NCBI GenBank assembly: GCA_044225505.1
Contig: JBGAIN010000040.1
Location: forward strand, 1 to 52,159
DNA from: Limisphaerales bacterium
Lineage (GTDB): Bacteria; Verrucomicrobiota; Verrucomicrobiia; Limisphaerales; SIBE01
Length of the DNA stretch: 52,159 nucleotides
Direction of reading: 5' to 3'
In this document: positions 1-52,159 of the stretch, piece by piece
How the letters are laid out: every line of letters begins with the position of its first letter
Numbering within the stretch: position 1 is the first letter of the stretch
Translations under genes and position numbers: made by a program
Notes under the pieces: generated by a model
The model's database searches: none
What the model saw: only the letters and a program-made list of their open reading frames with translations
What the model was told of the DNA's origin: nothing

Positions 1-2
1 AG

Positions 3-398
3 CTCGCGGAGTTGGAGGCCTACGATCGGATTTTGGATGAGGTTCTCGATCGATCCTACCGGGATTTACGCGTGAATCCTTTACGCAGTCGGTGGGAAAC
101 GCTCAACGATTTACGTGAGATCCGGATCGACCTCGCACGGATGAGTGACGAGCTATCCAATATTACGAAGTTTTTCGGAGATTGGCACCTGGCCCGAATC
201 TATCAGAGTATTTCGGCGCGGTTTCATTTGGCGGATTGGCACCGTACGATCGACGAGAAGTTGCAGACGCTAGACAACTTCTACCAACTGTTTAAACATG
301 ACCAGACCAACCGTTGGATGTTAATTCTGGAAACAACCATCGTTCTGCTGTTTATCATTGATCTGCTGGTGTTATTCATGGGGCTGCAGAAGCCTTGA
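3..398 (+). CDS. RMD1/DUF155-like protein, C-terminal part (5' truncated by window edge)
   Basis: Frame open from position 3; helical region LARIY...FHLADW...IDEKL followed by a single C-terminal TM (LILETTIVLLFIIDLLVLF), as in the RMD1/DUF155 family. Confidence 0.6.
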   Translation, partial: LAELEAYDRILDEVLDRSYRDLRVNPLRSRWETLNDLREIRIDLARMSDELSNITKFFGDWHLARIYQSISARFHLADWHRTIDEKLQTLDNFYQLFKHDQTNRWMLILETTIVLLFIIDLLVLFMGLQKP

Positions 399-1316
399 GG
401 TTGCCTGTGACGGCGGGGCGGTGGTGGAAATTGTGGAACAAGCGAGCCAAATGGGCCAGAGCAGCAAGGCCGCAAGGCCCAGCAATGCCGTTGCTTTTAC
501 CCAGGTGCTGTCGCGATATCTATCTGGTATCATATTCAAGAGGACCCCGATCACCGCCCCAGCGAAAAAGCCTGCGGCATGAGTCAGGACATCGCTGGCT
601 GGATTGACACCTAGAAGAACGAACAGGAAAACGCCTCCGAGCGCGGACCGGAGGGCTGACTGACGCCGTTGACGGTTCCATTGACCGCGGTGCAACGTAG
701 GGACAAAAATTAGGGCGAGGGCACCCATCACCATCCCCGAAGCACCCAAACCTGTATAATCTCCCGGGTAGAGCGTGCAGGCGATCCAATTGCCGATAGC
801 ACCGGATAGGTAAGCCGAGAACAGGCCAAGGCCAGAACCGTACCGAGCCATCGCTAGACCAAACAGCAGCACTCCACTAGTTGTATTGGCCAGAAGGTGC
901 CCCAAATCCGCATGCAACAGCGTTGCGGTAAAGGCCCGCCACCATTCTCCGCGAGCGACTTCACGAGTGGCAAACTGCGCGGCCGTTTTAAATTCGGGGT
1001 AATCAAGCGAAGTGACTCGATAGACCAGGATGAGCAAAATGCACCATCCGAGTGCGCCCCAGTGAAACATTGTCGCGGACCAAGCTGCCGGTTGGCGCCA
1101 ATTCCATCCGCGGTTTTCGACGCGGAACTGTTGAATGGCACGCAACGCGGCCTGGTGATCGGAAGGTTCGACCTCGAGTGCCCATCCCGATTCTGACTTG
1201 ATAATGGTGGATGGAATATCTTGGCTTGCTAGCACCAAGCTCCAGTCCATCACCTGCCGCTTCGAGAAGGCCGGAATAGTGACTGTGGGGGACACATTAC
1301 AAACTGCCGAGTTCAC
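372..1316 (-). CDS. Rhomboid family intramembrane serine protease with N-terminal soluble domain
   Basis: GEWWR, LLHADLGHLLAN, GASG catalytic Ser motif, downstream THAAGFFAG catalytic His; multiple TM segments. Confidence 0.9.
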   Translation of the reverse strand: MNSAVCNVSPTVTIPAFSKRQVMDWSLVLASQDIPSTIIKSESGWALEVEPSDHQAALRAIQQFRVENRGWNWRQPAAWSATMFHWGALGWCILLILVYRVTSLDYPEFKTAAQFATREVARGEWWRAFTATLLHADLGHLLANTTSGVLLFGLAMARYGSGLGLFSAYLSGAIGNWIACTLYPGDYTGLGASGMVMGALALIFVPTLHRGQWNRQRRQSALRSALGGVFLFVLLGVNPASDVLTHAAGFFAGAVIGVLLNMIPDRYRDSTWVKATALLGLAALLLWPIWLACSTISTTAPPSQATSRLLQPHE

Positions 1317-1669
1317 GCGCTAGGATCGGGCGGGAATGGCGTTTTGTCGAGTCGCACGCCGAGAAGGAAGTAGCGGAACGCTCTCGCGTGAGGGGTGCCA
1401 CTGAGTCAGGTGCGAGTGCAGGCCGCAGGTTTCCCGAGTGTCTCCCGTAGAATGCTTTAGGCAATGTCGAAGCCTTGCTGATTCGCAAAGAGACTCTACC
1501 TTTTCAGCAGCCCGCGGTGGGGCGGCATGACCGATAAGGAAAAGGGACTTTTTCTTGGAAAACGGAAAGATCTCTGGGTGCGTGAAGGTGGAACTCAACT
1601 TGCTCCATTGGCGGTGCTGCTTCCCGTCGGCAGCAGCACGGAATCGTCGTACAGGATGCTGTAAAGACT

Positions 1670-2377
1670 ATGAAAGTGATTCGCCCCAACTGCCGTGTTC
1701 AATTCACTTCCGAGGACGTCAACTTCATCATCAACACCCTCGGAAAGAAAGGAGGAGATACCAATTGCCTCGTGCAACTGCTCGCGGACGAGTCCGCGCG
1801 TGACCTTATTCTAGACGATGACGCGTTGTTCCACGCATTTCTAGAGCATCGGGGTTGTCTCCGTGTGTCGAATCATTTCTATTTTTACGTCTTGGTTCGC
1901 CATGTCTTGAGGAAAGCGGGCATCGAGGATCGAACCGTGGCGGATTACGTGGCGGAAGTGCTGTGTGAGTTTTCGTCGACGGACCGGTCGCGATGCTTGG
2001 TCCAAGGCGGGCGGGTCAGCCTGGATTATTTATTCGAGATGGTGGCGGCTTTGGAACGAGCCGACGATCGGGATCGTTTCTCGATTCGAGCCCACATTGG
2101 CAACCACTCCTTGTTTCTGACGGGATTATTTCCAGACCGAATTCGGTTTCGGGCGGAGAATCGTGGTTTCCCAAATCTGCGTTACTATGAGGCGCTCGGT
2201 CGGTCCAACTTTCGAGTGGCAAGCGACCATCGTTTGGCGGATCGATATGAGTTAGGGCCCATTTTCGCGACGCTAGCGGAGCGGTTTCAAGATGCACGAC
2301 TCGCGCTGAACGATGTTTCGCAACGATTATTTTCGTTGGGCGATCCTGATTTTGCGCGGATTCTCCAAAGCAATTAG
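1670..2377 (+). CDS. Conserved hypothetical protein (predicted all-helical)
   Basis: 235 aa ATG ORF, protein-like composition, motifs HIGNHSLFLTGLFPD and YYEALGRSNF; no function recognised. Confidence 0.75.
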   Translation: MKVIRPNCRVQFTSEDVNFIINTLGKKGGDTNCLVQLLADESARDLILDDDALFHAFLEHRGCLRVSNHFYFYVLVRHVLRKAGIEDRTVADYVAEVLCEFSSTDRSRCLVQGGRVSLDYLFEMVAALERADDRDRFSIRAHIGNHSLFLTGLFPDRIRFRAENRGFPNLRYYEALGRSNFRVASDHRLADRYELGPIFATLAERFQDARLALNDVSQRLFSLGDPDFARILQSN

Positions 2378-2397
2378 CTGTGGACCGCCAGCCTCGT

Positions 2398-3015
2398 TCA
2401 GGCCTTTCGAAGCAGTCCGGTCTCTCGGACCGCGGCGATGGTCTCTTCCGAGGCGCGATGCAGGATGGTTCTCCAACCACGCTGCTGGCCCGCCAGGATG
2501 TTCTCACCGCGGTCATCTATATAGAGGAGATCCGGGCCGCTGTGTGAGGCGTAGCGCTCGACCACTTCGTAAAGCTTCGGATCGGGCTTCATGGCTTGGT
2601 GTTCGTAGGAGAGGATGTGGCCATCAAACTCTTTGAAGAAGGGAAACCGATTTCGAATATGTTCAACGGCAATTTCGTTGGTATTCGAGAATATGTACGT
2701 CGGGATGTGCTGGGCTCGCAGTTGCGCGTGAAGCGCGATCATCGGCGGAATTGGGCTGAAGATGTCGGAGAACATGCTTCGAAATTCAGTAATCCCCTTC
2801 GAAAATCCGGATGCAGCGCAGATCTCCGCGAAAAACTGAGCGGTGCTGACGAGGTTACTCTCGTAGCGGTGGAGCAGGGGTGACTGATCGATCAGTTGGC
2901 GCAATTCGGCGATGGTTAAGCGGCAGTGTTGCTGCACTTTCGCCACGGCAATGTCGTAGTCGAAGTCCAAAAGAACTTTACCAAGGTCGAAAACGACGGC
3001 TTTAGGAGGGGTCAT
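2398..3015 (-). CDS. HAD-superfamily phosphatase (YihX-like)
   Basis: Motif I VVFDLGKVL, motif II SNTN, KPDP, motif IV YIDD. Confidence 0.9.
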   Translation of the reverse strand: MTPPKAVVFDLGKVLLDFDYDIAVAKVQQHCRLTIAELRQLIDQSPLLHRYESNLVSTAQFFAEICAASGFSKGITEFRSMFSDIFSPIPPMIALHAQLRAQHIPTYIFSNTNEIAVEHIRNRFPFFKEFDGHILSYEHQAMKPDPKLYEVVERYASHSGPDLLYIDDRGENILAGQQRGWRTILHRASEETIAAVRETGLLRKA

Positions 3016-3019
3016 TCGG

Positions 3020-3625
3020 TTAGGGTTCGAGAGTCCGCCGGCCAGAGATAGCGCGGTTTAGAGTGAGTTCGTCGGCGAACTCTAGATTGCTTCCTACGGG
3101 CAACCCTTGCGCGATGCGGGTTAGCTTTATTTTCCGCTCGGAGAAAAGCTTCTGCAAATAATAACTCGTCGCGTCGCCCTCAACATCCGACGGCAGCGCG
3201 ATAATCAACTCCTGGATCGGCTCCTGATCGAGCCGTCGTTCGAGCTTGTCAATTCGCAAGTCTTCGGGACCGACGCCATTGATGGGCGAGATCTTGCCGC
3301 CGAGAACGTGGTAGCGGCCGCGGAAAACAGAAGCCTTTTCGACGCTCAGGATATCGACGGGTCGCTCGACGATGCAGACTTGGGATGCATCCCTTTTGGG
3401 ATCAGCGCAGATGGCGCAGGGTTGATATTGAGTCAGCGCGCCGCAGATCTCGCAAGTCGACACGCGATCTCGCGCCAGGACTAAGACCCGGGCGAGTTCA
3501 TGGATGGCCGAAGCGTCTGCCTGGACGATATGGAGGGCAATGCGCTCGGCGGAGCGCGGTCCAATGCCAGGCAAACGGCTCAGGGCGCTAACGAGCGCTT
3601 CCACAGGTTCTGGCAGGACGGCCAT
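3020..3625 (-). CDS. recR: Recombination mediator RecR
   Basis: LPGIGPRSAERIA HhH, C4 zinc finger (CEIC..CAIC), Toprim YHVLGG, EGDAT; dnaX-ybaB-recR synteny. Confidence 0.97.
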   Translation of the reverse strand: MAVLPEPVEALVSALSRLPGIGPRSAERIALHIVQADASAIHELARVLVLARDRVSTCEICGALTQYQPCAICADPKRDASQVCIVERPVDILSVEKASVFRGRYHVLGGKISPINGVGPEDLRIDKLERRLDQEPIQELIIALPSDVEGDATSYYLQKLFSERKIKLTRIAQGLPVGSNLEFADELTLNRAISGRRTLEP

Positions 3626-3675
3626 GCTGAAATTCCGAAGGGATCCTGCAACCTCGCAGGAAGATCCTCAGGCAA

Positions 3676-3987
3676 TCACATCAATCCCGGAATATTAAAA
3701 CCGCTCGTGACCTTGCCCATTTCTGTGTTTGAGATCTCCTTCACCTGGGCGAGCGCGCTGTTCGTGGCCGTGAGGATTAGGTCTTCAAGAAGTTGGGTGT
3801 CCGCCGGGTTAACCGCTTGGGGGTCGATTTTGATTGAAGCAATGGTGCCGTCGCCCTTGGCAACGACTTTGACAACGCCCCCGCCGCTGGTCGCTTCGAC
3901 CGTTCGCGCGGCAATCTGGGCTTGCGTTTCTTCCATCTGCCGCTGGATCCGCGCGGCTTGCTTCATCAGTTTTCCAATACTCGACAT
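3676..3987 (-). CDS. ybaB: YbaB/EbfC family nucleoid-associated protein
   Basis: LMKQAARIQ, SGGGVVKV, LEDLILTA; located between dnaX and recR. Confidence 0.95.
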   Translation of the reverse strand: MSSIGKLMKQAARIQRQMEETQAQIAARTVEATSGGGVVKVVAKGDGTIASIKIDPQAVNPADTQLLEDLILTATNSALAQVKEISNTEMGKVTSGFNIPGLM

Positions 3988-4062
3988 ATTTTTTTGGGTT
4001 GAAGGTTAAGCACCGGGTTATCTTATAACATATCTCCGTTTGAACTGCAGGCGCACTGAAAG

Positions 4063-5838
4063 TCAGGTTCGGACGTCCACGATTTGACCTTTGAAAATCT
4101 CCAAGGCTTGTCGAATCAACGGGTCGTTCTTGAAGTCCTCTTTGCCAAGACCAGACGCTTTGCTTGGCTTTGCCTCCATCGTTTTTGGCGGAGAAACTGG
4201 CGCCAGCGTTGACGGAGTGGTGGAAAGCGGCGGAGCAGGCGCGGAAACAGCGGAATCGGGGCGAACCCAGGTCGCCGGTGGCTCGGCTTGAATAAACTTG
4301 AGCTGGACGTCCGGGTAACCGAGTTCCTGGAATTTAGACTGGATCAGAGCCCTATTTTTGGGATTGTCGACCAATCCCAAGTGGTCTTTGAATTCGGCAG
4401 CGAACCCAATTGTGAGCACGTTTCGCGTCCATGAAACGGGGTGAGCTTCCAAGAGGTAGGTCCGTGCGAAGAGACTGGCTCGTCCGACCGCTTCGACCAT
4501 TTTCGTCCAGAGCTCGCTCAACTCGTCCGACTTCGCGGGGGCTAACGCCGGAGCCGCCGCGACAGCATTCACCGGTGTGTCTTTCGCGCTCGCCCCCTTG
4601 GTGGCTGGAGGCGGCGGTGCGGGTTCAGGCAAAGTAAGGACCGCAGCGGGGGGCGAAGCCGGGGTAGGGGGTGGCGACTGGGAAGGGGGAGATCCGGCAT
4701 CTGCACGCAAGGCCATGAGTTTTCGCAAGACTGCGTCGAGGCTTACGGTCTGACGGGCTTCGGTGGCTTTAAGTAGCGCAATTTCAACCAGAATCCGTTT
4801 CGAGGCAGCGTCTCGGAGTCTCCCTTCGTGTTCGCTCAAGATGTCTAGCACTCGCGTGAGGGCATCTGCGGTGGAAAGTTGAGCGTGCTCAGCCAAAGTG
4901 GCAGTCTCTAGTTCCGACGTATCCAGGATGCTCGTGTCTCCATTTGAGATCTGATAGAGCAGGACGTTTCGGAAATGCGCCAAAAGCTCGCCGAGCAGTC
5001 TAGCCAAGTCCTTTCCTTGCCTGGCGAGGAGATCAAGCGTTTGGAGGCTGCTTTGCGGTTGGCCAGAGAGAACGGATTGCGCCAAGCTGAAAACCTGGCT
5101 GCGGGATGTCAGGCCAAACATGGACAAGACATCGTCCTCGACAATCCGCATGCCACAGAAGCTAATCAGTTGATCCAAAGCCGACTGGGCGTCCCGCATG
5201 CCGCCGTCAGCGCCGCGGGCGACAGCGTGCAGGGCGAGTTCATCGATTTGCACCTGCTCGAGGTTCGCGATGTGCGCCAGATGTTGCACAATCAGCGCTG
5301 TGGGGATACGACGCAGGTCGAAACGTTGGCAGCGGGACAGGATCGTCGGGAGGACCTTTTCCGGTTCCGTGGTGGCAAACATGAACTTCACATGAGCTGG
5401 CGGTTCTTCCAGCGTCTTTAGAAGCGCATTAAACGCCTCCTTGGTCAGCATGTGAACTTCGTCAATAATATAGATTTTGAAGCGCGAGGTGGCCGGCGCG
5501 TATTTGACGGTCTCGCGTAACTCGCGAACTTCTTCTATTCCCCGATTGCTAGCGCCGTCAATTTCCAAAACGTCGAGTGACCGCCCTTCTGTGATCTCCT
5601 GGCAACGAGAGTCAGCATCGGAAAAGTCGACTTTGGGACCATCCGTGCAGTTCAGGCACTTGGCAAAGATTCGGGCCAGGGTGGTTTTTCCGGTCCCGCG
5701 AGGGCCGACGAATAGGTAAGCATGCGCGATGCGATTTTGGCGGATCGCATTGGCCAGAGTCTGAGTGACATGTTCTTGCCCCACAACGTCGGCAAAACGC
5801 TGTGGGCGGTATTTGCGTGCAATGACTTGATAAGACAT
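4063..5838 (-). CDS. dnaX: DNA polymerase III subunit gamma/tau
   Basis: ARKYRPQRF, Walker A GPRGTGKTT, EIDGASN, DEVHML, SRC; Pro/Ala-rich linker and C-terminal domain. Confidence 0.97.
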   Translation of the reverse strand: MSYQVIARKYRPQRFADVVGQEHVTQTLANAIRQNRIAHAYLFVGPRGTGKTTLARIFAKCLNCTDGPKVDFSDADSRCQEITEGRSLDVLEIDGASNRGIEEVRELRETVKYAPATSRFKIYIIDEVHMLTKEAFNALLKTLEEPPAHVKFMFATTEPEKVLPTILSRCQRFDLRRIPTALIVQHLAHIANLEQVQIDELALHAVARGADGGMRDAQSALDQLISFCGMRIVEDDVLSMFGLTSRSQVFSLAQSVLSGQPQSSLQTLDLLARQGKDLARLLGELLAHFRNVLLYQISNGDTSILDTSELETATLAEHAQLSTADALTRVLDILSEHEGRLRDAASKRILVEIALLKATEARQTVSLDAVLRKLMALRADAGSPPSQSPPPTPASPPAAVLTLPEPAPPPPATKGASAKDTPVNAVAAAPALAPAKSDELSELWTKMVEAVGRASLFARTYLLEAHPVSWTRNVLTIGFAAEFKDHLGLVDNPKNRALIQSKFQELGYPDVQLKFIQAEPPATWVRPDSAVSAPAPPLSTTPSTLAPVSPPKTMEAKPSKASGLGKEDFKNDPLIRQALEIFKGQIVDVRT

Positions 5839-5940
5839 GCCAGTTCCGGGTCAGGCTATTTTTGACTAAGAGTCACGAGCATCTGGATATTGAGTTTTCC
5901 ACGTTCGAATTCAAGTCAGGATCAAGTAGAAGAGAAGAGA

Positions 5941-6032
5941 GCCAGGGTGACCACGGCAGACGCAGAGCAAACTACCGTTGCTGCATTCCTGCCCTGGCGG
6001 GGTTCGTAAGTCCACATTCCGTGGGCCCTGGC
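5941..6032 (-). ncRNA. ffs: Signal recognition particle RNA (4.5S)
   Basis: Minus strand GCCAGGG...GAACCCCGCCAGG-GCA-GGAA-TGC-AGCAACGGTAG...CCCTGGC: helix-8 GGAA tetraloop with CAGG/AGCA internal loop, paired ends, canonical position upstream of dnaX; ends approximate. Confidence 0.92.
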
Positions 6033-6194
6033 AAACTCAAGGAAAACGTAAGGGGGATCCGCGAACGCAGCAAGCAGAATCCGGCAACTACCCAGACGGT
6101 TCTCACCCGTTTAGTGCTTTCCTGAAAGCGACGCAGCGGGCGCTATTTGCAGAACCGCATCGGATCGTTCAGGGAATGGAGAGCCATCTCTTTC

Positions 6195-8804
6195 TCATGT
6201 CGTGGGGGGCGTATCTTGCGGAGTAACGATCGCCACAACACAGGTTTCCGGGTTGAGGTATTTTCTCGCCACGCGCTGAACTTCATCGACCGTGATTGAC
6301 TGGTAGCGCCCATCCTCCGTGTCGCAACTCTGGTAGCCTAGGCCGTAAAGTTCATCCAAAGCGGTGGTCATGGCGTAAGCACCCAGGTCTTGCCGGGCGA
6401 TCTTCTTCTGGCCAATCAGCTTGGCCTTGGCCCGCTGCAGTTCAGTTTCCGTCAGCCCTCCAACTCGCAGTGACTCAGCTTCTTTCAATAATTCAAATTC
6501 AACCAAGCTTTTCTTTTCTGGAGCTGTCCCGGCATAGAAAGCGAAGTAGCCTGGGTGGAGGCCAAGAAAGTTTTGAGCGCCGACGTAATAGGCCAGCCCG
6601 AGATTCTCTCGGATGCGCACAAAGAGCCTGGATCCAAGGTCGCTGAGCGCCTCTTGGATAAGTTCCAGCGCGTAGCGATCGGGATTGTGGAGATCAACGC
6701 CCGGAAAACCGATGACTAAGACAGCCTGCTTCTTGTCGCGATGTTCGACGGGGTGGAGCTGGCCGTTCAACTTAATCAGCGCTTCCGGACCTTGGGTCAT
6801 CGCTGTGAGGGATTTCCAATTGACGAGAGCGGACTCTACAGCCTGCTTCACGACGTCCGTTTGAATATCCCCGTAAATCGCTAAAACGCAGTTATTAGGT
6901 CGGACGAGCTGATCGTAGACTTGGCGCAAGTCGGCGATTTGTGCATTTGAAACGCTTTCCTCGGAGCCTTGAGCATCCAAGCCGTAACCCTGGTCCCCGA
7001 ACAGTGTGCGGCGCATCAGCCGACTGGCACTGGTCAGCAAATGATCTCGTTGCGCCCGAATGTTGGCGAGTTGGATCTGGCGCTCGCGCTCCACCGCCGC
7101 CGCCGGAAATGTCGGATGAAGAATGACATCAAACAACAGATCCAGCCCGCTCTGGAAATCGATGTTGAGCACTTGGGCATTGACTCCAAAGCTGTTGTTG
7201 CCGCCGTAAGTGTCGATGCTTCCGCCCAGCGATTCGATCTCCGTCACGATCTGTTCGGCGGTGCGCTGTGTTGTCCCTTTGAGGAGCAATTTCGCCAGCA
7301 GCAAGGTGACACCGTTGTTCTGCGAGGTTTCCGCCAGAACACCTCCTTTGAACACGGTGCGAAACTCGATAAATGGGAGGCGGTGATCTTCCTTGATGAG
7401 CAGGCGCAAGCCATTGGGAAGATCGAATTTTTGGATGGGGCGTTCTTCGATCACTTCTGCAATCTGAGACTCTTTGGGACTTGTCCCGACGGGCATGAGC
7501 GCATAGAGCGTGCGATTGGTGCTGGTGAGGTACTGCCGGGCGACACGTTGCAGGTCTTGAGGAGTAACGCGGCGGACTGCTGCGAGGTAGCGCTCGGAAA
7601 AGTTCAAATCCGCGGCCGCCAGCCAGTTGGCACCCAGGTCCTGGGCTTGTCCTTGCATGGTCTTCCGCGTGGCGAGAGTGGCCGACGTGAATTGCTTAAC
7701 CGCTTTCGCTAACTCCGCGGCTGGGACTAGATCGTGTTTCATCCGTTCGACTTGAGCCAAGAGAGCAGCACGAGCCGGGTGAAACTGGACCGGATCGACA
7801 ATGGCACTCATTCCCAGTAAGCCAGGATTGCCTGGACTGTAGGTCCAGGCGTCCGCGGAATGGACAACCCCAAGCTTCTCCCGAACTTCCTGGTAGAGGC
7901 GAGAGCTATGGCCTGATCCGAGCAGCGTTGCCAAAACATCCAGCGCGGGGGTATCCGCATGACGTAAGTCCGGAATATGCCACGCTACATGAAAGTGCCC
8001 GACTTCGATGGGAGCTTCTTCAATGATCTCGCGCTGGCCAGCCTGCGCGGGTTCTTCCGGGAGCACTTGCGGAGGTAAGGGCCGCGCCCGCACACCCGCA
8101 AAAGCGCGCCGAACCTGCCCCTCAACAACATCCGCTTTAATGTCTCCCACGACGACCAGGAAAATATTGTTGGGCGAATATTTCTCGCGGTAGAAAGCGA
8201 CCACGTCTTCGCGCCGGACCTCGTTAAAAATATCGGGATACCCAATGACCGTATAACGGTAGGGGCTGCGGGTGTAGGCAGTTTCGAAAAGCCGTCGGCT
8301 CGCTCGCCGACCGGGGTCATCCTGGTTCATGTCCATCTCCCGCAAGATGACCTGTTTCTCCTTATCCAATTCGTCGGCCGGAAGGGTGGCGTTGCGCATG
8401 ATGTCGCAGAGGATCTCGACTGCGATTTCAGCGCCGGTGTTGGGGACATTAATGTAGTAGACCGTACGGTCGAAAGAGGTGTAGGCGTTCATGTAGCCGC
8501 CTGCATCTTGCACCTCCTGGTCAATCCGGCCGGCGCCGCGGGTGGTCGTTCCCTTAAAGAGCATATGCTCGAGCGTGTGCGACAATCCGGCCCCTAACCA
8601 GCGTCCCTCATCAATGCTTCCCGCCTTACACCAGGCCTGCGCCGAGACTACTGGAGCACTGTGATCTTCGCGGACAATCAAGGTAAGTCCGTTCTCGAAC
8701 GTGGTCAGCTTTGTTCCGAGCGGTAAGAATGGAATTTCAGTTTCAGTGACGTAGGGACCGCCAACGAGTGGATCGAGAGTGCGAGAAGCGACAGGTAGGG
8801 ACAT
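6195..8804 (-). CDS. M16 (pitrilysin-like) zinc peptidase, two fused halves
   Basis: Inverted zincin HTLEHMLFKG and NAYTSFDRT in N-half; second half lacks HxxEH but has SRLFVRIRENLGLAY. Confidence 0.92.
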   Translation of the reverse strand: MSLPVASRTLDPLVGGPYVTETEIPFLPLGTKLTTFENGLTLIVREDHSAPVVSAQAWCKAGSIDEGRWLGAGLSHTLEHMLFKGTTTRGAGRIDQEVQDAGGYMNAYTSFDRTVYYINVPNTGAEIAVEILCDIMRNATLPADELDKEKQVILREMDMNQDDPGRRASRRLFETAYTRSPYRYTVIGYPDIFNEVRREDVVAFYREKYSPNNIFLVVVGDIKADVVEGQVRRAFAGVRARPLPPQVLPEEPAQAGQREIIEEAPIEVGHFHVAWHIPDLRHADTPALDVLATLLGSGHSSRLYQEVREKLGVVHSADAWTYSPGNPGLLGMSAIVDPVQFHPARAALLAQVERMKHDLVPAAELAKAVKQFTSATLATRKTMQGQAQDLGANWLAAADLNFSERYLAAVRRVTPQDLQRVARQYLTSTNRTLYALMPVGTSPKESQIAEVIEERPIQKFDLPNGLRLLIKEDHRLPFIEFRTVFKGGVLAETSQNNGVTLLLAKLLLKGTTQRTAEQIVTEIESLGGSIDTYGGNNSFGVNAQVLNIDFQSGLDLLFDVILHPTFPAAAVERERQIQLANIRAQRDHLLTSASRLMRRTLFGDQGYGLDAQGSEESVSNAQIADLRQVYDQLVRPNNCVLAIYGDIQTDVVKQAVESALVNWKSLTAMTQGPEALIKLNGQLHPVEHRDKKQAVLVIGFPGVDLHNPDRYALELIQEALSDLGSRLFVRIRENLGLAYYVGAQNFLGLHPGYFAFYAGTAPEKKSLVEFELLKEAESLRVGGLTETELQRAKAKLIGQKKIARQDLGAYAMTTALDELYGLGYQSCDTEDGRYQSITVDEVQRVARKYLNPETCVVAIVTPQDTPPTT

Positions 8805-8806
8805 AG

Positions 8807-9238
8807 CTAATTCGGGCCCGCTTTCGTTTCGGGCGATACTTTGGGTCCTACCCGAGTTCGTGGCAGGAATGGCTTGCAGAAGGCTTCTTCAAAATTGAAG
8901 CCGGGCTTGAAGTCGTCACGGCTATCGGTATCTGTTTTGCTCAACAATCCTTGATCCACCATGTTGAACACAAGTTCTCCAAAGTCTTCGCACGACTGAA
9001 TGCCCCACTCGTTCAACACCGTCTTTGCCATCGGTCCAAACTGAGACAAGGCAAAATCGCGGAGGCCTTGAAGGAGTTGCTCGCCCGAGACATGGCGGGG
9101 TTCCGACTTTTTCCGGTCGCTGAGCCGCTTTTGGGTATAGTCGAGGCCTTCCCGCAAGAAGCTGTAGGCATCCTTGTGGTAGCGCGCATCCTGCCGCGTG
9201 ATGCGTTGAATCACCTCATCAAAGTTCAAGCATTGCAT
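8807..9238 (-). CDS. Minf_1886 family (Planctomycetes/Verrucomicrobia conserved) protein
   Basis: DARYHKDAYSFLREGL, RHVSGEQLL, FGPMAKTVLNEWGI, DFGELVFNMV, DSRDDF motifs. Confidence 0.8.
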   Translation of the reverse strand: MQCLNFDEVIQRITRQDARYHKDAYSFLREGLDYTQKRLSDRKKSEPRHVSGEQLLQGLRDFALSQFGPMAKTVLNEWGIQSCEDFGELVFNMVDQGLLSKTDTDSRDDFKPGFNFEEAFCKPFLPRTRVGPKVSPETKAGPN

Positions 9239-9393
9239 GGGTTACGGAAGGCGAGTCAGACCAGGCCTTGGGAGAGGATGTGCCGTCCGGTAACTCTTGA
9301 CGGCCAGCCCTGTCAGCAAGAGGAAGATAACGACACTCAGGACCAGTTGTTCCTGTTTTGTCAAGTGACACACCTTTGAATGTAGCGGAGTAA

Positions 9394-12132
9394 CTAGGCG
9401 ACTGCAATATTGACCAGCTTTTTCCCAACCACGATGACTCGGAGCACCTTTTTGCCAGTGAGAAAGCTTTGGACCTTTTCACAGTTTAGGGCGGCGGTGC
9501 GAATCTCCTCCTCGGTCGCTTCTGCGCCGATGCGAATACGATCACGCAATTTCCCATTGATTTGGACGGGAATCTCGAGCGTCGATTCTACGAGGAGAGC
9601 CGGATCGTGCTTTGGCCAAGCCTGATAAGCGAGGGGAATTCCTGGACTTGACCCGGCCTTCGCAGAGGCGGAGCAGAGCTTGCTCCAGAGCTCTTCTGCT
9701 AAATGCGGAGCGAAGGGCTGCAGCAAAACAAGGAAATCTCGAAGGACAGCGCTCGGTCGAACCTCCCACCCCGTCGCCTCGTTAACAAAGACCATCATCG
9801 CGGAGATGGCGGTGTTGAAGCGCATCCCTTCAAGGTCTTCGGTGACCTTCTTAATGCACGCATGGAGAGTCTTTAACTGTTCCGGCGCTGCGGCAGTGTC
9901 CTGAATGCCGCGGTGCAGTCGCAAATCCTGAAGCAGCTCCGCGCCAAGGTCTGGCTGTAGCGCCTGATGTTGTTCGAACTCGGTTTCACTCGTTTCGTCG
10001 ATGAACAGGCGCCAGACCCGCCCGAGGAAACGATAGACTCCCTCCACGCCAGTGGTACTCCAAGGCTTTACCATTTCCAACGGCCCCATGAACATCTCGT
10101 AAAGGCGGAACGCATCCGCGCCGTATTCGGCGAGGACATCGTCCGGGTTCACAACGTTTCCTCGGGATTTGGACATCTTCTGCCCGTCTTCTCCCAGGAT
10201 TAGACCCTGGTTCACGAGCTTATAAAACGGCTCCGCGGTGGAGACGTAGCCGAGGTCGTGAAGAACTTTGTGCCAGAATCGGGAGTAGAGCAGGTGCAGG
10301 ACCGCGTGTTCGGTCCCTCCCACGTAGAGATTCACTCCCGCGGCGCTAGTTAAATTCCCTGTGCCAGACCCACCCATCCAGTAGCGCTCCGCTTCAACGC
10401 CGCAGAAGCGCTCGGTGTTATTTGGATCTAGATAACGCAGGTAATACCAACAACTACCAGCCCACTGCGGCATCGTATTGGTCTCACGCACGGAGCCGTC
10501 CGCCAGTTTCACCCAATCCGTGGCGCGACTCAGCGGCGGTTCCCCGTCCGCAGTCGGTTTAAAGTCGGTCAGGTTTGGGGGGAGGATCGGCAAGTCGGTT
10601 TCAGGGACTGCCTCGTGATACGACTCGCCCAATGCATCTCGTTTCCAGAGGATCGGAAAGGGCTCCCCCCAATAGCGCTGCCGGGAAAACAGCCAGTCGC
10701 GGATTTTGAAGTTCACTGTCCTGCGGCCACATCCTTTTGCTTCCAGCCAATCGAGGATACGTTTTTTCGACTCCGGGGTTGGCATACCATCGAGAAAGTC
10801 GGAGTTCACGCTGGTGCCATCCCCGACATAACCGAGTGATTCCTGTCCGGTAGGTGCTTGGACGACGAGCCGGACTTCGAGGCCAAACTTCTGGGCAAAA
10901 GCGAGGTCGCGAGTGTCGTGGGCCGGGACTGCCATGATGGCGCCTGTCCCGTAGGAGGCGAGCACGTAGTCGGCAATCCAGATAGGAATTTTCTCTTGAG
11001 TCGCGGGATTGATGGCGTATGAGCCGATAAAGACTCCCGTCTTTTCCTTTGCCAATTCGGTCCGTTCAAGGTCGCTCTTGGCGGCGGCAAAGGCGCGATA
11101 CTCATCCACGACAGAGCGGCGGTCTGGGGTCGTCAGTTCACCGACCAGCTTATGTTCGGGCGACAACACGATGTAAGTCGCTCCAAAGAGCGTATCCGCG
11201 CGTGTAGTGAACACGGTGATCCGAGTTGTGAGACCCGGCACGGTGAATTCGATCTCGGCTCCTTCGCTCCGGCCAATCCAGTTTCGCTGCATCTGCTTGA
11301 GCGACTCTGTCCAGTCGATAGTTTCAAGGTCGTCCAGAAGTCTTTGGGCATACGCGGTGATGCGAAGCATCCATTGGCGCATCGGTTTGCGTACGACGGG
11401 GAACCCACCGACTTCACTCTTACCGTCGATGACTTCTTCATTCGCCAGGACGGTCCCTAAAGCTTCGCACCACCAGACCGGAGCTTCGCTAACGTAAGCG
11501 AGACGACGATTGTCCCGGTAGGCACGTCGTTGGCGCTCGAGTTCTGGAGTTGGCGGTTGTCCCGGGATCGGTTGGAGCGACGGAGGATATTCAATAGTGA
11601 GAATCGGCTCGGCCTTATTGGACGCTGGGTTAAACCACGATTGATATAGCTGCAAAAAGATCCACTGGGTCCACCGGAAGTAACGAGGGTCTGTCGTGTC
11701 GACCTCCCGCGTCCAATCGTAACTGAACCCTAAGGCTTGGATCTGTCGTTTGAATGTCCGCACATTCTGCTCGGTCGTTTTCCGAGGGTGTTGCCCGGTC
11801 TTAATGGCATATTGCTCAGCGGGAAGTCCAAAGGCATCCCAGCCCATCGGATGAAGCACATGGTAACCGACCGCACGCCGATAGCGGGCCAGAATGTCCG
11901 TGGCGGTGTAACCTTCCGGATGTCCGACATGTAGCCCCGCACCAGAGGGATACGGGAACATATCGAGAATGTAGTACTTTGGCGGCAGGCTTGGGTGGCG
12001 TTGGGCAAAAGGGTGCTGAGCGGGCACGGATTCGCCAGGGTTCCAGGCGCGAAACGTCTCTTGCTGTTCCCAGGTTCGCTGCCACTTTGGCTCGATCAAC
12101 TCAAATGGATATTGCTTCCGCGCCGTCGACAT
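9394..12132 (-). CDS. leuS: Leucine--tRNA ligase
   Basis: [14 protein letters not shown] (HIGH), [10 protein letters not shown], editing-domain VFTTR and [17 protein letters not shown]. Confidence 0.98.
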
Positions 12133-12252
12133 AGGCGGCGAATATCAGGGAAAGCCGCCGGAGCAGCAACATCTGATTTCCTGACGCTCTGGCTGAACTC
12201 GCAGATTTAACCCCTCCGGAATGGCAACCTGGTGGTGGGCGAGACGGAACTC

Positions 12253-13650
12253 TTACCCCTCCAGGACGAGGCGACGTACGAGTTCATAAACCTCCGTGGA
12301 CGCGAGAGGCGAATCGGATAGCAAGCCGGAATCAGCAACGACGATCGGCCAATCGTCCGGGTTCCTGGGAATGCAACCGTGCGAGCCCTTGACCAGAGTC
12401 GGGTCCAGCGGAATTAAGTTCATTAGCATCCGGAATCCGAGCTTCTTTTGCAGGAGTTTGAAAGCGATTTTGAGTTTTGCCCAGCGCTGCCGCGGGTCGA
12501 GAAACAATTCGACCGGGTCATATCCGGGTTTACGGTGGATATCCACGGTTCGGGCAAAATCGGGCGCAGCCTGGTCGTCGAACCAATAGTAGTAGGTAAA
12601 CCAAGCGTTCTCTTGCGCGACTACGATAAGATCGCCGGCGCGATTATGGTCGAGGCCGATGGCTCCGCGTTCCGCTTTCAAGAAGACGTGGCCGACTCCG
12701 GGCGTATCGCGCAGAAGCTTATACGCCTTTTTTTCAAGAGAGGCGTCATTGAGGTAGACATGCGCGATCTGATGATCGGCGACAGCAAAGGCCCTGCTTG
12801 CGCCGCAATCGAGCAGTTCCAACCCGAGCTCTTGCTTGATTTCGATCCAACCGTTCTCACGGAACAGTCGGTTCAAATGAACCGGAGTATCAACCGCCGT
12901 GAGGCCGTACTCGGAGAGGAGGGCAACTTGCACTTGGTGTTTTCGATAGAACTGCAGCAGTTCCCCAACCAATTGATCGATCTCCCGTAGATCATCCTCT
13001 GCTTTTGGATGGTGCGGGCCCCAGCGCTGGAAGTTGTAATCGAGGTGCGGCAGATAAACCAGCGATAGTGTAGGGGAGTATTTCTGTTCAATCCATCTCG
13101 CGGCATCAGCAATCCATTGGGAAGCCGCCGGCCGACTGTAGCGGCCAGAAGTTGTTCCGGCCGCAGGCCCCCAAAACGCGGGAAAAGGGAATGCTCCAAG
13201 ATCCTCTGTAATGGCCGGGCGCAGCGAAAAAGGCCAGGTGTAAATATCGAAAATCTTTCGTCCGTCCGCCGGATACAAGGGTCGAGGTGTGATGCTAAAG
13301 TCGACCCCAGAATACATATTGTACCACCAAAAGAGTTTGGCACAGGTGAACTCAGGACGGAGCGCCTTCAAGTCGTGCCAGATTTTGGGGCGCTGGATCA
13401 AATGATTTGATTGCTTCCAAAACTGCACTTCGGCCAGTGATCGGTCGTACCAACCGTTGCCTACAATGCCGTGCTCGGTCGGCCGACATCCAGTTAAGTA
13501 GTTTGCCTGGGCTGTACAGGTGACCGCCGGCAACGCCGGAGAGATCGTCGCCAGTTTGTTCTGTTGTGCAAAGCTGGAGATGTGGGGCGTGGCTGACCCA
13601 AGAACCGAGCGAGAGAGCCCGACGACATTGAGGATAGCAGTCCGCTTCAT
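12253..13650 (-). CDS. eboF: Alkaline phosphatase / nucleotide pyrophosphatase family protein, EboF-like
   Basis: LNVVGL, PAVTC (nucleophile Thr), HGIVGNGWY, VYLPHLDY, LSEYG, VDIHRKPGYDPVELF, VKGSHG, as in ebo-cluster EboF. Confidence 0.82.
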   Translation of the reverse strand: MKRTAILNVVGLSRSVLGSATPHISSFAQQNKLATISPALPAVTCTAQANYLTGCRPTEHGIVGNGWYDRSLAEVQFWKQSNHLIQRPKIWHDLKALRPEFTCAKLFWWYNMYSGVDFSITPRPLYPADGRKIFDIYTWPFSLRPAITEDLGAFPFPAFWGPAAGTTSGRYSRPAASQWIADAARWIEQKYSPTLSLVYLPHLDYNFQRWGPHHPKAEDDLREIDQLVGELLQFYRKHQVQVALLSEYGLTAVDTPVHLNRLFRENGWIEIKQELGLELLDCGASRAFAVADHQIAHVYLNDASLEKKAYKLLRDTPGVGHVFLKAERGAIGLDHNRAGDLIVVAQENAWFTYYYWFDDQAAPDFARTVDIHRKPGYDPVELFLDPRQRWAKLKIAFKLLQKKLGFRMLMNLIPLDPTLVKGSHGCIPRNPDDWPIVVADSGLLSDSPLASTEVYELVRRLVLEG

Positions 13651-13773
13651 GACTCGCGGGGACTGACAGGGTTTGTTCGCCTGGCACAGGACGCTCTGGT
13701 CGTCCCGGATTCCGGTGATGGTAGCGGCCAGGCCGCATCCGGGGAATGCTCTTCGCCAACCTGCCGAGCGGAC

Positions 13774-14973
13774 CTATTGGGGATTGCCCAAGTTCCCAGC
13801 CGATGGGCGGAGGCGATTGGCATGGCGTTCCTGCAACTCATGAATAGCTGCGATGACCAGTTTCAGTTCGATCGCATGGACCTCATGGCCTCGACCGATA
13901 CCCTGAAGCAGAGTGACGGTCAAATCGCCGCCCAGGTGCTCGCGAAAATCCTCGAGACCTTCCAATACCTTCAACTGGCTCGCCTTATCGACGTGCAGTA
14001 GTTCATTGGTAAATAACTCAAATCCGAGCACTTCGATTAAGGTAAGAATCCGCTCCGCGGAGTCCCCGTCGAGTAACCCGGTCAGTTTCGAATAAGTCAC
14101 GTCGATTGCAATCCCGATGGCGACGGCCTCACCGTGACGCAGCTTAAACTCGGAGAGTTGCTCCAGTTTGTGAGCCGCCCAATGCCCGAAATCCAACGGT
14201 CGCGCGGAGCCAAACTCAAAGGGATCGCCCGCTGTGGCAATGTGGTTGATGTGCAGTTCGGCGCATCGATAGATGAGCGGTTCCACGGCCGCGGGATCAA
14301 ACGTCCGCAGGCGTTCGGCATCCTGCTCGATTCTTTCGAAAAAAGCCCGGTCTCGAATCAGTGCGACTTTAAGCGCTTCGATATATCCGGCGCGCTTATC
14401 CCGTTCCGAAAGCGACGCGAGCAAACCGAAGTCATTGATCACGGCAAATGGCGGTGCAAACGTGCCAATGAAGTTTTTTTTGCCGAAAGCATTGATGCCG
14501 TTTTTGACGCCGACTCCCGAATCGTCCTGGCTCAGGGTGGTCGTGGGAAACCGGATATGGCGTAGGCCGCGATGGGCAGTTGCAGCCGCCAGACCGACCA
14601 TGTCGAGAAGTGCCCCTCCGCCAATCGCGATCACATACGAATGTCGGTCGAGGTGGTAGCGATCGATCTGAGATTGAATCTCCGAGACGTGAAAATAGGA
14701 ATTTTTCACGCGCTCTCCGCCCTCAATGACAATCGGCGGGCAAACCAATTGCAGCTCTGGCGAACTCTTAAAGTAAGAGTCGATGTCCCGTTCCAAAGCG
14801 GGCCGAGCTTGAGCTAGAGTTTCGTCGAGAATCACTAAGGCTCGCTGAGGGCGCCGGGCTTCCCCGTTGGTGAGCACGGTCCGAAGGAGCGAATTGTCTG
14901 GATGGAACGTATCCGTGGTGAAGTGCACCTGGTGCCGATAACGCACTTCAATCTGGCGTTCGATCACACGCAT
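13774..14973 (-). CDS. eboD: 3-dehydroquinate synthase-like sugar-phosphate cyclase, EboD clade
   Basis: GGGALLD, AATAHRG, PTT, DSGVGVKNGIN, DPFEFGSARPLDFGHWAAHKLE, LRHGEAV, FREHLGG are EboD-type rather than E. coli AroB-type signatures. Confidence 0.8.
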   Translation of the reverse strand: MRVIERQIEVRYRHQVHFTTDTFHPDNSLLRTVLTNGEARRPQRALVILDETLAQARPALERDIDSYFKSSPELQLVCPPIVIEGGERVKNSYFHVSEIQSQIDRYHLDRHSYVIAIGGGALLDMVGLAAATAHRGLRHIRFPTTTLSQDDSGVGVKNGINAFGKKNFIGTFAPPFAVINDFGLLASLSERDKRAGYIEALKVALIRDRAFFERIEQDAERLRTFDPAAVEPLIYRCAELHINHIATAGDPFEFGSARPLDFGHWAAHKLEQLSEFKLRHGEAVAIGIAIDVTYSKLTGLLDGDSAERILTLIEVLGFELFTNELLHVDKASQLKVLEGLEDFREHLGGDLTVTLLQGIGRGHEVHAIELKLVIAAIHELQERHANRLRPSAGNLGNPQ

Positions 14974-15036
14974 GGAGAGCGATCTGCAAACACGGCCAGA
15001 GCTCGGCTCCTCCGTGCTTTGGATTCCATACGCGAG

Positions 15037-16050
15037 CTACTCACGGCCGGCGGCCGTGATGAATGGCTTCAGTTCCGACATCAAACGGTCGAATCCTTGC
15101 AAGGTGAGTTGTTGTGCCCCGTCGCTCAGTGCCTCGGCCGGATTCGGATGGACCTCGATCAGAAGAGCGTCGGCGCCCATCGCCACGGCCCCTTTGCACA
15201 TTGCTATGACCAGATCAGCACGACCGGCGCCCTGGCTTGGGTCGATAACGATGGGCAAGTGAGACTCGTTTTTGATGATCGGTGCGGCGGCTAAATCCAA
15301 GGTATTTCGTGTATACGTCTCGAAGGTTCGAATCCCGCGCTCGCAGAATAGGAGATTCGGGTTGCCATTGGACATAACGTATTCGCCGGCGAGCAGCCAC
15401 TCGTCAATCTTCATCGAGAGTCCCCGCTTCAAGAGCACAGGTTTGCCCGTCTTCGCAGCGGCAATTAAGAGCTTGAAGTTCTGCGCATTTCGGGCGCCGA
15501 TCTGGAGAATATCCGCGTACTCCGCGACCATCTCGGCGTGCTCCTCCGAGAGCAGTTCGGTGATGACGGCCAAGCCGGTTTCACGTCGAGCTTTGGCCAG
15601 GAGTTTGAGCCCACGGAGTCCCAATCCTTGAAACTCGTATGGCGACGTGCGTGGTTTGAAGGCACCCCCACGCAGAATCGTGGCCCCAGCCTTCTTTACA
15701 GCGACCGCTGTGGTCATGAGTTGTTGCTCACTTTCAACGGAGCAAGGACCCGCCATGATCTGGAATTTCTTGCCGCCGATCGGAACGCCACGCGCTTTAA
15801 TGACCGAGTTTTCTCGGTGCCCTTCGCGGCTAACCAGTTTGTAGCGCTTCTGCACAGGCATCACCTTTTCGACCTGGGGCCAGACGGAGAGCGCTTCCAA
15901 GGTGTGATGAGTTCGTTCGTCGCCGATCGCGCCAATCACGGTTCGCTCGACTCCACGAATGATATGTGGCTTGTAACCTAGTTTGCGAATCTCGGTGAGC
16001 ACAGCGTTCTCTTCTTTCTTGCTGATCTCTGGTTTAAGAACAACGATCAT
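15037..16050 (-). CDS. aroF: DAHP synthase, type I-beta with N-terminal regulatory domain
   Basis: MIVVLKP..GVERTVIGAIGD regulatory domain, AGPCSVES, RGGAFKPRTSPY, QIGARN, LKRG, CERGIRTFE, EVHPNP..ALSDG. Confidence 0.95.
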   Translation of the reverse strand: MIVVLKPEISKKEENAVLTEIRKLGYKPHIIRGVERTVIGAIGDERTHHTLEALSVWPQVEKVMPVQKRYKLVSREGHRENSVIKARGVPIGGKKFQIMAGPCSVESEQQLMTTAVAVKKAGATILRGGAFKPRTSPYEFQGLGLRGLKLLAKARRETGLAVITELLSEEHAEMVAEYADILQIGARNAQNFKLLIAAAKTGKPVLLKRGLSMKIDEWLLAGEYVMSNGNPNLLFCERGIRTFETYTRNTLDLAAAPIIKNESHLPIVIDPSQGAGRADLVIAMCKGAVAMGADALLIEVHPNPAEALSDGAQQLTLQGFDRLMSELKPFITAAGRE

Positions 16051-16086
16051 AATTTTGTCGCCGGGGCATCAACGCTGGGCTCAATG

Positions 16087-16117
16087 AAAAAGCCGCAGGT
16101 GATGGCGACCTGCGGCT
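16087..16117 (-). terminator. Intrinsic terminator of the aroF attenuator
   Basis: Minus strand AGCCGCAGGT-CGCCATC-ACCTGCGGCT perfect 10 bp stem running into a T5 tract, 36 nt upstream of the aroF ATG. Confidence 0.88.
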
Positions 16118-16135
16118 CGGGTTAAAGTTTGCGTT

Positions 16136-16222
16136 TTAGAGCAGCCCGATGCGCAGGTTCGGAGAGCTAAAGTAGTATGCCCAACCGAACCCACTGCTAA
16201 ATCGATGGCTGCCGTTAGTCAT
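16136..16222 (-). CDS. Aromatic amino acid leader peptide MTNGSHRFSSGFGWAYYFSSPNLRIGLL (28 aa)
   Basis: Hand-translated ATG(16222)..TAA(16136); F, F, W, Y, Y, F clustered in codons 8-18; directly upstream of the terminator and aroF; too short for the ORF track. Confidence 0.85.
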   Translation of the reverse strand: MTNGSHRFSSGFGWAYYFSSPNLRIGLL

Positions 16223-16230
16223 CAAGCGGC

Positions 16231-16258
16231 ACGATAGCAGACTGCTTCGGGCCGTCAA
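16231..16258 (-). promoter_or_regulatory. Putative sigma70 promoter of the aroF leader
   Basis: Minus strand TTGACG-N16-TATCGT with TG extension (TGC-TATCGT); 8 nt from -10 to the leader ATG. Confidence 0.6.
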
Positions 16259-16443
16259 CTGCAACTTCGCAGTCGCGCAAGAAGCTAGGGCCGGTGATTG
16301 GATTCATGAAAAACGTGGTGGGGCGGAGGGCAACTGCGACTATTCATCACCTCGAAGGAATCGATCCGTTTCGCTCAACTCCATCGTGCCGAAACGAAAC
16401 TTCCACCACGGAGCTGGACCAGGCTTATTCGAACTTGCCTCCG

Positions 16444-17007
16444 TCACTCAGGCGCGCGGAGCGCTGTCGTGCTGAACAAATTGGTTCCCCGACGGCGCCC
16501 CGCTTCGAGCAAGAGCCGATAAGGAACGCCGGGAATCAACGCCTCAGCGTTAGTCTGCCCTCCGCGGACCTGCATCCCTTCGGGAACACGGTTATAAAGG
16601 AGCGAGCGGGTCGGCCGGCTCTTCCCCACCAGTTCCCACTGCAGCTTGGGGGGAGTGCCATCCGCAGGGACGTCTTCAACTCGGACATGAGTAAGTTCGT
16701 AGAAGGCGTCAAAGCTAAAGGTAACATTGGCCGCGCCCCCGGGCGCGGGATCGATAGCACCTTTTTCCGGTGGCGCAATTCGCTCGAAAGGGCGCACCGC
16801 AGGAACCACATGATTGGTTTCTGCCAGTTTTCCAGGCACGAGCGGCTTTTTAGCCGGCCGACCAAATCGAGGCGGTTGGATCGCAAACCGGACTTGAGAC
16901 GCGATTTGAATCGGAGCGGGGCGGACCCAGTCCGTAAAGAAGAGAGCGTAAACCAACAACAGAGTGGCAAAAACTGCGACCAACGTCCAACGGCGGCGAG
17001 GGTTCAT
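16444..17007 (-). CDS. Hypothetical protein with N-terminal membrane anchor/signal
   Basis: MNPRRRW + hydrophobic stretch; beta-rich C-terminal part; starts 9 nt after the prepilin gene stop. Confidence 0.7.
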   Translation of the reverse strand: MNPRRRWTLVAVFATLLLVYALFFTDWVRPAPIQIASQVRFAIQPPRFGRPAKKPLVPGKLAETNHVVPAVRPFERIAPPEKGAIDPAPGGAANVTFSFDAFYELTHVRVEDVPADGTPPKLQWELVGKSRPTRSLLYNRVPEGMQVRGGQTNAEALIPGVPYRLLLEAGRRRGTNLFSTTALRAPE

Positions 17008-17016
17008 GGCGATCGG

Positions 17017-17778
17017 TCAAGGCAGCGAAACCGCCACGTTACGTTCTTTGGGCGACACAGCCCACATATTAACCGGATTAAAGGTGCGACCATACCGCAA
17101 GAAGTCCACGTGCCCATCGACCATGGCGTAATTCGATCCACCACCCTTTCCGGTGCGAGTCGAATTTCCGTGCATCGTTTGATTCAATCCGTTCATGTCG
17201 TCCAGGGCATCATAGTCCATATGATATTGGGGGGTACCTCCCGGCCGGTTGTCGCGTTCACCGAAAGCGACCGTGGCTGACGGCTCAGGGATGTTCTGTT
17301 CGTTAATTACCACCTCGCCATTGCCCAACTGACGGAAGCGCGGCATTCCAGCGGTGCCAACGATGTGCCGGTAGTAATCATCGAAGCCATTGATAAGATA
17401 GGTGCGGGCGACCGATTCGGCAGGGCGAGTGCCCGAGCCGGCCGCTGCGTTGGTAGTGGCTTTAGCCCAGATATCCGAGGGGCATTTAAGGATTCGCAGG
17501 TCTTGGTAATGGGGGAGAAGCGTTGTGCACCAGCGATTCGTTTGAATTCGGGGAGGAAAGAAGCCGTTATTGTCCGTGGCGTAAAGGTGCAACGCCAGCG
17601 CCAGTTGTTTCTCATTGTTTAGGCAGGCAATGCGTTGCGCTGCCCCTTTCGCCTTGCCCAACGCTGGCATCAACATCGAAGTCAGAATCCCAATAATCCC
17701 GATCACGACCAAGAGTTCAATCAGCGTAAATCCGATCCGCTTCGCTTTTCGCTGATTCCGATCAGGCCCTGTCCACAT
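17017..17778 (-). CDS. Prepilin-type N-terminal cleavage/methylation protein with H-X9-DG-like C-terminal motif (DUF1559-like)
   Basis: [30 protein letters not shown]...NYAMVDGHV; start moved to ATG 17778 (short basic leader before G/F site). Confidence 0.88.
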
Positions 17779-18016
17779 ATATCCTTTGGACACTCTTTGA
17801 GCGCGAAATGTTACGGAGAATCTTGTCCCATCGTCCGGTCTGCGGCCGGTCAACGGAGGCTCAGAGCTGACTCGTTGGGGTCGCGACCGGGTAAAAGCGG
17901 CGGTCCCAACGCTCATTTTTGCCGTTTTTGCCTAACTTTCTGCTCCCGGAATCGAAAAGGGCTTGCCGCAGCGCTTGACCTGGCTGGGAACCCCCCCGTA
18001 AAGTGGACCCGTTGAA

Positions 18017-18979
18017 ATGAAACTCTTTGCTGTCTTGATGGTGGCTCTTGCACCGCTAGGGCTCTACGCCCAGTCCGAATCCGCAATTCCGCTGAACGGG
18101 ATTGTCGCCAGAGTCAATGACACAGTGATCACCTTCAAAGAAGTGTTGACCTCCATTGCGTCCGAGCTCGAATTCCTGGAACGTCGTTACGGGGATAATC
18201 CGTCCGCTTTCGAACAGAAAGCGCGCGAGCTGCGAAGCAATGCGATCCGTGACCTGGTGGAACGTCAACTGATTCTCCACGAATTCAAGACGGGCGGCTA
18301 CAATTTGCCAGAGAGCTTCATTGAGGATCAAATCGCCAAGGACACGCGCAACTATGGCAACCGCTTGACGTTGACAAAAACTTTACAGGCTCAAGGGCTT
18401 ACGTTTGAGAATTACCGCCAGCGAGTGCGTGAACGCGTTATCCTCTCAGCGATGGTCGACCACTTCATTCCACGCGATCCAGTGATCTCTCCTCACAAGA
18501 TCGAGGTCTACTATAAAGAGCACGAGGACAAGTATAAACTGGAGGATCAGGTCAAACTGCGCATGATTGTTGTCACGAATCGGCCTAACGAAGCGACTGC
18601 CTCCAAAGTGATGGCCCAGGAAATCATGGCCAAACTGGAGGAGGGGGCGGATTTCGCGGATATGGCGCGGATTTACTCACAAGGATCGCAAAGCGCGGAG
18701 GGCGGCGATTGGGGCTGGGTCGAGCGTTCCGTCTTGCGCCAGGATCTTGCCGACGTGGCATTCTCCTTGAAGGCAGGTCAACGGAGCGGCTTGGTCGAGC
18801 GGCCGGACGGTTGTTATATTATGCTCGTGGAGGAATCTCGGCTTGCTCATACACGACCCCTCTCCGAGGTGCGGCCGGAGATCGAGACGGCTCTTAAAGG
18901 CGAGGAAACCAAACGTTTGCACGACAAGTGGATCGAGCGCTTGAAGCAAAAGTCGTTCGTTCAATATTTCCCGGATTAG
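18017..18979 (+). CDS. surA: SurA-like periplasmic chaperone / parvulin PPIase
   Basis: Signal peptide, IVARVNDTVIT, GADFADMARIYS..SAEGGDWGW parvulin motif; surA-pdxA synteny. Confidence 0.85.
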   Translation: MKLFAVLMVALAPLGLYAQSESAIPLNGIVARVNDTVITFKEVLTSIASELEFLERRYGDNPSAFEQKARELRSNAIRDLVERQLILHEFKTGGYNLPESFIEDQIAKDTRNYGNRLTLTKTLQAQGLTFENYRQRVRERVILSAMVDHFIPRDPVISPHKIEVYYKEHEDKYKLEDQVKLRMIVVTNRPNEATASKVMAQEIMAKLEEGADFADMARIYSQGSQSAEGGDWGWVERSVLRQDLADVAFSLKAGQRSGLVERPDGCYIMLVEESRLAHTRPLSEVRPEIETALKGEETKRLHDKWIERLKQKSFVQYFPD

Positions 18980-19034
18980 GCAGGGCTTCTCCTGGCTTCG
19001 GACTGCGGAGTTTCGGAGGTATTGAGATAAACGG

Positions 19035-20030
19035 ATGAACATCCGGATAGGCATCGCGTTGGGAGATGTGACCGGGATCGGGCCGGAGGTCACGTTGAAA
19101 GCCTTGGCTACCATGGCAAAGGACCATGGGACGGAGTATGTTCTAATCGGGGATGTCTCTCGCCTTCGAACCTTGAACCAGAAGCTGACCGCGCCATTGC
19201 CGCTCCACTTCAGCAGTGCAGCCGAGGGAAGTCGTTTTGTCGTCCATGATCCGTTGGCTGATACTTTACCTCGGGCATTGCTGCCCGGTGCTCCTCAAGC
19301 TGCCCAAGCGGCTCTGGCGTATCTTCGCTACGGGGCTGCGGAATGTCTGAGCGGTCGGTTGAGTGCGCTGGTCACAGCGCCGGTCAATAAAGAGGCCATT
19401 ATTCGCAGCGGCGAGCCTGAGTTCGTCGGGCAGACCGAGTTTCTCTCGCAGTTGGCCGGGACGACCCGGACCGCCATGATGCTCTTGGGCGAAGACGATC
19501 GATCACGGTGGCTTCGGGTCGCTTTGGTCACGACTCATCTGCCCATTCGCTCGGTTGCTTCCGCAATTACGCATTCAAAAGTTGAGCTCGCCATCGAGTT
19601 GGCTGCCCAGGCGTGCCGTGACCTCGATCTGCCCAAGGCTCGCGTGGCGGTCTGTGGGCTAAACCCTCATGCGGGAGAAGGTGGAAAGATCGGTTCGGAA
19701 GAGATCGATATTATTACTCCCGCGGTGCAGGCCGCCCGAGCGCGAGGCATCGATGTCAAGGGACCCTTCGCGGCGGACACCTTGTTTTATTATGCTTACC
19801 GGGGCGACTACGACGCGGTCGTCGCCATGTACCACGATCAAGGCTTGGTGCCATTGAAGATGATTGGATTTGAACGTGGGATCAATTGGACCTTAGGGTT
19901 GCCCTTTATCAGGACTTCTCCGGACCACGGGACTGCTTACGATATTGTCGGATCGGGCCGCGCTGATTCTTCGAGCATGCAGGCAGCCATCTCTTTGGCC
20001 GGGCAGCTTGCCAGTCGAAAGCCCAGATAG
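19035..20030 (+). CDS. pdxA: 4-hydroxythreonine-4-phosphate dehydrogenase
   Basis: GDVTGIGPE, VTAPVNK, GLNPHAGE, AMYHDQG, LPFIRTSPDHGTAYDI. Confidence 0.95.
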   Translation: MNIRIGIALGDVTGIGPEVTLKALATMAKDHGTEYVLIGDVSRLRTLNQKLTAPLPLHFSSAAEGSRFVVHDPLADTLPRALLPGAPQAAQAALAYLRYGAAECLSGRLSALVTAPVNKEAIIRSGEPEFVGQTEFLSQLAGTTRTAMMLLGEDDRSRWLRVALVTTHLPIRSVASAITHSKVELAIELAAQACRDLDLPKARVAVCGLNPHAGEGGKIGSEEIDIITPAVQAARARGIDVKGPFAADTLFYYAYRGDYDAVVAMYHDQGLVPLKMIGFERGINWTLGLPFIRTSPDHGTAYDIVGSGRADSSSMQAAISLAGQLASRKPR

Positions 20031-20136
20031 AGAGGGCCACGTCTTCCACTCCGGAGCGCCAATACTCTGCGGCTTTCCCCGAATCTCTTTTCTGCCTATC
20101 GACAAGCGATAAGCAATGGCAGGAAGCGAGGAACGA

Positions 20137-21003
20137 TCACTTTTTCAGCAGGCCTTGCACGCCCAGCCACTCGTGAAATCGTTCGATCCACTGGTCCGAG
20201 GGGAGATTCTGTTTGCGCATGCCGAATCCGTGGCCTCCCTTGGATAGAAGGTGGAGTTCGGCGGATTTTCCGGCAGCGGTCCAATCCTGGTAAAGGCGTA
20301 CGCTGTGGGGCGCCAACCCGAGCGGGTCGTCCGTCGCGGCGAGAATGAACAACGGGCCGGCATCGGAGGGCACAGGTCCTTTGATCGACCAGTCGTATTG
20401 GAGATAAATCGGCGCTGCGAAGTCCGGTTTGCTTTCAGAAGCATGGTTGTAAGCGACCGATGCCGTGACCGTGCCGCCAGCGGAGAAGCCAATAATACCG
20501 ACGCGATCCGATTTCACGCCAAACTCCTGGGCATGTTTCCGAACATAAGCGACCGCTGCCTGACCGTCCGCCATGGCCAATCGCACGATCGGGGCCACGC
20601 TCTCGTCCAGGTTCCCTTTGGTCATCAGCTCTTTGGTGGGGTCATCGGTTTTGCACTCCACCAGCCGGTACTTTAGAACGAAGCATGCGAGCCCTTTCGC
20701 GGCCAGCCAACGCGCCACATCATTTCCCTCACTATCGATCGACAAAGCGTAAAATGCGCCGCCTGGACAGATCACCACCGCAGTGCCGACTGCCAGGGAA
20801 GGGTCTGGAAGAAACGCTGTCAGCGTTGGACTCACGACGTTGTAAACCACTGGCGTTAGCCATAGGTTGTTCCGATTCTCCGCTTCTTTTTGCTGCCATG
20901 ATTCCGAGCCCGGAGCGGGCCCGTCGTACAGCCTTATCACCTTGTCTTGAGCCGCCGCATGAAGGGAGATCAGAGAGACCATGATTACTGTGAAAATGCG
21001 CAT
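20137..21003 (-). CDS. Secreted alpha/beta hydrolase (carbohydrate esterase-like)
   Basis: Signal peptide, ICPGG oxyanion loop, LKYRL, GFSAGG nucleophile elbow, DD, GGHGFG. Confidence 0.88.
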   Translation of the reverse strand: MRIFTVIMVSLISLHAAAQDKVIRLYDGPAPGSESWQQKEAENRNNLWLTPVVYNVVSPTLTAFLPDPSLAVGTAVVICPGGAFYALSIDSEGNDVARWLAAKGLACFVLKYRLVECKTDDPTKELMTKGNLDESVAPIVRLAMADGQAAVAYVRKHAQEFGVKSDRVGIIGFSAGGTVTASVAYNHASESKPDFAAPIYLQYDWSIKGPVPSDAGPLFILAATDDPLGLAPHSVRLYQDWTAAGKSAELHLLSKGGHGFGMRKQNLPSDQWIERFHEWLGVQGLLKK

Positions 21004-21298
21004 GTGTGTCGCAGATTGTTGTCCGCAACTGGCTCCTCTCTGTCAAGCGTATCCACGGCTCCATTGGCGCGTGTGTGAAGAATTTCGGAATGAGGAGACA
21101 CCGCCTGGTTTACGGCCGCACGGTGAATTTCGAGCCGAAGGCAAGGTTATCCGCGCTTGGATCTTGCCCGAGCGGATCACTGCATTTCGCGTTCACCGCT
21201 GTATTGGAACGATCGGACCACGACGTTCCCGGCTTTTCCGTGAATTCCTCTCCTTTGAACAGGGTTGACTGGGTGCTTTCACCCAATCCCTGTTCGAT

Positions 21299-21353
21299 CT
21301 AACCGCACGCTAAACGCACGCTAAACGCACGCTAAACGCACGCTAAACGCACG
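21299..21353. repeat. 11 bp tandem repeat (CTAAACGCACG) x5
   Basis: Four perfect copies 21310-21353 plus one copy with a single mismatch (CTAACCGCACG) at 21299-21309. Confidence 0.95.
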
Positions 21354-21791
21354 TTTTCATGCGATTCACGTGGGTGTGCCTTGCCTAATGTCTTTATCGA
21401 GCGCCGAGACGGAGTGGAAATGAATTGCCGGTGCTTCACTCGGGATCGATGGCGTCTGCTGGCCCAGTCCGGGACGGTCGTGATCTCAGCCAGTTTGCGT
21501 CTGCGTGACGGACTGAAACCGACTGGCGACGACCGCATAAAATCGCCGTGAGCAACATCTCGTTGCGACGGTCTAAAGCGGGGAAGCTCCCGATTCATGC
21601 CGCTCTTAAGGGGCGTGAATTGGGGAGCTCGACGCGGTGGGTGTCTGGATGAGTAAGGCGAATGTGCACGCAGACGCACACTTTGCAACGCGGCGGCCCT
21701 TGGGTATTTTCGCGCGACCCTGATCTAGAAGCTGAGTAATAAGCGTTTGCAATCGAGACGTTGCACCGTAACCTATCAGCCCATTAGCGGC

Positions 21792-22751
21792 ATGCGACAA
21801 TTTGGCACTATAGCTAGAAATGCGTTCATGGAGTTGGTGCGCCAACCGGTGTTCCTTCTCTTGATGACGTTTTCAACGGGGTTTTCTGTGTTCCTCGCCT
21901 GCGTGCCGTACTTTGGGTTCGGCGAGGATCCGAAGCTGGTTAAGGACAGTGTCCTGGCTATTATGTTATTATCGGGTTTGTTCGGGGCGGTATTGAGCGC
22001 GTCGGCCTCAGTGGCTCATGAGATTCGATCTGGAACCGCGCTTGCCGTACTGGCCAAGCCGGTCGGTCGGGCGCAGTTTCTGTTGGCCAAGTATGCCGGG
22101 GTGGTGGGAGCGTTGGGGGTGTTGACATACGTTAATCTGCTGAGCGCTTTGTTAGCGAGCCGCATGGCCTTTGATGCCTACGGAGATACGGACACCAGGG
22201 CATTCTGGATTTTCTGCGCGGCCTTGGGCTTTGCCTACGGGTTGGGAGGGTTCACGAATTACTTCCTGCGACGGCCGTTTGTGGCCGACGCTGCGTTTTT
22301 TGCGGTGGCGATGATCACGGTCAGCTTTGTATTCATCAATTTTATCGACAAAGAAGGAGCGTGGCAGACGTTTGCAAAGGGTGTGGATTGGCGATTGATC
22401 CCGGCAGCGATCCTGATTTTCTTTGCTCTGGCCATTCTCGCGGGGGTGGCGCTGGCTTGTTCCACCCGGTGGGAGATGGTGCCCACCTTAGCGATGTGCT
22501 CAGCCGTCTTCTTGCTGGGCCTGATGTCAGACTATCTGTTTGGGCGTCCGGCCGAAGCCGGATCCTGGTGGGCGTCCATTCTTTACACGTTGGTTCCGAA
22601 CTGGCAGCTTTTCTGGCTCTCAGACGCGTTGGACAGCCAGAAATCGATTCCCTGGAGTTATGTAGGGCAGGCGTCAGCTTACGTGGTGGGTTACTTAGGC
22701 GCATCTCTGGCGGTGGCGCTGTTGTTGTTTGAGGATCGAGAATTGACTTGA
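21792..22751 (+). CDS. ABC-2-type transporter permease (PilI/XapB-like)
   Basis: TIARNAFMELVRQP, EIRSGTALAVLAKPVGRAQFLLAKYAG, C-terminal FEDREL; multiple TMs; ATG 21792 preferred over TTG 21747. Confidence 0.85.
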   Translation: MRQFGTIARNAFMELVRQPVFLLLMTFSTGFSVFLACVPYFGFGEDPKLVKDSVLAIMLLSGLFGAVLSASASVAHEIRSGTALAVLAKPVGRAQFLLAKYAGVVGALGVLTYVNLLSALLASRMAFDAYGDTDTRAFWIFCAALGFAYGLGGFTNYFLRRPFVADAAFFAVAMITVSFVFINFIDKEGAWQTFAKGVDWRLIPAAILIFFALAILAGVALACSTRWEMVPTLAMCSAVFLLGLMSDYLFGRPAEAGSWWASILYTLVPNWQLFWLSDALDSQKSIPWSYVGQASAYVVGYLGASLAVALLLFEDRELT

Positions 22752-22759
22752 AGAGTCCC

Positions 22760-24634
22760 ATGGAACGGAACATCAAGAAAATCGGTTTTGTAAACCTGAT
22801 TGTCCTGCTGGGCGTGGGCGTCGCGAGCTTGCTGGTCGCGCGTTATACGAACTCCTTGGCCGGGCAGGCAGGGACTGTCTACATGGGGTTGGGCTTTCTG
22901 GTGATTGCCATCGGCTATTTCCAGATGCGCCTAGAAGAGACGGAGCGCTTAGAGCGGTTGGAGTTTGACGAGCTGAACAAGACGGCAGGGACCGCAAGTT
23001 TGTTCAACACCGCCGAGACGGAGGTGTTCCCTGCGAAACGTTCTCGGGAACAATTCGAACGGTACTTCGTCCCAGGCTTTACCGTTCTGTTGTTCGGGTT
23101 GCAGGCAGGAGGTGCTTATCTGTTGTGGAAATGGTTGAGCAAATTAACCCCCGGTCCGTTGAACCAACCGACACTCGCCATGTCGCTGTTTGGACTCTTT
23201 GCCTTGACGCTGTTTCTTTTGGGGAAGTATGCGGTCGGTCTGACGCGCCTCAAGGAGGCGCGTTTGCTTCGGCCTGGCGCCAGTTATTTGCTGCTCGGGG
23301 CTTATGTGTGTTTTGTGATCACCGGGTGCATTGCTGCCGTTGTCCTTGGATTTCCGCGAGTGGATTATTATGCCGCGCAGGCGTTGCTCGGCGTCCTCGG
23401 ATTGGTGGCAGCCGAGACCCTAATCAACTTGATCCTGGAGATCTACCGGCCGCGCGTGGCTGGAAAAGTGGGGCGGGTGTTGTATGACAGTCGGTTGGTC
23501 GGTCTTCTGGCGGAGCCGGAAGGGCTTTTTACCACGGCCGCCCATGCCTTGGACTACCAGTTCGGCTTCAAAGTATCGGAAACTTGGTTTTATCGATTTC
23601 TGCAAAAAGCCTTGGTGTGGCTCGTCTTGATGCAAGTCTCGGTGCTTTTCCTATCCACGTCATTCGTGTTTGTCAGTCCTGGGGATCAGGGTTTATTGGA
23701 ACGTTTCGGACGGCCGGTGGCGGATGGGCGCGTGCTTGAGCCAGGCCTGCATTTGAAACTCCCCTGGCCGATCGACCAAGTCCACCGCTTCCGCACCCGC
23801 GAGATTCAAAGCTTCAATGTGGGTTTTGTTCCGGATGAAGATGAAGCGCACGAGCACGCGGTGCTCTGGACGGGAAAACATTACAAAGAGGAGGCGAACT
23901 GGTTGATCGCCAGCCGGCAGACCCGATCGCTCATCGGAACGAACGAAGCCAGCGCGGATCGCGGGATTCCAGCGGACTTGATCAATGTGAGTGTTCCCGT
24001 TCAATTTCAAATTAAAGACCTGCAAGCCTGGGCTTATAATCATACCGATGCGGCCAAACTTTTGGAGCGCGTGGCAACTCGCGAAGTGGTGCGATATCTC
24101 GCGGGTCGTGATTTGCTGGAACTGATGGCGACCGGGCGTACGGAAGCGGCCGAGGAGCTAAACAACGAATCCAGCAGCAAAAACACCAATTTCGATTGGG
24201 TGTCCGAGGTGTGGTTCCGTCGGCTTGCAGGATTTGCACTCCGCCCGCGAAGGCCGTTCGAAGTTCAGAGGAATCCCCTGGCCACCTTCAGAAAACATAA
24301 AGTCTACGATGCGGAAGGCTATCTAAGCAAACAGTGCCTGCTGGGCGCCGATGCCGAACGAAAGTTGAATGAGTCGCACGCTTACAGCAATCGGAAGATT
24401 CTGACGGCGGTGGCGGAGGCGGGGCAATTCACCAATCAGATGACGGCTTATCAATCGTCGCCGCGAGTCTACGCTGAGCGCGCTTACTTGTTAGCCATGG
24501 AACGGGGCATGACCAACTCTCGCAAATACGTGATGGCGACGACCAATACCCACGATATTCTCCAGTTTAACCTGGAGGACAAGCTGCGTGGTGAACTGAT
24601 CAATGACATCACCATGCCCTCTTCCCGGAAGTAA
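22760..24634 (+). CDS. SPFH-domain HflK-like protein with polytopic N-terminal membrane domain
   Basis: About 300 aa of hydrophobic helices, then ERFGRP..LEPGLHLKLPWPID SPFH start, VPVQFQIKD, AEAGQF...Y..SPRVY tail; local frame disturbance near 24160-24350. Confidence 0.82.
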   Translation: MERNIKKIGFVNLIVLLGVGVASLLVARYTNSLAGQAGTVYMGLGFLVIAIGYFQMRLEETERLERLEFDELNKTAGTASLFNTAETEVFPAKRSREQFERYFVPGFTVLLFGLQAGGAYLLWKWLSKLTPGPLNQPTLAMSLFGLFALTLFLLGKYAVGLTRLKEARLLRPGASYLLLGAYVCFVITGCIAAVVLGFPRVDYYAAQALLGVLGLVAAETLINLILEIYRPRVAGKVGRVLYDSRLVGLLAEPEGLFTTAAHALDYQFGFKVSETWFYRFLQKALVWLVLMQVSVLFLSTSFVFVSPGDQGLLERFGRPVADGRVLEPGLHLKLPWPIDQVHRFRTREIQSFNVGFVPDEDEAHEHAVLWTGKHYKEEANWLIASRQTRSLIGTNEASADRGIPADLINVSVPVQFQIKDLQAWAYNHTDAAKLLERVATREVVRYLAGRDLLELMATGRTEAAEELNNESSSKNTNFDWVSEVWFRRLAGFALRPRRPFEVQRNPLATFRKHKVYDAEGYLSKQCLLGADAERKLNESHAYSNRKILTAVAEAGQFTNQMTAYQSSPRVYAERAYLLAMERGMTNSRKYVMATTNTHDILQFNLEDKLRGELINDITMPSSRK

Positions 24635-24653
24635 TTTGAGTTAGCATTGGACT

Positions 24654-25646
24654 ATGAAACGAAACTCCCTGACGATTCTCGTTGGCGCTCTGCTAATCCT
24701 GATTTTCGTCTTGTTGCTCTTCACTTTTCAAGTGCGGCAGACGGAGATCGCGCTTGTGACAACGTTTGACAAGCCGACCCGTTTCCTGGACGAGCCAGGC
24801 TTCAAATGGAAGTGGCCACCCCCAATTCAGAGCGTTTACAAATTCGACAAACGAATCCAAAGCTTTGATCAGGACAAAGTGGAAGAGACACTGACGCGCG
24901 ATAACTACAACCTCATTGTCCAGGTCTACGTTGGCTGGTCCATCAGCAAGCCGGATGTGTTTTTCAGCAGCTTCCGCGAGGGCACCGTGGCCGCCGCGCA
25001 GCCTGCCTTGGAGGCACTCATTCGACGCGCTAAATTAGAAGTCATCGGCAAACATCCATTCACGGACTTTGTCTCGACGGAAAAGAGCAGTCTGAAGTTC
25101 CCGGCGGTTGAACAGGAAATGCTCAACGCCATTCAGGCGTCGGCCCTAACCAACTATGGTGTGGACGTGAAGTTCCTGGGGATCAAGAAGCTCGGTTTGC
25201 CCGAGAGCGTTACCCAGAAGGTGTTCGATCGTATGATCGCGGAACGCCAGAAAGAGATCGATCGTCTCAAGAGCCAGGGGGATTACGAGGCCACGATCAT
25301 CCGCAGCGCTGCGGATGCCGAACGCGAGAACATCCGCACGAAGGCAGATGCGGAAGCGACCTTCATCAAGGGCCAGGCGGACGCGCAAGCCGCCAAATCA
25401 TACGCCGTCTTTGAGCAAAACCCAGATCTCGCAATCTTTCTTCGCAACCTGAAGGCCTTGGAAGAAGTGACGAAGGATCGCACGACCTTGATCCTCGATG
25501 AGCGGACGCGACCTTTCAATCTGCTGACGCGGCCGGTGACGAATGCGTTCCCTGCAGCGAGTAGCGGTCCTCTGACGAATGTGCTGATGAACGGCGCCAC
25601 GGGCGCTCTTGAAACTAATGTGACTGCGTCAAAAAGCACGCCATGA
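24654..25646 (+). CDS. hflC: SPFH-domain HflC-like protein
   Basis: N-terminal TM, EPGFKWKWP, FDKRI, VFDRMIAERQ..SQG..A..IRS.AD, A..I.G.ADA.AA..Y, FLRNL.AL. Confidence 0.82.
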   Translation: MKRNSLTILVGALLILIFVLLLFTFQVRQTEIALVTTFDKPTRFLDEPGFKWKWPPPIQSVYKFDKRIQSFDQDKVEETLTRDNYNLIVQVYVGWSISKPDVFFSSFREGTVAAAQPALEALIRRAKLEVIGKHPFTDFVSTEKSSLKFPAVEQEMLNAIQASALTNYGVDVKFLGIKKLGLPESVTQKVFDRMIAERQKEIDRLKSQGDYEATIIRSAADAERENIRTKADAEATFIKGQADAQAAKSYAVFEQNPDLAIFLRNLKALEEVTKDRTTLILDERTRPFNLLTRPVTNAFPAASSGPLTNVLMNGATGALETNVTASKSTP

Positions 25647-26764
25647 ATGGATCCCCGGACCAATTAAAACCCTCCGGGCCACCCCGGTCCGGTGGGAGTC
25701 CAACGCCTCCGGAAGCGATGATGCCGGAGGATGCTGGATCGCAGGCCTTATCGGACGCGTTGCGGAGCAGCTTCGCCATTGTCCGCGTGGTGATGGTGAT
25801 CTTGGTCGTTGTTTTTTTCGCCTCGGGCGTGTTTACCGTTCCGTCGCAAGAGAAGGCTATCGTCTTGCGCTTTGGAAAGCCCATCGGCGCAGGGGAAGAG
25901 CGTTTGCTCGGGCCGGGATTGCACTGGTCCTTTCCTTATCCGATCGATGAAATTGTGCGCATCCCGATCAGCCAGATTCAAACGGTCACGTCGACATCGG
26001 GTTGGTATGCGACTACGCCGGAAATGGAACAAACAGGGACAGAGCCTGAAGCTGGACCTTCGTTGAACCCCGCCGCCGATGGATACGCGCTGACAGGTGA
26101 CGGCAACATCATTCACTTGAGGATGACGCTCCGCTATCGGGTGAACAATCCACTCAACTACACCCTGAACTTCGTGAACGCCACCAACGTCGTGCAGAAC
26201 GCGCTGGACAGCGCCCTAATCCACTCGGCAGCTCAGTTCAATGTCGATGAGGCGTTGCGATTGGCCGTGGTGGAACTGAAGGAGAAGGTCCTCGCCCGTG
26301 TCCGACAATTAGTAGAGGAGCAAGGGCTTGGCATCTCTATCGAGGACGCCTACCTACAGACCATCCCGCCGCGATATGTGCGCAAGGCCTTCGCCGATGT
26401 AATCGCCGCCGATCAAGACCGGGGTAAAACTGTGAACGAAGCTCAAGCTTATGCTAACCGCCTGCGGAATAGCGCGGCTGGGGAAGCTAAAACATTGGTA
26501 AACCTGGGGAAGAGCGAGGGGGAGCGTCTCGTGCAGGGGGTCGCTGCCGATGCTCAATACTTTACCGATCAGCTACCCCACTATCAACGGGACCCGAACC
26601 TTTTCATGGCGAGGTTGCAGACCGAGTATTTGCAGCGCATCTTGACTAACGCGCAGGACAAAATCCTGCGGCTGGACGGGAGCGAACGGCCCATGTGGAT
26701 CCAGTTGAACCGGGAGCCCGTCAAGCCCGGCGGAGCGCAACCGCAACCGGGCCCATCGCGTTGA
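25643..26764 (+). CDS. hflK: SPFH-domain HflK-like protein
   Basis: SGVFTV..EKAIVLRFGK, GPGLHWSFPYPID, LTGDGNII, PP..V..AF.DV..A.Q, EAQAYAN; ATGA overlap with the hflC-like gene. Confidence 0.82.
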   Translation: MNGSPDQLKPSGPPRSGGSPTPPEAMMPEDAGSQALSDALRSSFAIVRVVMVILVVVFFASGVFTVPSQEKAIVLRFGKPIGAGEERLLGPGLHWSFPYPIDEIVRIPISQIQTVTSTSGWYATTPEMEQTGTEPEAGPSLNPAADGYALTGDGNIIHLRMTLRYRVNNPLNYTLNFVNATNVVQNALDSALIHSAAQFNVDEALRLAVVELKEKVLARVRQLVEEQGLGISIEDAYLQTIPPRYVRKAFADVIAADQDRGKTVNEAQAYANRLRNSAAGEAKTLVNLGKSEGERLVQGVAADAQYFTDQLPHYQRDPNLFMARLQTEYLQRILTNAQDKILRLDGSERPMWIQLNREPVKPGGAQPQPGPSR

Positions 26765-26805
26765 GTGGCCTGGGAAACCCGTTAAGATTTCGAGCGTAAC
26801 GACCT

Positions 26806-28884
26806 ATGCAAGTGACGTCACTGTTAAGCCGAGAAGGAGGCGACTCTCATTCGCATCCGCATGATCACGGGCATGACCATCCTCACGACCACTCCCACCC
26901 GGAGGACTGTGACAGCTGTGGCCATGATCATGAGCACACGCCCGTGCGGCTTCCCCAGACGTTGATCGGTTTGATCTTCGTCTTAAACGCGTTCTTCGTC
27001 GATTGGCTGTTTGATAAAGCGACGATGGTGGCAAGCTTTAGTGCGATGGTAGGGGCAGTCATCCTGGGCGCTCCAATTGTTTGGACTTCATTTAAAGATA
27101 TACGTCGAGGGATCTTAAGCATTAATGAACTCGTCGGTATCGCGGTTTTAGCCGCTTTCGCTTCCGGGGATTACAAGACTGCGGGTCTCGTCGCCTTCTT
27201 CATGTTGATGGGAGAAATTATCGAGACTCGCACCGCTGCGGGTGCTCGTGCCTCGATCGAGTCTTTGATTAAACTCACTCCCACCAAAGCCCGTCGTCTT
27301 TTGGCCGGGAACAAGGAGGAGGAAGTGGCCGCGAAGGACCTCGGGATCGGGGACATCATTCGCGTCCGACCTGGGGATAACGTTGCTGCGGACGGCGTGA
27401 TTGTCACGGGACAAGGATCGTTTAATCAGGCGAACATCACAGGTGAATCGCTTCCGGTCGACAAAAAGCCGGGAGATGAAGTGTTTGCCGGAACGCAAAA
27501 CTTGACTGGGGTCCTTGAAATTCGCGTCAACCGCGCGGGCCAGGACACAACCCTTGGTCGCGTGCGCGAACTGATCTTGGCCGCCGAGAAAACGCGATTG
27601 CCCATCATGCGGATCGTGGACCAGTACATGGTTTACTACACCCCGTTGGTGCTGGTGATCGGAGCACTCGTGTGGGCTTTTACGCACAACCTAAACAACG
27701 TGATTTCCGTCCTGGTCGTGGCGTGTCCCTGTGCATTCATTTTGGCAACGCCGACGGCGATGGTCGCCGCTCTTTCCGCGGCAGCGCGTTTGGGAATCTT
27801 GATCAAGAACGTTGGGGATATCGAGGCCGCGGCGCGCATCAATGCCTTCATCTTCGACAAGACCGGAACGTTGACCACCGGCAAGCTCAGTGTTAGCCGC
27901 TTGGCTCCCCTGGATGGGGCGACACCCGCGGAATTGCTGCGCGTCGCAGCTGCGGCAGAAAAATACAGTAATCATCCCACGGCGAAAGCCTTGGCGGCCT
28001 TGGCCCAGGAAGCAGGAATTACACTGCCGGAACCTAAAGATTTTACCGAAACCGCAGGGCGCGGAATTAAGGCGAGCGTCGAAGGGATTTCCGTGGTGGT
28101 TGGGCGTGCACAGTGGCTTCGCGATAATGGCGTTAAAGAAGATTTTGCGCAGTCCGTCGACCTGAATGAGACCGAGGGATTCAGTCTGATCTTTGTTGGG
28201 CGAAACGGGCGGTGCATGGGATGGATTGGGCTCCAGGACGAAATCCGCGCGGAAGCACGGGAATCATTGGCGGAATTAACCGCTAGTGGCGTCCGACGAA
28301 TTGCGATGGTCACGGGTGACCGGCAGCCCGTGGCGGCGCGTGTGGCGCGTGAGATCGGGTGCGAAGAAGTGGTGGCGGAATGCTTGCCACAAAACAAAGT
28401 CGATTATGTCCGTCAGATAAAGGCCCGCGGATATCGAGTGGCGGTCGTTGGTGATGGCGTGAATGACGCACCCATGTTGGCCGCTGGCGAACTTGGAATC
28501 GCAATGGGGGCAGCCGGAAGTGAAGTTGCCATTCATAGCGCGACCGTCGCTCTGATGAACAACGATTTGCGCCGGTTGCCATTCCTCGTCCGTTTATCTC
28601 GGAGCACTCGGAGCGTCATCAATCAGAATTTTCTATTTGGGGTCTTTTTTATTGTGGGCGGGTTGACGGCTGCGGCGTTGGGATATTTGAACCCGATTGT
28701 GGCCGCGATCATGCATAATCTGGGTTCCTTGATCGTGGTGTTTAATAGTGCCCGTTTGGTGCGCTACGGCGAAGAACTCGAGCCGTTCCAAGCTCAAGGC
28801 GCTTTAACAACGCCACCGACGGCGGGTCCAGGCTCGACCGAGAAGTCTCGCCCGGTCGCTCCTCTAACTCCTAAATTGGCCTAA
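26806..28884 (+). CDS. Heavy-metal-translocating P1B-type ATPase with His-rich N-terminus
   Basis: ITGESLPV actuator, ACPCAFILATP, DKTGTLT, SNHP, TGD, GDGVNDAP; N-terminal HSHPHDHGHDHPHDHSHPEDCDSCGHDHEH. Confidence 0.95.
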   Translation: MQVTSLLSREGGDSHSHPHDHGHDHPHDHSHPEDCDSCGHDHEHTPVRLPQTLIGLIFVLNAFFVDWLFDKATMVASFSAMVGAVILGAPIVWTSFKDIRRGILSINELVGIAVLAAFASGDYKTAGLVAFFMLMGEIIETRTAAGARASIESLIKLTPTKARRLLAGNKEEEVAAKDLGIGDIIRVRPGDNVAADGVIVTGQGSFNQANITGESLPVDKKPGDEVFAGTQNLTGVLEIRVNRAGQDTTLGRVRELILAAEKTRLPIMRIVDQYMVYYTPLVLVIGALVWAFTHNLNNVISVLVVACPCAFILATPTAMVAALSAAARLGILIKNVGDIEAAARINAFIFDKTGTLTTGKLSVSRLAPLDGATPAELLRVAAAAEKYSNHPTAKALAALAQEAGITLPEPKDFTETAGRGIKASVEGISVVVGRAQWLRDNGVKEDFAQSVDLNETEGFSLIFVGRNGRCMGWIGLQDEIRAEARESLAELTASGVRRIAMVTGDRQPVAARVAREIGCEEVVAECLPQNKVDYVRQIKARGYRVAVVGDGVNDAPMLAAGELGIAMGAAGSEVAIHSATVALMNNDLRRLPFLVRLSRSTRSVINQNFLFGVFFIVGGLTAAALGYLNPIVAAIMHNLGSLIVVFNSARLVRYGEELEPFQAQGALTTPPTAGPGSTEKSRPVAPLTPKLA

Positions 28885-28980
28885 CTATGCCGTTGCCCCC
28901 TTCTCCCGATGTGCCGCGCGCCGGCCGGAACTCGAGGGTGCTGCCGACCTATTCTGCTCCGTTTTTTTCGCCTTAATGTT

Positions 28981-30216
28981 ATGCCCGAGGAACAATCTAA
29001 TCTTCTTGATGCGGTGACGCGTGCTCCCAGCTCGGGAACCAGTTCTCCGGCGCAGGAGATCGTTGTTGCAGTTCGCGGCTTAACGAAAGTGTTCAAGGAC
29101 TTTTGGGGTCGGCCCAAGGCGCGGGCGGTGGATCAAGTCGACTTTGAAGTTCGCCGTGGCGAAGTGTTTGGGTTGTTGGGGCCGAACGGCTCCGGGAAGT
29201 CCACCACCGTCAAAATGCTGTTAGGGCTGCTTTACCCAACCAAAGGTCACATTGAAGTGTTTGGACATTCGCCCAGGCACGTGCCAACCAAATCGCGCAT
29301 CGGTTACCTCCCAGAAGAGTCGTATCTCTATCGGTATTTGGACTCAGACGAGACTCTCAACTTCTTTGGTAATCTGTTTTCGCTGCCTGCAGGGGAACGC
29401 CGGCAACGTGCCGAGCAACTGGTCGAAATGGTCGGACTCACTCAGGCGCGGCGGCGTCAAGTTGGCGAGTTTTCCAAGGGCATGCAACGCCGGATTGGAT
29501 TGGCGCAAGCCCTGATCAATGATCCGGACCTTGTCATACTCGATGAACCGACGGCGGGTTTAGATCCGATTGGTTGTCGCGAAGTGAAGGACTTGATTTT
29601 GGCGCTCGCGCAGCGAGGCAAGACGGTCATTCTTTCCAGTCACTTGCTGGCCGACGTTGAGGATGTCTGCGATCGCGTCGTAATCTACTACGGTGGAAGG
29701 ATTCAAGCGATGGGAACGTTGCAGGAATTGCTGGCCACTCCTGATCAACTCCGGATTACCGTGCCGTTGCTTCCTCGCCCCACACTGGAGCGATTGCTGG
29801 AGACGGTGCGTCGCGATGTGGCGGCGGATAAGATTCGCATCGATACGCCGACCCAGAACTTGGAGAATTACTTTTTGGGTGTAGTCCAAAGGGCGAAGCA
29901 GACCGAGGCTGCGACGTCGGGTGCGACGTCAGGCAACAAGGTGGCAGCCTACCTCAGAGGTTCGGCCGATGCTCCAGTCTCGCAGGCGGATAAAGTATTG
30001 GAGCGTTTAACCGTTTCTTCTAAACTGGCACCCGCTGGGGGGAGCGTGGTCCCAAGTCAGGCGGAGGATAAGGTTGATCACGGGAAACTCGCTGAATTAT
30101 CCAAAGCACCAGGCCCTACACCCACAGCCCCTTCTGCGCAATCGAGTGGACCGGAGACGCCAGCCAATCTGGAGAAAGCCAACGAGAAGCTCTCCAATTT
30201 GTTGGGCAAAAAGTGA
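28981..30216 (+). CDS. ABC transporter ATP-binding protein with low-complexity C-terminal extension
   Basis: Walker A GPNGSGKS, signature FSKGM, Walker B VILDEP, H-loop SSH; ATG 28981 preferred. Confidence 0.92.
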   Translation: MPEEQSNLLDAVTRAPSSGTSSPAQEIVVAVRGLTKVFKDFWGRPKARAVDQVDFEVRRGEVFGLLGPNGSGKSTTVKMLLGLLYPTKGHIEVFGHSPRHVPTKSRIGYLPEESYLYRYLDSDETLNFFGNLFSLPAGERRQRAEQLVEMVGLTQARRRQVGEFSKGMQRRIGLAQALINDPDLVILDEPTAGLDPIGCREVKDLILALAQRGKTVILSSHLLADVEDVCDRVVIYYGGRIQAMGTLQELLATPDQLRITVPLLPRPTLERLLETVRRDVAADKIRIDTPTQNLENYFLGVVQRAKQTEAATSGATSGNKVAAYLRGSADAPVSQADKVLERLTVSSKLAPAGGSVVPSQAEDKVDHGKLAELSKAPGPTPTAPSAQSSGPETPANLEKANEKLSNLLGKK

Positions 30217-30231
30217 TTCTGACCTCCCCTT

Positions 30232-31617
30232 GTGATGCAACGCGTTTGGGCTATCTCCTGGCTGACAGTTAAAGCGGCGTTTCGCTTTCGACTGGTCTCC
30301 ATGCTGTCGGTGATTCTGCTGGGAGGGGTGATCGTTCTGCCGCTCATATTAAAGGACGATGGCACCGCGCGTGGCTTTACCCAGATCCTTTTAACTTACA
30401 CTCTGTCTTTAATCACGGCCTTACTTGGCTTTGCCACCTTATGGCTGGCTTGCGGAACGCTCGCGCGGGATGTGGAAGAGTGCCAGATTCAGATGGTCGT
30501 CGTTAAGCCCGTCTTCCGCTGGCAGATTTGGATCGGTAAATGGCTCGGGATTCTGGCGGTCAACGCCTTGCTCCTCGGCCTTTCGGCTGGCGCGGTTTTC
30601 CTGCTCTTGCAATGGCGCGCCCAACGCTTGCCACCGGCGCAGCAATCCATCTTGCGCAATGAGATTCTCGTAGCCCGCGCTTCTTCCAAACCACCCGTTC
30701 CCGACTACGAACCGGAAGTGCGACGCATTTTGCAGCAGAAACTTAAGGAGAGCCCAGTGCCGCTTTCCGACGTGGAATACGTTCGTAAACAAATTCGTGA
30801 GCAATTGAAAGCGTCCGACCAAATTGCGCCACCGGATTACCGCAAGCCCTGGATCCTGGATCTGGGAGTGGCGAAAGACGGGTTGCGCGATCGGCCGCTT
30901 TACCTCCGAGTGAAATTCAATGCGGCGCAGCCAAGCCCAAGTAAGACATACCGAGGAATCTGGGTGGTGGGAGATTTTGACGCAGCGGGGGCCTACCGGA
31001 CGGAGGAAATGAGCCTGGCGGCAGATACGTTTCATGAGTTTGTCGTTCCTCCTAATCTGCTCGATGCCAATGGCAAACTGACGATCAACTTCATCAACCG
31101 GAGCGAGTCTGTTCTCCTTTTCCCTCTGGAAGACGGAATCGAGATACTTTATAGGCAAGGCGGATTTGGACCTAACTTCGCCCGCGGAGTGGGAATCGTA
31201 TTTTTGTGGCTGGCTTTTATGGCGGCGGTAGGATTGATGGCATCCAGTTTTCTCTCCTTCCCGGTAGCGGCGTTTTTCTCGATTGGAGTTTTAATCGTGG
31301 GGATGTCCACGGGCACCATCTCGCTTATCCTGGAGCAGGGGACTATTTTCGAAGTGAATCATGAGACGGGAGTGGCGGATAGCCCAACCTCGGTCGACCG
31401 TTTGGCGCTGCCGCTCTTCCGTGCTTTGTTGAATCTCATCAACTTGGTTCGCGGCTTTTCGCCTATCGACGCCCTGAGCACCGGCCGAAGCGTGACTTGG
31501 GGCGAGTTGGGCTTGGCGTTCGCACAGATCGGCGTTTTGCTGTGCGGTATTTTGGCGACCATCGGCATCGTGGTTTTTTCACGGCGAGAGTTAGCGACGG
31601 CTCAGGGCACTCATTAA
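30232..31617 (+). CDS. ABC-2-type transporter permease with large extracytoplasmic domain
   Basis: RDVEECQIQMVVVKPVFRWQIWIGKWLG, about 190 aa hydrophilic insert, C-terminal FSRRELA. Confidence 0.85.
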   Translation: MMQRVWAISWLTVKAAFRFRLVSMLSVILLGGVIVLPLILKDDGTARGFTQILLTYTLSLITALLGFATLWLACGTLARDVEECQIQMVVVKPVFRWQIWIGKWLGILAVNALLLGLSAGAVFLLLQWRAQRLPPAQQSILRNEILVARASSKPPVPDYEPEVRRILQQKLKESPVPLSDVEYVRKQIREQLKASDQIAPPDYRKPWILDLGVAKDGLRDRPLYLRVKFNAAQPSPSKTYRGIWVVGDFDAAGAYRTEEMSLAADTFHEFVVPPNLLDANGKLTINFINRSESVLLFPLEDGIEILYRQGGFGPNFARGVGIVFLWLAFMAAVGLMASSFLSFPVAAFFSIGVLIVGMSTGTISLILEQGTIFEVNHETGVADSPTSVDRLALPLFRALLNLINLVRGFSPIDALSTGRSVTWGELGLAFAQIGVLLCGILATIGIVVFSRRELATAQGTH

Positions 31618-31630
31618 CTAGCAACGGCGC

Positions 31631-33218
31631 ATGCCCGATTCTTCCAGCAAAACCCCACTCGCCACCTCGACGCCGGCAGGCGCCCGTCGGGTGAATCAAC
31701 GCGTCGTGCAAACGGACCGCCAAGCTCGGTTTGGTGCTCAAGTGTACCGAATTACGCTGGTCGCAGCATGCTTGACTTTCCTGGTCTTGGTATCCTTCAT
31801 TCAATCGCGCCTCAACGTGGCTCGCGATCGCTTAGGACTCACCCGCGTGACACCGTTGGAGAATGCCCCGCCTGTCCTTGCTTTTACGACTGTGGCACTG
31901 GGTGGGTTTCGGGGTTTGATTGCCAATGCACTGTGGATCCGTGCGTCCGATCTTCAAGACGAAGATAAGTACTTCGAAATGGTCCAGCTCGCCGATTGGA
32001 TCACCAAACTGGAGCCCCATTTTGTGACCGTTTGGGTGCATCAGGCCTGGAACATGGCCTACAATATTTCCATTAAATTCACAGACCCCGCCGACCGATG
32101 GCAGTGGGTTAAGCGCGGCATTGAGCTGCTGCGCGACGATGGATTGCGCTATAATCCCAACGAGCCGCTCCTCTACCGGGAGTTAGCCTGGTTCTTTCAA
32201 CATAAGATGGGAGCGGATTTGGACGACGCGCACAACTACTACAAAGCGGTCTGGGTTCACGAGATGAACAACTTGTTCGGACGAGGCCGGCCGAACTTTG
32301 ATGAGCTCATCCAGCCGGCTACGCCCGAAGCGAAGCAACGAGCTGACACCCTCCGGAATCAGTTCAAGATGCGGCCAGATTGGATGAAGGAGGTCGATGA
32401 ACAGTACGGTCCTCTGGAATGGCATCTACCCGAGAGCCACGCGATCTATTGGGCGTACATCGCTCTAAAGAAGACGGAAGAGCGAAAATTGAAGAAAGAA
32501 GACTTGATCACATGTCGCCGGGTCATATTTCAATCGCTGCAATTGGCTTTCCGACGTGGCCGCCTGGTTTACCCAAGCAAGAACAGTGAAGCTTTCTTGT
32601 ATGCGCCCAATCTTGACGTCGTTGCCCAGGCGGACAAGGCCTACTTACAGATGATGGAGCTCGAGCCGCACATGCGCGATAATATTGCGAACGGCCATAA
32701 GAACTTCATCCGCTGGGCGGTTTATTACTTGTATGTTTACGGGCAAAAAGGACAAGCGGAGCATTGGTGGAGTTTACCTCCAGGAAAAATATCCGGCCGT
32801 GATTCGGCCAGGCCAAGATCTAGAGCAATATGCTCTCGAGCGCGCCCAAGAAACCGTCGGTGAGACCAGCCATGACGATGCCAAGGCTGTCATTGTCGGT
32901 TTTGTCCGGGAAGCCTTCTGGAACATGGCTTTGGGAGAGGAAGCAAAGGCGTTGAATTACCTGAACTTCGCCGAGAGGTTTCGGGAACGATTCCAAGCCG
33001 AAGTGGGCAAGTCGGTGGATCGCGTCGGTCTCCCAGAGTTGAAAGAAATCAAACGAACGGTGCTGGATCAGATGCTCGATCCTGACACCGGGTTAGATCC
33101 AGTGCTCGCGGCGCAATTACGCACAAATCTCGGTTTGCCAGCCGGGACCAACGCCGTGCCAAGCCAACCCGCGCCAGCTCCGCCGTCGACCAATGCGGCT
33201 CCCGCACGATCCAACTAG
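31631..33218 (+). CDS. Membrane-anchored helical (TPR-like) protein, split by a 1 nt frameshift near 32773 (about 528 aa if joined)
   Basis: ORF 31631-32863 and ORF 32685-33218 join as ...AEHWWS/YLQEKYP... on removing one T from AGTTTAC; motifs LGGFRGLIANALW, ITKLEPHF..VW...AWNMAYNIS. Confidence 0.72.
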
Positions 33219-33222
33219 AGTT

Positions 33223-34314
33223 ATGAGCCAGAGAGTTGCACCCGACGAAGTCTGTCAGAAGGTCTGGGATGGAGAACGTATCGATGCGACCGAAGCCCGG
33301 GAATTGTATGAACTTCCTTTAGAGGAATTGGGTTCTCTGGCCGATCGCCGGCGTCAGTTGGCGAAAGCGACGGCTTACCAGGGGCGGGGGAACGAGATCG
33401 TCACGTATATTGTTGACCGAAATATCAACTATACCAACGTCTGCAACGTCTACTGTAAATTCTGCGCCTTCTACCGAGTGGAAGGGGATGCAGATGCTTA
33501 CGTGATCTCTTTCGACGAGCTCGATCGTAAGATCGACGAGACCTTGGCCCAGGGCGGGACGCAGATTCTGATCCAAGGTGGTCACCATCCGAAACTGACT
33601 CTCCAATGGTATTTAGATTTGCTCGCGCATACGAAAGCCAAGTTTCCTCAGATCAATATTCATGGGTTTAGCCCGAGCGAATTTATTCATTTTCAAGAAG
33701 TTTTCGGCTTGCCGGTCGACGACATCCTCCGGCAGTTTGCGCAGGCAGGCCTTGGTTCAGTTCCCGGTGGGGGAGGCGAGATTTTGGTGGATCGTGTGCG
33801 TCGGCGGGTCTCGCCGTTGAAAGCCATGAGCGACGATTGGATTCGCGTGATGGATTCAGCGCATCGACTAGGATTACGTTCATCGGCGACCATGATGTTC
33901 GGACATGTCGAAACGATCGAAGAACGTATTGAGCATCTGGAACGAGTTCGGGTGCAACAGGACAAGACAAAAGGTTTCACTGCGTTTATTGCGTGGACGT
34001 TTCAGGCGGAGAATACTCGGCTGCGGGCGCCTACGGTTGGTGCTCAGGAATACTTGCGAACCCAGGCGCTCAGTCGCATCTACCTCGACAATTTCGAGAA
34101 TATCCAGAGTTCATGGGTGACTCAGGGGCCTGATATCGGTCAAGTCGCTCTGAAATATGGAGCAAACGATCTGGGAAGTATTATGATCGAGGAAAACGTC
34201 GTTTCCCAGGCCGGTGCAACGTTCCGAATGGGGGTCGATGACATGCATCGGCTCATCCGGGATTTGGGCTACGAACCGCGTCAACGCGACAATTGGTATC
34301 GGCTGCTCAATTGA
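33223..34314 (+). CDS. mqnC: Cyclic dehypoxanthine futalosine synthase (radical SAM)
   Basis: VTYIVDRNINYTNVCNVYCKFCAFYR, QGGHHP, PGGGGEIL, SATMMFGHVE, QSSWVTQG, GANDLGSIMIEENVV; ATG 33223. Confidence 0.9.
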   Translation: MSQRVAPDEVCQKVWDGERIDATEARELYELPLEELGSLADRRRQLAKATAYQGRGNEIVTYIVDRNINYTNVCNVYCKFCAFYRVEGDADAYVISFDELDRKIDETLAQGGTQILIQGGHHPKLTLQWYLDLLAHTKAKFPQINIHGFSPSEFIHFQEVFGLPVDDILRQFAQAGLGSVPGGGGEILVDRVRRRVSPLKAMSDDWIRVMDSAHRLGLRSSATMMFGHVETIEERIEHLERVRVQQDKTKGFTAFIAWTFQAENTRLRAPTVGAQEYLRTQALSRIYLDNFENIQSSWVTQGPDIGQVALKYGANDLGSIMIEENVVSQAGATFRMGVDDMHRLIRDLGYEPRQRDNWYRLLN

Positions 34315-34334
34315 TATTGAGCGGACCGCGCGGC

Positions 34335-36143
34335 TCACCGGCAGAGAACGAAAATAGCCAGATCTGCGTTGAGGTTGGGATCGTCAAAAACCTCCACTCC
34401 GCGCTCCGTATCCAGGGCGATGGAACGCTGAATTTTGAACTTGGCCTCCTGACAGAGACTTTCAAAGTCAGCGATCGATAAGAACCTAATGTCAGGCGTG
34501 TCATACCACCGATCTCTCAACCAACCGTAGCCGCGTGGCGCTCGTCCTTCCTGCGCGAGAATGAGCCGAAGTTTGCGGAAGGCCAAATTCGGAAAACTGA
34601 CAATGGCGGTGCTTCCGACCCGTAACATCTCCGTGAGGACCCCCTTCACGTCGTAAACCGCTTGCAGCGTCTGGGACAAGACTACGCAGTCAAATTGCTT
34701 TTCCGTAAATGCGGTCAATCCTCGATTCAGGTCGGCTTGAATAACATCCAAGCCGCGCTGGATGCACTTGAGAACTTGGGCCTCGTCCAATTCCACGCCC
34801 ATTAACCGGCGGTCCGACCCATGCCGAAGCTGAGCTAAGAGGCGGCCCGAGCCGCAGCCTAAATCGAGCACACTCGCCTGCGCGGGGATCAGTTCGACGA
34901 TCCGGTCGTAGTCCAATCGGCGTTCGTGAAAAATGCTGGTCGGGCCGTGAGTGTCCGGCTCGTCGCTCGCGGTTGGCTGCGCGCTTTCCTGGGAGACTGG
35001 CAAGTGAGCCAAGAACGCTCGCACCATCTCGCCGTAACTGGCGAAGTCGTCCTGGAGCAGGAAGGCGTCATGGCCACAGGTGCTATGGATGTTGCAGTAA
35101 CTGGCGCGGGAGTTGTTCAAGAGCAGACCGTTCACCAGATCCCGGGATTGATCTGGCGGGAAGAGCCAGTCCGTGCTGAAGCTCAACACCAGCCAGCGGC
35201 AGCAAGCCGGTTTGAGCTTGGTAGCGAGGTCCGCGGCGGTTCGTCCCAGATCGAAGAGATCCATGGCCATGGAAAGCGCGACGTAACTGTTGGCATCAAA
35301 ACGCTCGACGAATTTTGCTCCTTGATAACCCAGATAGGATCCTACAGAAAAAGTCTTCTCAAAATCGCCGGCGAGCGCTCGCGGTTGCAGCCGGTCCGAT
35401 TCGAACTTTTCCTTCATCGCTTCGCGGGAAAGATAGGTGATGTGGCCAATCATTCGGGCGATGGCCAAACCAACCTCCGGGCCGCGCTCCTGATCATAAT
35501 ATTGTCCGTCACAATAATTCGGATCACGACGGATCGCATTGCGCCCTACGACATCAAAGGCCAGTGCCTGGCTCGTGAGGCGCGGCGTGGCTAGCGCAAC
35601 GATCGACTCCACCCAGCCTGGATAGCGATGTGCCCACGTTAGTGCTTGGTGGCCGCCGATCGAGCCGCCGATGATGGATTGCAGTCGGGAAATCCCTAGG
35701 TGCGACAGGAGGAGGCGTTGCACTTCGACCATGTCGCCAATTGTGATAACCGGGAAATCACGTCCGTCCGGTTTTTGGGTTCCTGGGTTCAGGCTCCCTG
35801 GACCGGTAGTGCCGCGGCACCCTCCGAGAAGGTTCGGACAGATTACAAACCATCGATTCGTGTCGACAGGTTTGCCCGGCCCGACCAAAAGGTCCCACCA
35901 ACCTGGATCATCTTCGGGGTTGTGTTGCGCGACATGGGAATCTCCGCTGATGGCATGACAGATTAGAACCGCGTTGGAACAGGTCGTGTTAAGTTTGCCG
36001 TAGGTCTCATAAGCGACTGTCACGCTGGGAAGCGAGCCGCCGAGTTCCAGCGGAAAAGGTCCCTCAAACGATACGGTCTGCACGAACGGCAACGGTTTGT
36101 TGTGGCGCGTACTGTCGCTGCTATCAAAGTTCGGATCAGACAC
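34335..36143 (-). CDS. metX: Homoserine O-acyltransferase MetX fused to a MetW methyltransferase-like domain
   Basis: CHAISG, GGCRGTTGP, GGSIGG, RFDANSY, DWLFPP, GHDAFLL; C-terminal VLDLGCGSG, VVLSQTLQ, IVSFPN, WYDTP.I (MetW). Confidence 0.9.
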   Translation of the reverse strand: MSDPNFDSSDSTRHNKPLPFVQTVSFEGPFPLELGGSLPSVTVAYETYGKLNTTCSNAVLICHAISGDSHVAQHNPEDDPGWWDLLVGPGKPVDTNRWFVICPNLLGGCRGTTGPGSLNPGTQKPDGRDFPVITIGDMVEVQRLLLSHLGISRLQSIIGGSIGGHQALTWAHRYPGWVESIVALATPRLTSQALAFDVVGRNAIRRDPNYCDGQYYDQERGPEVGLAIARMIGHITYLSREAMKEKFESDRLQPRALAGDFEKTFSVGSYLGYQGAKFVERFDANSYVALSMAMDLFDLGRTAADLATKLKPACCRWLVLSFSTDWLFPPDQSRDLVNGLLLNNSRASYCNIHSTCGHDAFLLQDDFASYGEMVRAFLAHLPVSQESAQPTASDEPDTHGPTSIFHERRLDYDRIVELIPAQASVLDLGCGSGRLLAQLRHGSDRRLMGVELDEAQVLKCIQRGLDVIQADLNRGLTAFTEKQFDCVVLSQTLQAVYDVKGVLTEMLRVGSTAIVSFPNLAFRKLRLILAQEGRAPRGYGWLRDRWYDTPDIRFLSIADFESLCQEAKFKIQRSIALDTERGVEVFDDPNLNADLAIFVLCR

Positions 36144-36207
36144 AATCAGAAAGGTCGGAAAGAATCTTGAATCGTCGCACTAACCACCTGTTCAAAAACT
36201 AACTTCC

Positions 36208-37671
<1,464 letters not shown>

Positions 37672-37938
37672 TCAGGCAAACGCGAGCCCAATACGGTCGG
37701 TCGTCAGCGCCAGTGGTTTCCAGGCTTTGGGGGCGTGCGGAACCTGGACCGTTGCGTTCAAGATCAGGGAGTGGCCAGTTCCGACGATGACGCCTACGCT
37801 GCCTCGCCCTGGCGCGACGTTGGATACGGGAGTTCTCAATCCGAGATTCAAGATCGCTGGCCTGGGCTTCGTGGTATTGCCGTTGTTGCAGCCGAATCGA
37901 TCGACGATTGCCTTGCCCCCAAAGGGGGCTCGACAACA

Positions 37939-38145
37939 CTAGCAAACCTCTCCCATTTGAATCGACACCTCAAGCAAAGAACCGCATTGCAAGACCAGCT
38001 CCATGCCGATCAATTCCCGTCTCCGGCAGAGTTCTAATGCCGCCTGGATATTCGGTAGGTTATAAGCCTCGTCTAGATCAATCGTAAAGCGACCATCCTG
38101 CCGGATAAAGTAGTTGGTCCCCGACGCACGTAGCACCCATTTCAT
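37939..38145 (-). CDS. Small hypothetical protein (68 aa)
   Basis: ATG ORF with protein-like pattern MKWVLR..T..F...G.FT....A......A...C; resembles small Verrucomicrobia hypotheticals. Confidence 0.55.
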   Translation of the reverse strand: MKWVLRASGTNYFIRQDGRFTIDLDEAYNLPNIQAALELCRRRELIGMELVLQCGSLLEVSIQMGEVC

Positions 38146-38202
38146 GCCTTGTGACCCCTTTGGCGCTCGAGAGTTCCGTCTAAAGTGCAGCCCCAGCTAA
38201 GA

Positions 38203-38391
38203 TTACTTGCGATTCTTTTTCTGAGGGAGTTTCGATCGCTTTGTTTTAGCAAAGTCCCGCAGCTCGCTCTGGTTCATCGACTCAAACATGCTCTTCGACG
38301 CTCCCCGCAAACTCGCTTTGCTTTTGCCTCCTCGTTTGGCCGCCAGCGCAGCTCCGGCCGCCATTTGCTGTTTCTTGGATTTAGCAGGCAT
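38203..38391 (-). CDS. DUF3008 family small basic protein
   Basis: MPAKSKKQQMAAGAALAAKRG...LRGASKSMFESM...ELRDFA.TKR..LP. Confidence 0.88.
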   Translation of the reverse strand: MPAKSKKQQMAAGAALAAKRGGKSKASLRGASKSMFESMNQSELRDFAKTKRSKLPQKKNRK

Positions 38392-38506
38392 CGTCTAATA
38401 ACGCTCATACTCCTCCAACCCGCAACCTGGCAGGTCGGACTTTTCTTCGGAGCCTCTTTTAAAAGTCAGGAAGAGCCGTGAGTTGTCCCCGTCGATCCTC
38501 AAGGTA

Positions 38507-38788
38507 TCACGATTCACTCCGTTTCTTGTCACAATCCAGGATGTATCGTTGGGCAATCCGAAGGAGCTGCGCGCCGGTCTTGATCCGGAGCTTTGCTTGG
38601 ACGGCCGCTTTTACCGAATGCAACTCTCCATTTGTGAAGCCGAACTCGGATTGCGCCTGCCCGGGGGAGTAACCTTGACCCAATATCGAAAACAGTTCCA
38701 GCTCGCGTTCGGTCAGTTCGTCCAAGTCATTCTTGAGTTTTGGGCTGTTTTCCTGGCCGAGGATTCGAGCCAATTGAGCGCGCGTCAT
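38507..38788 (-). CDS. Stand-alone LuxR/NarL-type HTH-like protein (degenerate)
   Basis: LDELTERELELFSILGQG...KLRIKTGAQLLRIA resembles a NarL C-terminal domain; recognition-helix residues diverged; no receiver domain. Confidence 0.6.
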   Translation of the reverse strand: MTRAQLARILGQENSPKLKNDLDELTERELELFSILGQGYSPGQAQSEFGFTNGELHSVKAAVQAKLRIKTGAQLLRIAQRYILDCDKKRSES

Positions 38789-38873
38789 AAACCTAGCGTA
38801 AAGTTACTGCGCGCATTCCGCCGGCAAGTCGACGTAGGAAAAAGTTACAGGCGTCTCCCGCGTGGCAATCGCG

Positions 38874-39272
38874 CTAGGCAGATTTTCGCTTGGGTCGTTT
38901 GGGTAAGCCAGCCCTTCGGCTGGTTTTCTTTGGCTTGAGGCGACGCACTGCGGCATTGGGAGTGGCTGTGGCAGTGGCTGTGGCTGGTGGAGGCGGCGCC
39001 TCGGCCGCAGCGGTCGTTTCGGGTGTTACCGGCGAGTCGGACGCTTTTGGGGCGGTCTTATCGTGGATAGTCTGTCGGACCTGCTCAAGCTTTCGCTCGA
39101 CCTCGGTCTTGGCGCGCCCGACCGCTTGCTGGCTCAGGTTGATCGTGTCCGCAAGGACCTGACACCCCTTTTGAATCGTTCGGGTGTAAGAGCCTTCTTG
39201 GAGGTCGACCCCTTTGCTCTTGAGGAACTGCTGCACGTGTGTGAATAGCTCGTCCTTCGAGATTGAATTCAT
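38874..39272 (-). CDS. Hypothetical protein with Ala/Pro/Thr linker and Lys/Arg-rich tail
   Basis: ATG 39272; helical N-domain, ATATATAT linker, tail VRRLKPKKTSRRAGLPKRPKRKSA. Confidence 0.65.
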   Translation of the reverse strand: MNSISKDELFTHVQQFLKSKGVDLQEGSYTRTIQKGCQVLADTINLSQQAVGRAKTEVERKLEQVRQTIHDKTAPKASDSPVTPETTAAAEAPPPPATATATATPNAAVRRLKPKKTSRRAGLPKRPKRKSA

Positions 39273-39508
39273 GGCATTTTCATGCCTGAGCTCAAGCCTT
39301 CCAGCAATTACAGCTGTTAGGAGCATTTGTAGTGGGCCCCAACGTGTCTGACAAAGAGAGTTCCCGTTTGCGAAATATGCGTGCTCCAGAGGGGCCTCTC
39401 CGCTCGTTATCTCTTCGGATTTATCCCAACGCGAAAGTCCTCATCCGTGGTTTGTTGGATTGCGAATTCAGGATTGAAAACAGATCTTAAGGTCTAAACA
39501 CTCGCCCG

Positions 39509-39844
39509 ATGACCGTTCCTGAGGACAAACAGAAGGGTGAGGCAGTCAAGTGCTCCGCGTGTGGTCACTTGAACGCCAAGCGCCAGAGTCGATGCGAATC
39601 GTGCGGCGTGCATCTCTATGTTTCGTGCCGACGCTGTGGACGAGGCAACGAGCGGACCTTATCCCGTTGCGTGGAGTGCGGGAGCAAACTGCATCGCTCC
39701 TGGGTGAAGCGCAGCTCCGGCCGCCTTTTCGGAGTTGGGCGACAGATATCCGTCATCCAAATTGTCCTGCTGGTGCTGGCTATCCTTGTCGGTTTTTTGT
39801 TGGTCATTAAACTTGCCGGATTTTCTTCTCCTCCACCGGAGTAG
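39509..39844 (+). CDS. Double zinc-ribbon protein with C-terminal TM helix
   Basis: Four CxxC pairs (CSAC, CESC, CRRC, CVEC) and hydrophobic IVLLVLAILVGFLLVI. Confidence 0.8.
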   Translation: MTVPEDKQKGEAVKCSACGHLNAKRQSRCESCGVHLYVSCRRCGRGNERTLSRCVECGSKLHRSWVKRSSGRLFGVGRQISVIQIVLLVLAILVGFLLVIKLAGFSSPPPE

Positions 39845-39876
39845 CACAAGGCGTGGCAGTAACCCGAGTGGCTTAG

Positions 39877-40239
39877 TCACTCTGGAGATCGCCTGTCAGC
39901 CACCTGCGTGATTGCGGTGGTCAAATCTTCCAGTGAAAAGGGCTTATGCATCCAGCATGTGATGTCCGGCGACGTTCGTCGGGACGTGCTCCCACTCATG
40001 AGGATGATCGGGAGGGACGGATGTCGCTTGCGCGCCTCACGGGCGAAAGTATATCCGTCCATTCCGGGCATCTTAGAGTCCGTCAAGACGACGTCGAATC
40101 GGGACGAGTCCAGTTTGCGGAGCGCTTCCATTCCGCTGGTCGCGACATCCACCTGATGCCCAATATGCCCGACCAATAGTTCCAGTGATTCAAGAACGAG
40201 AGGATCATCGTCCACTACGAGCACATGACGTCCGGGCAT
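39877..40239 (-). CDS. Single-domain response regulator (CheY-like)
   Basis: VLVVDDD, phosphoacceptor LTDSKMPGMDG, IILMSG, KPFS. Confidence 0.9.
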   Translation of the reverse strand: MPGRHVLVVDDDPLVLESLELLVGHIGHQVDVATSGMEALRKLDSSRFDVVLTDSKMPGMDGYTFAREARKRHPSLPIILMSGSTSRRTSPDITCWMHKPFSLEDLTTAITQVADRRSPE

Positions 40240-40683
40240 AAGTTCATCATCGCTTCTTTATCTTCGCTGATCGGGTTGTTTTTGCCATAGGGTAGGGGCT
40301 GAAAAATGGTTTGGACGAGCTCTGAGGACGGGTCGGTTTGACCATTGATTGGAATTCTCCATTGCCCAGTTGGAAGGCAGTTCCTGCGGCGGGGGCATCG
40401 GTTGACAAAGCCAGAGGCGTCGGGTGATTCTGCGCATTTTCGGCGATTCCCACCGGTTGAGGAGTGTGGAATTCACCCATTCGGTGTTGGACGGCGGGAT
40501 TGTCGAGAGTGTTGAACGTTGCTTAAGTGGTTGATTATCTGGAGTGTATGGTTAATCCCGTTAAACATGCGAATGGAGGCATAGTGAGTGCTACCCTTTT
40601 TACGAGTCCTGCGTGTAGTCCAAGATTGACAGTGCCTGAACGCAGATGAAACTACGACTGCACGCAACCGGATTGCGATACCA

Positions 40684-42015
40684 ATGCGCCGAATGAAGCA
40701 ACGAATTCCCCTGACTTTGCTCGCGATTTGTTTCAGCCTACTTACCGTAGGACGACCAGCATTTGCGGCTTCGGCAGTTGAACCCTCCCCGACTCCCCTC
40801 ACTGATACCACCGTCTCGGTGCTGGCAACGGATCCGACGGCCCTGGTTGGGGCGAGCTTGGGTGCCTTTACATTTATTCGGACCGGGTCGACCAACGATG
40901 ATTTGGCGGTGCCGTTCACTTACTCGGGCACTGCGATCTACGGGGTCGATTTTGAAGAAACGGACAGTTGGGCGAGAGCAACGGGGCCTCGGTTTGTGAC
41001 GATTCCTAAAGGTCTTTATGCAACGGATTTGGTGGTTCAACCCAACTTCAACGCTCGACTGCGTGGGAATAAGACGGTGGATATCACGTTGGATGCGAGC
41101 ATCCTGGGAGCGGATCTGGATACGAAGCATGCGAAGGCGGAAGTTCGGATCGTCGACAACATTTTCAATGATAATCCACCCTCGGTATCGCTGACAGCGC
41201 CGTTGAATAACAGTGTGTTAGCCTTGCCAGCAACCGTCGTGATCGCTGCCGAGGCGTCGGACATGGACGACGAGATCCAAAAGGTGAGCTTCTACGCCAA
41301 TGACAGTTTTCTGGGAGTCGTGGTCAGCAGCCCGTTTGTTTTTCGCTGGGTGAATCCTCGGCCGGGAGATTACGATTTGTTTGCCCGCGCGATCGACCAG
41401 GCTGGGAAAAGCACCCTGTCGCAGCCCATCCGTATTAAAGTGACGGGGGTGGCCCCGACGATCTCGTTCGCAGCCCCGCTCGACAAATCAAGCTATCCTG
41501 CCTTAGCGGATGTTCCGATTCGAATCAATGCGACAGGGATCGGTGATCTTTCGGTTCGGATTTTTTATGATGGCTCGAACATTCTTGGGGATCTAACGAA
41601 GGCCCCGTACGCGATCACTTGGAATAACGTCCCGTCTGGGAAGCATACCATCACGGCCAGAGTGACAGATGTGGTGGGCCAGACCGCGTCCGCCTCGATT
41701 CAATTTACCGTGGCTGATCAAAGCCCAACGGTAAAGATCGCGAACCCGACGAGCGGTAGCAATTTTTCTAAAGGAACCGACATCGTCTTGACCGCTCGCG
41801 CTGCGGCGCCGAATTCGACGATTAAAGATGTGACATTTTGGGTGAATCGGCGGATCTTAGGGAAGGGAACGCCATCCGGGACCGATCCAAACCTATTTCA
41901 ATTCACGTGGTTAGATGCAAAACCAAATTTCTACCTGATACAAGCGACGGCAACCAACACCAACGGAACAGAAGGAACTTCCGAGGCGGTCTATATTTCC
42001 GTCTCCGACAATTGA
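40684..42015 (+). CDS. Secreted protein with Calx-beta-like domain and three Ig-like (Big) domains
   Basis: Signal peptide, RTGSTNDDLAV..SGTAIYGVDF, repeats of P.V....P......A.D..I.KV.FY...PF.F.W....G.Y...A.A.D. Confidence 0.8.
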   Translation: MRRMKQRIPLTLLAICFSLLTVGRPAFAASAVEPSPTPLTDTTVSVLATDPTALVGASLGAFTFIRTGSTNDDLAVPFTYSGTAIYGVDFEETDSWARATGPRFVTIPKGLYATDLVVQPNFNARLRGNKTVDITLDASILGADLDTKHAKAEVRIVDNIFNDNPPSVSLTAPLNNSVLALPATVVIAAEASDMDDEIQKVSFYANDSFLGVVVSSPFVFRWVNPRPGDYDLFARAIDQAGKSTLSQPIRIKVTGVAPTISFAAPLDKSSYPALADVPIRINATGIGDLSVRIFYDGSNILGDLTKAPYAITWNNVPSGKHTITARVTDVVGQTASASIQFTVADQSPTVKIANPTSGSNFSKGTDIVLTARAAAPNSTIKDVTFWVNRRILGKGTPSGTDPNLFQFTWLDAKPNFYLIQATATNTNGTEGTSEAVYISVSDN

Positions 42016-42018
42016 ACT

Positions 42019-44010
42019 GTGCCTGAGAGCAAACAAGCTGGGGGGGGCATTGGGTGGGGCTCGGCATTGAGGGCCTGGCTCTTTCTTTTGGCAATGATCG
42101 CTCCATTTCGGAGCGATGCCCATCCTTTAGACGAATGGGCGCTTCGGCCTTTGCCTGAGAGTGGGATTTACGGCTTGGCCCACGGAGCGAATGTTTTCGT
42201 CGCTGTCGGCGGCGATGGCACAATTCTGACTTCATCCGACAAGACCACTTGGATTTATCGTGATTCCCAGTCCTTTTCTTCGTTGGCCGGAGTGACCTAC
42301 GGCAATGGCTCGTTCGTGGCGGTCGGCAGCTTTGGTGCGGTGCTGACGTCGCCCGATGGAACGGTCTGGTCGACTCAAGACTCTGGAGTGTTTCTTTCCC
42401 TTTCGAGCGTCTGTTTTGGCGGAAGTATGATGGTCGCTGTCGGCGAGTTCGGGACGATTTTGACATCGTGGAATGGTGTCGATTGGGTAGAGCGTGACTC
42501 TGGCACAACGGAGTGGCTGACGGGCGTCACCTACGCCCAGGGCCGCTTTGTCGCGGTCGGGACGGTCGGTACTATCCTGGTATCGAATGACGGAATCACC
42601 TGGAACGCCCGTGAATCGAAGACCAGGTTCGACTTACTCGGGATCGCTTTCGGCAACGCTACTTATGTCGGAGTTGGTTCCGACGGAACTGTCCTGACCT
42701 CGATCGACAGTAGGATTTGGACGTATCAAAACTCCGGCACCGAAGCGCAGATCAACGCCGTGAGCTTTAGCGGGCAGAACTTCCTCGCGGTCGGCGCCGA
42801 CGGCACGATTCTTTCCTCGCCCGACGGAGTCGCCTGGACAGCCGAGGATGCTGGCAGTGACGAGTCTTTGCTCGCTGTGGTCTATGGCGATGCGGGATTT
42901 GTGGCCTCAGGGAATTTAGGTGAAATTCTGACTTCGCCGGATGGAATCGATTGGGAATGGCAGATATCCGGAACGGCGCAGTCTTTCTCTGGTGTCGCTT
43001 ACGAGGGTGGAATGTTTGTGGCGGTGGGGGACCGCGGGAAGCTCTTCACGTCGCTGGACGGCCAGGCTTGGGCCAGTCAGTTTTCCGGAACCGTCGCCTG
43101 GTTATCCGGCGTCACCCACGGGATGACGAACTTTGTGGCGGTGGGCGGGAGAGGCACGGTGTTGACGTCGCCCAACGCGGTGGATTGGATCGCCCAAGAT
43201 GCTGGAGTGCCCAATTGGCGTTCGGGCCAAGGCCTTAATAGTGTCGCCTATGGTCGCGACCGTTTCGTCACTGTCGGCGACCAGGGAATAATCCTGACGT
43301 CGGTTGACGGAGCACATTGGACGAGTGTCGTTTCTGGGGTGGCCGTCTCCTTATCCCGGGTCGCCTTTTTGAACGATCTATTTATCGTTGTCGGCGACCG
43401 GGGGACGATCCTGACATCGGCTGACGGCTTGAACTGGGCTAGCCAAAACTCCGGAACGACCGGCTTCCTCCTTGGGATTGCGCACGGCTCCGACACCTTT
43501 GTGGTGGTGGGTAAGGGGGGGATTGTATTAACGTCGCCGAACGCAGTCCTCTGGACGAGCCGAGCCTCCGGAACGACCATTAGCTTGTTCGGCGTTAAGT
43601 ATGGTAACGGCGAGTTCGTCACGGTCGGCAACTTCGGAACAATACTGACCTCGTCCGATGGCAAGTCCTGGACTGACCGAAGCCCGAATGTTGTCGAACC
43701 CTTCTTTGACGTTGCTTTTGGTCTGAATACTTTCGTGGCGGTCGGAAACTGGCAGATGATTTTCCAATCCAGCCCTGTCTCAGCACCGTCCGTGAGTCTT
43801 GAGCTGAACCGGTTAGATTCGAGTCAATTGCATTCGCTCAGAATCACGATCCGTGGCCAGACTGGTCAAACAGTCGCTCTACAGGCTTCGACCAGTTTCT
43901 CGCAATGGGAGACTCTAACGAATCTTTCCCTGACAAACGGTGCTGCGTCGTACCTCGATCCTCAGGCGGCTAACTTTAGCCAGCGAGTCTATCGCGCGGT
44001 TGCGCCTTGA
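42019..44010 (+). CDS. Secreted BNR/YVTN-like repeat beta-propeller protein with C-terminal verrucomicrobial domain
   Basis: Signal peptide; 14 repeats of about 39 aa (FVAVG..GTILTS.DG..W, last one partial); tail LQASTSFSQW...YLDPQAANFSQRVYRAVAP. Confidence 0.85.
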   Translation: MPESKQAGGGIGWGSALRAWLFLLAMIAPFRSDAHPLDEWALRPLPESGIYGLAHGANVFVAVGGDGTILTSSDKTTWIYRDSQSFSSLAGVTYGNGSFVAVGSFGAVLTSPDGTVWSTQDSGVFLSLSSVCFGGSMMVAVGEFGTILTSWNGVDWVERDSGTTEWLTGVTYAQGRFVAVGTVGTILVSNDGITWNARESKTRFDLLGIAFGNATYVGVGSDGTVLTSIDSRIWTYQNSGTEAQINAVSFSGQNFLAVGADGTILSSPDGVAWTAEDAGSDESLLAVVYGDAGFVASGNLGEILTSPDGIDWEWQISGTAQSFSGVAYEGGMFVAVGDRGKLFTSLDGQAWASQFSGTVAWLSGVTHGMTNFVAVGGRGTVLTSPNAVDWIAQDAGVPNWRSGQGLNSVAYGRDRFVTVGDQGIILTSVDGAHWTSVVSGVAVSLSRVAFLNDLFIVVGDRGTILTSADGLNWASQNSGTTGFLLGIAHGSDTFVVVGKGGIVLTSPNAVLWTSRASGTTISLFGVKYGNGEFVTVGNFGTILTSSDGKSWTDRSPNVVEPFFDVAFGLNTFVAVGNWQMIFQSSPVSAPSVSLELNRLDSSQLHSLRITIRGQTGQTVALQASTSFSQWETLTNLSLTNGAASYLDPQAANFSQRVYRAVAP

Positions 44011-44255
44011 GCGGGAGCAGTGTGCAGAACGCGCGATGGCTTGTGTGGCGTCGTGCATAACCAGTGGTTCGCGCGATTTTGCGTCTGCCGGGGCGCCAAT
44101 CATCGGCGCCGTTTCTTGGTGGCGGTAATAATGGATTACTAACGCTTGGTCGTTCCCCTGACGGTAATGTCAGGATCTGTGTCAGGATCTGGCCCCGCTT
44201 TGTCAAACTCTCCCGAGATTCCTGGGCTGCGTTTTACGGCCGGTAAACCCACTCC

Positions 44256-45044
44256 TCACGTGATCGCAAAGCCGTCATCGATAGGAAGATCAGCGCCGGT
44301 GATGTGACGCGCCTCGTCGCTCGCCAAAAACAAGACTGCCGACGCAATTTGTTCCGGTTCGGCGAACCCTCGTTCCGCCACCAGGACTTTGAGAGCTGCT
44401 TCTCGTCCAGCGACGTCGGCGACGTCTTTCGGCCACATCTCCGTCCCTTCCCACAGGGTTGTGGCAACGGCTCCGGGCGAAATAGAATTAACGCGAATGT
44501 TCTGGGATGAACCTTCCAAAGCGGCAATGCGCGTGAAAAATCGGAGCGCTGCTTTGCTTGTGCCGTAGGGCGCGTTTCTCGCCAGGGGTTTCGTCCCAGC
44601 AGCAGAGCCAATGTTAATGATGCAACCGCCGCGTTCCTGCATGGCTTTCATCGCTTGGCGGGTTCCCAGAAAAACACCGTCAAGATTCGTCGCCATGACT
44701 CGGCGCCAGTCCGTCAGGCTAGTCTCCGTGATGGCCCGTGCAAAGGAGATACCTGCGCAGTTGACGGCAATGTCCAAATGGCCCCACTCCGAAAGGATGA
44801 GATTCATCGTCTCTTCCCACTCGGACTCCGACGTCACGTCGAGTTTGCAGGCCAGAGTCTGTGCTCCCGAAGAGTTGATAGCGACGTAAGCTTGTTTGAG
44901 TTCGTCGTCGTTGAGGTCGGTCAGAGCGACCTTGGCTCCCGCATTCGCCAGTTTCCAGGCCGTGGCTTTTCCGATCCCCGAGGCCGCCCCCGTGATGACG
45001 GCGGTTTTGCCATCGACCCTTAGGGCACTGGTTCCCTTTGTCAT
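44256..45044 (-). CDS. SDR family NAD(P)-dependent oxidoreductase
   Basis: TGAASGIG, VNCAG, NIGS, YGTSK, IRVNSISPG, ITG..L.IDDG; ATG 45044. Confidence 0.93.
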   Translation of the reverse strand: MTKGTSALRVDGKTAVITGAASGIGKATAWKLANAGAKVALTDLNDDELKQAYVAINSSGAQTLACKLDVTSESEWEETMNLILSEWGHLDIAVNCAGISFARAITETSLTDWRRVMATNLDGVFLGTRQAMKAMQERGGCIINIGSAAGTKPLARNAPYGTSKAALRFFTRIAALEGSSQNIRVNSISPGAVATTLWEGTEMWPKDVADVAGREAALKVLVAERGFAEPEQIASAVLFLASDEARHITGADLPIDDGFAIT

Positions 45045-45153
45045 GCCTTTAGGTTGCCAGCGACATGGCCCCAAGGCGAGCTCGCAATTCTAGCGGTGTG
45101 GATGCGATCGCCGCCAGGCTCGAACTCTTCCACCATCAGGTCGAGGCACGGTG

Positions 45154-45399
45154 TCAATACCGGAGGCTTTGGGAAGCCCGCCAGCGTGCCGCGCTCCTTT
45201 TAAGCAGCAGAACCCGACCGAGGGCGATGAGGAATTCCTGCTGGGTTGGCGATCCCGCGTGTTGCAGGGACCGAACAAACTCAGGGTTGTCTAGGAGCGA
45301 CTGCCAATCCGACGGTTCAAACGAGGTTTGGATTCGCTCGCAAAGCGCCGGTGGAACAGTCAAAGGGGCGGCCTTGGGCATACTCGCAGTCTCTGTCAT
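45154..45399 (-). CDS. Possible small hypothetical protein (81 aa)
   Basis: ATG ORF co-oriented with the SDR in otherwise empty space; no motif. Confidence 0.35.
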   Translation of the reverse strand: MTETASMPKAAPLTVPPALCERIQTSFEPSDWQSLLDNPEFVRSLQHAGSPTQQEFLIALGRVLLLKRSAARWRASQSLRY

Positions 45400-45718
45400 A
45401 GTTCGCGTCCCATCTTGACTCGGATAGCGGCTGTGCCAATCGGACGAGTGCCGGTACTTTTGTCGGTTCTTGTCTGACAGGAGAAGCCTTCCTGCGCCAC
45501 GGAATGCTCTCGGGCAATTGTCTCAAAACACTTCGTTTCGGCGCTGTTTCGTCTTGTTGCAGGACGTTCTCGACCGACTTCGACTCAGGTTTCCATCGAG
45601 ACGCCAGCATGCGTGACCACGCCGATGGTGCCGGAACTATTTGTGCTTAACCCAGGTGTGTATCCCGATTGGGAAAAATTTGCTCGATCAACCGCTCGGT
45701 TGCGGGATACCCGACTTT

Positions 45719-46405
45719 ATGAGCTTAATTAACGATGCTCTAAAACGAGCCCAGCGTGCGCAGGTTCGTTCTTTGCCTTTGTCCAGCACGGTTTTCCAGG
45801 CCGCGCCGGAGCTTCCCCGTTCCGACAAAAAGCCGCTGCCTTGGATGTGGGCGGCTTCCTGTGCCCTGGCAGCCTTGGTTTCCTGGTGTCTGGCCGTCTA
45901 CGCTCACGTTCCAGGTGCTCGGCGGACGGAGTCTCAGGCCCTGGCCGTGGCGTCGAGTCCTAGATTGGCGACCGAGGCAAGAACAGCGGTCAGGCGAGAT
46001 ACCGGCACTTTACCGAATGCGACTCCGCTCGGCATGAATCGGAGCAACCCAAGTCCGTCCGCGGCGGCGGAAACTCGGGACATTCAGGGACAGCGCCACA
46101 ATCCCGCGAAGCTCGTGGCGGCCGTGGAAGTTTCGGTAGCGCCAAAGTTCGCCGAAAAGGTGACGAACGAGCTTCCCGCCACCAAAATGGCAGCGGCCCT
46201 AGCAGATCCCGCCAGGTTGATCTCCAAGCCTGCGGATTCGATCATTTATGTCGTCAAACCTCGTGACACACTCAGCCGAATTGCGAAGCAGCACGGGACG
46301 ACGGCAGCGGCAATTCAAGCCATAAATCGCCTCAAGTCGGAACGTATTATCGTCGGCCAAAGGTTAACTCTCCGAGAGCCAAAAGTTCAATCGAGTGGCG
46401 GATAG
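45719..46405 (+). CDS. Membrane-anchored LysM protein with GspB/ExeB-like N-terminal motif
   Basis: MSLINDALKRA start, one TM, low-complexity linker, C-terminal LysM YVVKPRDTLSRIAKQHGTT...I..INRL....I.VGQRL. Confidence 0.82.
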   Translation: MSLINDALKRAQRAQVRSLPLSSTVFQAAPELPRSDKKPLPWMWAASCALAALVSWCLAVYAHVPGARRTESQALAVASSPRLATEARTAVRRDTGTLPNATPLGMNRSNPSPSAAAETRDIQGQRHNPAKLVAAVEVSVAPKFAEKVTNELPATKMAAALADPARLISKPADSIIYVVKPRDTLSRIAKQHGTTAAAIQAINRLKSERIIVGQRLTLREPKVQSSGG

Positions 46406-46562
46406 GCCCTGCGGCAACTTGTTGGCAAGAGGAATCGACGTGAAACGTTGAATCTACGCGTGCTGCTGGGAGACCTGAAGTTGGCCCGGGAGAGCGTCGC
46501 CCCGGTCTAACCGGTGCCGTTCGGCTTGTCGGGGGGATGCTGCTTGAGTAACTTGTGATGGA

Positions 46563-47312
46563 GTGCGAGACGGCTTACCCGATGATGACCTGAACCATCC
46601 GCCCGTCACATTCGTGACGACGCGATGGACGGTAGTATTGAAAGCGGGCGCCGAGGAGGCTGACTCCGAAGCAGCGCTCGCGCAACTCTGCCGGGATTAC
46701 TGGTATCCTCTCTATGCGTATGCCCGGCGACGCGGGCTAGGGAGGCAGGATGCCGAGGACGCCACGCAAGGCTTCTTCTTGCACTTGATGGAAGGTGAGA
46801 TGCTGAAGCGGGCGAGTGCCGACCGTGGCAAATTTCGGACGTTCCTCCTTGGGTCGATGCAGCATTTCCTGGCAAACGAACATCGGGCGCAAAGCCGGTT
46901 GAAGCGGGGCGGTGGATTGACCTGCGTCGAGTTGGACTCGTTGGAGGCCGAACAGCGCTACACGCTGGAGCCAGCGGACCTGCGGAGCCCAGAAGCGCAG
47001 TTCGAGCGCAGTTGGGCGTTTGCGCTTATCGACCGGGTCTTTCGCCGGCTCGCTGCGGAATACGAAAAGGCCGGACGCAAAGCCTTGTTTGAAAAGATCC
47101 GGCCCTTTCTCGCGGCGGAGTCAGCTCGGCCTGGCTATGCGGCGCTGGCGCAGGAAGTGGGCATGAGCGCCAATTCTGTCGGCGTCATGATCCATCGGAT
47201 GCGGCAGCGTTACGGCGAGCTGTTGCGCCAAGAGATTTTGGACACGCTCTCAGGACAAGAGGAACTCGAGGGTGAACTCGACTATCTTCTCGCGGTGGTG
47301 GCGCGAGGATGA
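46563..47312 (+). CDS. ECF RNA polymerase sigma factor (kinase-associated FxTTRW type)
   Basis: FVTTRWTVV, LCRDYWYPLYAYARR, DAEDATQGFF, RGKFRTFL, FERSWA, HRMRQRY; followed by Ser/Thr kinases. Confidence 0.9.
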   Translation: MRDGLPDDDLNHPPVTFVTTRWTVVLKAGAEEADSEAALAQLCRDYWYPLYAYARRRGLGRQDAEDATQGFFLHLMEGEMLKRASADRGKFRTFLLGSMQHFLANEHRAQSRLKRGGGLTCVELDSLEAEQRYTLEPADLRSPEAQFERSWAFALIDRVFRRLAAEYEKAGRKALFEKIRPFLAAESARPGYAALAQEVGMSANSVGVMIHRMRQRYGELLRQEILDTLSGQEELEGELDYLLAVVARG

Positions 47313-47329
47313 GGGCGGCGCTAACGTTT

Positions 47330-47364
47330 TGTAAAGAACAGGAGTTTTTGGGTTAGAAGAGAAT
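47330..47364 (+). promoter_or_regulatory. Candidate ECF promoter, copy 1 (upstream of kinase 1)
   Basis: TGTAAAGAAC-N11-GGTTAGAAGAGAAT; matches the copy at 51151 with identical spacing. Confidence 0.55.
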
Positions 47365-47406
47365 AGCGGGATCTCCGGTTGCCCGTGCCGGCGCCACGCC
47401 AATAAG

Positions 47407-49176
47407 ATGCCCTCCAATGAAGTGAGTAGAGCCAGTTGCCCCGTGTGCGGCACGACCATTGCGCCAGACGCGCCTTTTGGCCAGTGTCCGCGGTGCATTT
47501 TGGCCCTGGGGCGCGGCCCGTTGCCGACCTTGAACGCGGGAGAGGAGCTGTTGCACTCAGGCCAAGTGCGGCAGTTCGGGGATTATGAACTCATTGAGGA
47601 GCTCGCTCGGGGCGGGATGGGTGTGGTGTATCGAGCACGGCAGATCAGCCTCGGGCGCGAGGTGGCCCTGAAGATGATCCTTGCGGGCGAGTTGGCCACC
47701 GCGGAATCCGTGCAGCGCTTTCGCAACGAAGCAATGGCGGCGGCTCGGCTCGATCATCCAAACATCGTGCCGGTGTATGAAATCGGAGAGCACGAGACCC
47801 AGCCCTATTTTTCGATGCGGTTGGTGACAGGCGGGCAGAACATTGCCGTGTGGGCCGGCGCACTTTCACTACCGTCAGCGGATCGTCCGGCACGAATTGT
47901 GGCGATGCTCGTGAAGGTCGCTCGCGCTGTGGCCTTCGCGCACGCACACGGAGTCCTGCATCGAGATCTCAAGCCTTCCAATATCCTTGTCGACGACAAG
48001 GATGAGCCGCAGGTCGTAGACTTTGGCGTGGCCCGAAGGATTGGCGTGGACACCGAACTCACGCTCACCGGTCAAATGGTGGGCACGCCCCGATATATGG
48101 CCCCAGAGCAGGTGCGAGGCGGGCAGCGTTCCCTCACCGCCGCGGCTGATACCTATAGCCTCGGCGCCATCCTTTATGAGTTGCTTTCGGGGCGTAAGAT
48201 TTTTGCTGCCACGGACATGCTTACTCTGCTTCGGCAGGTGGCGGGATCCCCGCCGGCGCCCCTGGCCCTCGCGGATCCGGCGCTGGAACGTATCATTCTG
48301 CGCTGCCTCCAAAAATCTCCAAGCGCACGCTATGGCAGTGCTACGGAGTTTGCCGACGCCCTCGAGGGCTGGCTGCGCCGCGAGCCGGAAACCTCTCTGA
48401 CGTCGCGACTGGCAACGTGGGCGCGGCGAAGGCCGGGTTACGCAATTCTCGCTGCCGTGGGTGCGGTGAGTGCGTTTATCGGGGCGGCCGGCTTAACCCG
48501 CATCGAGTTCGACGTGAAGGGCATCACCACGATTCCCGTCGAAAACTCTTCCTTCGAATCGCCGGATCTGGGCCATGACACGGTGGAGCGTGAACGGTTT
48601 ACCACCGAAACTCCGAAAAGCTGGGTCGCGGCGACCAATAATCATGATGACGCTGCCGTTGGCGTATTGGATCCCTACGTCAGAATGTATCGCGGTTCGG
48701 ACTTGCCAGCGCTGCCTGGCACCGCAGACGGCGCGCAGACCGGCTACTTCAACTTGCGGGCTGGTTCCAGCAATGTGTTGACTTACTCGGGATCCAGTTT
48801 GGGCCGCTTCACTCCTGGCGATACCTATACGCTGACTGTCGCCCTCGGTGGCCGCAGGGATAACGGACTGCCCGCAAGCTGGATCGGCCTCACGCTCCTG
48901 GCGAACGGAGCACCCGCAGGTCCTGGAACTGGGGCACCCGCAGTTGCCGGCGTCTTTTTCGATGTCAGCTATTCTTTCACGGCCACGGCGGCGGAGGCCG
49001 GAAAAGACATCGGCATCCAGATTTCGGCGCGCAATGACACTCGAGAATTTCAGCAGGCCAACTTCGACAATGTGCGCCTGGTGAGAACTGGATCACGACT
49101 TGGCGCGCGAGCGCTCCGGGAGGGATCCAATCGGCTGGATCTGTCCACAACCTCTCAACCGCGTGCCACTTTCTGA
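47407..49176 (+). CDS. Ser/Thr protein kinase 1: Zn ribbon, kinase, TM, beta-sandwich (CBM-like) domain
   Basis: CPVC..CPRC, ARGGMGVVY, VALK, HRDLKPSN, DFG, GTPRYMAPE; TM; VENSSFESP...FDNVRL domain. Confidence 0.92.
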   Translation: MPSNEVSRASCPVCGTTIAPDAPFGQCPRCILALGRGPLPTLNAGEELLHSGQVRQFGDYELIEELARGGMGVVYRARQISLGREVALKMILAGELATAESVQRFRNEAMAAARLDHPNIVPVYEIGEHETQPYFSMRLVTGGQNIAVWAGALSLPSADRPARIVAMLVKVARAVAFAHAHGVLHRDLKPSNILVDDKDEPQVVDFGVARRIGVDTELTLTGQMVGTPRYMAPEQVRGGQRSLTAAADTYSLGAILYELLSGRKIFAATDMLTLLRQVAGSPPAPLALADPALERIILRCLQKSPSARYGSATEFADALEGWLRREPETSLTSRLATWARRRPGYAILAAVGAVSAFIGAAGLTRIEFDVKGITTIPVENSSFESPDLGHDTVERERFTTETPKSWVAATNNHDDAAVGVLDPYVRMYRGSDLPALPGTADGAQTGYFNLRAGSSNVLTYSGSSLGRFTPGDTYTLTVALGGRRDNGLPASWIGLTLLANGAPAGPGTGAPAVAGVFFDVSYSFTATAAEAGKDIGIQISARNDTREFQQANFDNVRLVRTGSRLGARALREGSNRLDLSTTSQPRATF

Positions 49177-51142
49177 CTCCAGCCATTCAACCTGTCCTCG
49201 ATGCGCTGCGAGAATTCCGCACGACGCCCCGTTCGGGCAGTGCCCCCGCTGCCTGCTGGCGCTAGGACGGGAAAGCAGGTCCACTCACGAATCAGGCAAG
49301 GATCCGGAAGGAAGGCCAGTTCGCCATTTCGGTGATTATGAGTTGCTCGAAGAGGTTGGGCGCGGTGGCATGGGGGTAGTCTATCGCGCCCGGCAAATCA
49401 GCCTTGGGCGCGACGTCGCGCTCAAACTGATCTCGGCGGGCCATCTGGCCACCGTAGAGTCGGTGAAGCGCTTCCGTCAAGAAGCGGCGTTGGCCGCCCG
49501 GCTTCACCATCCCAATATTGTCGCGGTCTACCAGGTCGGGCAGCATGAGAATCAACATTACTTTGCCATGCGCTTGGTGCCAGGGCGGCAAAACATTGGA
49601 AGCTGGGCCAAAGGACTCGTGCTTCCGCCCGCCGAACGCATGGCAGCGATCGCGACGACGATGGCAACGGTGGCTCGCGCGGTGGCCTACGCGCATGAAC
49701 AGGGAGTGGTGCACCGCGACCTTAACCTGTCGAACATTCTGATCGACGAAAAAGGAGAGCCCTGCGTCGTAGACTTCGGGATCTCACGGCTCCTCGACGG
49801 CAATACGGATCTTACACTCTCGGGCCAGGTGCTAGGGACTCCACGTTATATGGCTCCGGAGCAGACCCGGGGCGACAGCCGCGCGCTGACTCCTGCTGTG
49901 GACACCTATAGCCTCGGCGCCATTCTGTATGAACTTCTCGCCGGGCGAAAAGTCTTTGCCGGCGCTGATTTGCTCACCTTGCTTGAGCAAATCGCTGAAT
50001 CTCCGCCAGCGCCCCTCCGTCTTGGCGATCGTGGCCTGGAAGGAATCGTTTTTCGGTGCTTGGAGAAATCCCCCGCTTCGCGCTATGGCAGCGCTGCGGA
50101 ATTGGCGGACGATCTCGAGCGCTGGCTGAGCGGTCAGTCGCTTCAAACACGGCCCGCTTGGCGGTCGCGGAGTCTTGCTGAGTGGGTCCGGCGCCGCTCC
50201 GTCCGAGCGTTCCTCGCAATCTTGGTGGCGGCAGGCTGCGCGACAGCGCTGATCGTCCATATCCGTAGCAAGGGAAGGAAGATTCAGAGTGCGGCGGTGG
50301 ATGGCGCTGCTTCCAATCCGTCTCCAAGAGCGGTGGCCAATCACCCGATCAGCCCAAACGAGATGGTTGGGGACGATCGCGAAGCGATCGAGTGGCTGCA
50401 CCGCTTTCACGGGGAGCAGGGTTACTTGAATCTTCGCCGGGCGGACGACCAAACGGTTATGGTTTCGTCTGCGACTCCGCTGCCAGCCGGGGATTACGCG
50501 ATAACTCGACTGATGTTCGCCGGTTCTCCAAGAGATCCGCAGGAGTTACCGTTTTCAACCGCTGACTTCCGCAAATACACAACGACACTCCGCCAACTGG
50601 AGAATTGCTTCCTGTTCGATCTGGAACTCACCGCCGCCGACCTCGGGTTTCTTGCGCACAGTCCTCATCTCGAGGAAATCCACATCAGATCGCTTCCTGT
50701 CGGCGACAGCCTGATTCCGGCTATCGCCAAGCTCAAAAGCCTGAGTTTTTTGCACATCAGCTACAATGCGGACAGAGGCGATGAACTGACCGGACACAAC
50801 CTGGACGAGCTCGCTTCGCTCCCGTTCCTGGTTCTGGCCGATTTCACGTACACCCACTTCGATGATGTCGGTGCGGCGATTCTAGCGGAGCGCGGTCTGG
50901 AGTTGCGTCGGGTTTGGTTGGAGGGCACACACATTACGGATGCCGCCTTGCGCAGTCTCAGCCACTGCCACCTGGAGGATCTCAATCTCGCTGAAAACCC
51001 GGCACTGACCGATGCGGGTCTGGCGGATCTGGCCAAAATACCCGTGCTGAGAGTGTTAATTATTACGGGCTGTACCAACCTCACGACTGCGGGAATTGCG
51101 GCCTTCCAAAGAGCGCACCCAGCCTGCAAAATCGTGCGTTAA
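49163..51142 (+). CDS. Ser/Thr protein kinase 2: Zn ribbon, kinase, TM, leucine-rich repeats
   Basis: CPRC..CPRC, GRGGMGVVY, VALK, HRDLNLSN, DFG, GTPRYMAPE; TM; LRR (ITDAALRSL, LTDAGLADL), HPACKI end; GTG 49163 chosen by alignment with kinase 1. Confidence 0.9.
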   Translation: MPLSDSSHSTCPRCAARIPHDAPFGQCPRCLLALGRESRSTHESGKDPEGRPVRHFGDYELLEEVGRGGMGVVYRARQISLGRDVALKLISAGHLATVESVKRFRQEAALAARLHHPNIVAVYQVGQHENQHYFAMRLVPGRQNIGSWAKGLVLPPAERMAAIATTMATVARAVAYAHEQGVVHRDLNLSNILIDEKGEPCVVDFGISRLLDGNTDLTLSGQVLGTPRYMAPEQTRGDSRALTPAVDTYSLGAILYELLAGRKVFAGADLLTLLEQIAESPPAPLRLGDRGLEGIVFRCLEKSPASRYGSAAELADDLERWLSGQSLQTRPAWRSRSLAEWVRRRSVRAFLAILVAAGCATALIVHIRSKGRKIQSAAVDGAASNPSPRAVANHPISPNEMVGDDREAIEWLHRFHGEQGYLNLRRADDQTVMVSSATPLPAGDYAITRLMFAGSPRDPQELPFSTADFRKYTTTLRQLENCFLFDLELTAADLGFLAHSPHLEEIHIRSLPVGDSLIPAIAKLKSLSFLHISYNADRGDELTGHNLDELASLPFLVLADFTYTHFDDVGAAILAERGLELRRVWLEGTHITDAALRSLSHCHLEDLNLAENPALTDAGLADLAKIPVLRVLIITGCTNLTTAGIAAFQRAHPACKIVR

Positions 51143-51150
51143 AGATTTCA

Positions 51151-51185
51151 TGTAAGGAACCCGTGGGAAGGGGTGAGAACAGAGT
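51151..51185 (+). promoter_or_regulatory. Candidate ECF promoter, copy 2 (upstream of secreted-protein genes)
   Basis: TGTAAGGAAC-N11-GGTGAGAACAGAGT; 9/10 and 11/14 identical to copy 1. Confidence 0.55.
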
Positions 51186-51228
51186 GTAATCGTGATTAAC
51201 CCACGATGGTCCGGTTCCCAACCCTAAC

Positions 51229-51461
51229 ATGAAACCAACGACACGACGCGGCCTTTGGCTCGCCTCGCTGCCTTTTCTCCTGCTGTCACTCTCCGTTCGT
51301 GGACAGAATTTTGGGGGTTTCTTTGGGAAGCTGCTGTCGATCCAACCAGTCCCGTCTATAAACCTGTGTTTATAGGCTTCCTCCCCAACGGCTCGCTTCA
51401 CTTCGCCGACCCGGAATTGCCAGGCAAGCCGCAGTGTTTCGATCGCGTTTGGGTCACTTGA
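51229..51461 (+). pseudogene. Remnant of a secreted-protein gene: signal peptide plus out-of-frame C-terminal domain
   Basis: Frame from ATG 51229 gives MKPTTRRGLWLASLPFLLLSLSVRGQ (stop at 51375); another frame gives WEAAVDPTSPVYKPVFIGFLPNGSLHFADPELPGKPQCFDRVWVT*, similar to the tail of 42019..44010. Confidence 0.5.
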
Positions 51462-51498
51462 ACCTGCGAGTCAACGGCTGCCAGATAAAACTAACAAA

Positions 51499-52159
51499 AT
51501 GACCTCCAACCTTAGGATCCATCGAATTCAGCTGGCGCTCGCGGCACTAGCCGTGAGTGGCGCCCAGGCCTATGCCGGATTGAACATCATTCCCGTCTGG
51601 GACACAACCGTTACGGCGGCGCCCAATGCGGCGGACTATCAAGCCGGCTTCAATTACGCCATAGAGCAATTCACCTCGCGTTTTGCCAACGATATGACCG
51701 TCCGAGTTAAGGTCGTCCTGGGCGGAACGGGAGGCAGCAGCGGCGCTGCCTTCACGACCGCCTACACCTACTCTGAGATAAGAGATGCTTTGATCGCGCG
51801 CACGTCGATCGCAGCCGCTGGCCTTCCGGTCGACGATCCGGTCTCCGAGGATCACGTCTATGCCCTGACGGTGGCGAATGCTCTGGCGCTCGGCTTGCCG
51901 AACCGGGACGTCGATACCAAGCTGACTGAAAATGATGCCACCCTCGCTGGCATCATTACCTTGGAAGGGAACGATGCCTACCGGTTTGATCCCGCCGATC
52001 CCAATCCTGCGACCGCTGTCGGCGTCGACTTTGTCGGCACGGCGGAACACGAAATATCCGAGATCCTAGGCCGAACCCAGGGCAACTTCCCCTCCGAGTT
52101 GTTGCCAAACGACCTCTACCGCTTCACCGCCCCCGGGGTTCGGGGTCTCACCCCGAATG
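51499..52159 (+). CDS. Secreted metalloprotease-like protein (NF038122-like, HEISE motif), 3' truncated
   Basis: Hand-translated open frame from ATG 51499 to the window end: signal peptide, LTVANALALGL, DFVGTAEHEISEILGR, PNDLYRF; missing from the ORF track (no stop in window). Confidence 0.8.
   Translation, partial: MTSNLRIHRIQLALAALAVSGAQAYAGLNIIPVWDTTVTAAPNAADYQAGFNYAIEQFTSRFANDMTVRVKVVLGGTGGSSGAAFTTAYTYSEIRDALIARTSIAAAGLPVDDPVSEDHVYALTVANALALGLPNRDVDTKLTENDATLAGIITLEGNDAYRFDPADPNPATAVGVDFVGTAEHEISEILGRTQGNFPSELLPNDLYRFTAPGVRGLTPN

Follow-up and report, generated by a model that had tools for sequence, protein, structure and literature searches.

The region upstream of the DAHP synthase gene aroF in a Limisphaerales bacterium (GenBank GCA_044225505.1, contig JBGAIN010000040.1) is best explained as a ribosome-mediated transcription attenuator, which would set the expression of DAHP synthase by the supply of charged aromatic tRNAs (probability about 0.88, judged from sequence comparison and modelling). 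The window, i.e. the whole stretch of DNA that was analysed, comprises 52,159 nucleotides, and positions count from its first letter. A preliminary description of this DNA had proposed an attenuation logic of the trpL/pheL type, and this proposal was supported by conserved codons, the spacing between promoter and start codon, the terminator, the antiterminator and modelled stalling.

In the proposed mechanism, transcription would start at the leader start codon or a few nucleotides before it, as the conserved spacing suggests, and the ribosome would load without a Shine-Dalgarno sequence. According to the model, an RNA free of ribosomes would fold within the ORF, segment 2 (the 5' strand of the antiterminator) would be hidden, and the terminator would form. 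An ample supply of Phe-, Tyr- and Trp-tRNA would let the ribosome run through segment 2, and the terminator would form about 17 nt past the stop codon. If one aromatic tRNA were scarce, a ribosome stalled at codons 8-18 would break the ORF hairpin and free segment 2, which would capture the 5' arm of the terminator, so that RNA polymerase would read into aroF. Stalling on a scarce cognate tRNA is established for trpL/pheL-type systems and would be expected to apply here.

Layout of the locus

The predicted features are collected in Table 1. The preliminary description had given a promoter TTGACG-N16-TATCGT with an ORF 8 nt downstream, which was matched base for base, and a 28-aa ORF with clustered Phe, Trp and Tyr codons, which was found again with all six aromatic residues in place. 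No other promoter-like site was detected between 15500 and 17000 (mean in shuffled sequence 0.5). The 10-bp terminator with U tract described earlier corresponds to 10 Watson-Crick pairs, to which an outer G-U pair is added here, followed by a T-rich tail. The words named for the 2:3 pairing are likewise present, and segment 2 pairs with 16121-16108 at 12 of 14 positions. A 42-aa version of the leader ORF with a TTG start was set aside, as it overlaps the promoter.

Table 1 Predicted features of the aroF leader region
Feature	Position	Strand	Description
Candidate sigma70-type promoter	16231..16258	-	-35 TTGACG (16258-16253), 16-nt spacer, extended -10 TG-TATCGT (ending at 16231); promoter scan
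Leader peptide ORF, 28 aa	16136..16222	-	leaderless or nearly so; 8 nt after the -10 box, without Shine-Dalgarno sequence
Control codons F8, F12, W14, Y16, Y17, F18	16169..16201	-	modelled switch window
Whole-ORF hairpin (anti-antiterminator, 1:2)	16141..16213	-	outer helix GCAGCC/GGCTGC conserved, inner helices vary
Segment 2 (antiterminator 5' strand inside the ORF)	16145..16158	-	made of 16158-16152 and 16149-16145
Intrinsic terminator (3:4)	16083..16118	-	11-bp G+C-rich stem 16118-16090, 7-nt loop, U-rich tail
Proposed regulated gene, type I-beta DAHP synthase (aroF), 337 aa	15037..16050	-	

The fold of the 147-nt leader RNA gave z = -5.5 against shuffled sequences. Taken singly, the locus was modestly beyond chance, with P of about 0.02 for at least six aromatic residues in 27 codons and 1.8 terminator-like sites expected by chance in the region; chance was ruled out because the leader is conserved in relatives, the locus alone being insufficient.

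The product of aroF scored over the cut-off for PRK08673 and TIGR01361, contained the domains PF18152 and PF00793 and thus an N-terminal ferredoxin-like regulatory domain, and had 1rzm as its best PDB match (E 2.7e-103). In the type I-beta enzyme of Thermotoga maritima, a ferredoxin-like domain of this kind binds Tyr, according to the excerpted text of PMC5493349. Downstream of aroF (12253-14973, minus strand), a 3-dehydroquinate synthase-like gene (PRK06203) and a gene for a protein with a phosphodiesterase/alkaline-phosphatase fold were located. This pair recalls EboD/EboF of ebo clusters. An aroF-aroB operon was considered as the conserved target and rejected, an aroB-like neighbour being present near aroF in 1 of 69 loci; the genes downstream of aroF were not conserved among the relatives. 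At one locus (L045), a second DAHP-synthase-like ORF, either a tandem duplicate or a fragment, starts 9 nt after the first aroF.

Collection of leaders from relatives

The closest named relatives were Limisphaerales, Pedosphaera and other Verrucomicrobiota assemblies. DAHP synthase loci were collected (175, with some genomes represented twice) and screened with a rule based on geometry only, namely TTGAC 160-250 nt before aroF, followed 34-41 nt later by ATG or GTG; TTGAC was thereby the anchor for choosing leaders. The rule was fitted by 116 loci, while 55 were without the pattern and 4 were too short; two further loci (L054, L087) carried clear leaders narrowly outside the geometry. After those at least 90% identical had been dropped, 96 non-redundant leaders were left, of which 13 came from three families outside the order and the rest from within it; the related genomes are non-independent samples. 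Before de-duplication, a leader was present in 100 of the 115 loci with an enzyme at least 75% identical and enough flanking sequence. A TAnnnT box followed TTGAC in 84 of the 96 leaders, and a clean terminator followed the ORF in 92.

Among the 84 leaders with TAnnnT, 73 had the start codon 6-9 nt past this -10 box. The median Shine-Dalgarno pairing energy was zero before the leader ORFs and also before aroF, so that this measure does not discriminate. In the host genome, the bin 5-10 nt downstream of such promoters held 21 ATGs of long ORFs, while the other 6-nt bins held 6.25 on average (225 sites). From these spacings, leaderless initiation of the leader ORF is likely. Some Verrucomicrobia are poor in Shine-Dalgarno sites, according to excerpts of PMC10783764.

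Selection on the aromatic codons

The preliminary description had suggested aligning the regions upstream of aroF for conserved Phe, Trp and Tyr codons, and such conservation was found: every one of the 96 leaders held an ORF of 20-32 aa, in which Phe, Trp and Tyr made up 24.8% of the residues; the corresponding shares were 6.9% and 8.4% for the two alternative frames, and 9.4% for shuffled sequence. Frame 0 was the most aromatic one in 89 of 96 leaders. Relative to the long-ORF proteome of the host, Phe was enriched 3.1-fold, Trp 2.9-fold and Tyr 2.8-fold; Cys was likewise enriched 3-fold, mostly outside the control stretch. The median number of aromatic codons per leader was 7, with all three kinds present in 86 of the 96 peptides. 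Codons -23 to -10 from the stop (1330 codons in all leaders) comprised 280 Phe, 151 Tyr, 101 Trp (TGG), 26 Cys (TGY) and 7 Leu of the TTR type, and this excess of TGG over TGY and TTR points to selection on the meaning of the codons and not on U-richness. By this comparison of relatives, the in-frame aromatic codons, together with the terminator and segment 2, were shown to be under selection.

Going by the codon composition, all three amino acids may be sensed. With a fixed switch window, 74 of 96 leaders had all three residues within it; with a window set per leader, 55 of 92 did. A sensor that responds mainly to Phe, or to Phe and Tyr, with the Trp codons tolerated or acting as a weak input, is a less probable alternative that still deserves attention. 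Phe is present in all 96 leaders and is the commonest residue in the switch window, 17 of 96 leaders lack Trp there, and in the C. glutamicum aroR-aroF system (Neshat et al. 2014, as presented in the excerpted text of PMC11802643), induction follows Phe limitation only, the Tyr codons giving no response to Tyr. Against this stand the roughly fourfold excess of TGG over TGY in the window, the enrichment of Trp to the same degree as Phe and Tyr, and the leaders of one family (f51), in which two Trp codons are interleaved in the aromatic cluster.

Read more boldly, the attenuator would be a three-input OR gate, in which a leaderless mini-ORF reads the charging of Phe-, Tyr- and Trp-tRNA at the single attenuation point that the genome was found to have for aromatic biosynthesis, with U-ending Phe and Tyr codons selected for slow decoding and sharper sensing, and with the leaders as the Verrucomicrobiota branch of a class of tri-aromatic DAHP synthase attenuators that spans several phyla and has yet to be catalogued; we hold this extended reading tentatively, at somewhat below even odds. 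For Phe, leaders used TTT 257 times and TTC 61 times (81% TTT), whereas the aroF genes used them 164 and 639 times (20%). The preference for TTT in the leaders may help to keep a loop unpaired, slow down decoding, or do both.

An arrest peptide of the TnaC type, in which the nascent peptide and a free metabolite would stall the ribosome, is very unlikely. It could account for the rather uniform length (mostly 26-29 aa) and for a fairly conserved C-terminal Leu-Arg, the underlying YTGCG motif being read as Leu-Arg in 73 of 80 leaders. The peptide is otherwise highly variable, however, with Phe, Trp and Tyr interchanging freely; the Leu-Arg codons coincide with the antiterminator strand, and in the other 7 of 80 leaders the motif is kept in another frame. 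Serine codons are mostly AGC (182 of 297), as a constraint on the RNA would give, and a stall near the stop codon would, in the model, favour termination.

Terminator, antiterminator and modelled stalling

For the attenuator, ribosome stalling was modelled by masking the RNA up to 9 nt past the A-site codon and comparing the best folds with and without the terminator. At the locus in the window, the antiterminated fold was 15 kcal/mol worse without a ribosome, 2-6 kcal/mol worse with the ribosome at codons 8-18, and 15-17 kcal/mol worse from codon 20 to the stop; mask offsets of 6 and 12 nt moved the profile by one codon. In 92 leaders, the antiterminator had a median deficit of 14 kcal/mol without a ribosome; this fell to about 6 with the ribosome at codons -21 to -11 and was 15-16 between codon -7 and the stop. 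The modelled dip was limited to about codons -23 to -10 and closed at the end of the aromatic codons. The switch depth was 10.75 kcal/mol, compared with 3.0 for codon-shuffled ORFs; it exceeded the shuffled value in 92 of 92 leaders, with p <= 0.05 in 76. Folding of both states, which had been suggested as a check, thus gave a shift of the balance toward the antiterminator when the modelled ribosome stalled on the aromatic codons. In the model, the terminator was the more stable fold at equilibrium even with a stalled ribosome (by 2 to 6 kcal/mol), and read-through must therefore be kinetic.

An alignment was restricted to closely identical leaders (67 of the 92). In these, 74% of cells of the antiterminator were paired, versus 28-45% for slid partners. 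Its core showed more conservation than covariation: double changes numbered 3 at one pair of the core and 9 at the end pair. Where the terminator arm had changed, the leader's own segment 2 paired with it better than the canonical one in 17 of 19 cases; in the reverse swap, the own arm was better than canonical arms in only 6 of 19. A cruder first duplex test reached p <= 0.05 for no more than 34 of 92 leaders. The terminator caller first used chose wrong outer stems at some loci and was replaced. RNAalifold on the aligned leaders recovered the terminator alone and no antiterminator.

The whole-ORF hairpin had a median z of -3.0 against codon shuffles, and the core of segment 2 was paired within it in 76 of 80 leaders. 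Its outer helix was paired in 77-79% of cells, and an inner helix (16191-16185 with 16162-16156) in 54%, versus 39-47% for slid partners. This inner helix is the 1:2 pairing GGTTCGG/CCGAACC named in the preliminary description; its words are present at this locus, but as an exact helix it was found in 1 of 96 leaders only. The conserved 1:2 property is a stable hairpin of the whole ORF, in which individual pairs vary. Of the conserved and covarying stems anticipated there, conservation was confirmed for terminator, antiterminator and ORF hairpin, while covariation in the core was modest. The features of a classical attenuator are thereby present, i.e. cognate ORF, terminator, exclusive antiterminator and 1:2 helix, the last two by modelling and conservation.

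A constitutive, leaky terminator or a small RNA without a switch would be the least probable explanation. It would agree with the model, in which the terminator is the more stable fold throughout. The RNA data weigh neither for nor against it: in four RNA runs that were compared, all of them assembled contigs of depth 2-7, out of ten matching part of the stretch, parts of aroF were covered and 16102-16258 was in none, one contig extending to 16101, about 16 nt beyond the predicted termination point, and not reaching the leader ORF. Such a terminator would leave unexplained why aromatic codons occur in frame, why they are placed as they are with respect to segment 2, and why a candidate cognate leader stands before ilvB in the same genome.

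Genome context

A rule combining promoter, small ORF and terminator gave 2 matches among 1052 promoter-like sites in the whole host genome. Besides the aroF leader, this was a 24-aa Val/Leu-rich ORF with a terminator directly before ilvB, the gene for the large subunit of acetolactate synthase (G000:C102:39246-39415; in locus L207 at about 147-316). Its sequence makes it a second leaderless attenuator candidate and a cognate internal control. The genes trpE and pheA begin 16 and 6 nt after upstream ORFs and therefore have no room for leaders of their own. In the 95%-complete host genome, neither TRAP (mtrB, PF02081; the search was positive in a B. subtilis control) nor TrpR was found, nor were DAHP synthases of types II and I-alpha. 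A three-way sensor at the entry of the pathway would make sense where leaders of trpE and pheA, TRAP and TrpR are absent.

Control of the RNA by a protein or ligand (TRAP, T-box or riboswitch), the ORF being incidental, is highly improbable. Across the order, the terminator core hardly varies (11 invariant columns in 67 sequences), which could also reflect a binding site; near invariance is, however, expected of a strand shared by two helices, as is remarked for attenuators in the accessible part of PMC1262725. No TRAP and no Rfam match was found, and the strong in-frame codon selection speaks against this explanation.

Comparison with known systems

At the gathering threshold, Rfam, including its Trp and Phe leaders and T-box, gave no relevant match either for this region of the window or for 8 loci of relatives, and NCBIfam gave nothing relevant for three leader peptides. 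The statement of the preliminary description that it knew of no such case in Verrucomicrobia agreed with a keyword search of the literature, in which neither a Verrucomicrobia leader of this kind nor a leader with Phe, Tyr and Trp was found; the main comparative-genomics surveys, which lay outside the scope of that search, and supplements may hold earlier predictions. No such leader is mentioned in the accessible portions of PMC4833913 and PMC1262725. The excerpt of PMC2659441, a Shewanella survey, contains predicted RNA elements before aroF and aroH.

The attenuation mechanism is classical, and a DAHP synthase attenuator has already been published for C. glutamicum. There, a short aromatic-codon ORF (aroR) stands before aroF, and induction works through ribosome stalling; aroR contains Phe-Tyr-Phe and no Trp in that run (excerpts of PMC11802643 and of Mentz et al. 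2013, PMC4046766). Unlike aroR, going by this published Phe-Tyr-Phe description, the present leaders carry 7 aromatic codons in the median and mostly combine the three kinds, and the enzyme here is of type I-beta with a ferredoxin-like domain. With trpL and pheL of E. coli, which are attenuators (excerpt of PMC11802643), the leader shares a cognate-codon ORF, exclusive 1:2, 2:3 and 3:4 helices and an intrinsic terminator. It differs from them in that the transcript looks leaderless, has no Rfam match, and is proposed to control the entry to the common pathway and not a terminal branch. Segment 2 of trpL sits after the stop codon, unlike here, where it lies before the stop codon, so that the ribosome would unwind it directly. 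In thrL and ilvL, which are multivalent attenuators, one leader reads several amino acids of a branched pathway; the proposed reading of several amino acids here is alike, whereas the amino acid family and the sequence are different. The ilvBNC leader of C. glutamicum is also of the multivalent type (excerpt of PMC4046766).

The leader offers a concrete point at which the synthesis of aromatic amino acids would be controlled in a lineage that is mostly uncultured and whose gene regulation is little studied, and the roughly 100 natural variants of one attenuator are material for Rfam and for a small-ORF family. It suggests that leaderless translation is used for regulation in Verrucomicrobiota. 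Should read-through respond to each of Trp, Tyr and Phe, the leader would be a small natural sensor with three inputs, of use for aromatic biosensors. The general understanding of attenuation is unchanged by it.

Distribution and variants

Of 26 loci from other classes of the phylum, 10 carried a small ORF rich in aromatic residues; only two of these (L180, L187) had, as judged by eye, the layout of a leader with a terminator, the others resembling the ends of genes or noise from A+T-rich sequence. A quick tree of 119 enzymes required 11 changes in leader presence, at least 5 of them forced by strong branches. This distribution would fit repeated loss. Among genomes of the order and the class, many gave no match to this DAHP synthase at stricter thresholds (85 of 151 in the class sample); these genomes probably use another enzyme type.

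Several leaders deviated from the common form. At L070, a shortened leader about 120 nt upstream of aroF has kept promoter, start codon and terminator and is missing the aromatic stretch, for which constitutive termination or another regulation is predicted. Leader ORFs without a clean terminator were seen at L012, L026, L114 and L117; L012 encodes a good aromatic peptide, while L026 and L114 have kept the hairpin and lack the adjacent U tract. The output of these four is possibly different, e.g. through Rho-dependent or translational control. At L038, L050, L120, L121 and L161, a leader is missing and TTGAC is placed 34-39 nt ahead of the aroF start codon, an arrangement that would suit a leaderless aroF; a promoter directly before aroF as the general state of leader-less loci was unsupported (7 of 55, versus 8 of 96 in the control). 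Finally, the records L032, L070, L071, L079, L086 and L097 are titled Akkermansia, Bifidobacterium or Klebsiella, and these titles look like mislabels, the enzymes being 79-84% identical to the aroF product of the window and placed inside the Limisphaerales-like clade.
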